Assembly (NCBI GenBank): GCA_963663035.1
Contig: OY760074.1
Coordinates: 224,001 to 288,000, forward strand
Length of the DNA: 64,000 bases
Direction: 5' to 3'
Source: Acidobacteriota bacterium
GTDB lineage: Bacteria > Acidobacteriota > UBA6911 > RPQK01 > JADFOI01
The position numbers were made by a program, and so were the translations under genes. Positions 1-64,000 of the stretch are shown here, piece after piece. The notes beneath the pieces are model-generated. The model was not told the DNA's origin, did not search any database, and saw only the letters and a list, made by a program, of their open reading frames with translations. The number at the start of each line of letters is the position of its first letter. Position 1 is the first letter of the stretch.

Positions 1-161
1 TGCTGCGGTTTGTTGGTGAGGGCCATCGCAATGACAGTGCCTGACCTCTCGTTAAAAATCTCTTGGCTTATGACCACAACCGGGCGATGGCCCGCCTGCT
101 CATTTCCTTGGACCGGATTAAGGTCCGCCCAGAGAATGTCTCCTCTTAGTACTCGGGCCAT
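1..161 (-). CDS. MazF/PemK-family toxin (3' end outside window)
   Basis: Manual translation from ATG 161: [37 protein letters not shown]..., a typical PemK N-terminus (G-x-EQ-x-G-x-RP). Overlaps the antitoxin stop. Not in the ORF track. Confidence 0.9.
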
Positions 162-388
162 TCGGCGAGATCCCCGGAAAGACCTTCGTCGGCCAACTGC
201 TGCTCAAAGGCTGGGTCGAGTTTTGCGCATTCTACGGCCAGTCGAGTGTGCTCAATTCGGCTCAGTTTCTCCTCCACGGCTTCTTGGATTGCACGACTAC
301 GATTGGGAAACCGGCGCTCAAGGACCAGGCTGTCGATTCGAGCTACCAGCTCATCGTCTAGTGTGATGGCAATCTTCGCTTTCCTCAT
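146..388 (-). CDS. Ribbon-helix-helix (CopG/MazE-like) antitoxin
   Basis: [15 protein letters not shown]...[13 protein letters not shown] pattern with acidic tail LADEGL..EW, directly upstream of the toxin. Confidence 0.85.
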
Positions 389-612
389 GGCTATGGTATG
401 ACAGTTTATCATACTACAGCTTCAGCGGCGATCCTTGTAGGAACTCATTTATTTAACCCCTTACCCATAACGACTGAGATTGCAGATCTGCGAAGGTTTT
501 TTCCTTAAGGAATATCTGACTTAAGGGATTGGAAATCGAAGGCTAGGCTGCTATTATTGAAGAAAGATTAGCGTCTATATGCTCAATCAAGCTGATATCT
601 TTTGAGTTCACC

Positions 613-3039
613 ATGATCCTTTTCGTCGGCCCGCATTATGAGTCACCTAAAATGCTTAAAATCCTAAGGGTGACTGCCGTGCTCAGAACGATCTTGGGCT
701 GGATGGGAATCGTCTTGTTGGGAGCCGGTTCCTTTCCGGCGGCCAGAGGGCAGTCCTTGAGTCCGGTCCCGTCACATGCCTCCGAGCAACGGGCGGTCCT
801 GGATCGCTACTGCGTGGTGTGCCACAACGAACAAGCCCTGACGGCCGGACTGGCGCTCGACAATTTGGACATCGAGCAGGTCAGCGAAGGGGCGCCGGTG
901 TGGGAGAAGGTGTTGCGCAAACTTCAGGGCCGAGCCATGCCTCCTGCGGGTATGCCTCGGCCCGATGAGGCCACCTACGAGTCCCTGGCCAACTACCTCG
1001 AAGGGGAACTGGATGGCGCCAGGCCCAACCCCGGCAGGCCCGTCCTCCATCGCCTCAACCGTGCTGAGTACACCAACGCCATCCGCGATTTGGTGGCCTT
1101 GGAAATAGATGGAACGTCACTTCTTCCCGCCGATGATTCGGGCTATGGTTTTGACAACATTGGCGACGTCCTCTCGGTGTCGCCCATGCTGCTGGAAAGA
1201 TATATGTCAGCGGCACGGAAGATCAGTCGTCTCGCCATCGGAGATCACACGGGAAGTCCCGACTCACAAACCTATGATGTTTCCAGGTTCCTGGGCCAGG
1301 AGGACCGCACCAGCGACGAATTGCCCTTCGGCTCGCGAGGTGGAATCGCAGTTCGCCATTTCTTCCCTCTCGATGGCGACTATCTCATCAAGGTCCGCCT
1401 GAAGACCACCTATGACGGCTCTACTGTTCTCGGCATCGCCGAGGAGCACCAGCTCGACGTTCGCCTGGATCGCCTCGAAGTGGGACGATTCACCGTTGGT
1501 GGCATCGGGTTGGACGCTCCGCGATTCTCCCCGGTGGGGGAGGAGGCGCCGGATGCCCACCTGGAAGTCCGCATCCCGGTCACAGCTGGTCCGCACCTGG
1601 TCGGGGTCTCGTTCAAGAAGGAGACCTGGGCACGTGAACAGACGATTCTACCGACCTTCGCCAGTCTGGAGGGCGAGGAGCCTGGCGTGGGCAGTGTGAC
1701 CATCCGTGGACCCTACAATCCTCAAGGGCCGGGGGAGACGTCCAGCCGGAGCAAGATTTTTGTGTGCCGCCCCACCAGCAGCCAGGATGAGGAAGCCTGC
1801 GCCGGGAAGATTATCTCCGCCTTGGCACGTCTGGCCTATCGCCGTCCGATCGCGGATGATGAGGTCCCCAACCTGCTCATTCCCTACCATGCCGGCCGCA
1901 GCGAGGATGGCTTTGAGGCGGGAATCGAATTGGCGCTTCAGAGAATCCTGGTCTCTCCAGAATTCTTGTTTCGCATCGAACAGGATCCGGAGAATCTACA
2001 GCCGGGTACCACCTATCCCATCAGCGATCTCGAGTTGGCCTCCCGCTTGTCGTTTTTTCTGTGGAGCAGCATACCCGACGGCCCGCTTCTGGATGTAGCG
2101 GTCAACGGACAACTCAAAGACTCCACCGTGCTGGAGACGCAGGTGGGTAGGATGCTGCGCGATCCCCGCTCCAGGGCCCTGGTGAGCAATTTCGCCGGAC
2201 AGTGGCTGTTTCTGCGCAATATAGCGTCGGTGGCGCCCGATTTGGGGGAGTTCCCCGAATTCGACGAGAATCTGCGGGAAGCGCTCCAGCGGGAGACAGA
2301 GCTTTTCTTTGAAAGTATGCTGCAAGAGGACCACAGCGTGGTGGATCTGTTGGATGCCGACTACACCTTCCTGAACGAGCGTCTGGCCCGCCACTACGGT
2401 ATTCCCAACGTCTACGGCAACCACTTTCGGCGGGTGACGCTGGAGCATGAGGAACGGAAAGGATTGTTGGGCAAGGGAAGTATTTTAACGGCCACCTCCT
2501 ATGCCAACAGGACCTCCCCGGTTCTGCGAGGCAAGTGGGTCTTGGACAACGTTCTGGGCACACCGCCGCCGCCGCCGCCGCCCAACGTTCCGGAGTTGGA
2601 GGAAGCCAGCAGCGATGGCCAGCCTCGCACCATGCGCCAACGCATGGAAGAGCACCGTGCCAATCCCGCCTGTGCCGTTTGCCATGCGCGTATGGACCCG
2701 CTGGGCTTTGCCCTGGAGAACTTTGATGCCATCGGTGGGTGGCGGGCCACTGAAGCGGGCAGGCCGATTGATTCCTCGGGAGTTCTGCCTGACGGAACCC
2801 AGTTTGAGGGCGCCTCAGGACTGCGCGAGGTGTTACTGAGCCGCCGCGAGGAGTTCGTCAGGAACGTCACCGAAAAACTCCTGACCTACGCCCTGGGCCG
2901 AGGAACTGAGTATTACGATGCTCCGGCCGTGCGCTCCATTATGCGGGAGGCTGCTCCCAGCGACTACCGCTGGTCGTCGCTGATTGTGGGCATTGTCAAG
3001 AGCACGCCATTTCAAATGAGGAGGTCAGAAGAGCCATGA
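613..3039 (+). CDS. DUF1592/DUF1588/DUF1587/DUF1585 (PSCyt-type) c-type cytochrome protein
   Basis: CVVCH and CAVCH heme motifs, HRLNRAEYTNAIRDL, ELASRLSFFLWSS, RTSPVLRGKWVL. True start may be downstream of 613. Confidence 0.9.
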   Translation: MILFVGPHYESPKMLKILRVTAVLRTILGWMGIVLLGAGSFPAARGQSLSPVPSHASEQRAVLDRYCVVCHNEQALTAGLALDNLDIEQVSEGAPVWEKVLRKLQGRAMPPAGMPRPDEATYESLANYLEGELDGARPNPGRPVLHRLNRAEYTNAIRDLVALEIDGTSLLPADDSGYGFDNIGDVLSVSPMLLERYMSAARKISRLAIGDHTGSPDSQTYDVSRFLGQEDRTSDELPFGSRGGIAVRHFFPLDGDYLIKVRLKTTYDGSTVLGIAEEHQLDVRLDRLEVGRFTVGGIGLDAPRFSPVGEEAPDAHLEVRIPVTAGPHLVGVSFKKETWAREQTILPTFASLEGEEPGVGSVTIRGPYNPQGPGETSSRSKIFVCRPTSSQDEEACAGKIISALARLAYRRPIADDEVPNLLIPYHAGRSEDGFEAGIELALQRILVSPEFLFRIEQDPENLQPGTTYPISDLELASRLSFFLWSSIPDGPLLDVAVNGQLKDSTVLETQVGRMLRDPRSRALVSNFAGQWLFLRNIASVAPDLGEFPEFDENLREALQRETELFFESMLQEDHSVVDLLDADYTFLNERLARHYGIPNVYGNHFRRVTLEHEERKGLLGKGSILTATSYANRTSPVLRGKWVLDNVLGTPPPPPPPNVPELEEASSDGQPRTMRQRMEEHRANPACAVCHARMDPLGFALENFDAIGGWRATEAGRPIDSSGVLPDGTQFEGASGLREVLLSRREEFVRNVTEKLLTYALGRGTEYYDAPAVRSIMREAAPSDYRWSSLIVGIVKSTPFQMRRSEEP

Positions 3040-4382
3040 TTATTACCAAGAAAGCCTTACCTCGCCGCACCTTTTTACGCGGTGTCGGCGCCACCCTGGC
3101 TTTGCCGCTGCTGGACTCCATGGTTCCGGCACTGGCGGCCGCACCCGCGGTCCAATCGCCGACCCGCCTGTCCGTTGTCTATGTTCCCAACGGAATGATC
3201 ATGGACAAGTGGACTCCGGCGGCGCTGGGCTCCAATTACGAGTTGACGACGATTATGGAGCCCCTGGCTCCCTTTCGGGATGACATAACGGTGATGAGCG
3301 GACTGGCCCACAATACGGGTTGGGCGTTAGAAGGCGAAGGCCCGGGGGAACATGCCCGCGCCAGCGCCACTTTCCTGACGGGCGTTCACCCCAAGAAGAC
3401 AGAGGGCGCCGATCTTCGCGCGGGGACTTCGATTGACCAGATCGTGGCCCGGGAATTCCGTCAGCACACCCAACTGGCGTCACTCGAGGTGGCCCTGGAT
3501 TCCACCGATGTGGTGGGCACCTGCGACACCGGCTATAGCTGCGCCTACAGCAATACGCTCTGTTGGAGCAACCCCACCACGCCGGTACCGATGGAGAACA
3601 AGCCGCGCGCGGTATTCGAACGATTGTTTGGCGACAGTGACAGTACCGACCCGGCCCAGCTGCGTGCCCGGCGTCGGACCGACCGCAGCATTCTGGACCT
3701 GGTGAGCCAGGATGTCTCTCGTCTCCTGGGGCGGCTGGGGTCCAGGGACCGCGCCAAGCTGACCCAGTATCTCGATTCCATCCGTGATATTGAACGCCGC
3801 ATTCAGATTGCCGAGGAACAGCCGGCCCGCGAGCTGCCCTCCGTGGAGCGGCCCGTAGGGGTTCCCCCGACCTTTACCGCACATTGCAAGCTCATGATGG
3901 ATCTGCAGGTCCTGGCCTACCAGACCGATATGACCCGCGTCATCACCTTCATGATGGGCCGCGAGCAGAACACCCGAGTCTATAACGAGCTCGGCATCAA
4001 GGACGCCTACCACCCCCTGTCGCACCATCAGAACGATTCTGCCAAGATCGCCCAGGTGCTCCAGATCGACATCCTTCACAGTGAGATGTTCGCCTACTAT
4101 CTGGAGAAGATGCGATCGACGCCTGACGGCGATGGCTCCCTGCTGGACCATTCGATTATTCTCTACGGCAGTTCCTTGAGCGACGGCAACCTCCATGTCC
4201 ACAACGATCTGCCCATCATGCTGGTGGGTGGGGGAGCCGGCCAACTCAAAGGAGGTCGTCACGTCCGCTATCCGGACGACACGCCGACCACCAATCTGTT
4301 CCTGACCCTGCTGGACAAGTTGAATATTCCCCTGGAGAACTTCGGCGACAGCACGGGAAGGCTCGATCTGCTGCCCGTCTAG
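3036..4382 (+). CDS. DUF1552 (HXXSHH) protein, Tat-exported
   Basis: PRRTFLRG twin-arginine signal, LPLLDSM, HPLSHH motif. ATGA overlap with the upstream gene. Confidence 0.9.
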   Translation: MIITKKALPRRTFLRGVGATLALPLLDSMVPALAAAPAVQSPTRLSVVYVPNGMIMDKWTPAALGSNYELTTIMEPLAPFRDDITVMSGLAHNTGWALEGEGPGEHARASATFLTGVHPKKTEGADLRAGTSIDQIVAREFRQHTQLASLEVALDSTDVVGTCDTGYSCAYSNTLCWSNPTTPVPMENKPRAVFERLFGDSDSTDPAQLRARRRTDRSILDLVSQDVSRLLGRLGSRDRAKLTQYLDSIRDIERRIQIAEEQPARELPSVERPVGVPPTFTAHCKLMMDLQVLAYQTDMTRVITFMMGREQNTRVYNELGIKDAYHPLSHHQNDSAKIAQVLQIDILHSEMFAYYLEKMRSTPDGDGSLLDHSIILYGSSLSDGNLHVHNDLPIMLVGGGAGQLKGGRHVRYPDDTPTTNLFLTLLDKLNIPLENFGDSTGRLDLLPV

Positions 4383-4399
4383 AAGAAAGTGAGAGGAAG

Positions 4400-5893
4400 A
4401 TGAGTCACAAGATCAAAGGCCCCAAAGCCTCCTGCATGATTATTCTGCTGACCCTGTCGCTGGCCAGTCTGGTGGCAGCCAGCAGTGATCTTCAACTGGT
4501 GGAGGCGGTCGAGAGGGGAGACCGGGAGGGCGTGCGTTCGCTGCTGGAGCAAGATGCCGATGTCAATACCCCTCAGGCCGACGGAACGACGGCACTGCAC
4601 TGGGCGGCCCACCGGGACGATCTGGAAACGGCGGAACTTTTAATGGCTGCCGGCGCAGACGTAAACGCCGCCAACAACTATGGCATCACTCCACTCTCTC
4701 TGGCCTGCACCAACGGCAGTGCGGCTATGGTCGCCAAGCTGTTGGAAGCCGGGGCCAATGCCAACGCCGTCCAACAGACAGGAGAGACGGCCATCATGAC
4801 GGCTGCCCAGACCGGCAACCTTGAGGTGGTGAATCTGCTGCTGGCCCACGGAGCGGACGTCAATGGGCGGGAAACCCGGCGGGAACAGACGGCTTTGATG
4901 TGGGCAGTGGAGCAAAAGCACACGGGAGTGGTGCGTGCATTGATCGAGCGTGGAGCAGATGTTCACGCCCTTTCCAGGGGTGGATTTACGCCCTGGCTCT
5001 TTGCCGCCCAGCAGGGTGATCTGGACTCTGTTCAGGCGTTGATGGGAGCGGGTGTGGACGTGAATACAACCTCGCCGCAATGGGGCAGTGCCCTGGTGGT
5101 ATCGACCGCCCGCGGACATGAGGAGCTCTCATTATTTTTACTGGAGGAGGGCGCCGATCCCAAAGCGGTGGACGGCAACGGGATCACCGCTTTGCACTAC
5201 TCGGTGTTGAAAGGATTGGCGGTCTTCGCTGCCGCCCCCGCCCACTTAGGCGTCAACGCCCACTTGTACCGGCCCAGCATGATGAAATTAGCGAGGGAGC
5301 TCCTGGAACGTGGGGCGAATCCGAACGCTCGAACCGTAACACGCCGTTTAAGGGGTGTCGGAGGTGGCGCCATGGTGGGTGTGGCCGGCTCCACTCCGCT
5401 TATGCTGGCCAGCGCAGCTGCCGATCCCGAACTGGTCCGTCTCCTGATCGAATGGGGGGGCGATGTCCGGCTGGGGACCTTTGGGGATTCAACTCCGCTG
5501 CTGTTGGCGGCGGGCATCGCCAACAAAATGGACCGCCCAAACAAACAGGAGTACGAGAACGCTCTGGAAGTCGCCAAGATGTTGGTCAAAGAGGGTGCCG
5601 ACGTCAATGCCGTCGGCGAGAACGGCTGGACTCCACTGCACGGAGCTGCATACAGTGGAGCGGACGAGATCGTGCAGTTCCTGGTGGACAGCGGTGCCAC
5701 GCTGGATCTGATTGACGTTTATCTACAGACGCCGTGGAGCATCGCGGAGGGCATTATCGGGGCAGGCTTCGTGGCCTTCAGCAAGAAGCCATCCGGCCCC
5801 CACCCCAGTACGGCGAAGCTGCTTCTCGAACTGGGCTCCGATCCCAGGGTCGTTCCGAAGTTGCCGAAAAAGTACAAACAGATTTATCAGTGA
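4400..5893 (+). CDS. Secreted ankyrin-repeat protein
   Basis: Signal peptide followed by many GxT(A/P)LHxA...GADVN repeats. Confidence 0.92.
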   Translation: MSHKIKGPKASCMIILLTLSLASLVAASSDLQLVEAVERGDREGVRSLLEQDADVNTPQADGTTALHWAAHRDDLETAELLMAAGADVNAANNYGITPLSLACTNGSAAMVAKLLEAGANANAVQQTGETAIMTAAQTGNLEVVNLLLAHGADVNGRETRREQTALMWAVEQKHTGVVRALIERGADVHALSRGGFTPWLFAAQQGDLDSVQALMGAGVDVNTTSPQWGSALVVSTARGHEELSLFLLEEGADPKAVDGNGITALHYSVLKGLAVFAAAPAHLGVNAHLYRPSMMKLARELLERGANPNARTVTRRLRGVGGGAMVGVAGSTPLMLASAAADPELVRLLIEWGGDVRLGTFGDSTPLLLAAGIANKMDRPNKQEYENALEVAKMLVKEGADVNAVGENGWTPLHGAAYSGADEIVQFLVDSGATLDLIDVYLQTPWSIAEGIIGAGFVAFSKKPSGPHPSTAKLLLELGSDPRVVPKLPKKYKQIYQ

Positions 5894-5943
5894 GATTGGA
5901 GCAACGGGTAGTCTGTCCCCACTTTTTATGGGAATGTGGGGAA

Positions 5944-5978
5944 CTTGACTGAGGCAGGTAGGGGCTGTGCGCCCCTAC
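5944..5978. repeat. GTAG-type REP palindrome (shortened copy)
   Basis: cttgactgaggcagGTAGGGGC..GCCCCTAC shares its flank with the copies at 39052-39180. It supplies the TAG stop of the kinase. Confidence 0.65.
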
Positions 5979-7975
5979 CCCGTCTCAGTGGGAAAGCGAA
6001 GGCTGAATTCGGTGCCGGGCTTGCGGTTGGTGACATCCACATGGGCTCCCATGGCATCCGCCAACATCTTCACCAGGGCCAGGCCGATTCCTGTGCCCCG
6101 GGTGGTCCGGGTCATCTCGTTGTCGATGCGGTAGAATTTCTCAAAGATGCTCTTGAGCTTCCGGCTGGGAATTCCGGGGCCAAAGTCTCTGACCCGAATA
6201 TAGCAGTCCGTCCCTACCTGGCTCACCGTCAACACAATCTTCTTTGATTCGGCTTCTTTTGAAAACTTGATGGCATTATCGATGAGATTGATCAGGATCT
6301 GGGTCAGGGCATCGGTGTCCACCTGGATCGATTGGACCTCTCCTTCCGTGACGGTGGAAAACTCAAAGCCGGCTCTCTGAACCTGGTTGTTGAGTCGCTC
6401 CGTGATACTCGTGATCAATTCGACAGGATGTCGAGCCTCAAGATTGATTTGCCACTCGTTTCGCTCCAACTCGGCCAGGGTCAGTACATTTTGAATCAGC
6501 CGACTGAGTCGCTCACTCTCGTCATGGATGTGCTGGTAGTAGCGCTCCTTCTTCTCTTCTTCCACCCATCCTTCCATGAGGATCTCACCATACATTCGGA
6601 TCGCAGTCAGTGGGGTTTTCAGCTCATGGCTGACCGCAGAAACGAAATCGCTCTTCTTTTGGGAAAGCTCCATCTGGCTGGTGGTCAGTCGATAGATTCC
6701 AAGAAGCCCCCCGAAGAACAGCAGTGAAAGGAAGACAGCCAGAACGTTCACCAGTTGATGCGCCGGGCTTTGGGGAAGGTTGCCCACGGTAATGGCCAGT
6801 TGAAAGTCGCTGAGGGGATAGGGCAATGCGGAGCTGTGAAGGAGCAAGGGCTTTGGATTGCTCGAATCACCTGCCTCCGGCTGCAAGATCTCCCCCTCGT
6901 AGAAGACGAGGTAAGAGGCCGTCTCCGGCAGCGCCGAGTTCAGAAGAGCTGGGTCCAGGTGGGCTTGGAGAAATTCTGTAAGGCTTGTGGCAAAGCCCTG
7001 AATGTATCGTCTCTCTTGTGCCCAAACACTCCTGTAGAGCACCAGCCAGTTCCTGTCAATGAGTTCGCTCTGAAAGGGATCCACTTCCGCCACCACTTCC
7101 GCTTCTGGTTGGACATCGGCATCTCGAGGTGCGAGCTGTTCGTCTCTCCTTCGGAGAGGACGGGGCTCTGGTTCTCCAGCCACCAGGCTGGACAGGTTAT
7201 CTGCGCTCTGAGCGGATGCATTTCCCTTGGCCTCATCCAACTCGTCAGAGTAGGCGTCCTTGAGTTTGGAGTCAAAGACCTCGGCCTGCATGGGTGAGGT
7301 CTTCTGGACCCGGCGCTGGACACTCTCTTTCTTCTCCTCCACTTCACTGCTCACGCCCAGTCCAGGCTCTCTTGAGGCCTGCCTGGCGTACTCACTCTCC
7401 AGAGTGACGTCGACATTCGACTCCAGATTCTCCCTGAACTCTGAGAGGCTTTCCCCCACAGAAGCAGGGGCTTCCTCCAGAATCAGGTCGTCCAGTTGAG
7501 CTCGCAATCCGGTGGACGGGGAGAAGGTGCGTCCCTCCAGCAGAGTGACGAGTTGGTCCCTCATCTGTTCACGCTCTTCCCTCTGGGGGACGACCATCCC
7601 ACTGTCCGACACCCCATCCGGCAAGAGCGGACTGTGGAAGGTTCCGTCCGGATCAATCTGGAAATAGCCCAGGATGCCCGGGATTTCCGATTGCACCGGA
7701 AAGCTGGCTAGCGGCGACAGGTTTAAGCCTTCCTGCTGCGGAACCGGCCGATCGGCAACATGAATATAGCGGTAGTGGGTGTAAGGCCGCTGCTCTTCAA
7801 CCAGGAGGTTCTCCTGTAGCCGCTGGTGGACCGTTGCCATCAGGCCCTCAGCAGTCCTGCGATAGAGGAAGAAGGACTCCTGCTCCAGATTGCTATAGGT
7901 GTGCCTTAGCAGGATCACCATGGGGACAGCCAGCAAGATGAAGAAAAGCGCGAAATACAGACGCAGTCGTTTCAT
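5975..7975 (-). CDS. Sensor histidine kinase with large extracytoplasmic domain
   Basis: Two TM segments, H-box FVSAVSHELKTPL, N-box NLIDNAIKF, D-x-G-x-G, GTGIGL. Start set at MKRLRLY (ATGA overlap with the regulator). Confidence 0.93.
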   Translation of the reverse strand: MKRLRLYFALFFILLAVPMVILLRHTYSNLEQESFFLYRRTAEGLMATVHQRLQENLLVEEQRPYTHYRYIHVADRPVPQQEGLNLSPLASFPVQSEIPGILGYFQIDPDGTFHSPLLPDGVSDSGMVVPQREEREQMRDQLVTLLEGRTFSPSTGLRAQLDDLILEEAPASVGESLSEFRENLESNVDVTLESEYARQASREPGLGVSSEVEEKKESVQRRVQKTSPMQAEVFDSKLKDAYSDELDEAKGNASAQSADNLSSLVAGEPEPRPLRRRDEQLAPRDADVQPEAEVVAEVDPFQSELIDRNWLVLYRSVWAQERRYIQGFATSLTEFLQAHLDPALLNSALPETASYLVFYEGEILQPEAGDSSNPKPLLLHSSALPYPLSDFQLAITVGNLPQSPAHQLVNVLAVFLSLLFFGGLLGIYRLTTSQMELSQKKSDFVSAVSHELKTPLTAIRMYGEILMEGWVEEEKKERYYQHIHDESERLSRLIQNVLTLAELERNEWQINLEARHPVELITSITERLNNQVQRAGFEFSTVTEGEVQSIQVDTDALTQILINLIDNAIKFSKEAESKKIVLTVSQVGTDCYIRVRDFGPGIPSRKLKSIFEKFYRIDNEMTRTTRGTGIGLALVKMLADAMGAHVDVTNRKPGTEFSLRFPTETG

Positions 7976-8682
7976 GCTTCCCCCTTTACTTGGTAGCCCT
8001 CGCCACGAACCGTCACCAGCAACTGGGGTTGAGTGGAATCGATCTCGATTTTGCGCCGCAGCTTGGCTATGTGGATATCGACCGTTCGGGTTTCGACATA
8101 GTCGACATTGCCGTAGCCCCACACTTCCTGCAGCAGTTCCTTCCGCGAGACCGGGCGGGCTGCCCGGCTGAGGTACACCAGGATCTCTAGCTCGCGCCGG
8201 GTGAAGAGGATCTCTTCCCCATCTCTTTTGCCCATCAGATGTTCCGGGTGAATGAGGAGATCTCCTAGACTGAAAGCATTCATGTCTGTGTGGAGTTTGC
8301 CCGATCGCCTCAGAACGGCCTCCACTCGCGCCAGAAGCTGCCCGACCGAGAAAGGTTTCGGAATGTAATCGTCTGTTCCCAGTTTGAGGCCCCGGATGAT
8401 GTCTTCTTCGGAGGTCTTGGCTGTCAGCATGATGATGGGCAAGTGCCGGTCCACCTCACGGATTCGATTACAAATGCTAAAGCCATCCAGACCGGGAAGC
8501 ATGATATCCAGGAGTATCAGGTGATAGTCACCACTGAGGGCCATCTCCAGAGCAGCATGACCTTCCACTGCGGTCTCCACCTGGTAGCCATTATAGACAA
8601 AGACATCGGTCAGTCCCTGAAGGATCGACTCCTCATCTTCTATGATCAGCAGTTTTGGCTTGGCCGGCTTCATGTCTTTCAT
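7972..8682 (-). CDS. OmpR/PhoB-family response regulator
   Basis: LIIEDE, LLDIMLP, MLTAK, KPF, RTVDIHIAKLRRK, TVRGEGY. Start at 8682 or 8673. Confidence 0.95.
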   Translation of the reverse strand: MKDMKPAKPKLLIIEDEESILQGLTDVFVYNGYQVETAVEGHAALEMALSGDYHLILLDIMLPGLDGFSICNRIREVDRHLPIIMLTAKTSEEDIIRGLKLGTDDYIPKPFSVGQLLARVEAVLRRSGKLHTDMNAFSLGDLLIHPEHLMGKRDGEEILFTRRELEILVYLSRAARPVSRKELLQEVWGYGNVDYVETRTVDIHIAKLRRKIEIDSTQPQLLVTVRGEGYQVKGEA

Positions 8683-8708
8683 TCTAATGCCTTTCTGCTC
8701 GTTTGTGT

Positions 8709-8724
8709 GTAAACACTTTGTAAA
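8709..8724. promoter_or_regulatory. Putative OmpR/CpxR-like direct-repeat box (GTAAA-N6-GTAAA)
   Basis: gtaaacactttgtaaa between the divergent regulator and VWA genes. TAGAAT on the minus strand at 8681-8686. Confidence 0.5.
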
Positions 8725-8847
8725 AGTTGGCGCCTGCCTTTTTACCGAGAGTTGTCTACTAATTTGTTCTGTGGATCGGTCAGTATGGGTATGAGCGAAA
8801 TGGCGTTCACAAACAACCAAAACCAAGACAACTGAAAGGAGAACAAC

Positions 8848-10320
8848 ATGAACGTACTAACCAGGTTTCAAACATTTGGAAAATCTCGACGGGGCGGCAT
8901 CCTGGCCTTACTGCTCGGTATCCTGGCCACAGTCCTCTGGGTGCAGGTTCGAGCGGGAGCCTTTCCGGGATACCCTCACGTGGGTGGTGTCGACCCTCAG
9001 CCGTCTGTCCACCCCAAAACGGGTGTCCAGTTCCAGGCGTCCCTCTCCCAGCCGATGATCGTCCAGGGAAGTGATGGCACGGTCTACTTGGACCTGTCTG
9101 TCGTTACTCCCAAGATCTCGCGGCCGGACATCTTGAGGATGCCCACCGACACCATCGTGGTCCTGGATCGCAGCGGTTCCATGGCAGAGGACAACAAGTG
9201 GATGTTTGCCACCCAAGCTGTCCACTCGCTCCTGGACCGCCTCATGTCCGGAGACCGCATCGCTTTGGTGACCTTCGACACCCACGCCCGTGTCCAATCG
9301 CAATTGGTCTCGGCCAACGAAACGAACATCCAGCGCTTTAGAGATATCGTGAACAGCCTGAGTCCCGGAGCTTCGACCAATCTGGGCGACGGACTCCTGG
9401 CCGCCGAAAGGATGGCAGCAGCTTTACGCGTATCAGAGCGGGGGCGACGAGTCATCCTTCTGTCCGATGGTCAGGCCAATGTTGGTATCTCCCACCCGCT
9501 GGAACTCAATGCCATTGCCCGACGGATTGCGGATCAGGGCAGCATTCTTTCCACTGTTGGCATGGGACTGGGATTCAACGAGAACCTCCTGGCTTCCCTG
9601 GCTGACAACGGCATGGGCAGCTTCAGTTATCTCGAGCATCTGGAATCGCTGGGTACGATCCTGGCCCAGGAGCTGGATGACTCCCGCGACGTCTACGCCG
9701 ATAGTTCCCAGATGCGAATTCATCTCCCCATGGGTGTGGAGCTTGTGGAGGCCTCCGGTTATCCCTTTGTTCTGGAGGGAAGAACGGCCGTTATCCGGAC
9801 CGGTCAGCTTTTCCAGGATAGTAACAAAAGCTTTATGGCCACTCTCCGGGTTGCCAATCACGTGCCCGCTGAGTACACGCTGGGCAACATCGACTTGAGC
9901 TACCGGGTGGACGGTCATTCCTACAAACAGGAAGTCGAATCGTCAGGATTGACCATCGCCTGCGTTCCCGCAGAGCGAGAAGAGGAAGCGGTGGCTTCGA
10001 TCGACAAGGATGTCTATCGGGACGCCTGGATCAGGAACAACCTGGGCTCGGTCATGAGAGAAGTGGGTGACTTCGTTCGCAAAGGAGACCGGCAACAAGC
10101 CGAGGAGCTGCTGGAAGACTATAAAGAACGCCTGGAGGAAGCAGATCAGGCCGTGCCCGGTATAAAGAAGGAGGCAACTGCTCAACTGGACGAGCTGAAA
10201 GCCAGAGTCGACGATGCCTTCCAGGGCCCCGCCCAGAGAGCCAAGCAGAACCGTGCCGCCAAGGCCTTCCTGGGTGAGAGTCAGGAGCTTCAAAGAGAAG
10301 TCAACAAGAACAACAACTAG
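8848..10320 (+). CDS. Membrane-anchored VWA-domain protein (YfbK-like)
   Basis: MIDAS DRSGS, T in STNLGDGL, ILLSDGQAN, N-terminal TM, AGGAG RBS. Confidence 0.9.
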   Translation: MNVLTRFQTFGKSRRGGILALLLGILATVLWVQVRAGAFPGYPHVGGVDPQPSVHPKTGVQFQASLSQPMIVQGSDGTVYLDLSVVTPKISRPDILRMPTDTIVVLDRSGSMAEDNKWMFATQAVHSLLDRLMSGDRIALVTFDTHARVQSQLVSANETNIQRFRDIVNSLSPGASTNLGDGLLAAERMAAALRVSERGRRVILLSDGQANVGISHPLELNAIARRIADQGSILSTVGMGLGFNENLLASLADNGMGSFSYLEHLESLGTILAQELDDSRDVYADSSQMRIHLPMGVELVEASGYPFVLEGRTAVIRTGQLFQDSNKSFMATLRVANHVPAEYTLGNIDLSYRVDGHSYKQEVESSGLTIACVPAEREEEAVASIDKDVYRDAWIRNNLGSVMREVGDFVRKGDRQQAEELLEDYKERLEEADQAVPGIKKEATAQLDELKARVDDAFQGPAQRAKQNRAAKAFLGESQELQREVNKNNN

Positions 10321-11959
10321 CCCGGATTATTCATAAATTCTGAAGAAGGGGTCTGATCGAGGGCACAAAAAGATGCCGTACCTATTTGATATAAAAGGGG
10401 TTATGAAACAACTCCAAACCAAAAAGGTACGGCCCAGCGATGCATCAGTCTGCCAGATCAACTTGCCATCTCACCCTGACAGAAAAGTGGTGGCTCGATT
10501 CGATGGAGGCCGGCTCTCCTCCGATGCCGGGCTGCTGTGTCTGTACGCCCTGGATCAACAGCACGGACTGACGGCTGGCTTTGCCTCCTGCCTGAAGGAC
10601 GCTCGAGATAGCCGCTACGTCCGCCACCAGATTCGCGAACTGCTCACCCAGCGCAGCTTTCAGATCGTGGCCGGCTATGAGGACTGCAACGATGCCGACA
10701 GCTTGCGCTCGGATCCCATCTTCAAGACCGTGTGTGATCGGCTGCCGGAAAGCGATCCGGATCTGGCTTCTCAACCCACGCTGTCGCGACTGGAGAACTC
10801 GGTGGACTCGAAGGATCTCACTCGCCTGGGACAGTGGCTGCTGGAGACCTACTTGAAGCACCGCAAGAAGAGCCGGCCCGAGAAGATCATCCTGGACATC
10901 GACAGCACGGATGACGTCACGCATGGGCAGCAGGAGTTCAGCTTTTACCACGGCTATTATCGCGAGCACATGTATCATCCGCTGCTGCTATTCGATGGCG
11001 AGACGGGCGATCTGGTATGTGCGCTACTGCGGCCCGGCAACCAGGGGGCGGCCGCCCACGCGGTGGCGGTTCTCAAACGGGTGGTGGCCCGGATGCGCCA
11101 GGTTCTGGGATCCGATGTTCCGATCGAAGTGCGAGCCGACAGTGGCTTTGCGACGCCGGCACTGTACGAGTTCTGTGAGGAGGAAAAACTGCAGTATGTG
11201 GTGGGCTTTGCCCGCAACTCCCGGCTGGCGGCCACCGTCGAGCCCTTGGTTGAGCAGGTGCAAGCAGACTATGACGACTCAGGAGAAAAGCAACGCCAGT
11301 TCACCGAGCTCGTCTATCAGGCCGACAGTTGGGACCGGGAGCGGCGCATGGTGGCCAAGGTGGAAGTGAGCGAGCGCGGGTTCAACCGTCGCTTTGTGGT
11401 CACCAACCGCCAGGATCTCACGGCCGGGCAGCTGTATGACCACTACATCGGACGGGGCCAGTGCGAGAACTTCGTGAAAGCTTTCAAAAAAGATCTGGCC
11501 ATGGATCGCTTGAGCTGCCACCGTTTCCTGGCCAACCAGTTCCGACTCTTCATCCACGCCCTGGCCTATGTCTTAATCCTGCGCCTGCGGGATTACCTGT
11601 GCGGGACTCCCTGGCACAACCTGGAGATTGAGACGCTCCGCCGCCGCCTGTTCAAAATCGGTGCCCGGGTTCGGGAAACTTCTCGTCGCATCTGGGTGCA
11701 CCTGGCATCGTCTTATCCCGAACAAAAGCTCTTCGCATTACTGATGCACCGTCTGTGTCCCACCTGACGGTCCCCTGACTCCCTGCGCCAACACAGATAT
11801 ACAGCCCCCTGCGGGCCGAGCTGTTTCCGGAAGGGGCTCTCGCTTCATCTCTATTCGGCTCAACAAGCTTGGACGCCTTGTAATCGCACCTGAACACACT
11901 CTCAGCCCTGAACTTCCGCAGAAAATCGACACTCACCCCAAACTTATGAATAATTGCGG
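10321..11959 (+). mobile_element. IS1380-family insertion sequence, copy 1 (1639 bp)
   Basis: Terminal IRs cccggattattcataa / ttatgaataattgcgg (13/16 match), CTAG duplicated at 10317-10320 and 11960-11963. Confidence 0.93.
10373..11767 (+). CDS. IS1380-family DDE transposase
   Basis: FDGGRLSSDAG, GYEDCND, LDIDST, HGQQE, VRADSGF, RGQCENF. Confidence 0.95.
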   Translation: MPYLFDIKGVMKQLQTKKVRPSDASVCQINLPSHPDRKVVARFDGGRLSSDAGLLCLYALDQQHGLTAGFASCLKDARDSRYVRHQIRELLTQRSFQIVAGYEDCNDADSLRSDPIFKTVCDRLPESDPDLASQPTLSRLENSVDSKDLTRLGQWLLETYLKHRKKSRPEKIILDIDSTDDVTHGQQEFSFYHGYYREHMYHPLLLFDGETGDLVCALLRPGNQGAAAHAVAVLKRVVARMRQVLGSDVPIEVRADSGFATPALYEFCEEEKLQYVVGFARNSRLAATVEPLVEQVQADYDDSGEKQRQFTELVYQADSWDRERRMVAKVEVSERGFNRRFVVTNRQDLTAGQLYDHYIGRGQCENFVKAFKKDLAMDRLSCHRFLANQFRLFIHALAYVLILRLRDYLCGTPWHNLEIETLRRRLFKIGARVRETSRRIWVHLASSYPEQKLFALLMHRLCPT

Positions 11960-11973
11960 CTAGGAGGAACATA

Positions 11974-12561
11974 ATGGCTATTACAAATCGTATAAGACGA
12001 CTTTTTCATGCCGATGTACACGCTGTTTTGGACATCATCGAGGAGCCCGAAGCAATTCTGAAGCAGGCGATTCGAGAGATGCAGGAGGCTCTTGACTTGA
12101 AGAGAGCCCGGCTGGCCAGGGACCAAAGGAACCTGGCCTCGCTGAAAGGGGCCGAGACCTATTCCAACGAGCAGCTGGCAAAGGTTCAGAAAGATGTGAA
12201 GCTTTGCTTGAGGCAAGGCTCTGAGGACCTGGCCCGCAAGACGGTGGGGCGTAAGCTTGCCCTGGAGAAACATGTGGCAGTTGTAAAGCAGCGCATCTCG
12301 GCCGGGGAGAAACTCCACCAGAAGAACAAGCAGGAGATTGATCTTCAGCAGGGCCAACTCGAGTCGATAGTCGAAAAGGCCAAACTGTTTGTGCCGACGG
12401 CAGCGGAGGACTCAGTCTTCTCTGTTGCCGAGTCCATTCTCACCAGCGCTGAGCGGGGTGCCGGTCGAGGCTATCCCGGCGGCATGCAGGTGAGTGAGGA
12501 GGAAATCGAACTGGAATGGATACGCATTCGCGACGGTCTCGACAAGGGAGGTGCCTCATGA
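11974..12561 (+). CDS. PspA/IM30-family protein
   Basis: RIRRLFHADVHAVLDIIEEPEAILKQAIREMQ, coiled coil, EDLAR motif. AGGAGG RBS formed with the target-site duplication. Confidence 0.8.
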   Translation: MAITNRIRRLFHADVHAVLDIIEEPEAILKQAIREMQEALDLKRARLARDQRNLASLKGAETYSNEQLAKVQKDVKLCLRQGSEDLARKTVGRKLALEKHVAVVKQRISAGEKLHQKNKQEIDLQQGQLESIVEKAKLFVPTAAEDSVFSVAESILTSAERGAGRGYPGGMQVSEEEIELEWIRIRDGLDKGGAS

Positions 12562-13139
12562 AGCGACCCACCATCTTTGCGGGAATCGCTTTCGCTTTTG
12601 TGGTTGCTGTCTTCACGGTGCCGGTATGGTGGGGGGGCAAAACAGCCCTGCCTTTTTCACTGGCCTTCCGTTTGATCACACTGAGTGGCTATCTCGCCTA
12701 TTGCTTCTATTTGTTGAGGACGGCCAAAACCCGCGTGGGGGCGCTCACCCTGGCCACTGCCAATCTGGTGACCGCGCTGGCGCTCTCATTCCTGCCTCTT
12801 ACCAACTCGATGATGGTCGGGGCACTGGTGGTCATGATCAGTCTGAACCGTTCACTGCTCTTTCAACGCAGTCTGATGGCCATTGCTCTTGATGGTCTGG
12901 TGTCGGGAGCAGGATTGATGTTTGCCGGGTATCTCTTCACCAAAACGGGAAGCGTGCCCGCGGCAATGTGGAGTTTCTTTCTGCTGCAGTCGGTATTCGT
13001 GCTGATTCCGCCGCGATCATGGGGAGAGGCCGGCCTCTTCTCAGCCGATGAAAGCGGGGACACAGTGGATGTTTTCGTTCACCCCCAACGGCAGGCAGAG
13101 GCGGCGCTGGAGCGGATTGTCCAGGAGGGCGTGGGGTGA
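12558..13139 (+). CDS. Multi-pass membrane protein
   Basis: About 6 hydrophobic segments, ATGA overlap with the PspA-like gene, GGAGG RBS. Confidence 0.75.
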   Translation: MKRPTIFAGIAFAFVVAVFTVPVWWGGKTALPFSLAFRLITLSGYLAYCFYLLRTAKTRVGALTLATANLVTALALSFLPLTNSMMVGALVVMISLNRSLLFQRSLMAIALDGLVSGAGLMFAGYLFTKTGSVPAAMWSFFLLQSVFVLIPPRSWGEAGLFSADESGDTVDVFVHPQRQAEAALERIVQEGVG

Positions 13140-13155
13140 AAAGGGTTTGAAGATT

Positions 13156-13179
13156 GGGAGCGGCCAGGGGGCCGCTCCC
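13156..13179. terminator. Putative terminator hairpin between convergent genes
   Basis: gggagcggcc-aggg-ggccgctccc, perfect 10-bp stem, weak U tract. Confidence 0.45.
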
Positions 13180-13241
13180 TTCGGCACCTGAGGTGTCTCC
13201 CACGTTCCCGAAGGACCCTTTATACCTCCCACGTTCCCCCT

Positions 13242-14345
13242 CTACAGGCCCAGCATGGTTTCGTCTGCCAACATGTCGACGACCGCTTCAAAGCTCTCCG
13301 TTTCCTCGTATTTCCTCAGTTGTCGATCGGCGCTTGTCCCTTCCTTGAGGATGGTTCGGATGTAGGCTACTTCTTCGTGTATGTCCAACTGGTCCAGGAC
13401 GTCGCCCAGTATTTCCAACAGTTCTTCCAGCAGAGAACGAAGGGGCACTTCTTTTTCCTTCCCCCAATCCAACAAGTCCCCATCGATTCCCGCCTTGGCT
13501 GCCCGCCATTTGTTTTCCGCGACCAGGGCCCGGCGGTAACGGCGCCAGCTCTGATTGTTTTCCCGCAACTGAATCAGCTTTGCGACCATGGCTTGTAGGA
13601 GAGCGGCAATGGCAATGACTTCGTCTATCTTGGTCGTGCAGTCGCAGATTCTGAACTCCAGGGTCGGAAACTTGGGATGAGGGCGAATGTCCCACCAAAT
13701 TTTAGTCGGCTCGTCTATGCAGTGGGTCTTGATCAGGGTTTGGACAAACTCATCATATTCTGTGGCAGAATCAAAGTACTCGGGGAGACCAGTTCGCGGA
13801 AGATCTTCAAAAATAACACTTCTATAGGATTTCAAGCCGGTGTTGCGTCCCAGCCAAAAAGGAGAGGAGGTGGACAGACTCAGAATGTGAGGCATGAAGT
13901 AGGTAATTTGATTCATGACGTCAATGCGTAAGTCCTCATCGGGGATGCCGATATGTACATGCATTCCGAAGACTAACAGGCGGCGGGCAACATCCTGCAG
14001 GTCTCCTTCTAAAACCCTATAGCGAGCCTTATTGGTAATGACCTGATCTTCCCAGCGAGAAAAAGGGTGAGTGCCAGCTGCCACAAACCTGCGGTTGTGA
14101 CCGTCGGCGATCTCCCCAACCAGGCTGCGAAGTTGCTTGACCTCTTTGCGAAGTTCCTTGACGTTTTGGCACACCAGGCTTCCGGTCTCAATCTGAGATT
14201 GGAGAAACTCCGGTTTGACTTGATCCCTGAAAAGCGTGGCCTTCCCTTTCAAGAATTCAGAGATGTAAGAAGTCAACTCCCGGGTCTGGGGGTCAATAAT
14301 TTGATATTCTTCTTCGATTCCAATGGTTAGGTCGGCAAGATCCAT
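13242..14345 (-). CDS. ybdK: Carboxylate-amine ligase (YbdK / GCS2 family)
   Basis: TIGIEEEYQIID, GTHPF, GMHVHIG, WWDIRPHP, TLEFRICD, ENKWRA. Start at MDLADL. Confidence 0.88.
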   Translation of the reverse strand: MDLADLTIGIEEEYQIIDPQTRELTSYISEFLKGKATLFRDQVKPEFLQSQIETGSLVCQNVKELRKEVKQLRSLVGEIADGHNRRFVAAGTHPFSRWEDQVITNKARYRVLEGDLQDVARRLLVFGMHVHIGIPDEDLRIDVMNQITYFMPHILSLSTSSPFWLGRNTGLKSYRSVIFEDLPRTGLPEYFDSATEYDEFVQTLIKTHCIDEPTKIWWDIRPHPKFPTLEFRICDCTTKIDEVIAIAALLQAMVAKLIQLRENNQSWRRYRRALVAENKWRAAKAGIDGDLLDWGKEKEVPLRSLLEELLEILGDVLDQLDIHEEVAYIRTILKEGTSADRQLRKYEETESFEAVVDMLADETMLGL

Positions 14346-14376
14346 GAACACCCCTTGGACTAACGGACGCGAAGTA

Positions 14377-15657
14377 GTGAAGAACAGTATAGCGTACTCT
14401 AATAAAGTTCTCCTGATCGTCTTCGGTTCCCTGTTGTTGCTCGGTTGCGGTGCGCCAACTGAATCGGCAGATCTTATCCTCACCAATGCCCGTGTGATCG
14501 ATGGGACGGGAGTCGTCCATGATTCTGCCATTATCGCCATCACGGGGACACGCATCCAAAGCATTACCAGCGGCCAAAAGCGGTTCAACGCCCGTGAGAG
14601 GATCGACGTCCAGGGTAAAACGGTGCTGCCTGGGCTGATCAATACCCATGTCCATTTAAGACCTGCCGGGCTGGTCGATGAGGAGACGCTCACCGAGTAT
14701 CTCAGGAATGGATTTTTGGTGGACCTGCAGGACTACCTGGCGCATGGCGTCACCACTCTCAAATCCGCCGGGGATCCCGCTGAGCTCTTGATCCAGGTCA
14801 GAGAGCGTCTTGCACGAGGTGAGATTCGGGGCCCTCGACTCTTTCTGGCCGGCCCTCCACTGACGGCAGTGGGAGGACATCCTGCCGCTACGCTCTTCGC
14901 GGAGAATCCCTGGCTGCGTGACCGACATGTTAAAGAACTGACCTCTGAAGAGGAGGCCCGAGCTGCCGTGCGTCAGTTGGCCGGGGCAGGTGTAGACGCC
15001 ATCAAGTTTGTCTATCAGGGGAGTACCGATAAGAGCCAACCCTATCTGTTTCGGCCCGGTCTTCCACTCCGCAAAATGACTCCGCAGATGATGGAAGCGA
15101 TCATCGATGAAGGTCATCTCCATCAGCTTCCTGTTACAGCTCACACCAATGATCTGGAGGATGCCCTGGCGGTACTGGAAGCGGGAAGTGATGGTTTAGA
15201 GCATGGTGTCACCCGCATGCGACTCGAGGACGAGAAGCTGGGCTCCCTTTTGCGAGAGCGTCAGGCATCCTATGTGCCCACCCTCCGTTTGCCTGACAGG
15301 CGCCGACCCGAGGACCTGGAGACGGCCCAGGCCAATCTGAGACAGGTTGCTCAGGCCGGTGGCCGCGTTGTTCTTGGAACCGATGGAATCCCTTCGGATG
15401 GTGGTTCGGGCCTGGATACTCTCAAGGAACTGGAACTGATGGTCCAGGCGGGCATGACTCCACAGCAGGTGATTCAGGCGGCCACCAGCAATGCCGCCCG
15501 GCACCTGGGAAAGCTGGGTGAGCTGGGAACTCTGGAGCCAGGCGCCCTGGCCGATCTCATCATCGTGGAGGGTGATCCTCTGACGGATATTACGACGCTG
15601 CACAACATTGAGGTCGTCATAAAAGGTGGAGAAATTGTGGTGGATAATCGGAGATGA
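14377..15657 (+). CDS. Amidohydrolase-family lipoprotein
   Basis: LLLGC lipobox, GKTVLPGLINTHVH, VTAH, LEHG, LGTD, G-x-L-x-PG-x-x-ADL. GTG start is inferred. Confidence 0.88.
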   Translation: MKNSIAYSNKVLLIVFGSLLLLGCGAPTESADLILTNARVIDGTGVVHDSAIIAITGTRIQSITSGQKRFNARERIDVQGKTVLPGLINTHVHLRPAGLVDEETLTEYLRNGFLVDLQDYLAHGVTTLKSAGDPAELLIQVRERLARGEIRGPRLFLAGPPLTAVGGHPAATLFAENPWLRDRHVKELTSEEEARAAVRQLAGAGVDAIKFVYQGSTDKSQPYLFRPGLPLRKMTPQMMEAIIDEGHLHQLPVTAHTNDLEDALAVLEAGSDGLEHGVTRMRLEDEKLGSLLRERQASYVPTLRLPDRRRPEDLETAQANLRQVAQAGGRVVLGTDGIPSDGGSGLDTLKELELMVQAGMTPQQVIQAATSNAARHLGKLGELGTLEPGALADLIIVEGDPLTDITTLHNIEVVIKGGEIVVDNRR

Positions 15658-15660
15658 AAA

Positions 15661-15984
15661 ATGGTGACCCTCGAAGACTTTCAGAAATTAGAGATCCGGA
15701 TCGGCAAGGTCCTCTCCGTAGAGAAAGTTGCTGGCGCGGATAAGCTGCTGAAATTCATCTTTGACTTCGGCAGCGAACAAAGGCAAATCATCGCTGGAAT
15801 GGCGACTTTCTTCCCGGAACCCTCGAGCTTGGAGGGAAAAGAAATGCCGGTCTTGCTCAATATTGAACCCAGGACCTTCAGGGGTGAGGTGAGCCACGGA
15901 ATGATTATTGCAGCAGACGTTGATGGACATCCGGTTCTGCTGCATCCGGAAAGAGAAGTGGAACCGGGTAGTAGGGTTCTGTAG
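15661..15984 (+). CDS. tRNA-binding OB-fold protein (CsaA/Trbp111/MetG C-terminal-like)
   Basis: EDFQKLEIRIGKV...GADKLL...RQIIAG...N..PR..RGEVSHGM. Confidence 0.9.
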   Translation: MVTLEDFQKLEIRIGKVLSVEKVAGADKLLKFIFDFGSEQRQIIAGMATFFPEPSSLEGKEMPVLLNIEPRTFRGEVSHGMIIAADVDGHPVLLHPEREVEPGSRVL

Positions 15985-16006
15985 CCGGGACTATGCATAA
16001 TCCCGG
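15985..16006. repeat. 22-bp fused-end palindrome of the IS1380-like MITE
   Basis: tag-ccgggactatgcataatcccgg-ctag directly after a stop codon. Confidence 0.75.
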
Positions 16007-16027
16007 CTAGGAGGGAGCGAGCTCCCC

Positions 16028-16531
16028 TCACCGCCTGCCGCCGCCCTGGCCCTGACCTGGGCGCTGACCTCGACCCTGGCCTTGACCGCGGCCTGGGCGC
16101 TGGCCTTGACCATCACCCTGCCGTTGGCCCTGGCGCATGTTCGGTCGCCCTCCCTGCAGTTCTCGGTACTGTGTCATCTGCTCGTCACTGAGAATGGTGG
16201 CGAGTTTCTGGTTGGTCTCCTCTTGCAATTCTGCTCGCTCGTTTCGAAGAGCCTCCATGGTTTCCTGGGAGCGTGACTGATCCTGGTACTGCTCCCGAAG
16301 CGCCTGCAGCTTTTCACGGCTCTCTTCAAAGATAGGCCGGATATCTTTCGCCTGTGGGTCCGTTAGGGCCAGTCGCTCCTTGAACCGCTCGAACTGTTCT
16401 TCAGGGTTTCGGTCACCCTGGGGAGATCCCATGGGTCGCTGTGCATAGGCAGACCAACCCATGATCATAGCGAAGGCGATTGAGATGATCATCAGGGTTT
16501 TCACGATTCGTCTTTCCAAGGTTACTGTCAT
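16028..16531 (-). CDS. Spy/CpxP-like periplasmic helical protein with GQ-rich tail
   Basis: Signal peptide, LALTDPQ and ILSDEQ (LTxxQ-like) motifs, C-terminal GQGQRPG repeats. Confidence 0.7.
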   Translation of the reverse strand: MTVTLERRIVKTLMIISIAFAMIMGWSAYAQRPMGSPQGDRNPEEQFERFKERLALTDPQAKDIRPIFEESREKLQALREQYQDQSRSQETMEALRNERAELQEETNQKLATILSDEQMTQYRELQGGRPNMRQGQRQGDGQGQRPGRGQGQGRGQRPGQGQGGGRR

Positions 16532-16608
16532 GGTGTTACTCCATCTTGTTTGCTGCACATTAAGTGTTGAAGTTCACTGGTTAAGACGAAGGACGGACGA
16601 AAATGTGT

Positions 16609-16634
16609 GTAAAGAATTTGTAAGGATTTGTAAA
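16609..16634. promoter_or_regulatory. Triple CpxR-like repeat GTAAA-N6-GTAAG-N5-GTAAA
   Basis: gtaaagaatttgtaaggatttgtaaa upstream of the Spy-like gene. Confidence 0.55.
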
Positions 16635-16652
16635 GCCGAGAAAGGGGGTTAA

Positions 16653-16848
16653 CCCGCACTTCTCACACCCGCTCTACTGCAGCGGCGCAATGATCCGCCC
16701 TGACTTTGTTGCGCGACCCGCAAGCGGGTACCCCTCGCGCGCCAGTCGGAGCCGCAGGCTTTAGCCTGCGGGCCCGTGGGCTAAAGCCCACGGCTCTGTT
16801 TTCCGGTCCTTCCGCCGCTTCGCGACGACCTGGTGTGAGAAATGCGGG
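16653..16848. mobile_element. MITE variant with different IRs and a nested REP doublet
   Basis: IR cccgcacttctcacacc / ggtgtgagaaatgcggg. Core homologous to the 34436 MITE (ctactgcag..gacccgcaagcgggtacccc). REP pair at 16749-16797. Confidence 0.75.
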
Positions 16849-18447
16849 TCAATAGGGGGACAGAGCAGACCGTACCCATTTCTTTTGTCCCTTTTTTCCC
16901 CGCCAGCGCCAGCCTAGAATGCCGGCATACAGAATCAGGGAAACAACTGAGATCCACTTCCCGATGCGAAAGCCTGCCGGCGCATACTCGATGCGAAGAT
17001 GATGATTTCCCGCACCCAGGGGAACGGCTCGCAAGATGTAGTTGGCGGGCAGAAGGTCGTAATTCTGTTGAACGCTGCCGGGAAGGGCCACTGCTCGCCA
17101 GCCCTTGCTGTAGCTGTCCGTAATCAGCAAGATGGCGGGAGCCGGAAGGCGGGCTTCCACAACCAGATAATCCGTGCCCTCCTCGGTAATGGTGGCGGTA
17201 CCAGGCCGGTCAGTTTTGACGGGAGCCGGGACAGGAGCAGTTTCCAGAATGACCTGTTGCCGAGGGTCGAAAGAGGAGTTGCTCATGGTGGCAAAGATGC
17301 GGCCGCGCTCCTGAATGAGCACCCAGTCCTGGATCAATTCCAGCCGCGACAGGGGCGAGGGGATCTCCTCGAAGCCCTGTCTGCCGCCCTCTGAGAAAAA
17401 TACATAACGACCTCGCAGCATCCCGAAGAGGGGATGGATGCGCGACAGTTCCAGATACTGACTAGCGGTCTGAGGGTTCTGGCCCTGGGTAAATGTCATG
17501 AACTCGGCATAGCGCTTGAGCACGCCGGGATCATGTCCCCATAGGTCCTGGGCACCTGTGCTGAGGGCACTGTTCGGGTTGGGGGGCAGTGAAACACGAT
17601 AATCACCCGGATTGGCTTCGTAGAATTGCTGTATAAGAGGAAGCCGTGTCGTTTCCAGATCAAAGGTCGGTCTGTTGGCTGTGGCAAAGATAAACATCTC
17701 CAAGGCGGCAAGCAACGGTACGAGATACACGGCTCTGGGAGCCACCCGTGTGCGCCGCAGCAGCAGACTAAAGAGCAGGCATGAAGCGCTGCAAAGGAGC
17801 ACACCCTTTGCAGTAAACACGCCTGCACCGTTGACAAAGGCTTGGTCTTGATAGCTACCCAGTGGCAGATAGGACTCCCCAGTGGCGGCCACCGCTGACA
17901 TGAGGGATCCCCACGTCCCGCTGAACCCGGAAGCTGCCGAAAGGTATATCCACAGGCCCACAGCACCCACCGCCAGTCCTGCGAATGACAGTAGCTTTGC
18001 CAGACGTTGACGCCAGGGAGGATCGTGCAGGAGATTGTCCAGGCCAATGGCGGAGAGCATGACGCTGAACATGGCTACCAGAAAAATGAACTTTGAATTG
18101 CCCCGAAACATGTCGAATCCCGGTACGGACCTGTAAAGCAGATTGAAGAGGGGTGTGTAAGTCCCCAGAGCAAGAACCGATAAAATCAGCGTCATGGAGA
18201 CCGAAGACAGCCGCAGTTTCCGGCTGCCCCGCACAGCTCCCGACACTGCCAGGACAAAACCAGTCACACCTATGAACAGCGACATCTCCCACAGATACCA
18301 CCGTCCCCAGTAACTGCTCATGCCGCCGAAGAATCCTGGGACCAGGAGGGTGAGAAAGTTCTCTGGCGGGAAGGAGAACATGGCCGCAAACGCATAGGAT
18401 GTTCCGCTGCTGCGTACACTCTCGCCGGCTGCCTCCAGGCCAGCTAG

Positions 18448-20086
18448 CCCGGATTATTCATAAATTCTGAAGAAGGGGTCTGATCGAGGGCACAAAAAGA
18501 TGCCGTACCTCTTTGATATAAAAGGGGTTATGAAACAACTCCAAACCAAAAAGGTACGGCCCAGCGATGCATCAGTCTGCCAGATCAACTTGCCATCTCA
18601 CCCTGACAGAAAAGTGGTGGCTCGATTCGATGGAGGCCGGCTCTCCTCCGATGCCGGGCTGCTGTGTCTGTACGCCCTGGATCAACAGCACGGACTGACG
18701 GCTGGCTTTGCCTCCTGCCTGAAGGACGCTCGAGATAGCCGCTACGTCCGCCACCAGATTCGCGAACTGCTCACCCAGCGCAGCTTTCAGATCGTGGCCG
18801 GCTATGAGGACTGCAACGATGCCGACAGCTTGCGCTCGGATCCCATCTTCAAGACCGTGTGTGATCGGCTGCCGGAAAGCGATCCGGATCTGGCTTCTCA
18901 ACCCACGCTGTCGCGACTGGAGAACTCGGTGGACTCGAAGGATCTCACTCGCCTGGGACAGTGGCTGCTGGAGACCTACTTGAAGCACCGCAAGAAGAGC
19001 CGGCCCGAGAAGATCATCCTGGACATCGACAGCACGGATGACGTCACGCATGGGCAGCAGGAGTTCAGCTTTTACCACGGCTATTATCGCGAGCACATGT
19101 ATCATCCGCTGCTGCTATTCGATGGCGAGACGGGCGATCTGGTATGTGCGCTACTGCGGCCCGGCAACCAGGGGGCGGCCGCCCACGCGGTGGCGGTTCT
19201 CAAACGGGTGGTGGCCCGGATGCGCCAGGTTCTGGGATCCGATGTTCCGATCGAAGTGCGAGCCGACAGTGGCTTTGCGACGCCGGCACTGTACGAGTTC
19301 TGTGAGGAGGAAAAACTGCAGTATGTGGTGGGCTTTGCCCGCAACTCCCGGCTGGCGGCCACCGTCGAGCCCTTGGTTGAGCAGGTGCAAGCAGACTATG
19401 ACGACTCAGGAGAAAAGCAACGCCAGTTCACCGAGCTCGTCTATCAGGCCGACAGTTGGGACCGGGAGCGGCGCATGGTGGCCAAGGTGGAAGTGAGCGA
19501 GCGCGGGTTCAACCGTCGCTTTGTGGTCACCAACCGCCAGGATCTCACGGCCGGGCAGCTGTATGACCACTACATCGGACGGGGCCAGTGCGAGAACTTC
19601 GTGAAAGCTTTCAAAAAAGATCTGGCCATGGATCGCTTGAGCTGCCACCGTTTCCTGGCCAACCAGTTCCGACTCTTCATCCACGCCCTGGCCTATGTCT
19701 TAATCCTGCGCCTGCGGGATTACCTGTGCGGGACTCCCTGGCACAACCTGGAGATTGAGACGCTCCGCCGCCGCCTGTTCAAAATCGGTGCCCGGGTTCG
19801 GGAAACTTCTCGTCGCATCTGGGTGCACCTGGCATCGTCTTATCCCGAACAAAAGCTCTTCGCATTACTGATGCACCGTCTGTGTCCCACCTGACGGTCC
19901 CCTGACTCCCTGCGCCAACACAGATATACAGCCCCCTGCGGGCCGAGCTGTTTCCGGAAGGGGCTCTCGCTTCATCTCTATTCGGCTCAACAAGCTTGGA
20001 CGCCTTGTAATCGCACCTGAACACACTCTCAGCCCTGAACTTCCGCAGAAAATCGACACTCACCCCAAACTTATGAATAATTGCGG
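18448..20086 (+). mobile_element. IS1380-family insertion sequence, copy 2 (1639 bp)
   Basis: Same IRs, CTAG duplication at 18444-18447 and 20087-20090. Confidence 0.93.
18500..19894 (+). CDS. IS1380-family DDE transposase
   Basis: Protein identical to 10373..11767. Confidence 0.95.
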   Translation: MPYLFDIKGVMKQLQTKKVRPSDASVCQINLPSHPDRKVVARFDGGRLSSDAGLLCLYALDQQHGLTAGFASCLKDARDSRYVRHQIRELLTQRSFQIVAGYEDCNDADSLRSDPIFKTVCDRLPESDPDLASQPTLSRLENSVDSKDLTRLGQWLLETYLKHRKKSRPEKIILDIDSTDDVTHGQQEFSFYHGYYREHMYHPLLLFDGETGDLVCALLRPGNQGAAAHAVAVLKRVVARMRQVLGSDVPIEVRADSGFATPALYEFCEEEKLQYVVGFARNSRLAATVEPLVEQVQADYDDSGEKQRQFTELVYQADSWDRERRMVAKVEVSERGFNRRFVVTNRQDLTAGQLYDHYIGRGQCENFVKAFKKDLAMDRLSCHRFLANQFRLFIHALAYVLILRLRDYLCGTPWHNLEIETLRRRLFKIGARVRETSRRIWVHLASSYPEQKLFALLMHRLCPT

Positions 20087-20831
20087 CTAGGGCTGCGGCT
20101 CCCACATACATGCTGCCCAATCCCAGCACCAGCCGTGGTCGTTCCCGTGCCCGGATAAGACGAAGCCCGCTATAGAGCCCGGCGGCGATAGCCGTGTAAA
20201 ACACATACTGGGGATGGCCGGCAAGAATCTGCATGGTGATGGCAAACATACCCATCAGACACCAGGTGAAGGAACGTTCTTGGAGCAGGCCATCAATGGC
20301 CAGAAAGAGCAGTGGTGCCCATACCATGGCGCAGAGATTGGGGAGGTGCCCGGCAGAGACATGCAGGAAATAGGGACCGGAGAACATAAAGAGGATGGAT
20401 GAAAGGAGGCAAGCTGCTGGATGAAGCCCCCGGTGAAAGGTCCAGAGATAGATAAACAGCCCGGCCAGGAACACATGCAGCGCAATGCTCACATTAATTG
20501 CCTTGGCAAGCGGCAGCACCAGATACACCCAGTTGGGTGGATAGAGCAAGGCGGACTGAAAGCCTCCAAAGTATGGCATCCCCGAAAAGATGTGCGGATT
20601 CCACAGGGCCAGGTTGCCTTGGCCCAGCTGGCTGAAACCAAACTCGCGCCAATAGACGAACTGCGAGGACAGGTCGGTGCCCAATTGGGAGAGAATCACC
20701 TCTTTCGACGTGAACAGCACATCGACGAACATGAGAAGCGTCAATCCAAAGAGAACCAGAAGAGCCAGTAGGAAAGTTTTCTCTCGCATGTGTCTCTCAA
20801 AGCCGGAGTTGCCTCCGACGCGCTTGAAACT

Positions 20832-22538
20832 TTAAAAATGAATATATTTTTCTATTTCCAGAGCACTGACTGTGGGCAGATGGATGGGTTGGCTGGTACG
20901 GTGGAAAATAAGCACTCCCTGAGTAAAAGGATCGTCGACTTCAATCGGAGCAAAGATCCTCCAGGGAATCTCGGGTCGGGTTAAATTAGCCCATAGGACA
21001 GGAAGGACGGCTTCCAGCTCATATCCGCCCTCGCCATAGATGGCCGCCAACAACTGAGAAGATCGCTCGGGTGAGCGGCCCCCCACAATCACGTAATCGG
21101 GAACCGTGTTTTCCCAAAAGAGATCTGCCCTCAACTCCGCTGCATGCTTCTTGGCAAAGGGTGCCTGGTTGGTTAAAAGCCCGCAGAATTTGTGTTCGGG
21201 ATTGTGATGTATCTGGATCGTATTCAAAGCTGTGGGTATGATGAAGATACAGTCCTCGGGTGAAATCTCTTCTTGAATGAAATGGCTGATCGCTTCACTG
21301 CCCGTAGTGTAATCATTCATCACCTCTCCAACATACTGCAGCAGACGTGAGTGCAAACCGATCCGGCCGAAGAAGTTAAAGGTCAGCACATTACTCGACA
21401 GGAGAATAACCAGGAAAAGTTCGGGCAGACCGCGAAAGCGCGTTTTGCTCAGCAGCTCGTAAATCCTGGCTGCCACAGCAGCACTGATGGGGATGAGGAG
21501 AACATAATAGCGCATGTCTGTATCGGTGGCCGTCGAATCAGGGGTTTGAAGGGAAACGAGTGACACTGCAGTGATGATCCCCATGCCATAAGCCAATGTC
21601 AGGAGGATGCTCCTGAGGTGGTTTATTTCCGCTCTGCCCAGCGCGGCGGCTCCCACGGCTCCGAAAAGCAGCATGCCCACCGGAAAAAACTCAAAGCGAA
21701 CAGCGTCGCGCGGCACCATGAACATGAGACGAAAAAACTTGCTCACATGGTCAGTCATTCCTGACTCCAATACTTGCCCCATCACATGGTCGTTGCGGAG
21801 ACCCACCCAGGTCGCTGATACCACTCCCACCAGAATAATCACAGCTAGAAAAATCAGATTCCTCCTATTGCGGTATCTCTCGCGCAGCAGACTGATGATA
21901 ATGACGGCCACGGCCCCGCCAGCATAAAGATATTGGCTCAAGACCAGTAAGCAGAGGAACAGGGTTCCCAGCAGGATCCACCAACGGTATTTTCGGACAC
22001 GAGGAAGGGCAGCCCACACCCACAGAAGGCCGGCGAAAAACGTGAGGCCCAGGGCGTAGTAGCGAAGCTGGCGGATATATAAGAGGTAAGGGACCGACAG
22101 AGCAAGAATCAGGGCCACCATCCAATATTCATCACTGTCAAACTCGTGCTTGAACCAGGCTGCCAGGAGGGGAATCGAAAAGAGCCCAATGAGTACAAAC
22201 AGAGCGCGCCCTCCCGCGGCACTGTCTCCAAAAATCTTCTGGCTCAGACCAGCCACAAGGTATTGTAAAGGAGGCGAGTGGGTGTTGATCATGTCTTCAT
22301 TGACCCACCCCATCATCCCGTAGGCCATCAGGTTTCGTCCGTCCCACCCCACCATCTGGCCGGTCTCCATGAGATTGCGACCGTACACCGAGGTGAAAGC
22401 TTCATCGTCCCAGAAATCGTTATTTCCCAGGCCCCAAAAAGCCAGCAGTCCGGCCAGCACAGTCAAAAAGACGACAGCTCGCTTTCGGTTCAACGGCCCG
22501 TTCCACCCCAGCCTTTGTTCAGGAATTTCCTGCTCCAA
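20832..22538 (-). CDS. ArnT/PMT-like GT-C glycosyltransferase
   Basis: FWDDEA after TM1, HSPPLQY, RQLRYYAL, many TM helices. Confidence 0.8.
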   Translation of the reverse strand: MEQEIPEQRLGWNGPLNRKRAVVFLTVLAGLLAFWGLGNNDFWDDEAFTSVYGRNLMETGQMVGWDGRNLMAYGMMGWVNEDMINTHSPPLQYLVAGLSQKIFGDSAAGGRALFVLIGLFSIPLLAAWFKHEFDSDEYWMVALILALSVPYLLYIRQLRYYALGLTFFAGLLWVWAALPRVRKYRWWILLGTLFLCLLVLSQYLYAGGAVAVIIISLLRERYRNRRNLIFLAVIILVGVVSATWVGLRNDHVMGQVLESGMTDHVSKFFRLMFMVPRDAVRFEFFPVGMLLFGAVGAAALGRAEINHLRSILLTLAYGMGIITAVSLVSLQTPDSTATDTDMRYYVLLIPISAAVAARIYELLSKTRFRGLPELFLVILLSSNVLTFNFFGRIGLHSRLLQYVGEVMNDYTTGSEAISHFIQEEISPEDCIFIIPTALNTIQIHHNPEHKFCGLLTNQAPFAKKHAAELRADLFWENTVPDYVIVGGRSPERSSQLLAAIYGEGGYELEAVLPVLWANLTRPEIPWRIFAPIEVDDPFTQGVLIFHRTSQPIHLPTVSALEIEKYIHF

Positions 22539-22545
22539 ACTTGAG

Positions 22546-23712
22546 CTAGCTCCTTATAGCCTCTCTCAGGGCAGTGGCCGTGTACTCCCCGTCCTCTTCG
22601 CTGAAGTCGTGAAAGAGAGGCAGGAGGATGCATTGCTCCTGGGCCCGTTCGGACTCGGGCAACGGCAGGGGCAGGGGATTATTTGCATAGGCCTCTTCGC
22701 GGTGAGCGCACATGATTCCCCGGCGCGTGGAGATGCCACAGTCGAGCAACACTTGCATCACCTCCTGCTGGACACAGCCTTCTGGTAAACGCACACAGTA
22801 ACTTTGCCAGTTGCTGCGCGCCCAGGAAGGCTCCTCTGGCAGCAGCAGTCCGGGGATGTCGCCCAAAAGTTCTCGATACCGATCGGCCAGAGAGCGACGC
22901 TGCTTGACGAGATCGCTCACCTTCTTGAGCTGTTCGCGACCCACCGCAGCCTGAATGTCAGTCAAGCTGTACTTGTAGCCGAGAGCCGGGTAGGTTTCAA
23001 AAATGACCTTGTTGGAATCGTGTCGCACTGCGTCGGACACGCTCATTCCATGCTGGCGCCAGTGGCGAAACTTTTCGTCCCACTGACCGCGAGAGGTGGT
23101 CAGCATGCCACCATCACCCGTTGTGATGAGTTTACGGGGATGAAAGGAAAAGCAGGCAATGTCTCCATGGGGCTTCCCGATCTTTTCCCAATTACCCTCC
23201 TCCAGGATTTCGCTGCCGACGGCACAGGCGGCATCCTCGATCACCGGAAGGGAATGGCGCTGGGCAATCTGGAGAATCGCTTTCAAGTCGCACGGCATCC
23301 CCATTTGATGGACACACAGGATGGCTCGGGTACGGTCCGTTATCGCTTCCCCTAGGACCTCTGGGTCCATGTTAAAGGTACCGGGCTGAATGTCCACAAA
23401 GACTGGTGTGGCTCCGCAGTAGCGGATGCTGTTGGCGGTGGCGATGAAGGAATGGCTGACGGTGATGACCTCATCGCCCGGCTGGACGCCGACCGCCAAT
23501 AGGGCCAGATGCAGGGCGCCGGTGCAGCTGGAGACGGCGCAGGCGTATGGGCTTCCTACCAGTACGGCAAATTCCTGCTCGAATGCGGCCACCTCAGGAC
23601 CCTGGGTCACCCAAGCTGAGAGGATGGGACGGCTTGACGCCTGCACCTCCGCCTCATCCAGCCACGGCTTGGAGAGGGGAATGCTGCGGGTCTTATGACT
23701 GCTTTTCGACAT
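22546..23712 (-). CDS. DegT/DnrJ/EryC1/StrS sugar aminotransferase
   Basis: SSCTGALHLAL, IEDAAC, FSFHPRKLITTGDGG. Confidence 0.95.
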   Translation of the reverse strand: MSKSSHKTRSIPLSKPWLDEAEVQASSRPILSAWVTQGPEVAAFEQEFAVLVGSPYACAVSSCTGALHLALLAVGVQPGDEVITVSHSFIATANSIRYCGATPVFVDIQPGTFNMDPEVLGEAITDRTRAILCVHQMGMPCDLKAILQIAQRHSLPVIEDAACAVGSEILEEGNWEKIGKPHGDIACFSFHPRKLITTGDGGMLTTSRGQWDEKFRHWRQHGMSVSDAVRHDSNKVIFETYPALGYKYSLTDIQAAVGREQLKKVSDLVKQRRSLADRYRELLGDIPGLLLPEEPSWARSNWQSYCVRLPEGCVQQEVMQVLLDCGISTRRGIMCAHREEAYANNPLPLPLPESERAQEQCILLPLFHDFSEEDGEYTATALREAIRS

Positions 23713-24714
23713 CTAAAGCTTCCATTTCCAGTTGTAAAGAATTTCTTGCTCTAACAACTCCTCTGCCGTCTTGACGCTTTCCAGATACCACTGCTCCAGG
23801 TTCATCAATCCCTGGCGCAGCGGAACACGAGGTGTATAACCCAGCATCTCACGAGCTTTGGAGGCATCCGCCCACAGGCGGGGGACATCACCGGGGCGAG
23901 GGTCGTCGAGGATGATCTGCGCATCGGATAGACCGACGACCTCAGCCACCTCCCGCGCCAAATCGACAATACGCACCTCCTTGCCTTGACCGAGATTAAT
24001 GGTTTCTCCGAGTGCCTCTTTCGAGGAACCGGCCCGCAGAATCCCCCAGGCCGTATCGCTGACATAGGTGAAGTCGCGGGTCTGGGTTCCGTCGCCGAAG
24101 ATTACCATCGGCTGACCCGCCATAGTGCGCAGCATGAATTTGGGGATCACCTCTCCGCAATCTCCTTCATGATGGCAGTGAGGGCCATAGGTGTTAAACG
24201 GCCGCACCACCACCGTGGGATAGTTGTAGGTTTGATGGAAGGCGCGGGTATAGCATTCTCCGGCCAGTTTCGACGCACCATAAACGGTCCTAGGGAAGGT
24301 GGGAGCCTCCTCACATTGCGGAAACCTGCGAGTTGTACCGTAGACTTCGGAACTGGAGACATACACAAATCGCTCCACTCCGACCTCTCGGGCCACCTCC
24401 AGCAGCTGCAGCGTGGCCGTTGCATTCACTTCATGGTTTTCCTGGGGAGAGTGGATGGAATGACGCACCCCCATACAGGCCAGATGGAACACTCTCTTGA
24501 CTCCCTGCATGGCCTGGCGCATGCGGGATTCATCGCGGATGTCGGCGATCACCCATTCCACCTTATCGCCAGGGCAGTCGTCCAGGTTCTCGCGTTTGCC
24601 GTTGACCAGGTTGTCGACGACCGTGACGTGGGCGCCGGCCTTGACGAGCTGTCTGGTCAGCTCTGAGCCGATAAAGCCTGCGCCGCCGGTGACCAACATT
24701 CGTATATCCGCCAT
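23713..24714 (-). CDS. NAD-dependent epimerase/dehydratase
   Basis: TGGAGFIG, SSSEVYG, YGASK, RDFTYV. Start at MADIRM (the ORF-track extension runs into a MITE). Confidence 0.93.
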   Translation of the reverse strand: MADIRMLVTGGAGFIGSELTRQLVKAGAHVTVVDNLVNGKRENLDDCPGDKVEWVIADIRDESRMRQAMQGVKRVFHLACMGVRHSIHSPQENHEVNATATLQLLEVAREVGVERFVYVSSSEVYGTTRRFPQCEEAPTFPRTVYGASKLAGECYTRAFHQTYNYPTVVVRPFNTYGPHCHHEGDCGEVIPKFMLRTMAGQPMVIFGDGTQTRDFTYVSDTAWGILRAGSSKEALGETINLGQGKEVRIVDLAREVAEVVGLSDAQIILDDPRPGDVPRLWADASKAREMLGYTPRVPLRQGLMNLEQWYLESVKTAEELLEQEILYNWKWKL

Positions 24715-24761
24715 GCTGAGAATTCCCTTATCTCCACTATTGTCGCACAGTTGCCGTATAG

Positions 24762-24951
24762 GCGGGATTATGCATAAATTGTCTACTGCAGTGCCGCAAT
24801 CATCCACGCTGACTGCGTTGTGCTTCCTTGGGCTCCTCGGCGTACTGCATGAGTACGCCGAGGAGCCCGACCCGCAAGCGGGTACCCCTCGCAGGCCTTG
24901 TCATCGCGGCGCCTGCTGCACTTCGTCACGAAAATCTATGCATAACCCCGC
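24762..24951. mobile_element. IS1380-like MITE with an extra 45-bp hairpin module
   Basis: IR gcgggattatgcata / tatgcataaccccgc. Internal perfect 17-bp stem at 24830-24868. Confidence 0.85.
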
Positions 24952-24971
24952 CTCCTAGGCAGGGACCCAAG

Positions 24972-24993
24972 CCGGGATTATGCATAACCCCGG
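24972..24993. repeat. 22-bp fused-end palindrome of the MITE
   Basis: ccgggattatgcataaccccgg. Confidence 0.75.
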
Positions 24994-25001
24994 CTACCCT
25001 T

Positions 25002-25730
25002 TTATCCGTCCGCTTTCTTCTGCAGGATCAGCATTCGATGCTTGGGTTGGGCAAGGCTTTCATGGGGAACGTCATGTTCTCCCACCAGATCCAGACCCCA
25101 GGATGCTTTCAGAAGCCGGCGGAGTGCCGGGCAGTCATAGAGGTGTGGCAGCAGGTACATGTAGTGAATCCGTTCCCTCAGCGATGGCTCGTCGTATCGT
25201 CTGCCGTGCAGGACTTTGGCAGCGGCCAAGAGAATCGAGTCAGTCAAGGGGTTGCGCAACAGGCGAAAGGCGCGACGGAGGGACCAGAGTATGTGGTTGT
25301 AGGCGCAGGTATAGGGAATCGTTGCTACCAGCTTGCCTCCCGCAACCAGATCGGAGTTGATTTTCCCGAAGAGTGTTGCCTGAGGTGCATCGATATTCTG
25401 GAGAGTGGAGTCCGAGACGATCAGATCAAAAGGTGTGGCCTCGAAGTGCAGATAGTCGGCCACTTCGAATGTCAACCGTTCCTGGCCTGGCTGAGCACGG
25501 GCATACTCCGTTGCCCGCTGGATATTCATCTCACCAATATCGATCCCGGTGAGATGAGCATTGGGTAGAGCCTTGGCCAGGTCCAACAGCTGCCGGCCGG
25601 TTCCACATCCCAGATCCAGGACGCGGAGAGATCGCTGGGCGTCCACATAGGGGAGAAGGAGTTCCGTTGTTTGACGGCACCGGTCCTGAGGAGCCGTAAA
25701 TGTCTTGTCCAGGAAATCCTCTCTCGCCAT
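25002..25730 (-). CDS. Class I SAM-dependent methyltransferase
   Basis: VLDLGCGTG, GIDI, FDLIVS. TGATG overlap with the upstream gene. Confidence 0.88.
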   Translation of the reverse strand: MAREDFLDKTFTAPQDRCRQTTELLLPYVDAQRSLRVLDLGCGTGRQLLDLAKALPNAHLTGIDIGEMNIQRATEYARAQPGQERLTFEVADYLHFEATPFDLIVSDSTLQNIDAPQATLFGKINSDLVAGGKLVATIPYTCAYNHILWSLRRAFRLLRNPLTDSILLAAAKVLHGRRYDEPSLRERIHYMYLLPHLYDCPALRRLLKASWGLDLVGEHDVPHESLAQPKHRMLILQKKADG

Positions 25731-26890
25731 CAACTCGCTCGATTGACTTTCGTCTTTTCGAAGGCTCGCTCCAGCACTTCCCCGGGTGTGCTCCAGAGAT
25801 AGCGATCCGAATCGGACACATAGTCGAGAAAACGCCGGTAGGCGTCCAGGGCAGGTGCGTTGCCGGAGAATCGGGCTTCGCAATGGGTCAGCAGCACAAC
25901 CACGCCTCCTGCACGGGAGATGGCCTCCCCACAGCGGATCCAGAAGTCGAGGGACTGGTTTGGAGAATAACCCAGAGCCTTGAGACTTCCGTCCCGAGGA
26001 AGGCTTATGGGAATCTCGACAATGCCTTCGATCTGAAAAGGTCGGGCGCTGGAACAACCGTTGTTGGGAACCGGAAAGAGCCCTCCAGATGTGGGTATGC
26101 TGGAGTCATAGCGGTAGAATTCCCGGAGGGATTTGAGCAGGCTGGGGGTGCGCAGCAGAGATGGGGAACGATAACCGATGATGTCATACCGCCCGATGAG
26201 CTCGCTTGCTCCTTGCAGTCTTTCTCTTTGCTGGTCGGGATCGCAGAAGGCCGTACGGTTGGCATGGTCGTGCCCGTGGATTCCGACCTCGTGTCCCCGA
26301 TGCTTCAGCTCGTCCAGCAAAGCATAATCGATCGGCCAGCCGCAGGGCACAATATAGCTGCTGGAGCGGGCGCCCACCTTCTCCTCTAAATCGAGAAACT
26401 TTCTCACAACGTTCTCCAGGCCTTCGAGTGAATCCAGGTCGTGAGAGAGCAGAACCGGTGTGGGACCCGAGCGGAAGGGTGATGGCTCACTCCCACACAG
26501 ATCGGACAGGAAGTCGACGCTCAAATCCAGGGGCCACCTGGGAAAAGTTGCCCAGCGCTCTGAGTGCCGACGCTTCCAGCGTCCAATCACCAAGGCTACC
26601 AGGCTGCGAAGCCTGGCCGGTACCATCTGGTAGGAAACCGGCAGTCGGGAGGAGACTGGCTGGTGGGGAGTATAGGCCGCCCGTGATCTCAAATCCTGGA
26701 TATCTCGAGGGTTAATGGGAGGGATCTCCGCTGGGATGGTCAAGTTGTCATCCGCGTCGAGGTTATCAATGAGCCCGCTTTTCTCCAGTGTGGACCGAGG
26801 GAGAGACACCTGCATGCCCTCTGCCCAGGCGACAGGCGAATCGGCTGGGACCTCTCTGATTCGCACGGGAATCAGCCTCTCAATGTCCAC
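25730..26890 (-). CDS. Polysaccharide deacetylase-family protein
   Basis: LSHDLD, GHEVGIHGHDH, GYRSP, YDSS, LLTH. GTG start is inferred. Confidence 0.82.
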   Translation of the reverse strand: MDIERLIPVRIREVPADSPVAWAEGMQVSLPRSTLEKSGLIDNLDADDNLTIPAEIPPINPRDIQDLRSRAAYTPHQPVSSRLPVSYQMVPARLRSLVALVIGRWKRRHSERWATFPRWPLDLSVDFLSDLCGSEPSPFRSGPTPVLLSHDLDSLEGLENVVRKFLDLEEKVGARSSSYIVPCGWPIDYALLDELKHRGHEVGIHGHDHANRTAFCDPDQQRERLQGASELIGRYDIIGYRSPSLLRTPSLLKSLREFYRYDSSIPTSGGLFPVPNNGCSSARPFQIEGIVEIPISLPRDGSLKALGYSPNQSLDFWIRCGEAISRAGGVVVLLTHCEARFSGNAPALDAYRRFLDYVSDSDRYLWSTPGEVLERAFEKTKVNRAS

Positions 26891-27914
26891 GGCTGCCTTC
26901 GGCCTCCGGGTGTGCACTTCCCTCTGTGAGAATTGAAGGGTCAGTCTTTTCGGGTTTATGGGAGGACCTGGCCTGGTCGCTGATGAAATAGAGAGGCCGG
27001 CGAACAACCTCCGCATAGATACGGTAAAGATATTCCCCCACGATACCCATCAGGAAGCACTGGATTCCGAAGAACAGAGCCATGGTCATCATTTGGCTCG
27101 TCCACCCCAGCACCGGGTTGCCGGTCGACCAACTATAAAGCAAGTAAAGGGCTAGGACGATGGTCAGCAGAAAGGCCACGACTCCCACCAATGTAATCAG
27201 CCTCACTGGCAGGAAAGAAAACCCGATGAAGGCATCGTACATGGTGATGACCATCTTGCTGAGAGTCCAACCGGAGACGCCGGAAACACGCCGTTTGCGG
27301 TCGTAGTCGACCACCGCCTGTTCAAAGCCTGTCCAGGCTGCCAAGGCGAAGGTAATGCGGCTGCGCTCTTGAAACTGGCGCATGCACTCAGCTACTCGCC
27401 TGTCCACAAGGAAAAAGCTGCCGGTGGTAAATTGGGATCCGTGGGGCATGGCAAACCGGCGCAGCAGTCTGTAGAACAAATTGCTGGTGAGGATTCGCCA
27501 GAATCGATCCTTTCTGCTCTGACGACGTCCCCACACGATTTGGGCTCCACCTTCCCACTTCTTGAGGAACTCGAGAATCACTTCGGGGGGGTCCTGTAGA
27601 TCGCAGGCCAGGATGGTAATGACATCTCCTTCGGCCTGGGCAAAGCCCGCACTCAGTGCGGTATGGGAACCGAAGTTTCGTGACAGTCGAATGCCCTGGA
27701 ATCGGGGATCTCTCTTACAGATTTCACGAATGATCTCCCAGCTGTGGTCGTGGCTGCCATCTTCGATGAAGAGCACCTGGAAATCGTAGTCCGAGCGAGA
27801 AAGTAAGACTTCCTTGACCGACCGCTCGTAATCGGGCAGACTATCCTCCTCGTTGTACACGGCTGTGAGGATGACGACACGAGGAGATGTGCCTCCTGGG
27901 GGGGATTTACTCAT
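26880..27914 (-). CDS. GT2 polyprenyl-phosphate glycosyltransferase (GtrB/ArnC-like)
   Basis: YNEE, EDGSHD, LSRNFG, DLQDPPE, two C-terminal TMs, GEYLYRIY..RPLY. Confidence 0.92.
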   Translation of the reverse strand: MSKSPPGGTSPRVVILTAVYNEEDSLPDYERSVKEVLLSRSDYDFQVLFIEDGSHDHSWEIIREICKRDPRFQGIRLSRNFGSHTALSAGFAQAEGDVITILACDLQDPPEVILEFLKKWEGGAQIVWGRRQSRKDRFWRILTSNLFYRLLRRFAMPHGSQFTTGSFFLVDRRVAECMRQFQERSRITFALAAWTGFEQAVVDYDRKRRVSGVSGWTLSKMVITMYDAFIGFSFLPVRLITLVGVVAFLLTIVLALYLLYSWSTGNPVLGWTSQMMTMALFFGIQCFLMGIVGEYLYRIYAEVVRRPLYFISDQARSSHKPEKTDPSILTEGSAHPEAEGSRGH

Positions 27915-28675
27915 GAAGTCTCCCACATCTGAAATTCGAGGCCCAGCAGTTCCTCCAGCTCGGAATTGGGTTGGGCATACCGATCCTGTAGCATTCTGAG
28001 GCTTTCCGCGGACAGGAGTTTTCCATTTTTCCTGGAGGGGTTACTCACTCCCACACTGGCCGCGTTCTCGGCTTGCACTGAAATCCCCAGAAACTCATAC
28101 AGGCTCCGGGCCAGCTCCTGAGGCTTGGTCATGATGTCTTCATATCTGAGACAAAGGATTTGTTCTCTGGGGAAGCGCTTGAAATAGGGGTAAAGCAGTT
28201 GCGCGTAAAGCCCGCGTGAGAAGTAGGCGTGAGGGCGAGCATAGCGCAGGTGCTCGGGAACGTCACGTTCTCGCTGCTCTTCCAGGTCCAGGGCCGTCTC
28301 AAAGTCTTCACTTTCCAATCCGTTCATGCTCGACCAAAGAAAGTTGGAGTAGGCTCGACCAGCAGGCTCGCGCAGGATGAAAAGCAGTTTCACCCGCGGC
28401 AGATGTTGATGGATTCGCTCGGCTGCTCGGGGACTCTCCAGGTAATTGGTGCTCTTTTCGCCGGCAAGCTGTTGATCGGGTGCGTTGGAGAACCACGTTC
28501 GCTCATAGTAATGGATGCCTTTCTGGTAGATCTCATCGACAAGAAAGAACTTGGGCTCGGGCTTCACGGGTACCGCCATGTAGACCTGCGGGTGGTGAGC
28601 CAGCAGATCGTAGAGCCAGGTGGTGCCACTGCGAGGAGCACCGCCAATCAGGAAATCGGGTAAGCGTTCAGGCAC
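27911..28675 (-). CDS. PAPS-dependent sulfotransferase
   Basis: 5'-PSB loop PDFLIGGAPRSGTTWL, GEKSTNY, 3'-PB motif LREPAGRAYS. Confidence 0.92.
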   Translation of the reverse strand: MPERLPDFLIGGAPRSGTTWLYDLLAHHPQVYMAVPVKPEPKFFLVDEIYQKGIHYYERTWFSNAPDQQLAGEKSTNYLESPRAAERIHQHLPRVKLLFILREPAGRAYSNFLWSSMNGLESEDFETALDLEEQRERDVPEHLRYARPHAYFSRGLYAQLLYPYFKRFPREQILCLRYEDIMTKPQELARSLYEFLGISVQAENAASVGVSNPSRKNGKLLSAESLRMLQDRYAQPNSELEELLGLEFQMWETS

Positions 28676-29534
28676 CGGACTTTCTCACCACAATAAAGAG
28701 GGTTGGGGCCAGGGGAAGGAAGCTCTTTCGATTCACAAAAGGAAAGTCGAGAAATTTCAGCGGGAACAGCAGTACGCAAAAAATCAGAGAGAGAGAAGCC
28801 TTGATCTTCTCCTGGCCAAAACTGAAAAGGATGGAAAGGAACTCGATCAGACAGACCAGTCCCAGGGTCACAGGACCTGTGGCGTTGATTTGCTCGATCA
28901 TTTCCCACTCCTTGAACAAAGCCTCCTGTCCTTTATGAGTATACCGCTGAAAGTCATGTGGGGAGGCATGAAAGGGGAACAGAAACGGGATCAAGTGCAG
29001 ACCCAGACCTCCCGGTCTGGTGCAGCGGTCGAATTGTTGGATGACCAGGGAGTTGTCGGAAATATGCTCCAGAACGCTTCGAGAGACAAAGGCATCCACG
29101 CTGTCGCTCTTAAACGGGAGCATCTTCAGATCGCACACCACATCCACGGCGTCATAGTCAAAGAAGTCAAGGGTGATGATATTTTCATCCATCCGGTAAT
29201 TCCCACAACCCACATCAACCACGATCTGCCGGGCCGGATCGAGACGCTGACAGATCTTGCCCCGAAAGTTGAACGGATAGGTGGGCGCAATCACATTGCG
29301 GCCGATCGTGTAATAGTATCGACCCAGCCACTTCTTCAGGAAGCCTTTGAGCTTGTCCAACTCGTCGACTCTCTCCGGCACTGAGACGAAGTAAATCTTT
29401 CCGCGCTGGATGGAATAGGCGGCCTGGCAGGGCTGGCAAGTCGCCTGGTCCAGCGTATAGTGCAAGTTCCCCTGACAGGCGGGACAGGCTAGGATGGGTT
29501 TTAGACGCTCCAGGCGATGGTTGGAATCGCTCAT
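28668..29534 (-). CDS. SAM methyltransferase with N-terminal Trm112-like Cys4 motif
   Basis: LACPAC...CQPC, VDVGCG, LPF, VLEHI, H..PHDFQRYT. Confidence 0.85.
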   Translation of the reverse strand: MSDSNHRLERLKPILACPACQGNLHYTLDQATCQPCQAAYSIQRGKIYFVSVPERVDELDKLKGFLKKWLGRYYYTIGRNVIAPTYPFNFRGKICQRLDPARQIVVDVGCGNYRMDENIITLDFFDYDAVDVVCDLKMLPFKSDSVDAFVSRSVLEHISDNSLVIQQFDRCTRPGGLGLHLIPFLFPFHASPHDFQRYTHKGQEALFKEWEMIEQINATGPVTLGLVCLIEFLSILFSFGQEKIKASLSLIFCVLLFPLKFLDFPFVNRKSFLPLAPTLFIVVRKSGA

Positions 29535-29542
29535 GGATTCCC

Positions 29543-30568
29543 TTAACTGGCCAAAATCTCCAACTTGCCCTGATTCTTCATCGATCGGGTAGCGGACTCA
29601 AGGATTTTGACGACGCGTAATCCGCTTTCTCCATCCGTTAAGGGTGTTTCACCCCTATCGATGCACTGGATGAAGTGAGACACCTCCGCTCGCAAGGCTT
29701 CGGTCCTGTCCAACTGAGGGGCCAACATGTCGCCCGATCGATATCCGACAAGCATCTCGTAGATGCTCTTCTGGTCTGCAGCAACATCGATTCCCTTATC
29801 GTACACCTTGACCTTCTCGCTGGGCTCAAGATCGTCGTAAACCACCATATTCTTGCTTCCGCTGATCAGAGTACGACGAATTTTGACCGGTGCAAGCCAA
29901 TTGACGTGAAGATGGGCAATCAAGGAGTTATCGAAGAACAGCGTCAGAAAGGCTATATTCTCGGGCTGGTCCTGGACATGGCTCATCCCGGTTGCAGACA
30001 CCGAGCGCGGCTGGGTGGAAAGGATGTAGTCCATGATCGACAGATCGTGGACGGCCAGATCCCAGATCACGTTGACATCATGCTGAAACAGTCCGAGATT
30101 AATGCGGACCGAATCGTAATAGAAAATATCTCCTAGCTTTCCGTTTTGGACCAACTCTTTGATCTTCTTTACGGCGCCCGTGTAGATAAAAGTGTGGTCA
30201 ACCATCAACACCCGATTCTTCCCGGCGCTTTGTTCGATCAGTTGTTGAGCTTGTTCTGAACTGGAGGCCAGGGGCTTTGTGACCAGGACGTGTTTCCCTT
30301 CCTGAAGCGCCCGATTGGCCAGATCAAAGTGGGTCGAAACGGGTGTGGCGATCACCACTGCATCTACAGTCGTGTCGGTGATGAGCTCGTGAGGGTCCGT
30401 TGTGACTTTGACTCCATGATAAAGCTGTTGTGCTTCAGCCAGCCTCTCCTGATCCAGATCAGAAATAGCCACCACCTGGCTTGCCGGAGTCAGAGCGAAA
30501 TTCCGAACCAGATTCGGTCCCCAATAACCGTAACCGATCACCCCAACCCGAATCATTTGTCTTGCCAA
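29543..30568 (-). CDS. Gfo/Idh/MocA-family oxidoreductase (NDP-sugar dehydrogenase-like)
   Basis: GYGYWGPNLVRNF, IATP, KP, WDLAVHD. Confidence 0.92.
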   Translation of the reverse strand: MARQMIRVGVIGYGYWGPNLVRNFALTPASQVVAISDLDQERLAEAQQLYHGVKVTTDPHELITDTTVDAVVIATPVSTHFDLANRALQEGKHVLVTKPLASSSEQAQQLIEQSAGKNRVLMVDHTFIYTGAVKKIKELVQNGKLGDIFYYDSVRINLGLFQHDVNVIWDLAVHDLSIMDYILSTQPRSVSATGMSHVQDQPENIAFLTLFFDNSLIAHLHVNWLAPVKIRRTLISGSKNMVVYDDLEPSEKVKVYDKGIDVAADQKSIYEMLVGYRSGDMLAPQLDRTEALRAEVSHFIQCIDRGETPLTDGESGLRVVKILESATRSMKNQGKLEILAS

Positions 30569-30697
30569 GCCTCCTGGATAGAATGAGAAATTGGACTCTT
30601 GAGTCTTCAGAAGGGACTGATGAGGGACAGTTTGATAGTCACCAATTCATGGTAACACGGAACTCGCTTCGTTCGACGAGTGAGTCCGGTCACCGAC

Positions 30698-31906
30698 TCA
30701 CTCGGTCTCGACGGCCACTGCCACGGCTTCTCCTCCTCCCAAACAGAGGGAGGCGATGCCCGAGTGCAGTCCCCGATCTTTGAGGGCATGGACGAGGGTT
30801 GTGAGCAAGCGAGCGCCGGTGGCTCCCAGAGGATGGCCCAGCGCAATGGCACCGCCATTGACGTTGACCTTGTTCCAATCCCACCCCATATCGGAAAGCT
30901 CGGAGCCGTTGGCCAGAACCTGGGCAGCAAAGGCTTCGTTCAGCTCGATGAGATCCACATCTGACAGCTTCCAGCCGGTTTTCTCGAGCAGGAGAGGGAT
31001 CGCTTTGGCGGGGGCAGCAAAAATGTATTTTGGGTCCACCGCCGCCTGGGCATAGCCGACGATGCGAGCCAGGACCGTGGCGCCAAGCGCCTCGGCCTGG
31101 GTCTGGCTGGCCAGGACCAGGGCTGCTGCTGCATCGTTGAGGCCAGGGGAGTTGCCCGCGGTGACTTTACCGTCAGGCTTGAAGATGGGTTTGAGCTTCT
31201 TGAGCGCTTTCAGCGAGGTATCCCGACGAGGTGCTTCATCCGTATCAATCACACTCATCTGAGCCTTACGTCCTTTGACGGTGAGCGGGACAATCTCCTG
31301 CTTGAACCTGCCGCCATCGATTGCAGCGACCGCCTTCTCATGACTCGAGAGTGCAAAGCGATCCATGGCCTCGCGAGTGATCCCAAATTCATCGGCTATA
31401 AACTCAGCGGCCTCTCCCATGACCCAGTCCTCAAAGGCGCACCAGAGACCATCGACCACCAGGGCATCTCTCAGCCCGGCGTTTCCGTAGCGCAGCTGAT
31501 CCATGCGGCCATCCAGGATGTGGGGAGCCCGACTCATGCTCTCCACACCCCCCACTACGAACAAGTTCCCGTCCTCTGCTCGGATGGCCTGCGCCGCCAG
31601 CATCACGGCTTTGAGACTCGAGCCGCAAACCTTATTGATGGTGGTGGCACCGACCGTGCTGGGGAGTCCACCGAAAATAGCGGACTGGCGAGCGATGTTC
31701 TGGCCCAGGCCAGCTGAAACGACGTTCCCCATGAGCACTTCATCAATCTTTGCAAGATCTGGCAATGCTGCTCTTTCCACTGCCGCACGAACAACCGAAG
31801 CGCCCAATTCCGCAGCCGGGACCGGAGCCAGGGCCGATCGAAAGCGACCAATCGGTGTGCGCACAGCGCTCAAAATCACCGCACTGTCCAATCTGTTTAA
31901 GCTCAC
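30698..31906 (-). CDS. Acetyl-CoA C-acetyltransferase (thiolase)
   Basis: NKVCGS, GGVESMS, NEAFA, GHPLGATG, CLGGG. Confidence 0.95.
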   Translation of the reverse strand: MSLNRLDSAVILSAVRTPIGRFRSALAPVPAAELGASVVRAAVERAALPDLAKIDEVLMGNVVSAGLGQNIARQSAIFGGLPSTVGATTINKVCGSSLKAVMLAAQAIRAEDGNLFVVGGVESMSRAPHILDGRMDQLRYGNAGLRDALVVDGLWCAFEDWVMGEAAEFIADEFGITREAMDRFALSSHEKAVAAIDGGRFKQEIVPLTVKGRKAQMSVIDTDEAPRRDTSLKALKKLKPIFKPDGKVTAGNSPGLNDAAAALVLASQTQAEALGATVLARIVGYAQAAVDPKYIFAAPAKAIPLLLEKTGWKLSDVDLIELNEAFAAQVLANGSELSDMGWDWNKVNVNGGAIALGHPLGATGARLLTTLVHALKDRGLHSGIASLCLGGGEAVAVAVETE

Positions 31907-31995
31907 TGTTAATGACCTCCTAGATGCCTTCTTTGAGCAATTTCCTTACAAATGAGACAAGCTTTACTTGAAGGCTTCATTCCGGGATTCTGGCA

Positions 31996-32118
31996 GCGGG
32001 TGTTCAGGGAGGTCAAGATCGAGGCCGCACAAGCCCTTCGACCGCAGGCGTTGCCTAAGGCTACGTCGAGGATCGAAGGGCGCGGAGAACGAAGAGCTTG
32101 GCCTTCCTGGACACCCGC
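31996..32118 (+). repeat. 123-bp structured hairpin element in a divergent intergenic region
   Basis: 22-bp terminal stem whose three non-Watson-Crick pairs are all G-U on the + strand. Inner stem gcccttcga/tcgaagggc. Confidence 0.65.
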
Positions 32119-32260
32119 GCTAACCCTGAAACACAAGTCGTACCAATATCTTATCATTCACGAAAGAGCTACTCCCAGAGCTGCCAGGCGAGTGACCGAA
32201 GTTTGGGCAGAAAACGAAGTCATTGTAAGCTGTGGCGAACGAGAGGGAGATTCTTTGAGC

Positions 32261-34435
32261 ATGATTAGGCGGTATCTTGGTTTAGGCGTCATTCTGTTCA
32301 GCTGGTCTGCGTCCTCTGGACTTGCTGCCCAGGACGGTGCGGTGGAAGGCTCCGCAGAAAAAGTCACCACGGCTCAACGGATCGACACCAAGCTTGTCAT
32401 CGATGGCGAACTTGACGAACCCGAATGGGATCTTGTGGAACCTATCAGCGATTTTGTTCAACAGGACCCGAGCCCAGGCGAGGCCATAACCGAGCGAACC
32501 GAGGTTCGAATTCTCTACGATGATGAATTTCTCTACTTCGGTATTTACTGCTTCGATTCAGAAGGTGAGGAAGGGATTCTTGTCACCAATTTGCAAAGAG
32601 ATTTTCGTCCCTTGGACGGCGATGTGTTTAGCCTGCTTCTGGATACTTTCGATGACGATCGCAACGGATTTCTCTTGAGTACCAACCCCTTCGGAGCCAA
32701 ACGCGACACCCAGGTCGGAGAGGACGGAAGGATGAGTAATGGGGATTGGGATGGGATCTGGCATGTCCAAAGCAAGATCACTGAAAGTGGCTGGCAAGCG
32801 GAAATGGCGATCCCCTTTACGACCCTCCGCTTTCGGAATACAGAAGAGCAGGTCTGGGGTCTGAACCTCCAACGACGCATCCGTCGTAAGAATGAGAGTG
32901 CCCACTGGGCTCCTATTCCACGCCAGTACAGAATCAGTCGCATCTCACGAGCCGGAAGACTGGAGGGTCTCAGCGGGATCCGGCCCGGCCGCAATCTGTA
33001 TGTCAAGCCCTATATCAGCATGCCGGTCACGCGTCGGCAGGATGACGACGTCGATTTTCTTCCCGATGCTGGATTGGACCTGAAGTATGGGCTGAGTTCC
33101 GAGTTGACCCTGGATTTGACGGCCAACACAGACTTCTCACAGGTGGAAGCCGATGATCAGCAGATCAACCTGACTCGATTCAGCCTCTTCTTTCCAGAGA
33201 AGCGGGACTTTTTTCTGGAAAATGCCTCAGCCTTCCAGTTTGGCCCGCCAGGTGGTGGGGGTCTCCTGGGTGGTTTTCGGGACTTGATTCCCTTTTTCAG
33301 CCGACGAATTGGACTTTCCCAGGGCAGTCTCGTTCCGATACTGGGAGGAGCCCGCATGACGGGGAAGGTCGGGGACTACACTGTGGGTCTCCTTTCCCTG
33401 CAGGACGATGATTTCGAGGGGACTCCCTCTACCAACTTCTCGGTGATGCGGGTGCGTCGAGATGTTCTCAGCAACTCATCGATGGGAGGAATTTTTGTCA
33501 ACAAACATGAACTGGACGGTGATTCCAATCGCACCTACGGAGCCGATGTCAATTTCAGCTTCTATAGGTTTCTGGATGTCTCCACTTTCCTACTCAAGAC
33601 CGACACTCCCGAATTCCAGGACAAGGATCTGGCCGGCTTTTTCAGGGCCGCCTGGAGAGGCCCGCTGCTGACGGTCCAGGCAGACCATCTCTCCATTCAA
33701 GAAAACTTCAACGCGGAAGTAGGCTTTATTCCCCGTAAAGACATCCGGAAAACAACGGGAACGTTTGGGATACGGCCGAGGCCCCGCGAGCGGATCCCCT
33801 GGATTCGTGAATTCGAACCCTCCATCTCCATGACCTATCTTACCGACCAGGAAAACGTCCTGCAGACGCGAACCATCAACGGTCGCTTCTCAGTCAGGTT
33901 TCAAAATGAGGAACTGATCTGGTTTGCTGCCCAGTCGCGGTTTGAGCTCTTGACTGAAGACTTCGACATCCGGAGCGATCAGATGATTCCCGCAGGAGGC
34001 TATCAGTTCAATGAGTACACACTTTCGCTCCAAAGTAATGCTAGCCGTATGTTCAGTGGGAGCTTCAGAGCGGTCACGGGAGATTTCTGGGACGGTGAGA
34101 AGGACTCCTATCGTTTCAGCTTTCGCTTTCAACCCATGCCCCAATTTCGATCAGAGATCACCTGGAGCCACGACGATGTCAGGCTGCCCTCAGGGGATTT
34201 TGACACCGAGCTGGTCACCACTCGTCTGAACTATAGCTTCAACCCCAGCATGTTTCTCAATGCCCTGATCCAGTACAACAGCGATCGGAAGGAGCTCCGC
34301 AGCAATATTCGTTTCAATTTGATTCACAAGCCACTGAGCGACTTTTTCCTGGTCTACAACGAGCGGAGATCTTCAACGGGAGACGTAGCGGAACGAGCAC
34401 TCATTGCCAAGGTGACCTACGTCATTGGCCTCTAG
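32261..34435 (+). CDS. DUF5916 / CBM9-like outer-membrane protein
   Basis: Signal peptide, IDGELDEPEW, TEVRILYD, NTDFSQVEAD, FFPEKRDFFLE, FFSRRIG, beta-barrel-type C-terminus. Confidence 0.88.
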   Translation: MIRRYLGLGVILFSWSASSGLAAQDGAVEGSAEKVTTAQRIDTKLVIDGELDEPEWDLVEPISDFVQQDPSPGEAITERTEVRILYDDEFLYFGIYCFDSEGEEGILVTNLQRDFRPLDGDVFSLLLDTFDDDRNGFLLSTNPFGAKRDTQVGEDGRMSNGDWDGIWHVQSKITESGWQAEMAIPFTTLRFRNTEEQVWGLNLQRRIRRKNESAHWAPIPRQYRISRISRAGRLEGLSGIRPGRNLYVKPYISMPVTRRQDDDVDFLPDAGLDLKYGLSSELTLDLTANTDFSQVEADDQQINLTRFSLFFPEKRDFFLENASAFQFGPPGGGGLLGGFRDLIPFFSRRIGLSQGSLVPILGGARMTGKVGDYTVGLLSLQDDDFEGTPSTNFSVMRVRRDVLSNSSMGGIFVNKHELDGDSNRTYGADVNFSFYRFLDVSTFLLKTDTPEFQDKDLAGFFRAAWRGPLLTVQADHLSIQENFNAEVGFIPRKDIRKTTGTFGIRPRPRERIPWIREFEPSISMTYLTDQENVLQTRTINGRFSVRFQNEELIWFAAQSRFELLTEDFDIRSDQMIPAGGYQFNEYTLSLQSNASRMFSGSFRAVTGDFWDGEKDSYRFSFRFQPMPQFRSEITWSHDDVRLPSGDFDTELVTTRLNYSFNPSMFLNALIQYNSDRKELRSNIRFNLIHKPLSDFFLVYNERRSSTGDVAERALIAKVTYVIGL

Positions 34436-34581
34436 CCGGGATTATGCATAAATTTTCTACTGCAGTGCCGCAATCATCCACGCTGACTGCGTTGTGCGAC
34501 CCGCAAGCGGGTACCCCTTCGCACGCCTTGTCATCGCGGCGCCTGCGGCACTTCGTCACGAAAACCTATGCATAATCCCGG
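34436..34581. mobile_element. 146-bp non-autonomous MITE with IS1380-like ends
   Basis: Perfect IR ccgggattatgcata / tatgcataatcccgg, CTAG duplicated (34432-34435 includes the stop codon; 34582-34585). Confidence 0.9.
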
Positions 34582-34597
34582 CTAGTCCATCCTGAGC

Positions 34598-34651
34598 TTT
34601 ACAAAAACTTACAAACTCCTGCTACACATCTAAGCCTGGGGTTCGTACTAT
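34598..34651 (+). promoter_or_regulatory. Putative regulated promoter: TTTAC-N5-CTTAC repeat plus -10 TACTAT
   Basis: tttacaaaaacttacaaa...tactat lies 5 nt before the ATG and there is no SD sequence. Confidence 0.5.
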
Positions 34652-34656
34652 ACAAT

Positions 34657-36360
34657 ATGAAAATGAAGTTATCGGTTGGACTTTTGGCTACCTTGATGGG
34701 GCTGTTGTTGTCTCAGTCCGGGCTTGCCCAGCGGCAACCCGATCCTAATGCAATGTTCGAGCGACTGGACCAGAACAGGGATGGGGTCTTGACACAGGAC
34801 GAGCTTCCCGAGCAGCGCCAGGAATTTTTCGATCTGATGCTGCAAAGAGGAGACATCGACCAGGACGGTCGGCTCACCCAGGAAGAATTCACCGCCAGCC
34901 TGAGCGATGCAAGCGGACGTCCCCAGTTCGGCGGCAGGTCTCAACGGGGACGGGGCGGCGGTCAACCTCGCCCCATGAGGAGGCAGGGCAGGGCTCCCGA
35001 AGAGATATTCGAGCAGCTCGACAGCAACGGGGATGGCACAATCACGGCAGACGAAGTGCCCGAGCAGGCGCAGAGGATTCTGCAGATGGACCGCGATGGT
35101 GACGGCGTGATTACCAGGGAGGAGATCTCTCAAGGCCCTCCCGGTGGCCGCTTTGGACAGCCCCCAGGTATGGCTCCCGGTGGCCCGGGAGAACGAGCTG
35201 AAAGGATGTTCGAGGAGTTGGACAGCAATGGCGACGGACGGGTGACCAAGGAAGAAGTACCCGACAGGATGGAGCAGTTCCTGGAGCGCTTTGACCGCGA
35301 TGGGGACGGCATGGTCACCGAGGATGAAGTCTCCGGCCAACCTTTCCAGGGATCAGGACCCGCGGTCGGTCAATCTTTGCCCGACCTCCGAGTCTATGAC
35401 GCCCAGGGCAGGGAATTCCAGTTGAGCAGCCTGAAGGGGAACTATTCGGTTTTGGTTTTCGGCTGCCTCACCTGACCGCCCTTCTTACGAAACGTCTCCA
35501 GTTTGGAGACTATCTACCGCGATTACGCACCTCAAGGTGTCAACTTTTACTATATCTATAAAACTCTTGCTCATCCTGAGCTGGACGGCTACATCGAGCC
35601 GTTTACGCTCGAGGAGCGGCTGATGCACGTTAAGGAAGCCCAGCGGACACTGGGGAGCGAGATCACCTGGATCAGTGATTCCATGTCCAATGATTTGAGG
35701 CACGCCTTGGGTGATTCGCCCAACTCAGAGTTTGTGGTCGATCCGGCGGGCAAGATAGTGCGTTTGCGCGCCTGGAGTCGACCCGACGAGCTGCGTAAAG
35801 ATCTGGAGCAGCTTGTGGGGCCGGTGGAAAATCCCACCAGGGTGTCCGATCTCAACCTGAAAGTCGAGGCTCCCCCAAAGGTGGCGGCCTCGGGCGTGGT
35901 GCCACGAGTGAGGGTTCCCGGCAGGATGTTGACGGTCAGGATCGAGCCGAAGCCGAGTTCACAGCCCTATTACATGAAGCTGCGAGCTGAAGTGGATCAG
36001 CAGTTTCTGCGGGACGGTGAAGGGACTCTGTATGTTGGCTTTCATCCGGATCCCCTCTACCATGTGCACTGGAATAATTTGGTGGATCCGGTGAAGTATC
36101 AAATCACCACACCTGATGGAGTCACCGTGTCGCCGGCAGCGGGTGAAGGTCCCAAGGTGGAGGAAGCATCGGATATCGATCCGCGTGAGTTCTTAATAGA
36201 TATCAAGAAGACCGGGGATTCCCAGGATCCGTTGCAATTGGCCGTGCGTTATTTTGCCTGCAATGACGAGGAAGGCTGGTGTATAGCAGTCTCGCAAGAG
36301 TACGCGATTTATCTGGAGCCGGATCGCGACGCCGGCAGGACCTTCCGTCGAGGACGGTAA
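34657..36360 (+). CDS. Exported EF-hand / deiodinase-like thioredoxin-fold selenoprotein (Sec at TGA 35473-35475) with C-terminal DsbD-alpha-like domain
   Basis: Two ORFs in the same frame separated by a single TGA, reading FGCLT-U-PPFL. Also IYxxxAHP and DSMSN motifs, six DxD/NxDG EF-hands, and YFACNDEEGWC. Confidence 0.85.
35473..35512 (+). promoter_or_regulatory. Putative bacterial SECIS element
   Basis: Stem gtctcca/tggagac (35494-35510) with a G-first loop GUU, 25 nt after the UGA. Confidence 0.7.
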
Positions 36361-36395
36361 GCCTTAGAACTCACTGCGTTCGCAGACGAAGCGAG

Positions 36396-37388
36396 TTATG
36401 GAAGAACTTTGGCTCGGCCAAGCGTGTTTTTATCGGTCCCGAACCAGATTTCTCCAGAGGAGCTGTCAAACATCATATGGCGCACGGCGCCACCACCACT
36501 TGCAATCTTGGTGACGCTGAAAAACTCTCGTGTCGTCGGATCAAAGCCCACGAACTGGTTGGGATCAGGACCGGTTTCAACGAACCAGAGTCGGTCGCTC
36601 GAGTCCACCGCCATTCCGTAGGGTCTGGAATCAGATCCTCCCGGCGAGACCCATTCTTCCGCCTCCCCAGTGGTGGGGTCCAGATGGCCCAGGGAGCCTC
36701 GAGCATAATCGACATACCAGACCTGGTCATCGGAGGTTACCTGTAAACGGCGAGGGCGGGCATCTTCATTGGGCAAGGTGTACTCTCTCAGCTTCATGGT
36801 TTGCGGATCGACGGTGCCGATCTTGTTGGTTCCCACTTCGGCAATCCAGGGCTGGTTTTTGGAATCGATGACGATCCCATAGGGACGGGCACTGGGAGTT
36901 GTGACCCGAATGAGCTGAATCTCACCTGTGGCAGTGGTCCGCTTGCCGATGAAATTCCCTCCCTGGACGGTAAACCAAATGTCGCCGTTGCCATCAAACA
37001 CCATGGTGTGAGGATCCTTGGCCTCAGGATCGGGCATTGGGTATTTGGCAATTTCCCCGGTCTCAGGATCCAGCCTGCCAATGTGGGCGGCTCGGTTTCC
37101 CGAGTACCAAACATCGCCTTCCTTATCCACAATCACATTGTGCGGGCCGGTGCCGGGTGTCAGGTCAAATTTGGTGAATTCCCCGGTGCTGACATCAAAA
37201 TTCGCTACATAGTGTGATCGTTGTCCCACAAACCAGACCCGACCCTGGCTGTCGACGAATGGATCACGGGGCCGGCTGTCTTCCCATGGAACCTCCCACT
37301 CGAGGATCTCTATCTCCTTCGCGCTGAGATCCGCAACTCCTGCAACCCAAACCAAGCTCACCAGAAAAACTGTAGCCAGCTTCTTCAT
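36396..37388 (-). CDS. Secreted Vgb-lyase-like beta-propeller protein
   Basis: Signal peptide, repeated P.....D..G.(V/I)W(F/Y) blades. Confidence 0.85.
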   Translation of the reverse strand: MKKLATVFLVSLVWVAGVADLSAKEIEILEWEVPWEDSRPRDPFVDSQGRVWFVGQRSHYVANFDVSTGEFTKFDLTPGTGPHNVIVDKEGDVWYSGNRAAHIGRLDPETGEIAKYPMPDPEAKDPHTMVFDGNGDIWFTVQGGNFIGKRTTATGEIQLIRVTTPSARPYGIVIDSKNQPWIAEVGTNKIGTVDPQTMKLREYTLPNEDARPRRLQVTSDDQVWYVDYARGSLGHLDPTTGEAEEWVSPGGSDSRPYGMAVDSSDRLWFVETGPDPNQFVGFDPTTREFFSVTKIASGGGAVRHMMFDSSSGEIWFGTDKNTLGRAKVLP

Positions 37389-37514
37389 TTGTCAAACCTC
37401 CCAGGGAAATGATCGACTTCGTACGCTCCTCTTATTGTAGAGAGTTGCGATTGAGAAGGGAAATCTCATTCTCTCTACGAGCGAAGTGAGTCTCAGGGTA
37501 TACTCTGAGGAATT

Positions 37515-39050
37515 ATTGCTGGAAGTTCTCTTACCTTTGACGAGGATTTTGACGTCATCGTGGTCGGCTACGGCTATGCCGGGGCCATCACGGCCATCGA
37601 AGCGGCCAAGGCCGGAGCCCAGGTCCTGCTCACCGAGAAGATGCCAACCCCCGGCGGCATCTCGATTTGTTCAGGCGGAGCCGTGCGCAGCGCGCACGAT
37701 GCCAATGAGGCCTTTGCTTACCTCAAGGCCACCTGCGGAGGGCGTACCCCTGACGATGTGCTGCGCGTTCTGGCCGACGGTTTCGCGGCTGCCGAGGACT
37801 ATGTTCGCCTGCTTGCCGAGGGCACGGGTGCAGTCATCAGCACCCGCGAGAAGGGAGGTAACTATCCCTTTCCGGGGGTCAACACTTTTTACCACACCAA
37901 CATCGACGATCTGCCGGGCCTGGACGAGAGCTACTACCCGCATGTCTGCGCTCGGCCATCAGCAAACGGCTGGCGCCTCTTCAAGGTTCTGGAGGACAAC
38001 GTCGCCCGCCACAAGAATATCCAGGTTCGGCTGGAAATGCCGGCCAAGAGGCTGATCTCCAACGGAAAGAAGGAAGCGCTGGGCGTGACCTTCGAGACCA
38101 GGGACGGCCCACGACATGTCAAGGCGCGGCGGGGAGTTATCCTGGCCTGCGGTGGCTTCGAGGCCAATGAGGAGATGAAGCGACAGTATTGGGAGAAGGG
38201 GCCGGTGCTCACCGCCACCTCGAGAGCCAACACGGGAGACGGCATCCGCATGGCCCAGGATCTCGGTGCCGAGCTCTGGCACATGTGGCATTACCACGGA
38301 GCTTACGGGTTCAAGCATCCTGACCCCGACTACCCGGTGGCGATCAGGGTCAAGCGGCTGCCCGACTGGATGCCGGGCCGCGAGGCTACGGCCGGCGTCA
38401 AGATGGTCTGGATCCTGGTGGACCAGTACGGGAAAAGGTATATGAACGAATGCACACCGTATACCCATGACACCGCCCACCGCCGGATGGAGTTCTTTGA
38501 CACGGTGACACAGAGCTTCCCGCGCATTCCTTCCCACATGATCTTCGATGAAGAAGGTCGTGACCTCTACCAGATAGGTGCTCCCACCTACAACGAGCTG
38601 GGCATCGAATTCTCCTGGAGCGAGGACAATCTCAGGGAAGTGGAAATAGGGATCCTGAAACGTGCGGATTCGGTGCAGGAACTGGCCCAGATCATCAAGG
38701 CGGAGCCTGCCCTGCTGGAAGCGACCCTCGTCCGCTGGAACGAACTGTGCCAGCGCGGCCAGGACCAGGACTATGGCCGCCCGCCTGGCACCATGATGTC
38801 TGTGAGCACGCCGCCCTTCTACACGGGCCAGCTGTGGCCCGTGGTCTCGAACACCCAGGGAGGGCCCGTGCACAATACAAAGCAACAGATCATGTCTGTC
38901 TACGCTGAGCCGATCCCCCGGCTTTACTCAGCCGGAGAGCTGGGCAGCGCTTTCGGTTACCTGTATCTCTCGGGCGGCAACATCACCGAATGCTTCGTCA
39001 CCGGGCGCATTGCGGGCCGCGAGGCCGCCGCCCTGAGCCCGTGGGGTTAA
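37515..39050 (+). CDS. FAD-dependent oxidoreductase (flavocytochrome c / KstD / TcuA-like FAD_binding_2)
   Basis: DVIVVGYGYAG, GVILACGGF, NTGDG, NTQGG, IPRLYSAGE. Start uncertain (see findings). Confidence 0.88.
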   Translation: MAGSSLTFDEDFDVIVVGYGYAGAITAIEAAKAGAQVLLTEKMPTPGGISICSGGAVRSAHDANEAFAYLKATCGGRTPDDVLRVLADGFAAAEDYVRLLAEGTGAVISTREKGGNYPFPGVNTFYHTNIDDLPGLDESYYPHVCARPSANGWRLFKVLEDNVARHKNIQVRLEMPAKRLISNGKKEALGVTFETRDGPRHVKARRGVILACGGFEANEEMKRQYWEKGPVLTATSRANTGDGIRMAQDLGAELWHMWHYHGAYGFKHPDPDYPVAIRVKRLPDWMPGREATAGVKMVWILVDQYGKRYMNECTPYTHDTAHRRMEFFDTVTQSFPRIPSHMIFDEEGRDLYQIGAPTYNELGIEFSWSEDNLREVEIGILKRADSVQELAQIIKAEPALLEATLVRWNELCQRGQDQDYGRPPGTMMSVSTPPFYTGQLWPVVSNTQGGPVHNTKQQIMSVYAEPIPRLYSAGELGSAFGYLYLSGGNITECFVTGRIAGREAAALSPWG

Positions 39051-39051
39051 G

Positions 39052-39180
39052 CTTGACTAAGGCAGGTAGGGGCGCACAGCCGTGCTCCCAGAAACCTCTG
39101 TTTGTCAACGGGTTATAGGGCGCACGGCTGTGCGCCCCTACACAAGAAAGCTGGGTCAGCCGACTTTTGCGACACCCTAC
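39052..39180. repeat. GTAG-type REP cluster between convergent genes
   Basis: gtaggggcgcacagccgtgc, tagggcgcacggctgtgcgcccctac, and a terminal ccctac. Confidence 0.7.
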
Positions 39181-39966
39181 TCAGCGCGCGGTGGAGCCGT
39201 CCAGGAAGCCAGCCACGGCGGCGTTGAAGGCTTCCGGATTGTCGAGGTTGGACAGGTGCCCAGCCTCGGGAATGACCTCCAGTTTTGCACCGGCGATGCT
39301 ATCGGCCAGGTGTTGAGCGTGGGAGAGGGGTGTCCGGTCGTCCTGCTCACCCACCACCACCAGCGTGGGGACACTCACCAGTCCCAGCAGTGGATTGACG
39401 TCGGTTGTCAGGACCGCCTTGAGCACTTCGAGGTAGCTCTTTTTGTCGAGCAGCGCTATCATCCCGGCCAATTCCTGGCGTGTCTCCCGCGCCGTCGAGG
39501 GGCGAAGAATTTCTCCCGCGGCCTGCTTTCCAAAGTCTTTCATGGTCAGGTAGTGCAGCGCTTCCTGGATTGCGTAGAGGCGGTCTGATGCCAGAGCGGG
39601 ATCAACCTGGGCAGTGCTGTCGGCCAGTACCAGGGAGCGGACACGCTGGGGCCAGCGAGCGTGGAAGGTCAGGCAAATGGATCCGCCCATGGAGAGCCCA
39701 ATCATGTGAGCGGACTCGATGCCCAGGACATCCAGACCGGCCTTGAGATCATCTGCAGCGTTCTCAATAGAGAAGGGACCGTTGCCCGAGGACTGACCGT
39801 GACAGCGGCAATCGAAAGCCACAGCATCAAACCGGTCACCCAGCTCATCGATCAGGCTACGCCAGACTTGGCCACTCGCAGCCAGGTTGTGGACCAACAC
39901 GGTTGCCGGGCCTTTCCCTTCCCGTATGTAGAACAAGACTTCGCCGTTGGCCTCAATCGTGGGCAT
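39181..39966 (-). CDS. Alpha/beta hydrolase (3-oxoadipate enol-lactonase-like)
   Basis: GLSMGG nucleophile elbow, VVVGEQD, AGHLSNL. Confidence 0.88.
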   Translation of the reverse strand: MPTIEANGEVLFYIREGKGPATVLVHNLAASGQVWRSLIDELGDRFDAVAFDCRCHGQSSGNGPFSIENAADDLKAGLDVLGIESAHMIGLSMGGSICLTFHARWPQRVRSLVLADSTAQVDPALASDRLYAIQEALHYLTMKDFGKQAAGEILRPSTARETRQELAGMIALLDKKSYLEVLKAVLTTDVNPLLGLVSVPTLVVVGEQDDRTPLSHAQHLADSIAGAKLEVIPEAGHLSNLDNPEAFNAAVAGFLDGSTAR

Positions 39967-39970
39967 ATCG

Positions 39971-40996
39971 CTAAAAATATTTATCGATCATCTGCGTGAG
40001 ATCTTGCTGCTCCCGGGCGTCCATTTCAAGGACGCCCTCGACCATGCCCTGGATCTCCTCTCCCGGTAAATAATGAACGTAGAGGTTCCGCCGGGCCGTA
40101 GAAGCAATGAAATCCTCACTCTCCAGGCTCTTTTGAAGGGAGGTGTGCAAGAACTCAACTCGTTGGCTGGGGACTCCCGGAGGGCTGATCACGGCGCGCC
40201 CAATTTTCTCCAAGGCCAGTTCCCACTCCAGCCATTTTCGTGCCTCTTCAGTAATATCGGGGAACTCGAATATTGTGGGCACATCTGGGATTTCCTCCAC
40301 ACGAACGTTGTTGACCACCACCAGTGGAGTGAAGAGCCCGGCCTGGAAAGAATCCAATGCCGGGAGGACTGAAACGCAAAAGGCATGGACCTCGTTGCGC
40401 ATGATGGCCAGCTCTACGTCGGATTTCCCACGATACCCCGCTACCAGGCGGACATTTTCAATTTGTAGAGCTTCCGTGAGCAAGACGGTGCGAATGGAGT
40501 ACATGTCGTATTTGCTCATGGTGCCCAGTTTGAAAGCCGGAAGTGTCTTGAAGGTCTCAAGCGATGGGTCTTCAAAGGTGCCTCCCACCGCTAGAGCCCA
40601 GGAGTCGTAACTGAAGCGGCCCAGCCAGTTAAATTGACGAAGGTCATAGCGGGCGGATTCACTTTCCAGGATTTGATTCACGTAGGGTCCTACGGCAGTG
40701 GCGATTCCGATGGTTAACCCATCCTTTCGGGCCGAATTGTAAAGATAATTGAGAGAAAGGAGTCCTCCTGCTCCCGGCATGTTTCTCACGATGACGGTGG
40801 CTCCAGTGTGTTTTGAGAGCTCGGGAGCCATCATGCGGGCCCAGGCATCGTAGCCGCCCCCCGGGGAAGTCGGAACGATGATCTCCAGTACCCTCCCCCT
40901 GTAAAAATCCTCTGGCGCCAGGGCAGTCGAGTCCTGTTGGCAACCCACTTGCAGCAGCACAATAACCAACGCGGCCCATGGAGAAAATCGCATCAA
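39971..40996 (-). CDS. Tripartite tricarboxylate transporter substrate-binding lipoprotein (TctC-like)
   Basis: IIVPTSPGGGYD, NMPGAGG, DGLTIG, VPT, PPGVP. Confidence 0.88.
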   Translation of the reverse strand: MMRFSPWAALVIVLLQVGCQQDSTALAPEDFYRGRVLEIIVPTSPGGGYDAWARMMAPELSKHTGATVIVRNMPGAGGLLSLNYLYNSARKDGLTIGIATAVGPYVNQILESESARYDLRQFNWLGRFSYDSWALAVGGTFEDPSLETFKTLPAFKLGTMSKYDMYSIRTVLLTEALQIENVRLVAGYRGKSDVELAIMRNEVHAFCVSVLPALDSFQAGLFTPLVVVNNVRVEEIPDVPTIFEFPDITEEARKWLEWELALEKIGRAVISPPGVPSQRVEFLHTSLQKSLESEDFIASTARRNLYVHYLPGEEIQGMVEGVLEMDAREQQDLTQMIDKYF

Positions 40997-41009
40997 TGCT
41001 CCAGTTCAA

Positions 41010-42947
41010 TCAGGTTGGGGACCCACCTAGAAGGATTCCCGGATAGAGGGGTACCGAGAGGAGTTGAACAAACAAGAGATGTATTGTGAGAGAAAGGACG
41101 AGCGCAAGGCTCAGAGACAACAACCAACTCTCCTTGTGTATCCGCAAGTAAACAACGGTAAAGACCGGAAGCACAAAAGTAAATCCTACCAGGTAAATTC
41201 CCAACACGAAGCAAAGGATCGATAGGGAAGCCCGGATGGAAGAGCCATATTGACCAGGACGGAGGTCCGATAGGAATTGTGCCCACCTCAAATGCCTGGT
41301 TTGGGAATAAAGTTCTGTGGAGAGAAGGCCGATCATGGGAATTCCAATGACCCACGGTCCCAACATCGCCCGCGGAGAGTATTGAAGAGAAAGGGCCAGC
41401 CCGGACAGAGAAATGGCGAAGAGCAGGAAGGTGAAGGCGAAGCCAAACACCGAAGTGGAGTCTGAAGAAGCGGGCGCCACACGTTGCCTAGTCCTGTGAG
41501 TATAAACGAGTCCGGCCAGGGTCAAAGCGATCAGAACCATCGACACCGGTCTCAGGAAGAAGGTGCTTCCATAGGCGCCTAAGGAGATGTACAGATTGGT
41601 CTCCACGATCTGGCCCAGGATAAAGCCCAGAAGCAGTGCCGGGAGATTGTAGCCAAGGGCTTTCATGGCCCAGCCGAAGGCTCCCAGAAGCAGCATCATG
41701 AAGAGATCTGAAATGTTTGTCTCGGTACTGAAGGCTCCCACCGTGATCAGGATAAGGATCACGGGAAACAGGATAGGAGCCCGCACGAAGGCAACTTTTG
41801 CCAAGCTGTTTGTGAGGAGCAGAATCAGGATACAGGCCAGTACATTGGCTAAAACCAGGGTCGCAATCAGCGAGAAGACGATATCGGCATGATCGGTCAA
41901 CAGAGCGGGCCCAGGTGTCAGACCCACAATTAAGAAGGCTCCCAACAAGATCGCCATCGAGGCACTTCCAGGAATTCCAAAGGCCAAGGTAGGCAAGAGG
42001 GCACCACCTTCCTTGGCATTGTTGGCGCTTTCGGGTGCGATGACTCCTTCGATATGGCCGGAGCCGAATTCCTGGGAATGCTTTGAAGTTTGTTTCGCAT
42101 AACCATAGGCAACAAAAGGCGCCGTCTCGCCGCCCACGCCTGGAATGATTCCCACCACACATCCAATCGCAGAACAGCGCAGGACCAGCCACCAGTGGCT
42201 CAAAGCGCTTCGGATTCCCTCCACTAGATCCGCCTTGATAGCCGTGCCAGGCCTCTCAACCTGGGCCAGCGCTTTGCCTTTTGTGGCCAAATCCAAGAGG
42301 GTCGGAATTGCGAAGAGCCCCAGAACCAGCGGAATCAGTTTGATGCCGTCGTAAAGGTAGAGGCTGCCAAAAGTAAATCGCGGCACCCCGGTCAGTCCCT
42401 GATAGCCCACGAAAGAAAACAAGATACCCACTCCTCCGGAGACCAGCCCTTTCACAGTAGATTCCCTGGAGATGATGGCGATGAAAGAGAGGGCAAGGAT
42501 CCCGAAAAAAAATGTTTCGGGTGAGCCAAAGACCATCACCACGCTGGAGACCACTGGAATCAGGGCAGCCAGCACGAAAGCCCCGAAGCATCCTCCCAGC
42601 ATGGAGGCGACGAAGGCTGCACCCAGGGCCTGGCCGGACTTTCCTTTTTTCGTTAAGGGAAAGCCATCAATGAGGGTGGCTGCATTGGGTGAAGCCCCTG
42701 GAATATTGAGGAGGATGGCGGTCACGGCTCCCCCCGAGTAGACGACCGAGTGAACCGCCAGCAGGAAGGTCAGAGCATGGACGCGCTCCATGTCATAAAT
42801 CAGAGGGGTGAGAATGGCCAGGGCCACAATCCCGCTGAGACCCGGGAGAATTCCAAACAGGAGGCCGATGACCACCCCGATGACAATGAGCACCAGGATA
42901 TCCGGCTGAAAAATGGTGAGTGTTCCTGTGACGATGGCTTCAAGCAT
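41010..42947 (-). CDS. TctA permease with fused C-terminal TctB-like domain
   Basis: GILPGL, ILLNIPG, APESANNAKEGG, GIPGS, plus about 150 extra residues with 4-5 TMs ending VPLYPG. Confidence 0.9.
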   Translation of the reverse strand: MLEAIVTGTLTIFQPDILVLIVIGVVIGLLFGILPGLSGIVALAILTPLIYDMERVHALTFLLAVHSVVYSGGAVTAILLNIPGASPNAATLIDGFPLTKKGKSGQALGAAFVASMLGGCFGAFVLAALIPVVSSVVMVFGSPETFFFGILALSFIAIISRESTVKGLVSGGVGILFSFVGYQGLTGVPRFTFGSLYLYDGIKLIPLVLGLFAIPTLLDLATKGKALAQVERPGTAIKADLVEGIRSALSHWWLVLRCSAIGCVVGIIPGVGGETAPFVAYGYAKQTSKHSQEFGSGHIEGVIAPESANNAKEGGALLPTLAFGIPGSASMAILLGAFLIVGLTPGPALLTDHADIVFSLIATLVLANVLACILILLLTNSLAKVAFVRAPILFPVILILITVGAFSTETNISDLFMMLLLGAFGWAMKALGYNLPALLLGFILGQIVETNLYISLGAYGSTFFLRPVSMVLIALTLAGLVYTHRTRQRVAPASSDSTSVFGFAFTFLLFAISLSGLALSLQYSPRAMLGPWVIGIPMIGLLSTELYSQTRHLRWAQFLSDLRPGQYGSSIRASLSILCFVLGIYLVGFTFVLPVFTVVYLRIHKESWLLSLSLALVLSLTIHLLFVQLLSVPLYPGILLGGSPT

Positions 42948-43034
42948 TTTTCACAGCTGTAGTGCCGTCGATGAGGATTTTGATTCTACAATGAATCAGT
43001 CGGAAGGGAAACGTGGGGACAGGAGAGTGGCTAG

Positions 43035-43056
43035 GCGGGATTATGCCTTATTCCGG
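43035..43056. repeat. Degenerate fused-end MITE palindrome
   Basis: ctag-gcgggattatgccttattccgg-ctac. Confidence 0.55.
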
Positions 43057-43691
43057 CTACACCGGATCAAAGGCCGGTAGTACCGTGCCGGTATCCTCTG
43101 ATCAACAGCACGGACTGACGGCTGGCTTTGCCTCCTGCCTGATAGCCTGTGAAGCTTCTCATTCAGCTGGTAAAAGTCTTCGGCATCTCTAATGCAGAAG
43201 AAGTCCAGTCGCAAGCGTAGACGCGTGTCCACTGGAATCTCGGGTGCAAGGATCTCGATGGAGTTCATAGAGTAGGTCATGACTTCGTTACTAAAGTGGA
43301 CCTGCATGTTGACAAACAAACTGCAAAGGAGAACGAGCATGGCCATGACGTTAAACAGGACATGATGCTTGGCGAATTGGAAAAGTGTTTCTATTGACTC
43401 TCTGGGACTTGTCCTGCTCAGGATGAAGTTGGCGGCCCACAGGCTGACATAGCCGATTGCCACTACCATGAGTGCCAGGATGCTGAGGTAGGCGAACGCA
43501 TTCATCAGTTCAAAGCCTTTGGTTGCTTCTCGGTAGATGGCGTCTCGGAATGAGGGCGAGATTGCCGCCAGAAGTCTTACCGCCCAGTCCATTGGCGAGA
43601 ATAAACCTTGCCAGACACCATAGGCAAGACTACCTAACAAAAGTACGGCCTTGATGCGCCCCAGAATCAAAAGCTTGTGACCCATTTTCAC
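43041..43691 (-). CDS. Hypothetical membrane protein with an IS-derived 3' end (possibly truncated)
   Basis: Three hydrophobic segments, GAGGTG RBS. The last ~33 codons come from a transposase fragment and a MITE palindrome. Confidence 0.55.
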   Translation of the reverse strand: MKMGHKLLILGRIKAVLLLGSLAYGVWQGLFSPMDWAVRLLAAISPSFRDAIYREATKGFELMNAFAYLSILALMVVAIGYVSLWAANFILSRTSPRESIETLFQFAKHHVLFNVMAMLVLLCSLFVNMQVHFSNEVMTYSMNSIEILAPEIPVDTRLRLRLDFFCIRDAEDFYQLNEKLHRLSGRRQSQPSVRAVDQRIPARYYRPLIRCSRNKA

Positions 43692-43772
43692 TTCACCTCT
43701 CCCTGTATAATCGGTTTGTTACCTTATCCTTAAACTATCGGTTTGTTCTAAAGACTACCTCGTCGACTGAAA

Positions 43773-45152
43773 GAGGTTCCGTCAATAAGTGTGTAAATAG
43801 ACATCAGGCGGCTTTCTCCTGGGTGACTGGGTTGACTGGAACTCCATTGACATATTGGGCTCCTTGGTAGACATCCTTCATCAAGTGGGGAGCCTTCAAA
43901 CGGCGAAATCTCTTCTCAGCGACCAGCAGCATCTTCCAGATGACAGCCCGTGCGTTGGCCACTTTCTTGAACCTTCGAGCAGCATCGGTTCGCAGTCGCA
44001 GAGCAGAGAAGGGAGACTCCACTGGGTTGGTAGTCCGCAGATGTTGCCACTGCTGTTTGGGATAGTTGTAAAACGTCACCATCCGCTCCCAGTCCTGGTC
44101 GATCAGATCAGCCGCTGCCTCCAGGCCTCTCTTGCTACACCAATGTTGGAATCGTCCTTTGACTCGCTCGGCTTCCTGCCGTGTTTCTGCATAAGGGATC
44201 TGCCGCAACATCAACAAGGCCGCTTTGTGCCGACTCTTGGGGATCTTGGCCAGCAAGTTGACGATGCGATGATTCCAGCATCTCTGCTCGTCGGCTTCTG
44301 GGAACACGTTGCGCAACGCTCCCCAGATCCCCAGATGCCCGTCAGCGATCACCAGACGGGGTGGGTTCATCCCCCGCTCTTTGAGATCCCGCAGCACTGC
44401 GGACCAGCTCTGGGTCGATTCTCGATAACCACTACTGACGGACACCACCACTTTAGTGCCATCACTTAAAGCGGCGATCACTACCAGAATCACGGCCTTC
44501 TCCTTCTCCAGCCCTGCTTTGATGTACACGCCGTCCGCCCACAAATACACGACTTCCAGATCATCCAGCCGACGGCTCTGCCAGGCCTCCATTTCTCCCT
44601 GCCACTTCTGTTTCAACCGGGCTACGGTGCTGGGGGACAGCGGCGCTTCTTCCCCTAAAAGCCCTCTCAAGGCCAGATCGAAATCCCCCTCGGCCAGACC
44701 ATGTAAATAGAGTTCTGGAATCAAGTCTCGTACCTCTCGCGTTCGCTTGGCAAACAGCGGCAAGACCCGGCTCTCAAAACGCTCTTCCAGATCCCGCACT
44801 CGGGGACGCCGCAGCTTGATCGTTCCGCAACTCATCGTCAGTCGCCGCTCCTTGCCGTAGCCGTTGCGATAGCCACCGGAGGCGTCCACTTCTCGGCGAC
44901 GCTCATTCTTTCTTCGTCCCAGCAGCTGTGTCACTTCATCCTCCAGCAGTTCCTGTACGTAAAACTGGATCTGCTCTCGCACCCACTCTTCCAGCTGTTC
45001 AAAGCAGACTCTTGACTCCACACTGTGATCAATGTTCTTCTTGCTCATGGCGGTGTGACTCCTTCCTTTCGGGCTCTTCCGCCCGGGTTTTTATTTTCAC
45101 CCGGAAGGATAATCACCGCCTGTGCTATTTACACACCTTTTGAGGGTAGCTC
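43773..45152 (-). mobile_element. IS256-family insertion sequence (1380 bp)
   Basis: 28-bp imperfect IRs ending gtgtgtaaatag, 9-bp duplication CGACTGAAA (43764-43772, 45153-45161). Confidence 0.93.
43804..45048 (-). CDS. IS256-family (mutator-type) transposase
   Basis: YRNGY, PRVRD, WADG, IADGH, QRCWNH, RTTNPVE. Confidence 0.95.
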   Translation of the reverse strand: MSKKNIDHSVESRVCFEQLEEWVREQIQFYVQELLEDEVTQLLGRRKNERRREVDASGGYRNGYGKERRLTMSCGTIKLRRPRVRDLEERFESRVLPLFAKRTREVRDLIPELYLHGLAEGDFDLALRGLLGEEAPLSPSTVARLKQKWQGEMEAWQSRRLDDLEVVYLWADGVYIKAGLEKEKAVILVVIAALSDGTKVVVSVSSGYRESTQSWSAVLRDLKERGMNPPRLVIADGHLGIWGALRNVFPEADEQRCWNHRIVNLLAKIPKSRHKAALLMLRQIPYAETRQEAERVKGRFQHWCSKRGLEAAADLIDQDWERMVTFYNYPKQQWQHLRTTNPVESPFSALRLRTDAARRFKKVANARAVIWKMLLVAEKRFRRLKAPHLMKDVYQGAQYVNGVPVNPVTQEKAA

Positions 45153-45230
45153 CGACTGAAATGATCGGTTTGCTAGTCGACGAATCTGAACGGCAGAAGA
45201 GTAGACTGCTGAGTAGCTACCCTTCTGGAC

Positions 45231-45464
45231 TTAAACGGCTTGTCTACTGACGAGTTGCTCAACTGGACGAGACGCGGCCTGATACGTGCTGTCATCCAAG
45301 GGCCACGGTTCAAGCCAAAGCTCTCCAACATTCTGGCCGGAGAACAGTTTCTCCGTCATCTGCTGTGAGAGTTTTGCTACTTCTTCTGTGGATCCATTCG
45401 ATCTTAGCGACAGGAACTTAATCTCCCCTTCGACATCAGCTAGAACTAGATATTTATTTGACAT
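45231..45464 (-). CDS. Small hypothetical protein
   Basis: 77-aa ATG ORF in otherwise unassigned lower-GC DNA, no motif recognised. Confidence 0.3.
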   Translation of the reverse strand: MSNKYLVLADVEGEIKFLSLRSNGSTEEVAKLSQQMTEKLFSGQNVGELWLEPWPLDDSTYQAASRPVEQLVSRQAV

Positions 45465-45670
45465 GCCAAACTAATAAGCAAGTTCTGTTCCAAAGTGTAG
45501 AAGTATCGGTAATGCTTGCCCAGCAGCCAGCATTTCTGGGCTTTTCAAAGGAGTTCAAGCACTTCCCCAGTGGCTGGTAAAATGACCGAAAGTGTCAACG
45601 CAGGTTTACACCGGTTAATCTGCGGAAACAGCGCGCAGGCCTAGCCGAGCACGCTCCGCGCGCCTTCCAG

Positions 45671-45768
45671 GTTTGGGATTTGGGATTTGTTTGGGATTTG
45701 GAATCTCCGACTGTCAGCTGTCAGTTGTCAGCGTTTCGCCGGTCAGCCGGTCAGCCGGTCAGCCGGTC
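45671..45768. repeat. Cluster of short tandem repeats
   Basis: TTTGGGA units, (C/T)TGTCAG x3, GCCGGTCA x~4. Confidence 0.8.
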
Positions 45769-46753
45769 CAGGGGCAGGCCACGGCGCGCCCGTTCTTTAT
45801 TTCCAGAACCGGGTCTTCTTCCGAACAGGAAGGGCGGGCTATGGGGCATCGGGTGTGAAAGCTGCATCCAGAGGGTTTTCGGATTGGATTCGGTACATCC
45901 CCCTCCAGACGGATCCGCTCCTCATGGGTTGCCAGCGGGTCTGGACGGGGAACCGCCGAGAGCAGGGCCTGGGAATAGGGATGCAAAGGGTTTTTGTAAA
46001 CACTCTCGCCCTGGCCCAGTTCCACGATGTTTCCCAGATACATGACCGCTATTCGATCTGAGATGTGACGCACCACCGATAGGTCGTGAGCAATGAAGAT
46101 ATAGGAGAGATTGAACTCTTCCTGCAGGTCCTGCATCAGATTGACCACCTGAGCTTGAATGGACACATCCAGTGCGCTGACCGGCTCGTCCGCTATGACA
46201 ATTTCGGGATTCGTCGACAGCGCCCGGGCGATGCCGATGCGCTGGCGTTGTCCACCGGAAAACTCATGGGGATAGCGAGCGGCGTGCTCGCCCGCCAAAC
46301 CCACCTTTTCCAGCAGCCAGACCACCTTATCGCGGCGTTCACTGGCAGAAAAGTCGGAATGGATTTTGAGAGGCTCCCCCACAATCTGACCGACCGTCAT
46401 GCGCGGGTTGAGCGAGGAATAGGGATCCTGAAAAATCATCTGAATAGCGGAGCGGTAAGGACGCATCTGCGACCGGCTTAAGCTGGTGAGGTCCACACTC
46501 TCTCCGCCATGGTGATAGAGGATCTCACCCGAGATCTCAACACCATAACTCATGGCATGCAGGATGTTGACGATGGCGCGGCCCACCGTGCTCTTGCCGC
46601 AGCCCGACTCTCCGACCAGGCCCAGGGTCTCACCTTTGAGAAGATCAAAGCTCATGCCGTCGACGGCCTTTACCTCGGCAATCTTGCGCAGCAGGACCCC
46701 CCCGAAAACGGAAAATCGAACGCGGAGATCCTTGACCTCGAGAATCTTCTCCA

Positions 46754-46754
<1 letters not shown>
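45759..46754 (-). CDS. Peptide ABC transporter ATPase (OppF/DppF-like)
   Basis: [31 protein letters not shown]. Confidence 0.95.
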
Positions 46755-47755
<1,001 letters not shown>

Positions 47756-47777
47756 AAACGCGCAAGAGGCAAACCTG

Positions 47778-47851
47778 CCCGCAGGCTAAAGCCTGCGGCT
47801 CTGATCGGAAGAAACGAGGAACAGTCAGAGCCGTGGGCTTTAGCCCACGGG
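47778..47851. repeat. Inverted REP doublet (TCAGAGCCGYRGGCTTTAGCCYRCGG family)
   Basis: Two inverted palindromic units. Same family at 16749-16797, 52050-52076 and 53263-53289. Confidence 0.85.
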
Positions 47852-47897
47852 CCATCTTGACCAGGCGACTTCTGAATGATCCGGGCGCTGAGAATTA

Positions 47898-48983
47898 TCA
47901 TCGCAATCTGGAAAACTCCTTGGGGTCGAAGGCTTCACGAAAGGCTTCCCCAATCAGGACGACCAGGAGCAGGGTCAGAAAGAGGGCCGCCAGAGGGAAA
48001 AAGACCAACCACCACTTGGTCAGCAAACTCATGCCCTGGCCAATCAGTTCTCCCCAACTGGGAGTGGGGGCGGGTAGTCCGAATCCCAGGAAGTCCAGGG
48101 CCACCAGCGCGCCGATGTTGCCCACGATGGCAAAGGGAGCGAAGGAGACAATCGGATTGATGGCGTTGGGTAAAATATGCTTGAACATGATGGTCCAGTC
48201 CGATGCCCCCATGGCCAGTGCAGCCCCCACATAGTCTTTGGCCTTTTCACGGTAGAACTCCCCCCGGATGTAATAGGTGATTCCCATCCAGCCGAAGGCG
48301 GACAAAAGGAAGATCAGAAGCCAGAAGGAGGGCTGCAGCAGCTGACTCCTTCCCGGCAGGTAGATCGGCACGACGATCGAACTCACGATCATGATGGTGT
48401 AAAGAAAGGGAAGGGAGGACCAGATTTCGATGACCCGCTGTCCCAGAATATCCAGCTTTCCCCCGAAGTATCCAATCAATCCACCCACGGCAATTCCCAG
48501 CCCATAGCTGAAGGTGAGAACCAGCACGGCGAAGGTCATCGATATATTGAAGCCATAGGCGAGCCGCGCGAACACGTCGCGGCCTCGATCGTCGGTTCCG
48601 AAGAAATGCTGGAGGGAAGGCTCGTGAGGGGGAACGCCCTCTAGTTCCAGCAGTGATTCGTTGGGGTGATAGGGGTAGGGAGGCAGGATGACCCAGTTGC
48701 CCTGCCCTGCAGCAGAGAACTGATCCTTCAGTTGCCGGTAGTCCGGTTCGCCGATCGCCTCCAGGCCGAACTCCTCGGGACCGTAAAAGCGCAGCATGGG
48801 AAAGAAGTATTCGCCCTCATATCGCACCAAAAGCGGCTTGCTGTTCACGAGGAGGGGCAGTACGAACGAGATCAGGTAGGCGGCCACAATGATCAGGAAG
48901 GAGTAATAGCCCCGCTTGAGACTGCGGAACTTCCGCCAACGCTTGCGGAAGATGGATAGGGAGGGGGGCGGCACCTGGTTCAT
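47898..48983 (-). CDS. Peptide ABC transporter permease (YejE/OppC-like)
   Basis: KRGYYS, GTDDRGRD, HILPNA, LDFLGFG, PSWGEL. Confidence 0.93.
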   Translation of the reverse strand: MNQVPPPSLSIFRKRWRKFRSLKRGYYSFLIIVAAYLISFVLPLLVNSKPLLVRYEGEYFFPMLRFYGPEEFGLEAIGEPDYRQLKDQFSAAGQGNWVILPPYPYHPNESLLELEGVPPHEPSLQHFFGTDDRGRDVFARLAYGFNISMTFAVLVLTFSYGLGIAVGGLIGYFGGKLDILGQRVIEIWSSLPFLYTIMIVSSIVVPIYLPGRSQLLQPSFWLLIFLLSAFGWMGITYYIRGEFYREKAKDYVGAALAMGASDWTIMFKHILPNAINPIVSFAPFAIVGNIGALVALDFLGFGLPAPTPSWGELIGQGMSLLTKWWLVFFPLAALFLTLLLVVLIGEAFREAFDPKEFSRLR

Positions 48984-50014
48984 TATCGAAACCGTATCCG
49001 CGGGTCGACGAACACGTAGATGACGTCCGAGATAATATTGCCCAACAGCATGAGAAGACTGGAAATGACCACGATGCCCAGGGCCACCGGATAGTCTCTT
49101 TGCAGGATCGAGGTATATCCCAGATAGCCCATTCCGTCGATATTAAACACCTTCTCGATCAGAAAGGAGCCGGCCAGAATCAGGCTGAAGAAGTGTCCCA
49201 GACCGGTGGCGATGGGGATCAGGGAATTTCGCAGGGCATGCAAAAAGATCACCCGCCGCTCACTCAAGCCCTTGGCAAAAGCGGTTCGGACATAGTCTTG
49301 TCCCAGGTTCTCCAGCAGCGAGTTCTTGGTCAGGATAGTGAGGGTGGCAAAGGAGCCGATCATATAGCAGACCACGGGAAGAAACATGTGGTGAAGCTGG
49401 GCCACGATTTTCTGGCCGAAATTCAAGAATTCCCAATTAGTGGGTCGGAAGCCGCCCAGGGGAAAGAAATCCCAGAAGCTTCCCCCTCCCAGAAACACCA
49501 GTAGGGCGGTCCCCAGTGCCCATCCAGGAATCGAGTAGCCCAGAAACACAATGAAGCTGGTGCTGAAATCGAAGCGCGATCCGTGTCGAATCGCCTTGAA
49601 GACCCCCAGGGGCACGCAAACCAGATAGCTCAGCAAAAAGCCCGTCAGTCCTAAGAATATGGAGACGGGGAAGCGCGATTTGATCACATCCCATACCGGC
49701 TCCTGGTAGATGTAGGATCGACCCAGATCGAGCCGCACCACGTTCCAGAGCCACTGGGCATAGCGAATAGCGACGGGCTTGTCGAAACCGTAGTATCGCC
49801 TCATCTCCTCCAGCGCTGCTTCAGGAATACCGGTATCCAGCCTCAGCCCTCCGCCGCTGGCCCCGCCCTCCTCAGCCAGCGCCATCTGGTAGCTCATGAT
49901 CCTGCGTTCGATGGGGCCGCCCGGGACGAAGTGCATGATCAGGAAGACGGCCAGTGTGATGCCCAAGAAGGTGGGAATGACCAGCAGGAACCGGCGGATG
50001 AAGTAGGCTGTCAT
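48983..50014 (-). CDS. Peptide ABC transporter permease (YejB/OppB-like)
   Basis: YFIRRFLL, PGGP, YGFDKP, YVRTAFAKGL, DPRI. Confidence 0.93.
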   Translation of the reverse strand: MTAYFIRRFLLVIPTFLGITLAVFLIMHFVPGGPIERRIMSYQMALAEEGGASGGGLRLDTGIPEAALEEMRRYYGFDKPVAIRYAQWLWNVVRLDLGRSYIYQEPVWDVIKSRFPVSIFLGLTGFLLSYLVCVPLGVFKAIRHGSRFDFSTSFIVFLGYSIPGWALGTALLVFLGGGSFWDFFPLGGFRPTNWEFLNFGQKIVAQLHHMFLPVVCYMIGSFATLTILTKNSLLENLGQDYVRTAFAKGLSERRVIFLHALRNSLIPIATGLGHFFSLILAGSFLIEKVFNIDGMGYLGYTSILQRDYPVALGIVVISSLLMLLGNIISDVIYVFVDPRIRFR

Positions 50015-51975
50015 GGGGTTTCTGTGGTATTGGTCTGCTGCTCGACTTGAGCAAAGTCCAGCCAGTACCGATCTTCTGATGGGCCGACTTCCAGTTGAAT
50101 GTCTGGATCACGCTGGGCCTGATCGAACTGCTCTAGTCTTTCCGGGTCGATCCACCACACTGAGGGAATGTCTGAGTAGTCCCCGATCCTGGTGAAAGTT
50201 CCTTCGGGGTATCCAAATTTATTCAAGTACACGACTCGCTTAAAGGGGGCCGTCCATTCCAGAATGTAGGGGTAGAGATTGGCCAGGATGCCATCAATCT
50301 CCCGAACGGCGGCAATGCGCTCATCCAGGTCGAACATCTCGTTATAGGCCTCGGTGATTTCATCGATTCTACGATTTTTGATCCCGGTGATATTGTTGGT
50401 ACCGTTCGGATCGGCCAGTGAAGAATGGTATTCGACCTCCGGATTCGGGAAAAGCGATCCGCCCCATAACATGGAGACCATCTCAAACTGTCTGTCCAGG
50501 ACGAGCTTCCACTGGGCCTCCGGTGTCACCAGCCGCAAATTCAGGGTAATTCCTACTTTCCTCAAGTCTTCCTGGTACACGGTGAAAATTCTTTCCGAGG
50601 TCTGGGAACGGTAAAGGAGCTCTATTTCCAAGGGCTGGCCATTTTTCACCAAGCGCCCTCTTTCGTCCCGATTCCTCCAGCCCGCCTCGGCCAGCAAATT
50701 CAGGGCGAGTTCCGGATCGTATAAGACTACGGGATTATTGGGGTTCTCATAGACGCCGCCGGCATAGTGGGAGTTCTGCAGCTGGTACTCGTTGTACATC
50801 AGCTTTTCGATCAGCTGCTCCCGATTGAAGAGGTGAAAGAGGGCCTTTCGCACCCGGATGTCGTCATAGGGTACTCTGCGCATATTGAATGCCAGACCCT
50901 GTACTCCGATAGCATCGTGATTGAAGATCTTCCGTTTTTGAATTAAACCTCTTTGTATCCGATCGAAATCCAGCTCCTCCACCCACATTTGGGCGCGGTT
51001 GACTATGTAGTAGTCGAGATCGCCTTTCTTGAACATTTCAAACTCCAGATTGCGGTCTCGAACCACGATTTCTTTGACCTGCTCAAAGTTATACAGGCCC
51101 ACATTTCGACGATGTTTTTCCGCCCAGTAATCCTGGCGCTTGCGGAGCGTCAAAGAGTTTCCCTTGTCGATATCTTCTTCCCGAACGAGGTAAGGGCCGG
51201 TGCCGGGAAGCATCTTGAAGTTGTAGTCACGGAGGTAGGTGGCTGCGTCCACATCTTTCAGGACATGGGCCGGGAAGAGCTGCAGCGAAGTTGAAAAAAG
51301 GAGGAAGTTCTGCCAGTTCACTTTGGCGCTATTGACCCGAACGATATATTTGCTCTCGGCAACGGGTCTTTCGAACTTACTCCAAACCATCTGATCCATC
51401 GGTGACTGCAATCCCTCATCCATGCTCAGATCCCAAGAAGCTACAGCGTCCTCGGCCGTGACCGGCTGGCCATCGGACCAGCGGGCATTGGGGTTGATTC
51501 GGAAGCGAAAGGTCATTTTATCGGGGGAGATTTGCCAGTGGGTGGCCAGGGCGGGGATGTATCCCATGGTGGTGGGATGCAGGCCCAGCAGCGTCTCGTA
51601 GACCAACGCCCCCAGCACATAGTAGTTTAGGGAGGTATTCGATTCCGGCCCCACCATCCGCATTGTGCCGGGAAAAGACCCTATTGGCTCCCTGAGCAAT
51701 CCCCCCTTCACGGCGCGAGGATCCCCAATGAAGTCAAACTCCGTATTGGTCTCCCAGCCCTCACCGGTGAAGCCCCTGCCTCCCTGCTCGGCAGAAACGG
51801 CCGGGTCTGCCCCGGCATCCGCATCCGGAAAGACCGGATAGTCGTTCTTGTCCATGGAGACCGGACCTCGGGGCTCCAGGCCGGGTGCTGATCCACCCCC
51901 GCCTATATCCAAGTAACTGCAGCCCAAGGCCGCCAAAAATCCACTCATCAAACAAATGTATAGGACTTTGCGCAT
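50011..51975 (-). CDS. Family 5 extracellular solute-binding lipoprotein (YejA-like)
   Basis: ALGC lipobox, AVKGG, ARWSDG, GTGPY, DIRVRKAL. Confidence 0.92.
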   Translation of the reverse strand: MRKVLYICLMSGFLAALGCSYLDIGGGGSAPGLEPRGPVSMDKNDYPVFPDADAGADPAVSAEQGGRGFTGEGWETNTEFDFIGDPRAVKGGLLREPIGSFPGTMRMVGPESNTSLNYYVLGALVYETLLGLHPTTMGYIPALATHWQISPDKMTFRFRINPNARWSDGQPVTAEDAVASWDLSMDEGLQSPMDQMVWSKFERPVAESKYIVRVNSAKVNWQNFLLFSTSLQLFPAHVLKDVDAATYLRDYNFKMLPGTGPYLVREEDIDKGNSLTLRKRQDYWAEKHRRNVGLYNFEQVKEIVVRDRNLEFEMFKKGDLDYYIVNRAQMWVEELDFDRIQRGLIQKRKIFNHDAIGVQGLAFNMRRVPYDDIRVRKALFHLFNREQLIEKLMYNEYQLQNSHYAGGVYENPNNPVVLYDPELALNLLAEAGWRNRDERGRLVKNGQPLEIELLYRSQTSERIFTVYQEDLRKVGITLNLRLVTPEAQWKLVLDRQFEMVSMLWGGSLFPNPEVEYHSSLADPNGTNNITGIKNRRIDEITEAYNEMFDLDERIAAVREIDGILANLYPYILEWTAPFKRVVYLNKFGYPEGTFTRIGDYSDIPSVWWIDPERLEQFDQAQRDPDIQLEVGPSEDRYWLDFAQVEQQTNTTETP

Positions 51976-52049
51976 TGTTTTGGTTCCTCCAGGTGAGAAC
52001 CATTGTAGAATGTCGATGACAGGGATGTAAAACGCCTGGCTGGCTCCGA

Positions 52050-52076
52050 TCAGAGCCGCAGGCTTTAGCCTGCGGG
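52050..52076. repeat. REP palindrome
   Basis: tcagagccgcaggctttagcctgcggg. Confidence 0.8.
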
Positions 52077-52131
52077 CCAGCGGGGACTTAAACGCAGATC
52101 CGGAACTCTCTCCTGACTCCTGCCTTCTCTT

Positions 52132-53244
52132 CTAGTACTCATCAAAGATGCGCTGGATTTCCTTCAGGTCTTTTGTCCGGGTCAAGGCCAGCATGAGAAG
52201 AATACGGGCCTTCTGGGGGGGGAGGTTATCTCCTTCAATGAAGATGTCATTCGGGTTGGCTTCGGCTCGCCCTTCGCCGCCCCGATTGGTGATGACAATC
52301 GGCAGGCCCGCCTGGGCCAGGGCACTCAGAGGCTCCCTGTGCTCTGGGGCCAGTCTTTGGGAGACCGGAAAGCCTTGAAAAATCAATCCATCCAGTTCCA
52401 GGCCTTTGAGTGCATTGAGAATGACGCCGGATGCTCCGGCAGCGGTACTCATGATTTCCACCGTGGCAAGATCTTGGAGTTGGCTCACGTCAAATTCGCT
52501 TTGATAGGTATGTCGCCGCACTGGGGCGTGGTAAAAGGTCACCTGATCGGGGTCAACGTAGCCCAGGACGCCGACGCCCCGCGTGTTAAAAGCCCCGGGA
52601 CGACGACCAGTCTTGAGAACATCGCGACTGCTCTTGATCTCTTCATCCAAAATGACAAAGACACCTTTTCCCTTGGCTTGAGGGGAGGAAACAACCCGGA
52701 TGGCATCGAGCAGGTTTCGGTCCCCATCGTTTCCCAGGGTGCCGTGCCTGCGCTGGGACGCCGCCAGGGCCACGGGTTTGTCACTTTTAACCGTGAGATT
52801 GAGAAAATACGAGGTTTCTTCGGTGGTTTGAGTTCCGTGAGTGACAACGATTCCCGTAACCTCGGGCTCTGTTTCGAAGATCTTATTAATGGCGTTGGCC
52901 AGACCGATCCACACCTTGGGGTTCATGGACGAACTTCCAATGCGCACATGGTCTACCACTTCCACCCGCGCGTACTGGCTGATAGCCGGAATATCTCGAA
53001 CCACAGCTGTGGCGCTGACTCGACCATCAGTCGTGTTGGCGATGGTTCCTCCGGTGGCAACGATTTTCACCAGAGGAAGTGGGGAATCCCCCGTCATCGA
53101 TTGCGAATGCAGCAGCAGGGGATTGGCTAGACCTGCAGCCAGGACGGATAGGATCGGCAGGAAGTATTTCACTTTTTTGAGTCCTCCTCGAAAAGTTCGT
53201 TGGGATCTTGCGGCGATGCTACTGCCCGTCTGAACTTCTGTCAA
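52132..53244 (-). CDS. Asparaginase/glutaminase-family protein, probably exported
   Basis: ATGGTIA, VTHGTQT, L-x-PQKARILLMLAL. Confidence 0.88.
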   Translation of the reverse strand: MTEVQTGSSIAARSQRTFRGGLKKVKYFLPILSVLAAGLANPLLLHSQSMTGDSPLPLVKIVATGGTIANTTDGRVSATAVVRDIPAISQYARVEVVDHVRIGSSSMNPKVWIGLANAINKIFETEPEVTGIVVTHGTQTTEETSYFLNLTVKSDKPVALAASQRRHGTLGNDGDRNLLDAIRVVSSPQAKGKGVFVILDEEIKSSRDVLKTGRRPGAFNTRGVGVLGYVDPDQVTFYHAPVRRHTYQSEFDVSQLQDLATVEIMSTAAGASGVILNALKGLELDGLIFQGFPVSQRLAPEHREPLSALAQAGLPIVITNRGGEGRAEANPNDIFIEGDNLPPQKARILLMLALTRTKDLKEIQRIFDEY

Positions 53245-53262
53245 CAGAGAAGGTGGAATCAG

Positions 53263-53289
53263 TCAGAGCCTTGGGCTTTAGCCCACGGG
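53263..53289. repeat. REP palindrome
   Basis: tcagagccttgggctttagcccacggg. Confidence 0.75.
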
Positions 53290-53419
53290 CCATCAAGTCA
53301 CCTGTCTTAACCCAAGAAAACGGCGACAATGGCAATTTCCCATTGCCTTTCCCAACGTCAAGAGCTAGCATTCAAGCTGTAATCGGTGTTCACTGATTAG
53401 GTACCGAAGCGGAGAAGAA

Positions 53420-53773
53420 ATGAAAGGAAGACGCCAGTATAGACGCTGGCGGGTGTCAATGCCCTGCTCGGTGACGTGGGAAGAGGGGAATACCCGGGGG
53501 CAAATCGCCAATATTTCCTTCGGTGGGGCGTTGATATCTGAGGTCACTTCTGTTCCTCCTGAGGGCGCCCTGGTCGCTCTGACCTTTGACGCCAAGGAGG
53601 GGCCGGTCCGTCTGGAAGGCAAACTGACTTCCCGGGTTATCCATACCATCACGGAGCTTATTGAAGACGGCGGGGTTGGCTCGTTTGGCGTACAGTTCGA
53701 GGGGTCCATAGAAGATATCCGGGCCAAGCTGGTTCCCATTTTCCAGGTTCTGACTTCAGGAAAAGACGACTAG
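53420..53773 (+). CDS. PilZ-domain protein
   Basis: RxxxR (RRQYRR) and NxSxGG (NISFGG) c-di-GMP motifs, GVQF. Confidence 0.85.
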   Translation: MKGRRQYRRWRVSMPCSVTWEEGNTRGQIANISFGGALISEVTSVPPEGALVALTFDAKEGPVRLEGKLTSRVIHTITELIEDGGVGSFGVQFEGSIEDIRAKLVPIFQVLTSGKDD

Positions 53774-53790
53774 CTGCAGAAGGCAAATCA

Positions 53791-55035
53791 ATGAAAAAGT
53801 GGACTGTGGTGGGTCTCCTGGGAGGGATGGCCTTCGCAACGGATCTGATTCGTACTTCGCTGGGAATCGTGGCCCCGACCTTGATGAGCCTCTATGACAT
53901 CTCTTTCGAAGAGATGGGGTTTATCTTGGCGGGTTGGAACTGGGCCTACACCGCTTCGCTGCTCATGATTGGTCCCCTCGTGGACCGATTTGGCCCCTGG
54001 CTGATTGTGGGCATCGGGTCTGGAGTTTGGGGCATGGCTACCATGGCCCTGCCCCTTGCTTCTACTGTCACATCGCTCTTTGTCATGCGTGCTCTCTTTG
54101 GACTGGGGCACAGCATGCGAATGCCCTCACAGGCCGCCTGTATCTCGCGTTGGATGGGTCCTGATCTGCGTGCCACAGCGATTGGCCTCTGTTTCTTTGG
54201 AGGTCAGATTGCCCTGGCTATCGGACCCGCACTGGGTGCTTTCCTGATCAGCAGTTTGGGGTGGCAATGGGTCTTTTATGTCTCTGGCACTGTCAGCTTG
54301 CTGTTCTGCCTGACCTGGTTTTCTCTTTACCCCAGGGACAAGGTCGAGGCCCAGGTTGAACCCGGTCAGATTGAGAAGGAGAGCGCCAGGGACAAGATCC
54401 CCTGGTCTTCGCTTCTGGGGTACCGGGCAACCTGGGGCATCGCCCTGGGACAAATGGGATATCTCTACTCCTACTTCTTCTTTTTTAGCTGGTTTCCAAG
54501 TTATTTGAGGCTGGAGCGGAACCTGAGCCTGCCCGAAACCGGAATCCTGTCCGGCCTTCCCTTCTTGATGGGAATGGTCGGGACTGCTGGGGGAGGATGG
54601 TTGGGAGATCATCTCATCCGGCGCGGTGTGAGCCGGTCTGCTTCGCGCAAGGGAATGGTTGTCACAGGACTCACCATGACCACAATCCTGGTGGTTGCTG
54701 CAGCCTTTACCACCCAGACCTGGCTGGCGGTCACCCTCTTAACTTTTTGCATGGGATTCCTCAGAATGACGACGGCATCTGCCAATGCCATGCCCATTGA
54801 TCTGGCCCCAGCTGGATCCGTTGCCTCTCTGACTTCCATTCAGAATTTTGCAGGAAACGTGAGCGGTGTGCTCCAGCCCATTGTCACCGGGTTCATCGTG
54901 GGAGCTATGGGTGGCTCCTTTTTTGGGGCCCTTCTGATTGCCGGCGGGATGGCCATGCTGGGGGCGTGCTCCTTCCTGTTCTTGGTAGGGCCTCTGGAGA
55001 CCCTTCCTGTCCCCAATTCAGATGGTCCCCACTAA
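53791..55035 (+). CDS. MFS transporter (anion:cation symporter-like)
   Basis: GPLVDRFG, GWQWVF, WFPSYL, GGWLGD, about 12 TMs. Confidence 0.9.
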   Translation: MKKWTVVGLLGGMAFATDLIRTSLGIVAPTLMSLYDISFEEMGFILAGWNWAYTASLLMIGPLVDRFGPWLIVGIGSGVWGMATMALPLASTVTSLFVMRALFGLGHSMRMPSQAACISRWMGPDLRATAIGLCFFGGQIALAIGPALGAFLISSLGWQWVFYVSGTVSLLFCLTWFSLYPRDKVEAQVEPGQIEKESARDKIPWSSLLGYRATWGIALGQMGYLYSYFFFFSWFPSYLRLERNLSLPETGILSGLPFLMGMVGTAGGGWLGDHLIRRGVSRSASRKGMVVTGLTMTTILVVAAAFTTQTWLAVTLLTFCMGFLRMTTASANAMPIDLAPAGSVASLTSIQNFAGNVSGVLQPIVTGFIVGAMGGSFFGALLIAGGMAMLGACSFLFLVGPLETLPVPNSDGPH

Positions 55036-55038
55036 AAG

Positions 55039-56673
55039 ATGGGGGACCATTTGAATTGGGCTAGGATTGTCCCCTGGTCGCAACCGAGGGGATTCATTGC
55101 TGTCGCAGCTGCCTGTGCGCTTTTTCTCTTTCTCCCTCTGGTGCTGATTTCAGAGACTCCCAGAGCTCGTCTCAACGTCGCCGAGATGTGCTCGCTCCTG
55201 TTTTTTCTGATCTTGATCGTCCGTCTCCTGATGGTCGGTCAGCCAAGGGAGGGTTTGGCGGCAGAGGAAAGATCCGCCAAGGGATTGCTGCTTGCACTGA
55301 CCTTGGCCTCTGGACTTTATGCCACCACGCTTCCAATTTATTTCATCAGCGACGATTACACCTACTTAGTCCATGCTGAAAGCCCGATTTTTAAGAGCCT
55401 CTGGCTGCTCTTGACAGAGGGGCAGGCCGGGGTTTTTCTTCGGCCAGTTGGTTTTGCCACCCTCTTTGTGGATTATCGCCTCTGGGAGCTCTGGCCCCCT
55501 GGATACCATCTGACCAGCATTCTGCTTCACCTCATCACCACGGCAGGTATCTTCTTCCTTCTTGAGGGTCTTGGGCAGAGAGCGGAAACGTGTGCTACCG
55601 GGGCGCTGATCTTTTCCGTTTTTCCCATTCAGGTCGAAGCCGTCTCCTGGATGGGAGGTCGCTTCGACGTGGTGGCCACCTGCCTCACGGTTTGGGCGCT
55701 GGTGTACTATGTGAGGTTTCGTGGAACCGGCCACACCTCTCACCTGCTGTTTGCCCTGGTTTTCTTCCTACTGGGGATGCTGTCCAAAGAGAATGCCTAC
55801 ATACTTCCCCTTCTGTTGATTTCTCTTGAGTTTCTCGTCATGCCCATTCGGAAACTGAGATCAGTGGGTCCCTTCCTTTTGCTTGCGACCATTGCCTTTG
55901 TCTATAGATGGATTGTTTTGGGTGGAATCGGGGGATATGCAAATCCGAGCGGTCAACCCGCCACCTTCGAGATAGGATTGCAGACATTCGAAGGTTTGTT
56001 GGGCCGGGCTCCAGCTCAAATGCTTCTGGGTTATAACTGGCTGCAGCCTCCCTTGTTTGAGCCCATTCTTCTCGTTTCCCTCACGGGGGCCCTACTCTTA
56101 GCCCTTGTTCTGGGCACAAGCTTCTGCAAGTCTGACAAAGGACTGATCTGGTTTGGCCTGACCTGGATCGTTCTTGCCAATATTCCGCCTCACCCTCTGA
56201 TACTGGTGGGGGCTGACCTGGCCAATTCGCGAGTCTTCTATTTAGGTTCTGCAGGGCTAGCCATCGTCATTGCTTTACTCTTGACGGGCATCAGCCATAC
56301 AAGATTGAGACGCTGCTGGACTGCACTTCTTGTCCTGTTCCTCGGTGCAGGTCTTCTTCATAACGTAGGTGCTCGGCGATGGACTGGCGACATTTCCAGG
56401 GAATTCCTTTCAGAGTTGCGTCGTCTTGAACCTTCCCCGGCCGCAAATGCGGAGTTGGTGTTCCGAGGCCTGCCGGAGAAAATCAGGGGTGTATTCCTTT
56501 TCGGTGCAGGATTCACGGAAGCTATCCATATCCTCTACCAGCGGGAAGACCTGAGGGCGCGTCGAGAGTCAGATTCCTTATCCAGCCCGGCTCAAGTAGT
56601 GGAAGAAAGACCCGTGGTTGAGCTGCGTTGGGTTGGTGAGAAGGGAAGATTGCTGGAACGTATTCGAGACTAG
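55039..56673 (+). CDS. GT-C-like polytopic membrane protein
   Basis: SDDY, FLRP, YHLTSILLH, EAVSW..GR, LSKE. Confidence 0.75.
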   Translation: MGDHLNWARIVPWSQPRGFIAVAAACALFLFLPLVLISETPRARLNVAEMCSLLFFLILIVRLLMVGQPREGLAAEERSAKGLLLALTLASGLYATTLPIYFISDDYTYLVHAESPIFKSLWLLLTEGQAGVFLRPVGFATLFVDYRLWELWPPGYHLTSILLHLITTAGIFFLLEGLGQRAETCATGALIFSVFPIQVEAVSWMGGRFDVVATCLTVWALVYYVRFRGTGHTSHLLFALVFFLLGMLSKENAYILPLLLISLEFLVMPIRKLRSVGPFLLLATIAFVYRWIVLGGIGGYANPSGQPATFEIGLQTFEGLLGRAPAQMLLGYNWLQPPLFEPILLVSLTGALLLALVLGTSFCKSDKGLIWFGLTWIVLANIPPHPLILVGADLANSRVFYLGSAGLAIVIALLLTGISHTRLRRCWTALLVLFLGAGLLHNVGARRWTGDISREFLSELRRLEPSPAANAELVFRGLPEKIRGVFLFGAGFTEAIHILYQREDLRARRESDSLSSPAQVVEERPVVELRWVGEKGRLLERIRD

Positions 56674-56681
56674 CTCTTTAG

Positions 56682-56826
56682 CCGGGATTATGCATAAATT
56701 TTCTACTGCAGTACCGCAATCATCCACGCTGACTGCGTTGTGCGACCCGCAAGCGGGTACCCCTCGCACGCCTTGTCATCGTGGCGCCTGCGGCACTTCG
56801 TCACGAAAACCTATGCATAATTCCGA
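56682..56826. mobile_element. IS1380-like MITE, third full copy
   Basis: Near-identical to 34436..34581, located between convergent stop codons. Confidence 0.88.
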
Positions 56827-56828
56827 CT

Positions 56829-57596
56829 TTAGTTCGAATTTTTCCAGGGTCGAAACCGTTCGCCTTGGGGCCGCTGATAATCTCCTCTGGTTAACAATCT
56901 TTCCAGCCACACATTGAGAATGATATAGAGGTAGCGGCTTCCCATTTCCTTCGCACTAAAACGGGATACCCCGGCCTTTCGACTGCGCCACCTGATGGGT
57001 ACAACCACATAGGAATAGCCTCGGACAATGGCTTTGAGAGGAAGCTCAACGGTCAGATTGAAATGGGGTGACAAGAAGGGACGACATCCTTGGATGACTT
57101 CCTTGCGATAACCTTTGAAAGCATTGGTAATATCGTTATATCGCAGCCCAAACAAGAGGCGGATGAAGGTGTTGCCTATTCGATTTAATACTCTCTTGAG
57201 GGGAGGATAATCTTCCACCGAGCCGCCGTGCACCCAACGCGACCCGAAGGCGCAATCTGCCTGATCACACAAGACGTGGTAATACTTGGCCACGTCATCC
57301 GGATCGTCGGAGCCATCTGCCATGGTAATGACCACGGCATCTCCGCTAGCTGCTCTCAGACCCAGGCGCACGGTGCGGCCGAAGCCGTGTTGGCCTTCAT
57401 TACGGACTAGTCGGATGCGATCATCGGAACTGGCACGCTTTTCAATCTCAGTAATCGTGTCATCTTCACTTCCATCATCCACAGCGATCAGCTCAAAAGA
57501 AAGACTTTCACGGTCCAACCGCCGGATGAGATTTTCCAGGGTGTTCCCGATATTGCCGCCTTCGTTTCGTGCCGGTATCACTACGGAAAGGTTCAT
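56829..57596 (-). CDS. GT2 glycosyltransferase (DPM1-like)
   Basis: SVVIPARNE, VDDGSED, MADGSD, GSRW. Confidence 0.92.
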   Translation of the reverse strand: MNLSVVIPARNEGGNIGNTLENLIRRLDRESLSFELIAVDDGSEDDTITEIEKRASSDDRIRLVRNEGQHGFGRTVRLGLRAASGDAVVITMADGSDDPDDVAKYYHVLCDQADCAFGSRWVHGGSVEDYPPLKRVLNRIGNTFIRLLFGLRYNDITNAFKGYRKEVIQGCRPFLSPHFNLTVELPLKAIVRGYSYVVVPIRWRSRKAGVSRFSAKEMGSRYLYIILNVWLERLLTRGDYQRPQGERFRPWKNSN

Positions 57597-57605
57597 AGTC
57601 GATCG

Positions 57606-58637
57606 TTATCGGGCCAGTTCCTCAAGGATCGAAGTGATGGATCTGGAAATACCCCATTGCGGATAGTCTGTCCTTACTTTCTTCAGGTTACTGATATAGC
57701 AGATGTGATCACCGATCCGATGATCTTCAAGGTACTTTACGGTCAGCTGTTTGTCCATGAGCCGTTCGAACTGACCGATCGCCTCCAGAATCGACAAGCT
57801 ATTTGCTCGTCCTCCACCCAGGTTATAAACGGCGTGAGTACGAGGCTGCTGATAAAAAGCATCAATGAAAAGACACACATCGAAGGCGTGAATGTGATCC
57901 CTCACTTGCTTCCCTTTGTATCCGAAGATTTGGTACTCTCGGTTTTCTTTAAAAACCTTGGCTAAATAAGCGAGAAACCCATGAAGTTCAGCGCCCGAAT
58001 GCTGGGGACCGGTGATGCAGCCGCAACGCAGACAGACCGTAGGCATATCGAAATTGCGGCCATACTCTTGTACCAGGATGTCAGCCGATAGTTTGGATGC
58101 TCCAAACAAACTGTGAAGAGAGGCATCAATACGACAACTTTCATCAATGCCCTCGGAATCTTCCGGATGGGCAAAATCCCAGCGTGTTTCCAGTTCGACC
58201 AGCTTTTTTTCATTGGGAGCATCGCCATACACTTTGTTGGTACTCAAGAAGACAAAGGGTGATTCTGCACAGCAGGACCGAGCCGCTTCAAGCAAGTTTA
58301 GAGTTCCCGTAGCATTGATCTCAAAATCGTCAAAAGGTCGATCTTTTGCCAAGTCGTGAGAGGGCTGGGAGGCAGAGTGAATAATCAGATCAGGACGCAG
58401 ATTCCGAACCAGCTCCAAAATGACCTGACGATCTCGGACATCGCAGTCATGAGGAGTAAAGTTTTTCGTCGATTCAAGAAGGTGAGTGAGAGTCCCCTGT
58501 GTGTCACCGTCGGGACCAAAAAAATCGCGGCGCATATTATTGTCTACACCATGCACTTCCCAGCCACGGCTTTCAAAATAGAGAACCGTTTCAGATCCCA
58601 CGAGTCCGCTACTACCGGTCACAAAAACTTTTTTCAT
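57606..58637 (-). CDS. NAD-dependent epimerase (CDP-paratose 2-epimerase-like)
   Basis: TGSSGLVG, SQPSHD, STNKVYG, QEYGR, GKQVRD. Start at MKKVFV. Confidence 0.88.
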   Translation of the reverse strand: MKKVFVTGSSGLVGSETVLYFESRGWEVHGVDNNMRRDFFGPDGDTQGTLTHLLESTKNFTPHDCDVRDRQVILELVRNLRPDLIIHSASQPSHDLAKDRPFDDFEINATGTLNLLEAARSCCAESPFVFLSTNKVYGDAPNEKKLVELETRWDFAHPEDSEGIDESCRIDASLHSLFGASKLSADILVQEYGRNFDMPTVCLRCGCITGPQHSGAELHGFLAYLAKVFKENREYQIFGYKGKQVRDHIHAFDVCLFIDAFYQQPRTHAVYNLGGGRANSLSILEAIGQFERLMDKQLTVKYLEDHRIGDHICYISNLKKVRTDYPQWGISRSITSILEELAR

Positions 58638-58653
58638 ATGAGCTTTGGAAGTT

Positions 58654-59769
58654 TCAATCCAATAATCCCCTTTCCCGTAACTCAGTTTGAGCCTGATCAA
58701 AGTGGTCCTCCCACCCGGCCGAACGCGCCCACTCGGCAAGTTCTGCCAAACCCTCTTCCCACTGAATCGTGGGTTGGTAACCCAGTAGCTCCCTGGCCTT
58801 CTTGATATCTGCAGTACAGTGACGAATATCCCCTTTTCGAAACTTATTCGTTATGTCAGGTTCAATCACCTCTCCTCCGGCAAGTTGAGCCAGAGTCCGA
58901 GCGCAGTCGATAATGCGACGTGGAATGCCAGAACCGATGTTGAGAACTTCACCCACAACAGCTTCCGATTCCAAAGTGAGAAGCACAGCATCGACCACGT
59001 CATGTACGGAAACAAAATCACGAGTTTGATTGCCATCTTCATAAATGACGGGTGCCTGACCCGCCAATAACCGGCTCAAGAAAACAGCAAGAACACCGGT
59101 GTAGGGATTTTTTAGTGATTGTCCGGGGCCATAAACATTAAACAAACGCAAGCAGACCACTGGGAATTCGTAAACTTCTCCCAAACTGAAGGAGAGTTCT
59201 TCCTGGTATTTCTTCGTCAGAGCGTAGATGTTACGAGCCAGCAATTCTTCACTCTCTGGAGTCGGGACCGCTGCCAGAACCTCGCCCGTTTCAGGGCAAA
59301 CCGGATCCCAGCCGTGCTCACTGATGTCCTGCTGTGAACGAATTCCGACTCGGACCAAACTGTTGTCAGAAGGTCGACGATAAAGTCCTTCTCCATAGGA
59401 TGTATTGGAGGTGAGCACAATCAATTTTCTGAGAGGTCTTTGACGCTGGGCCAGCAGTTCCAGTAAGAGTGCCGTACCGCCGACGTTGACATCGACAAAA
59501 TGACCTGCGCGATAGAGAGACTGAGCCACACCGACAGTCGCTGCACAATGGATCACTGCATCGGCACCTTCCAGCGCTTCTGCCAGCTTGCTTCTGTCAC
59601 GCACGTCAGCCATGGAAAACTCTGCTTTGGATGAGACCGGGGTTGGTGAGGTTCCGTGCACTTGAGGATCCAAGGTGTCGATAATGGAAACCGAGTATCC
59701 TGATTCCAGTAATCGTTCCACGATGGAGGAGCCGATAAAACCGGCGCCACCGGTAACCAAGACCTTCAT
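58654..59769 (-). CDS. NAD-dependent epimerase/dehydratase
   Basis: TGGAGFIG, LDPQVH, YALTK, GPGQSL.NPYTG, GDIRHC. Confidence 0.9.
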   Translation of the reverse strand: MKVLVTGGAGFIGSSIVERLLESGYSVSIIDTLDPQVHGTSPTPVSSKAEFSMADVRDRSKLAEALEGADAVIHCAATVGVAQSLYRAGHFVDVNVGGTALLLELLAQRQRPLRKLIVLTSNTSYGEGLYRRPSDNSLVRVGIRSQQDISEHGWDPVCPETGEVLAAVPTPESEELLARNIYALTKKYQEELSFSLGEVYEFPVVCLRLFNVYGPGQSLKNPYTGVLAVFLSRLLAGQAPVIYEDGNQTRDFVSVHDVVDAVLLTLESEAVVGEVLNIGSGIPRRIIDCARTLAQLAGGEVIEPDITNKFRKGDIRHCTADIKKARELLGYQPTIQWEEGLAELAEWARSAGWEDHFDQAQTELRERGLLD

Positions 59770-59841
59770 GACTCAGTGCCTCGTTTCATCAATAACGGAA
59801 ACGTAAGAGACGATAAACGAAACGAAGGGCCAGGTACAGAC

Positions 59842-59927
59842 TCAATGGGAAATATGGGGACAGACTACCCGTTTTCCTCATTTCGAAATGAGGAAAACGG
59901 GTAGTCTGTCCCCATATTTCCCATTGA
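59842..59927. repeat. 86-bp perfect spacer-less palindrome
   Basis: Two 43-bp arms checked base by base, centre ...catttc|gaaatg... Confidence 0.9.
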
Positions 59928-60033
59928 TGAGGAAAATTGGATATGAATGAGTTCTCTCGGATAGAATAATAGAAAGGAGATACCTTCGCCGGATATTCTT
60001 CCTGGCGATGTGTCGCTCTTCATTCAAGGAAGT

Positions 60034-60525
60034 ATGAAAAGGAGTCTCCGAGCTCTTCACTGGCTGACAAGGGGTGCGGGATTTTTCCTGTTGGCCTTCG
60101 GTCTTCTTGCTTGTGGTTCCTCGGAGACCAGGGACACCATTGCTTTCCAACAGTACGACCCGGCTATTCTTTATCGCGCCAGGCAGGAAGGACGCCCCGT
60201 CCTTCTCGAGTTTTATGCAGAGTGGTGCATCCCCTGCCGAGAGCTCGAGGAGTTCACCTTCAACGATGGAGGGGTCATCACAGCCACCTGGCCATTTGTG
60301 AGGGTTCGGGTGGACATGACCGACTACGAGTCAGCGGAGTCCGAGCGTCTGCGAGAGCAATTTGGCGTGACCGGCGTCCCCGAGATTCACTTTCTGGATC
60401 CTCGAGGAGATGAAATTCAGGAGGCGCGCGTCATCGGGTTTCTTGGCCCTGAGGACTTTCTCCGACATGTCGAGCGCGCCCTGCAGCCGGGTCCCCGAAA
60501 AAACTTCCCTTCCGTTCCCGGTTAA
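60034..60525 (+). CDS. Thioredoxin-like lipoprotein (DsbD gamma-domain-like)
   Basis: LLAC lipobox, FYAEWCIPC, GVP cis-Pro loop, RVIGFL. Confidence 0.85.
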   Translation: MKRSLRALHWLTRGAGFFLLAFGLLACGSSETRDTIAFQQYDPAILYRARQEGRPVLLEFYAEWCIPCRELEEFTFNDGGVITATWPFVRVRVDMTDYESAESERLREQFGVTGVPEIHFLDPRGDEIQEARVIGFLGPEDFLRHVERALQPGPRKNFPSVPG

Positions 60526-60534
60526 AGCGAGTAC

Positions 60535-62676
60535 CTAGCTTCTCCTGAGTGCCTCCAGGACTGTTTCGGGCGTCATGGGTAGATGTCGCACCCGCGCCCC
60601 GCTAGCGGCAAAGATCGCATTGGCAACGGCCGGTGCGGCAGGAGGCAGTCCCGGCTCACCGCAGCCGCCCTGGCTCTCATCACTGTCCACAATATGCACC
60701 TCCACGTCGAACGAGTCGCTCATACGCAGGAGATTGTAGTCGAAGAAATTGGACGATTTGACTCCACCGTCGGCAAAGTGGACTTTCTCTTTGAAAGCCG
60801 CACTCAACCCCATCGTGATGGCACCCATCATCTGGGCGTGAACGGTGTCGGGATTCACATGAGGCCCACAATCAACGGCGCAGACCACTCGATGAACTTT
60901 CACCTTTCCGGTGTTTCTGTCCACCGACACCTCGGCAACCTGAGCGACATAACTTCTATAGGAGTAGTAGCCGGCAATTCCGCGTCCCTCGGCCCCAACC
61001 AAAGGCTTACCCCAGCCTGCCTTTTCCGCTACCAGCTCGAGAACCCCATGTAATCGCTTGTTCTCCTTGAGATGTTGGAGGCGAAATTCCAGTGGGTCCT
61101 TGCCGGCGGCATGAGCCAGCTCATCCATGAAGCTCTCCACCGTAAAGCCGTTGTGAGAACTTCCCACCGAGCGCCAGAAGGTGCAAGGGATGGAATTTTT
61201 CAACTCCACCCATTTCACCGATACATTGGGGACCTTGTACTGCAGACGGGTCAGACCCGAGACGGCCTGTCCATCGAATTGGGAGCCGGGCCGCATAGAA
61301 AACTGGGCAGCCACGACCTTGTGGGACCAAGCGGTCACCTGACCTTCTGGGTCCAGCGCCGCCGTGATTCTGGTGGAGTTTGCGGGACGATAGAGATCGT
61401 ACTGAATGTCCTCTTCCCGGGTCCAGATGACCTTGACGGGTTCTCCCGTGGCCTTGGAAATCTGAATGGCCTCCTCAGCGAAGTCGGTTCTGGCCCGACG
61501 GCCCAGTCCGCATCCCAGATAAGGAGTATGCACATGGATTTGCTCCGCTTCCAATCCGGTAATACTGACTGCCGCATCCAGAACCCGACTTTGTCCTTGG
61601 GTGGAAACCCAGACATCGCATCGGTCAGCCTGCACATGAGCCGTGCAGTTTAGGGGCTCCATGGGGGCATGGGACAGATAAGGCAGATGATACTCCGCCT
61701 GGACCTGCTGGTGAGCCTGCTCTATTGCGCTTAGGGCATCACCTTCATCGTGTGCGGTGACCCCCTCCTTCTCCAGGCTGGCTACCAGGTCTCTATCAAC
61801 CGTTTCTGTGCTTTGGCTGGGAAAGTCTCCCTGGCTCCAGTTCACTCCGAGAGCCTCTCGACCCTTCCAGGCAGCGTCCAGGGTTTCAGCACAAACCGCA
61901 ACCCCGGCGTCCACTTGCACCACATGGCGCACCCCGGCAACCGCCTTGGCCGCTTCTTCACTGTAGGAAACCACCTCCGCCCCCAGGGCAGGCGGACGGG
62001 CAATCGCGCCGTAGAGCATTCCAGGCACAAAGGTATCGATGCCGAATTTGGCTTGACCGTTGACCTTGGCCGGTATGTCCAGACGCGCTATGGGCGTCCT
62101 CATGATTTTAAATTCGCTTTTGTCCTTCAGACGCGGATTCTCTGGCACGGGAAGTTGGGAGGCTTCCTCCACCAGCTCCCCATAGGTGAAGCTCCGGCCA
62201 CTGGATCTATGAAGAACCTGGCCCTCAGAGGTCTGACACTCGCTGACGGGCACACTCCACCTTTCGGCGCCTGCCTGCAACAGCATCTCTCGACCTGCAG
62301 CACCGGCTAACCGCAAGGGCTCATACATGCTTCTCACACCACCGCTTCCTCCGGTTGTCATTGAGGTGAAGCGGGGCGGAGTGTAGTACTCCTTGCGGGT
62401 GGGCGCCTGCTCAACTCCGACCTGATCCCACTTCACATCCAGCTCCTCGGCCACAATCATGGCCAGGGCGGTATGGGTCCCCTGACCCATCTCCGATTTG
62501 TTGACCATAACCGTGAGCCGATTATTGGCTGTCAGGGTGTACCAGGAGGTAGGCTGGAACTGGTCCGTGTCGGCTTCCGCCATGGCGAAAACCTTGAAGC
62601 CCGAAGCTGTGGCTGCTACCGCCAGTGTAAGACCTGTTCGGGTCAAAAACTCTCGACGATCGATTGTGCTGTTCAT
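60535..62676 (-). CDS. iorB: Molybdopterin-binding subunit, isoquinoline 1-oxidoreductase beta-like
   Basis: Tat signal IDRREFL, EMGQG, TGGS, HAPMEP, WTREED, WRSV, GEP. Confidence 0.88.
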   Translation of the reverse strand: MNSTIDRREFLTRTGLTLAVAATASGFKVFAMAEADTDQFQPTSWYTLTANNRLTVMVNKSEMGQGTHTALAMIVAEELDVKWDQVGVEQAPTRKEYYTPPRFTSMTTGGSGGVRSMYEPLRLAGAAGREMLLQAGAERWSVPVSECQTSEGQVLHRSSGRSFTYGELVEEASQLPVPENPRLKDKSEFKIMRTPIARLDIPAKVNGQAKFGIDTFVPGMLYGAIARPPALGAEVVSYSEEAAKAVAGVRHVVQVDAGVAVCAETLDAAWKGREALGVNWSQGDFPSQSTETVDRDLVASLEKEGVTAHDEGDALSAIEQAHQQVQAEYHLPYLSHAPMEPLNCTAHVQADRCDVWVSTQGQSRVLDAAVSITGLEAEQIHVHTPYLGCGLGRRARTDFAEEAIQISKATGEPVKVIWTREEDIQYDLYRPANSTRITAALDPEGQVTAWSHKVVAAQFSMRPGSQFDGQAVSGLTRLQYKVPNVSVKWVELKNSIPCTFWRSVGSSHNGFTVESFMDELAHAAGKDPLEFRLQHLKENKRLHGVLELVAEKAGWGKPLVGAEGRGIAGYYSYRSYVAQVAEVSVDRNTGKVKVHRVVCAVDCGPHVNPDTVHAQMMGAITMGLSAAFKEKVHFADGGVKSSNFFDYNLLRMSDSFDVEVHIVDSDESQGGCGEPGLPPAAPAVANAIFAASGARVRHLPMTPETVLEALRRS

Positions 62677-63146
62677 GAGTTCCTCACCTCCTCGGCCGCC
62701 TGTTTGATGGCCTGCTTGATCCGCATATAGGTCCCGCAGCGGCAAAGATTGCCCTCCATGGCCTGGATGATCTCTTCATCGCTGGGATTGGAATTGTTCT
62801 CCACAAGGGCCACCGCCGACATGATCTGCCCCGATTGGCAGTAGCCGCACTGGGGAACCTGGACGCCAATCCAGGCCTGCTTTACTGGATGATCTTCGGC
62901 AACGCCTTCGATGGTGGTGATCTCGCGGCCCACCACCCGGCTCGCCGTCAGCTGACAGGATCGCATGGGCCGGCCGTCCACGTGGACCGTACAGGCACCA
63001 CACTGGGAGATTCCGCAGCCGAACTTGGTGCCGGTGAGCTGAAGATGTTCCCGGATGATCCACAGCAAGGGAACATCCTCTTCCGCTTCCAAGGTGTGGG
63101 GTGCTCCATTGATTTGCAGTGTAAATGTTTGCTTCATTACAGACAC
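62673..63146 (-). CDS. iorA: (2Fe-2S)-binding subunit
   Basis: GTKFGCG..QCGACTV, QCGYCQSG, NLCRCGTY. Confidence 0.9.
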   Translation of the reverse strand: MSVMKQTFTLQINGAPHTLEAEEDVPLLWIIREHLQLTGTKFGCGISQCGACTVHVDGRPMRSCQLTASRVVGREITTIEGVAEDHPVKQAWIGVQVPQCGYCQSGQIMSAVALVENNSNPSDEEIIQAMEGNLCRCGTYMRIKQAIKQAAEEVRNS

Positions 63147-63378
63147 TCCTTCTCGTCCCTGTTAATTAGGGAGTTTAAGTAGATTGTACTGCGTGTAAAC
63201 TGGAAAGCACTTTGCTCAAGTATATGATAAGGATGTGATCACTGATTGCTCTCTTGAAAGGGTATCGGAGAGAAAAAGGAGTGTCAAATAACCCTCTGTT
63301 CGCTTTCCAACTTGTCTTCGAATCTCCAAAGGTTTAGCCTAAGTTCAGTCTAATGGATCCTCTGGAGGCCCGATAAAA

Positions 63379-64000
63379 GTGAAGATGGTCTTCATTCTGA
63401 CTCTCTGTCTTTCCCTGTCCGCCCTTAACGCCTTAGGACAAGATCAATTCGAATTCCGGGGCACGGTCTTGCAGGCTGACGGTAGACCTTTCAGGGATGT
63501 GGTGCCGGTGATCTTTCTTCACGGGGCCACCGATTCGTTTGTGACCCAGACCGTTGCTGATCGCGGTGGGAACTTCAAGTTCGAGAGGCTTTCTCCTGGA
63601 ATGTACACCCTGAGCATCGCGGTCCCGCGGTGGGGCCAAATGCAACAGACCATCGAAGTAGGAGCCAGCTTCAGCGATCCCGAGGGTAGGATTGAGACGA
63701 CCTTTCACTTTGATCCCAGGTCCTCACAACAGGATGAGAATACGGTTTCAGCCACCCGGTTGTCCATTCCCGATAGTGCCGTTAAGGAATACATGAAAGC
63801 TCAAGATCAACTGGAGAAGCGTGATGTACCGGCTGCTGTCGAGCATCTCAAGAAGGCGGTCGAGCTGGCCCCCCAGTTTGCAGATGCCTGGAACAACTTG
63901 GGAACCATCGCCTACCAGTCCAAGGAGTATGGGCAGGCCGAAGTCTATTTTCGCGAGGCCCTCGAGCAAGAGGCCGATTCTTATCTTCCTCTGGTCAATC
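63379..64000 (+). CDS. Secreted carboxypeptidase-regulatory-like domain + TPR protein (runs off the window)
   Basis: Manual translation: signal peptide, GNFKFERLSPGMYTL, HLKKAVELAPQFADAWNNLG. GGAGG RBS. Not in the ORF track. Confidence 0.85.
   Translation, partial: MKMVFILTLCLSLSALNALGQDQFEFRGTVLQADGRPFRDVVPVIFLHGATDSFVTQTVADRGGNFKFERLSPGMYTLSIAVPRWGQMQQTIEVGASFSDPEGRIETTFHFDPRSSQQDENTVSATRLSIPDSAVKEYMKAQDQLEKRDVPAAVEHLKKAVELAPQFADAWNNLGTIAYQSKEYGQAEVYFREALEQEADSYLPLVN

What the first reader, a model, noticed from the sequence alone, without database searches (positions are those of the whole stretch)
34657..36360. Hidden exported selenoprotein: six EF-hands + deiodinase-like CxxU fold + DsbD-alpha-like domain
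Seen: ORFs 34657..35475 and 35503..36360 are in one frame, separated only by TGA 35473-35475. Read-through gives SVLVFGCLT-U-PPFLRNVSSLE in a 567-aa protein with Sec at residue 273. A 7-bp hairpin with a GUU loop lies 25 nt downstream. Established: iodothyronine deiodinases carry FGSCTUP(P/S)F followed by IYIxEAH and DxMxN. Here IYKTLAHP and DSMSN follow in that order, and the hairpin fits the bacterial SECIS consensus (G at the loop start, immediately 3' of UGA). Bacterial deiodinase-like selenoproteins are known. Inference: the combination of signal peptide, three EF-hand pairs, a CxxU redox centre and a C-terminal Ig-like domain with YFACNDEEGWC (cf. DsbD-alpha YQGC...C) suggests a Ca2+-responsive periplasmic selenol reductase or dehalogenase with a built-in electron relay. 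I do not recognise this architecture as characterised, and standard annotation would split it in two.
Basis: partly seen in the sequence, partly recalled or inferred. Interest (0 to 1): 0.92.

Follow-up and report, generated by a model that had tools for sequence, protein, structure and literature searches.

The report
Exported deiodinase-like selenoprotein with EF-hands
This is a real bacterial gene, usually annotated as two pieces, in which a UGA "stop" encodes selenocysteine; it makes an exported, calcium-binding redox enzyme distantly related to thyroid-hormone deiodinases, and its substrate is still unknown.

Summary
Window 34657..36360 (+) is one 567-codon frame with a single TGA at 35473-35475 (residue 273, motif FGCLTUPPF).

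It is a genuine selenoprotein gene:
- 91 of 92 related loci that cover the column carry TGA there.
- 43 of 60 database proteins that span the column have Cys.
- A hairpin with an invariant loop G follows the UGA and is conserved even at synonymous sites.
- The genome has selA, selB, selD and tRNA-Sec.
- Contigs from 4 independent runs show the same TGA.

Architecture: signal peptide, six EF-hands, a thioredoxin fold whose nearest solved relatives are deiodinases Dio3 and Dio2 (identical T-U-P-P-F), and a C-terminal Ig-like beta-sandwich with a conserved CX6C. The DsbD-alpha likeness of that last domain is weak and inconclusive.

The conserved unit is the thioredoxin fold plus the sandwich. EF-hands occur in only 27 of 79 orthologues, at either end, so a Ca2+-switch role is not supported.

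The most likely function is an envelope selenol/thiol oxidoreductase with two coupled redox centres, recharged by the genome's DsbD. This is inferred, not shown.

I rate it a new variant of the known bacterial deiodinase-like selenoproteins: widespread, unnamed, and truncated in most annotations.

The parts
34657..36360 (+). Complete selenoprotein gene, 567 codons plus a TAA stop, with one in-frame UGA (Sec273)
   Evidence: Orthologues at 51-86% identity span the TGA in one frame.
34657..34728 (+). Predicted Sec-type signal peptide, residues 1-24, with cleavage after GLA
   Evidence: Read from the sequence. Orthologues have similar hydrophobic N-termini ending in ..A-Q. No predictor was run.
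34747..35331 (+). Six canonical EF-hand loops in three pairs, joined by Gly/Pro/Arg-rich linkers (residues about 31-225)
   Evidence: EF-hand_1, 6 stretches, E 2.9e-25; EF-hand_7, 3 stretches. A loop pattern finds 6.
35365..35817 (+). Thioredoxin-fold, deiodinase-like redox domain (residues about 237-387)
35464..35466 (+). Cys270 codon, three residues before Sec. It aligns with the Ser at -3 of the deiodinases.
   Evidence: Nearly invariant in the family. Lost together with the Sec/Cys position in the 13-member clade that lacks all four redox residues.
35473..35475 (+). UGA read as selenocysteine (Sec273)
   Evidence: TGA in 91 of 92 related loci covering the column. Cys in 43 of 60 database proteins spanning it. 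No variant at this place in contigs of 4 runs.
35494..35510 (+). SECIS-like hairpin: 7-bp stem 35494-35500 / 35504-35510 and loop GUU 35501-35503
   Evidence: The loop G is invariant in 77 of 77 sequences and synonymous sites are frozen.
35926..36321 (+). C-terminal Ig-like beta-sandwich domain (residues about 424-555)
   Evidence: AF2 pLDDT 92.5 for the domain alone. Weak DsbD_N hit. Generic Ig-like Foldseek hits that include DsbD-N.
36259..36282 (+). Cys535-x6-Cys542 (YFACNDEEGWC), flanking a beta-hairpin turn
   Evidence: Strands 125-135 and 140-154 of the domain model. Nearly invariant C303/C310 in core numbering. Present in all 36 CxxC homologues that cover both centres.

Best explanation
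SHOWN: 34657..36360 is one gene for an exported selenoprotein. UGA 35473-35475 is decoded as selenocysteine with the help of the hairpin at 35494-35510. The mature protein has three EF-hand pairs, a thioredoxin-fold domain with a deiodinase-type active site (F-G-C270-L-T-U273-P-P-F ... Y-x-x-x-A-H-P-x-x-D-G-Y), and an Ig-like beta-sandwich carrying Cys535-x6-Cys542. The conserved family unit is the thioredoxin fold plus the sandwich. EF-hands are one of several interchangeable accessory modules. INFERRED (most likely mechanism): it is a cell-envelope selenol/thiol oxidoreductase with two coupled redox centres. Sec273 sits at the canonical nucleophile position: it aligns with the first Cys of ResA's CxxC and with the Sec of Dio3. 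An oxidising substrate oxidises it; a peroxide or an oxidised thiol is most likely, an organohalide is possible. Cys270 resolves the product to a selenylsulfide. The dithiol of the C-terminal sandwich reduces that selenylsulfide. The sandwich is then re-reduced by the periplasmic reducing pathway; the genome encodes one complete DsbD (alpha-beta-gamma). The EF-hands bind Ca2+ constitutively and serve as a spacer or anchoring module rather than a switch.
For: Selenoprotein: TGA sits at one column in 91 of 92 loci that cover it, 79 distinct ORFs. All 15 full-length orthologue rows in the 40 relatives carry TGA. In the phylum sample, 14 rows have TGA and 1 has none. 43 of 60 database proteins spanning the column have Cys (CLTC). 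The hairpin is 91.3% paired over 77 distinct sequences, with an invariant loop G and compensatory changes at 2 pairs. Third-base entropy is 0-0.31 bits at codons +7 to +11, against a mean of 1.32 bits over 186 conserved degenerate columns. The genome has SelA, the SelB wing, tRNA-Sec with anticodon TCA, and a selD that itself carries TGA. Contigs of 4 runs from 4 studies cross the TGA with 0-1 differences, none at the codon. Fold: AF2 pLDDT 93.6 and pTM 0.90. TM normalised to target is 0.72 for Dio3, 0.77 for Dio2 and 0.84 for ResA. The best PDB sequence hit is Dio3, E 5.3e-05. 13 of 26 family members hit PF00837 at E<=0.01. Coupling of the centres: of 52 proteins covering both, 36 keep both, 14 lack both, 2 lack the CxxC but keep the C-terminal pair, and none keeps the CxxC without the C-terminal pair. 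The high pTM implies a fixed packing of the two domains. DsbD_N is the only Pfam family that ever hits the sandwich. The genome has a complete DsbD. Precedent: an envelope peroxiredoxin fed by a DsbD-family protein, ScsB to TlpA to PprX (PMC3322552, abstract read).
Against: No biochemical data exist; every functional step is inferred. The co-loss of the two centres rests on only 2 independent losses of the C-terminal pair on the tree, and 2 lineages lost the CxxC while keeping that pair. The sandwich's likeness to DsbD-alpha is not specific: Foldseek E >= 2.6e-3, TM 0.28-0.47, and adaptin and NEAT domains score as well. Pfam scores are below the cut-off, the profile search of PDB sequences listed no DsbD among its best 60 hits, and hhalign probability is 6.8%. 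I could not read model coordinates, so the distance between the two centres is unknown. In an oxidising periplasm the CX6C could simply be a structural disulfide. The peroxiredoxin motif PxxxTxxC is absent (Cys at -3, no Pro at -7). The deiodinase relay Glu aligns with Leu. No conserved gene neighbour points to a pathway; the best neighbour cluster occurs in 17 of 80 loci and is a DUF1501 family. One database protein has Trp at the Sec column (P0138); I think this is TGA read as Trp by the gene caller, but did not verify it.
Confidence: 0.6

Rival explanations
1. Same selenoprotein, but the C-terminal sandwich is not a relay. Its CX6C is a structural disulfide, and the domain binds a substrate or an envelope component, as the carbohydrate-binding module of DipZ may do. 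The thioredoxin domain is then reduced directly by DsbD-alpha or by a TlpA-like protein.
For: The top Foldseek hit of the two-domain model is the DipZ ectodomain, a thioredoxin-like domain plus a beta-sandwich. The sandwich alone matches generic Ig-like folds as well as it matches DsbD-N. Two lineages keep the CX6C after losing the CxxC. Structural disulfides are common in the periplasm (general knowledge).
Against: In 14 of the 16 proteins that lack the CxxC, the Cys pair is also gone although the fold is kept. A purely structural disulfide would not be expected to depend on the active site. DsbD_N is the only Pfam family to hit the domain, and the hit covers nearly the whole profile. The match to DipZ as a whole is poor (TM 0.39, rmsd about 14 A).
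Confidence: 0.22
2. Reductive dehalogenase. The deiodinase-type Sec site attacks the halogen of environmental organo-iodine or organo-bromine compounds, as Dio enzymes attack iodothyronines, and thiols regenerate the selenol.
For: T-U-P-P-F is identical to Dio3, and the Tyr, His-Pro and D-G-aromatic positions are conserved. The deiodinase cores give the highest query-normalised TM, 0.42-0.43 over 176-180 columns. Close orthologues strongly prefer Sec (91 of 92 loci). The nearest named relatives are mostly aquatic or marine metagenome-assembled genomes.
Against: Many homologues work with Cys (43 of 60) and Sec/Cys switched repeatedly: 11 state changes on the tree. I recall that deiodination depends strongly on Se, so frequent Cys forms fit it poorly. 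The relay Glu is not conserved. The authors who found bacterial deiodinase-like proteins expected a general redox role (PMC1088965, passage read). No halogen-related neighbours were found.
Confidence: 0.12
3. Ca2+-gated redox enzyme. Ca2+ occupancy of the EF-hands switches the redox activity, like eukaryotic SELENON.
For: There are six canonical EF-hand loops. EF-hands recur with this core at either end in different lineages. There is a precedent for an EF-hand selenoprotein acting as a Ca2+ sensor (PMC7474598, abstract as shown in the search listing).
Against: 52 of 79 orthologous ORFs have no EF-hand by my loop pattern: 37 carry a different C-terminal tail and 15 are core only. Others carry a PQQ-type propeller or an esterase domain. 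The module is therefore dispensable for the core chemistry. Ca2+ outside the cytoplasm in marine settings is millimolar (general knowledge), so canonical EF-hands would be saturated.
Confidence: 0.05
4. Not a selenoprotein: the TGA is a true stop (two genes or a pseudogene), a sequencing error, or is read as Trp.
For: Gene callers end the ORF at the TGA. One database protein shows Trp at the column (P0138). The hairpin is not significant in the single sequence.
Against: Everything listed under the best explanation. In particular: TGA at the same column across at least 79 distinct ORFs with strong protein conservation on both sides, Cys in homologues, complete Sec machinery, and the same TGA in independent assemblies. 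The downstream ORF would begin inside helix alpha-1 of a confidently folded domain.
Confidence: 0.01

Closest known systems
Bacterial deiodinase-like selenoproteins (Sargasso Sea/GOS family, PF00837; NCBIfam NF038285 'deiodinase family protein')
   Same: A thioredoxin fold with Sec at the deiodinase position, a bacterial SECIS just downstream of the UGA, existing Sec/Cys pairs, and unknown function. The same genome has two small paralogues with TGA. Small forms occur in 40 of 401 sampled genomes of the phylum, 39 of them with TGA.
   Different: Scores are below both curated cut-offs: PF00837 21-22.3 vs 27, and NF038285 101.9 vs 250. The motif is C-x-x-U-P-P-F, whereas the reviews list UxxC for the family (PMC13188914 and PMC9312934, tables read); the paralogue L014 has that form, FGSLTUPFC. 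This protein is exported, carries a fused Ig-like domain with CX6C, and has variable accessory modules. None of these is mentioned in the papers I read: 'EF-hand' occurs 0 times in PMC13188914, PMC9312934 and PMC2398784.
Iodothyronine deiodinases Dio1-3 (animals)
   Same: Best solved-structure relatives by sequence (4tr3, E 5.3e-05) and by coverage of the fold (TM 0.72-0.77). TUPPF is identical. The Tyr, A-H-P and D-G-aromatic positions are conserved.
   Different: Cys replaces Ser at -3. The relay Glu is Leu. There is no membrane anchor. The extra domains are specific to this protein. Thyroid hormones are not expected in bacteria (PMC1088965).
DsbD alpha domain and DsbD/ScsB electron relays (DsbD-gamma to alpha to DsbC/CcmG; ScsB to TlpA to PprX)
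   Same: An Ig-like sandwich with two Cys across a hairpin near its C-terminal end, placed next to a thioredoxin-fold partner in the envelope. The genome has a full DsbD. The idea of an envelope peroxidase fed by such a relay has a precedent (PMC3322552, abstract).
   Different: The domain is fused to a soluble enzyme rather than to the membrane transporter. The spacing is CX6C; I recall CX5C in E. coli DsbD. The similarity is below family thresholds and structurally non-specific.
DipZ (Rv2874) ectodomain: thioredoxin-like domain plus beta-sandwich module (PDB 2hyx, 5cyy)
   Same: It is the top Foldseek hit of the two-domain model (E 3.9e-11) and has the same domain order.
   Different: The overall TM is only 0.39 (rmsd about 14 A), so the domain packing differs. 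It has no Sec. By its PDB title and my recall, the sandwich there is a carbohydrate-binding module without a redox Cys pair.
Selenoprotein N (SELENON), a eukaryotic ER selenoprotein with an EF-hand
   Same: It combines EF-hand Ca2+ binding with a Sec redox centre in an oxidising compartment (PMC7474598, abstract in the listing).
   Different: No sequence relationship was found. SELENON has one EF-hand and a different redox fold, and its Ca2+ sensing is shown experimentally. Here the EF-hands are optional across orthologues.

Membership tests
Bacterial selenoprotein (Sec decoding) | In-frame UGA at a column where homologues have Cys, with protein conservation on both sides | tested here: met
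   91 of 92 loci have TGA, and 43 of 60 database proteins spanning the column have Cys.
Bacterial selenoprotein (Sec decoding) | Stem-loop shortly downstream of the UGA with a small apical loop containing G (PMC1088965) | tested here: met
   The loop G is invariant in 77 of 77 sequences and 91.3% of cells are paired. Synonymous sites are frozen. One stem pair is a C.A mismatch in 37 of 77.
Bacterial selenoprotein (Sec decoding) | selA, selB, selC (tRNA-Sec) and selD in the genome | tested here: met
   458.7 bits; 71.7 bits; 66.1 bits, anticodon TCA; 378.4 bits, with its own TGA.
Bacterial selenoprotein (Sec decoding) | Selenium actually incorporated (75Se labelling or mass spectrometry) | not testable with these tools
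   Requires an experiment.
Iodothyronine deiodinase family (Pfam PF00837) | Score above Pfam's gathering cut-off | tested here: not met
   21.0 and 22.3 bits against 27. 13 of 26 relatives hit at E<=0.01, best 1.7e-07.
Iodothyronine deiodinase family (Pfam PF00837) | Active-site segment S/C-x-T-U-P-P/S-F, then Y-x-x-x-A-H-P..D-G-W | tested here: met
   Alignment to 4tr3: TUPPF identical; Tyr, A-H-P and D-G-aromatic conserved.
Iodothyronine deiodinase family (Pfam PF00837) | Proton-relay Glu before the His (Dio2 Glu160; PMC11592359, passages read) | tested here: not met
   It aligns with Leu (K-T-L-A-H).
Iodothyronine deiodinase family (Pfam PF00837) | Deiodinase catalytic-core fold, including the N-terminal module and the Dio insertion | tested here: inconclusive
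   TM 0.72-0.77 over 176-180 columns. The insertion (loop-D) was not examined residue by residue.
NCBIfam NF038285 deiodinase_rel | Score above the curated cut-off of 250 bits | tested here: not met
   101.9 bits. No genome of 401 in the phylum exceeded the cut-off.
Peroxiredoxin (AhpC/TSA, PF00578) | Pfam gathering cut-off | tested here: met
   31.8 and 33.3 bits against 26.
Peroxiredoxin (AhpC/TSA, PF00578) | PxxxTxxC/U peroxidatic motif (as quoted in PMC13188914) | tested here: not met
   The sequence L-V-F-G-C-L-T-U has Cys at -3 and Leu at -7.
DsbD N-terminal (alpha) domain, PF11412 | Pfam gathering cut-off | tested here: not met
   19.4 and 20.8 bits against 25, though the hit covers profile 10-114 of 119. 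2 of 26 relatives hit. 4 of the 120 listed relatives have a precomputed hit.
DsbD N-terminal (alpha) domain, PF11412 | Ig-like sandwich with a redox Cys pair across a hairpin | tested here: inconclusive
   The fold and the Cys positions fit. Foldseek matches to DsbD-N have TM 0.28-0.47 and are no better than those to unrelated Ig-like domains.
DsbD N-terminal (alpha) domain, PF11412 | Exchanges electrons with a thioredoxin-fold partner | not testable with these tools
Model coordinates are not readable.
EF-hand | Canonical 12-residue loops in pairs, above Pfam cut-offs | tested here: met
   86.4 bits against 25.4, six loops. None has Pro at loop position 2, which I recall as a lanmodulin trait. 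Ca2+ binding itself was not tested.

The most novel reading that the evidence does not exclude
This would be a large, overlooked family of exported two-centre selenoenzymes. A deiodinase-type Sec site would work in the bacterial envelope on peroxides, or even on natural organohalogens. It would be recharged through a built-in DsbD-alpha-like adaptor domain that plugs the enzyme directly into DsbD-gamma. In the lineage of this window, three EF-hand pairs would make the enzyme's position or activity depend on Ca2+, a bacterial counterpart of SELENON.
Probability: 0.12. Interest if true: 0.8.

Novelty: new variant of a known kind. Interest (0 to 1): 0.55.

Why it matters
Bacterial deiodinase-like selenoproteins have been known since 2005, but none has a function. 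This subfamily is large: 198 representative clusters at E<=1e-30. It is found in metagenome-assembled genomes labelled Acidobacteriota, Planctomycetota, Verrucomicrobiota, Kiritimatiellia, Omnitrophota and Gammaproteobacteria. It is almost always annotated as a truncated 'hypothetical' or 'EF-hand domain-containing' protein, because the gene call starts after the UGA.

Its second conserved Cys pair sits in a fused Ig-like domain and offers a concrete, testable electron path. Natural Cys forms exist that can be expressed without Sec machinery. If the relay is real, it would be a new way of wiring an envelope redox enzyme to DsbD. It would also give the first handle on what deiodinase-type chemistry does in bacteria.

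On the practical side, it is a clean training case for selenoprotein-aware annotation.

Tried and rejected
No complex was predicted.
- align_proteins on 77 read-through ORFs was rejected as too much recoded sequence. The accessory-domain census was done with a loop pattern in a script instead. That census therefore counts only canonical EF-hand loops.
- Rfam scan of 34300-36700: nothing relevant, one chance-level hit at E 0.93. No generic bacterial SECIS family matched.
- Promoter and terminator scan: counts near the shuffle expectation. One terminator-like site lies at 36408-36422 (+), after the stop; it is not evidence.
- Conserved gene neighbourhood: none. The commonest neighbour clusters occur in 17 of 80 loci (DUF1501) and 13 of 80 loci (PSCyt/PSD1). 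The window's own neighbours are a DUF5916/CBM9-like protein and a Vgb-lyase-family propeller.
- fold_alignment on 12 sequences showed no compensatory pair. These appeared only with 77 sequences.
- A profile search of PDB sequences with the family alignment listed EF-hand proteins and Dio3, and no DsbD among the best 60 of 406 hits.
- The alternative C-terminal tail of many orthologues has no Pfam family; one shows a DUF5666 hint at E 0.078.
[quoted passage not shown] Supplements are closed, so I cannot exclude that it is this core architecture.
Full report
**1.
Window 34657..36360 (+) is a single reading frame interrupted only by TGA 35473-35475. The mechanical ORFs 34657..35475 and 35503..36360 are in frame. 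Read through, it gives 567 residues with the recoded codon at 273 in VLVFGCLT-U-PPFLRNV. A 7-bp hairpin follows: 35494-35500 pairs with 35504-35510, and the loop GUU lies at 35501-35503. On this sequence alone the fold is unremarkable (z -1.74; 13 of 200 shuffles fold as well).

Pfam finds:
- six EF-hand loops in three pairs;
- AhpC/TSA over residues 237-367 (31.8 bits, cut-off 26);
- T4_deiodinase below its cut-off (21.0 vs 27);
- DsbD_N below its cut-off (19.4 vs 25, covering profile 10-114 of 119).

NCBIfam gives only NF038285, 'deiodinase family protein', at 101.9 bits against a cut-off of 250. None of the selenoprotein-specific NCBIfam models appears at E<=0.1.

**2. The UGA is a selenocysteine codon.**

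*Orthologues.* In 40 related genomes, all 15 full-length matches (51-86% identity over the 335-residue core) contain TGA. Thirteen of them have exactly one TGA and no other stop. G024 and G013:C269 carry further stops. Translating the loci shows the TGA always at G-C-L-T-U-P-P-F.

*All fetched loci.* 93 loci were fetched (some genomes twice), giving 79 distinct ORFs. Of these loci, 92 cover the column: 91 have TGA and one (L116) has a Cys codon. L115 does not cover the column.

*Phylum sample.* 16 of 401 genomes, G000 included, have the gene at E<=1e-40. Outside G000, 14 rows carry TGA and one carries none.

*Protein databases.* Of 270 relatives from the two protein searches, 210 are gene calls that begin downstream of the column. 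Of the 60 that span the column, 43 have Cys (CLTC), 16 have another residue and one has Trp. The Trp case (P0138, FGCLTWPPF) looks like TGA read as Trp by a gene caller; I could not check it.

*Hairpin across relatives.* Over 77 distinct sequences, 91.3% of cells are paired, against at most 56.6% when the partners are slid. The first loop base G is invariant. U-A becomes U-G in 24 sequences and A-U becomes G-U in 28. Two pairs show compensatory changes (5 cells). Only 1 of 500 shuffles reaches the observed pairing. One central pair is a C.A mismatch in 37 of 77 sequences, those with Pro instead of Ser, so the stem is imperfect in half the family.

*Synonymous sites.* Independent of any structure model, third-base entropy at codons +7 to +11 is 0-0.31 bits. 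The mean over 186 conserved degenerate columns is 1.32 bits.

*Machinery and sequencing error.* The genome has SelA, SelB, a tRNA-Sec with anticodon TCA, and a selD that itself contains TGA. Contigs from 4 runs of 4 studies cross the codon with 0-1 differences, none at 35473-35475; one of those runs may be the source sample. A sequencing error, a true stop, two genes and Trp recoding are all effectively excluded.

**3. Anatomy.**
The N-terminus is a typical signal peptide. This is read from the sequence, with similar N-termini in orthologues; no predictor was run.

*Two-domain model.* An AlphaFold2 model of residues 233-567, built with 26 aligned relatives, is confident (pLDDT 93.6, pTM 0.90). 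It shows a thioredoxin fold, a linker with lower confidence, and a beta-sandwich.

*Thioredoxin domain.* Foldseek matches include ResA-type reductases (TM normalised to target 0.84 over about 150 columns). The longest coverage is by mouse Dio3 and Dio2 catalytic cores (TM 0.72 and 0.77 over 176-180 columns). The whole model's top hit is the DipZ ectodomain, a thioredoxin-like domain plus a sandwich, but only at TM 0.39. By sequence the best solved relative is Dio3 (E 5.3e-05). U aligns with the Sec-to-Cys position, T-U-P-P-F is identical, and Tyr, A-H-P and D-G-aromatic are conserved. The relay Glu is Leu, and the Ser at -3 is Cys270. Against ResA, the U falls on the first, nucleophilic Cys of CxxC. 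So Sec273 occupies the canonical attacking position, and Cys270 lies upstream of the classical CxxC register.

*Sandwich domain.* Modelled alone it is confident (pLDDT 92.5). It has only weak, generic Ig-like neighbours (E >= 2.6e-3). DsbD N-terminal domains appear at ranks 10, 17, 19, 21 and 27 with TM 0.28-0.47, no better than adaptin ears or NEAT domains. Its two Cys (535 and 542) flank a hairpin turn. A low-probability profile alignment puts RYFACNDEEGWC on RYQACNDQ--VC of the genome's own DsbD-alpha. DsbD_N is the only Pfam family that ever hits this region. I therefore rate 'DsbD-alpha-like' as plausible but unproven.

**4. What is conserved and what is accessory.**
Across 79 distinct Sec-form ORFs, canonical EF-hand loops are:
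- N-terminal only in 7 (the window's close relatives);
- C-terminal only in 17;
- at both ends in 3;
- absent in 52. Of these, 37 have a different Gly/Arg-rich tail plus a small domain without a Pfam family, and 15 are core only.

Other relatives carry a PQQ-type propeller (L101), an esterase domain (P0156) or two tandem cores (P0002). The invariant unit is the thioredoxin fold plus the sandwich. This argues against Ca2+ control as the essence of the protein. It favours a targeting, spacing or anchoring role for the add-ons; that is inference.

**5. Coupling of the two Cys/Sec centres.**

| State, among 52 database proteins covering both centres | Count |
|---|---|
| CxxC and the C-terminal pair both kept | 36 |
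| Both lacking | 14 |
| CxxC lacking, C-terminal pair kept | 2 |
| CxxC kept, C-terminal pair lacking | 0 |

The tree has 129 sequences and 335 columns (FastTree LG+gamma, midpoint root). On it the C-terminal pair was lost only twice: once in a 13-member clade with support 1.0, and once in P0043. Both times the active site was lost too. The active site was lost 4 times in all, and Sec/Cys/other changed 11 times. The association is real but rests on few independent events. Rows were limited to Sec forms from genome loci and database proteins spanning both centres; the 210 truncated gene calls were left out.

**6. Context.**
No gene neighbour is conserved. The genome encodes one complete DsbD of 604 aa, with DsbD_N, DsbD_TM and a thioredoxin domain. 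A periplasmic reducing pathway is therefore available.

**7. Most likely mechanism (inferred).**
This is an envelope selenol/thiol oxidoreductase.
1. Sec273 is oxidised by the substrate.
2. Cys270 resolves the product to a selenylsulfide.
3. The Cys535/Cys542 dithiol of the sandwich reduces it.
4. DsbD recharges the sandwich.

The precedent is the ScsB to TlpA to PprX envelope peroxide pathway (PMC3322552, abstract read). The rivals, scored separately in the report, are:
- the sandwich binds something and its CX6C is structural;
- the enzyme is a dehalogenase using deiodinase chemistry;
- the EF-hands gate activity, as in SELENON (PMC7474598, seen only as an abstract in the search listing).

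**8. Comparison with what is known.**
Bacterial deiodinase-like selenoproteins and their Cys homologues were described from the Sargasso Sea and GOS data, with a general redox function suggested (PMC1088965 and PMC2398784, passages read). Reviews list the family under PF00837 with a UxxC motif (PMC9312934; PMC13188914, Table 1 read in parts 1 and 2 of section 7). The window's genome has such a small form, FGSLTUPFC, and another, GAITUPPY. Small forms occur in 40 of 401 sampled genomes of the phylum.

The present subfamily differs in four ways: its C-x-x-U-P-P-F motif, its export, the fused Cys-bearing sandwich and its accessory modules. None of the four papers' main texts mentions EF-hands. 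Searches for selenoprotein + EF-hand + DsbD and for a DsbD/Ig-like/thioredoxin-like/peroxiredoxin fusion found no description of it.

Two caveats apply. First, the N-terminal half of the NF038285 profile aligns weakly (31.7 bits) with the EF-hand region, so an EF-hand plus deiodinase-like architecture may already be modelled there; I did not verify this. [quoted passage not shown]

**9. Verdict.**
This is a genuine, widespread, systematically mis-annotated selenoprotein. It is a new variant of a known kind rather than a new kind. Its interest is moderate to high for selenoprotein and envelope-redox specialists.

The tallies include genomes flagged unpublished (G017, G063, G182). No specific claim rests on them.

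Noticed in passing
window 33832-43325; second copy G000:C1:3585231-3594683 (-): A 9.5-kb stretch that includes the selenoprotein gene occurs a second time. The copy is 100% identical and inverted, sits at the very end of the single contig, and abuts an IS-like repeat. It is either a real IS-mediated duplication or an assembly artefact at the contig end.
   Followed up: partly
window about 43773-45153: A repeat of about 1380 bp is present in at least 20 copies at about 100% identity around the genome. It is presumably an active insertion sequence.
   Followed up: no
window about 34429-34590: A repeat of about 155 bp lies directly upstream of the selenoprotein start. It occurs at least 20 times in the genome at 94-98% identity, in both orientations, and is weakly self-complementary. 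It looks like a MITE or REP element sitting in the likely promoter region.
   Followed up: no
G000:C1:3280484-3281053 (+) = L013; G000:C1:1374015-1374470 (-) = L014: Two further small deiodinase-like selenoprotein genes in the same genome have in-frame TGA. Their motifs are VFGAITUPPY and FGSLTUPFC; the latter is the UxxC form listed in reviews.
   Followed up: partly
G000:C1:3111136-3112059 (-): The genome's selD gene itself contains an in-frame TGA, so it is a Sec-containing SelD.
   Followed up: no
L119 (G000:C1:639885-643523) and L002: The only DsbD_TM gene of the genome, a full alpha-beta-gamma DsbD of 604 aa, lies about 2 kb from selB.
   Followed up: partly
P0097, P0098, P0106, P0108, P0111, P0113-P0115, P0119, P0124, P0127, P0129, P0087: A clade of long homologues (about 470-830 aa) carries a large N-terminal repeat region. 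They have lost both the CxxC and the C-terminal Cys pair but keep the fold and C-terminal EF-hands. They are presumably a non-redox derivative. The N-terminal region was not scanned.
   Followed up: partly
P0002 (808 aa); L101:4552-6000; P0156: Other architectures exist around the same core: two tandem cores in one protein, an N-terminal PQQ/BamB-type beta-propeller, and an N-terminal esterase/lipase domain.
   Followed up: partly
L047, L050, L055, L057, L062, L078, L081 and others, C-terminal about 100-150 aa: 37 of 79 orthologues replace EF-hands with a Gly/Arg-rich linker plus a small conserved domain (...RNGQ.A.L.DL...) that has no Pfam family.
   Followed up: partly
G024:C1:1199764-1200768 (L026); G005:C2:66717-67712 (L021); L116: Some copies look broken. 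L026 has 2 TGA and 2 TAA, L021 is split over frames, and in the single Cys-codon locus L116 the frame read stops matching the family just after the active site. They may be pseudogenes or assembly errors.
   Followed up: no
window 35455-35740: In four metagenome runs, contigs of other organisms that are at least 90% alike pile up on the stretch around the UGA/SECIS and the following conserved codons, where depth rises several-fold. This shows how conserved the nucleotides are among co-occurring relatives.
   Followed up: no
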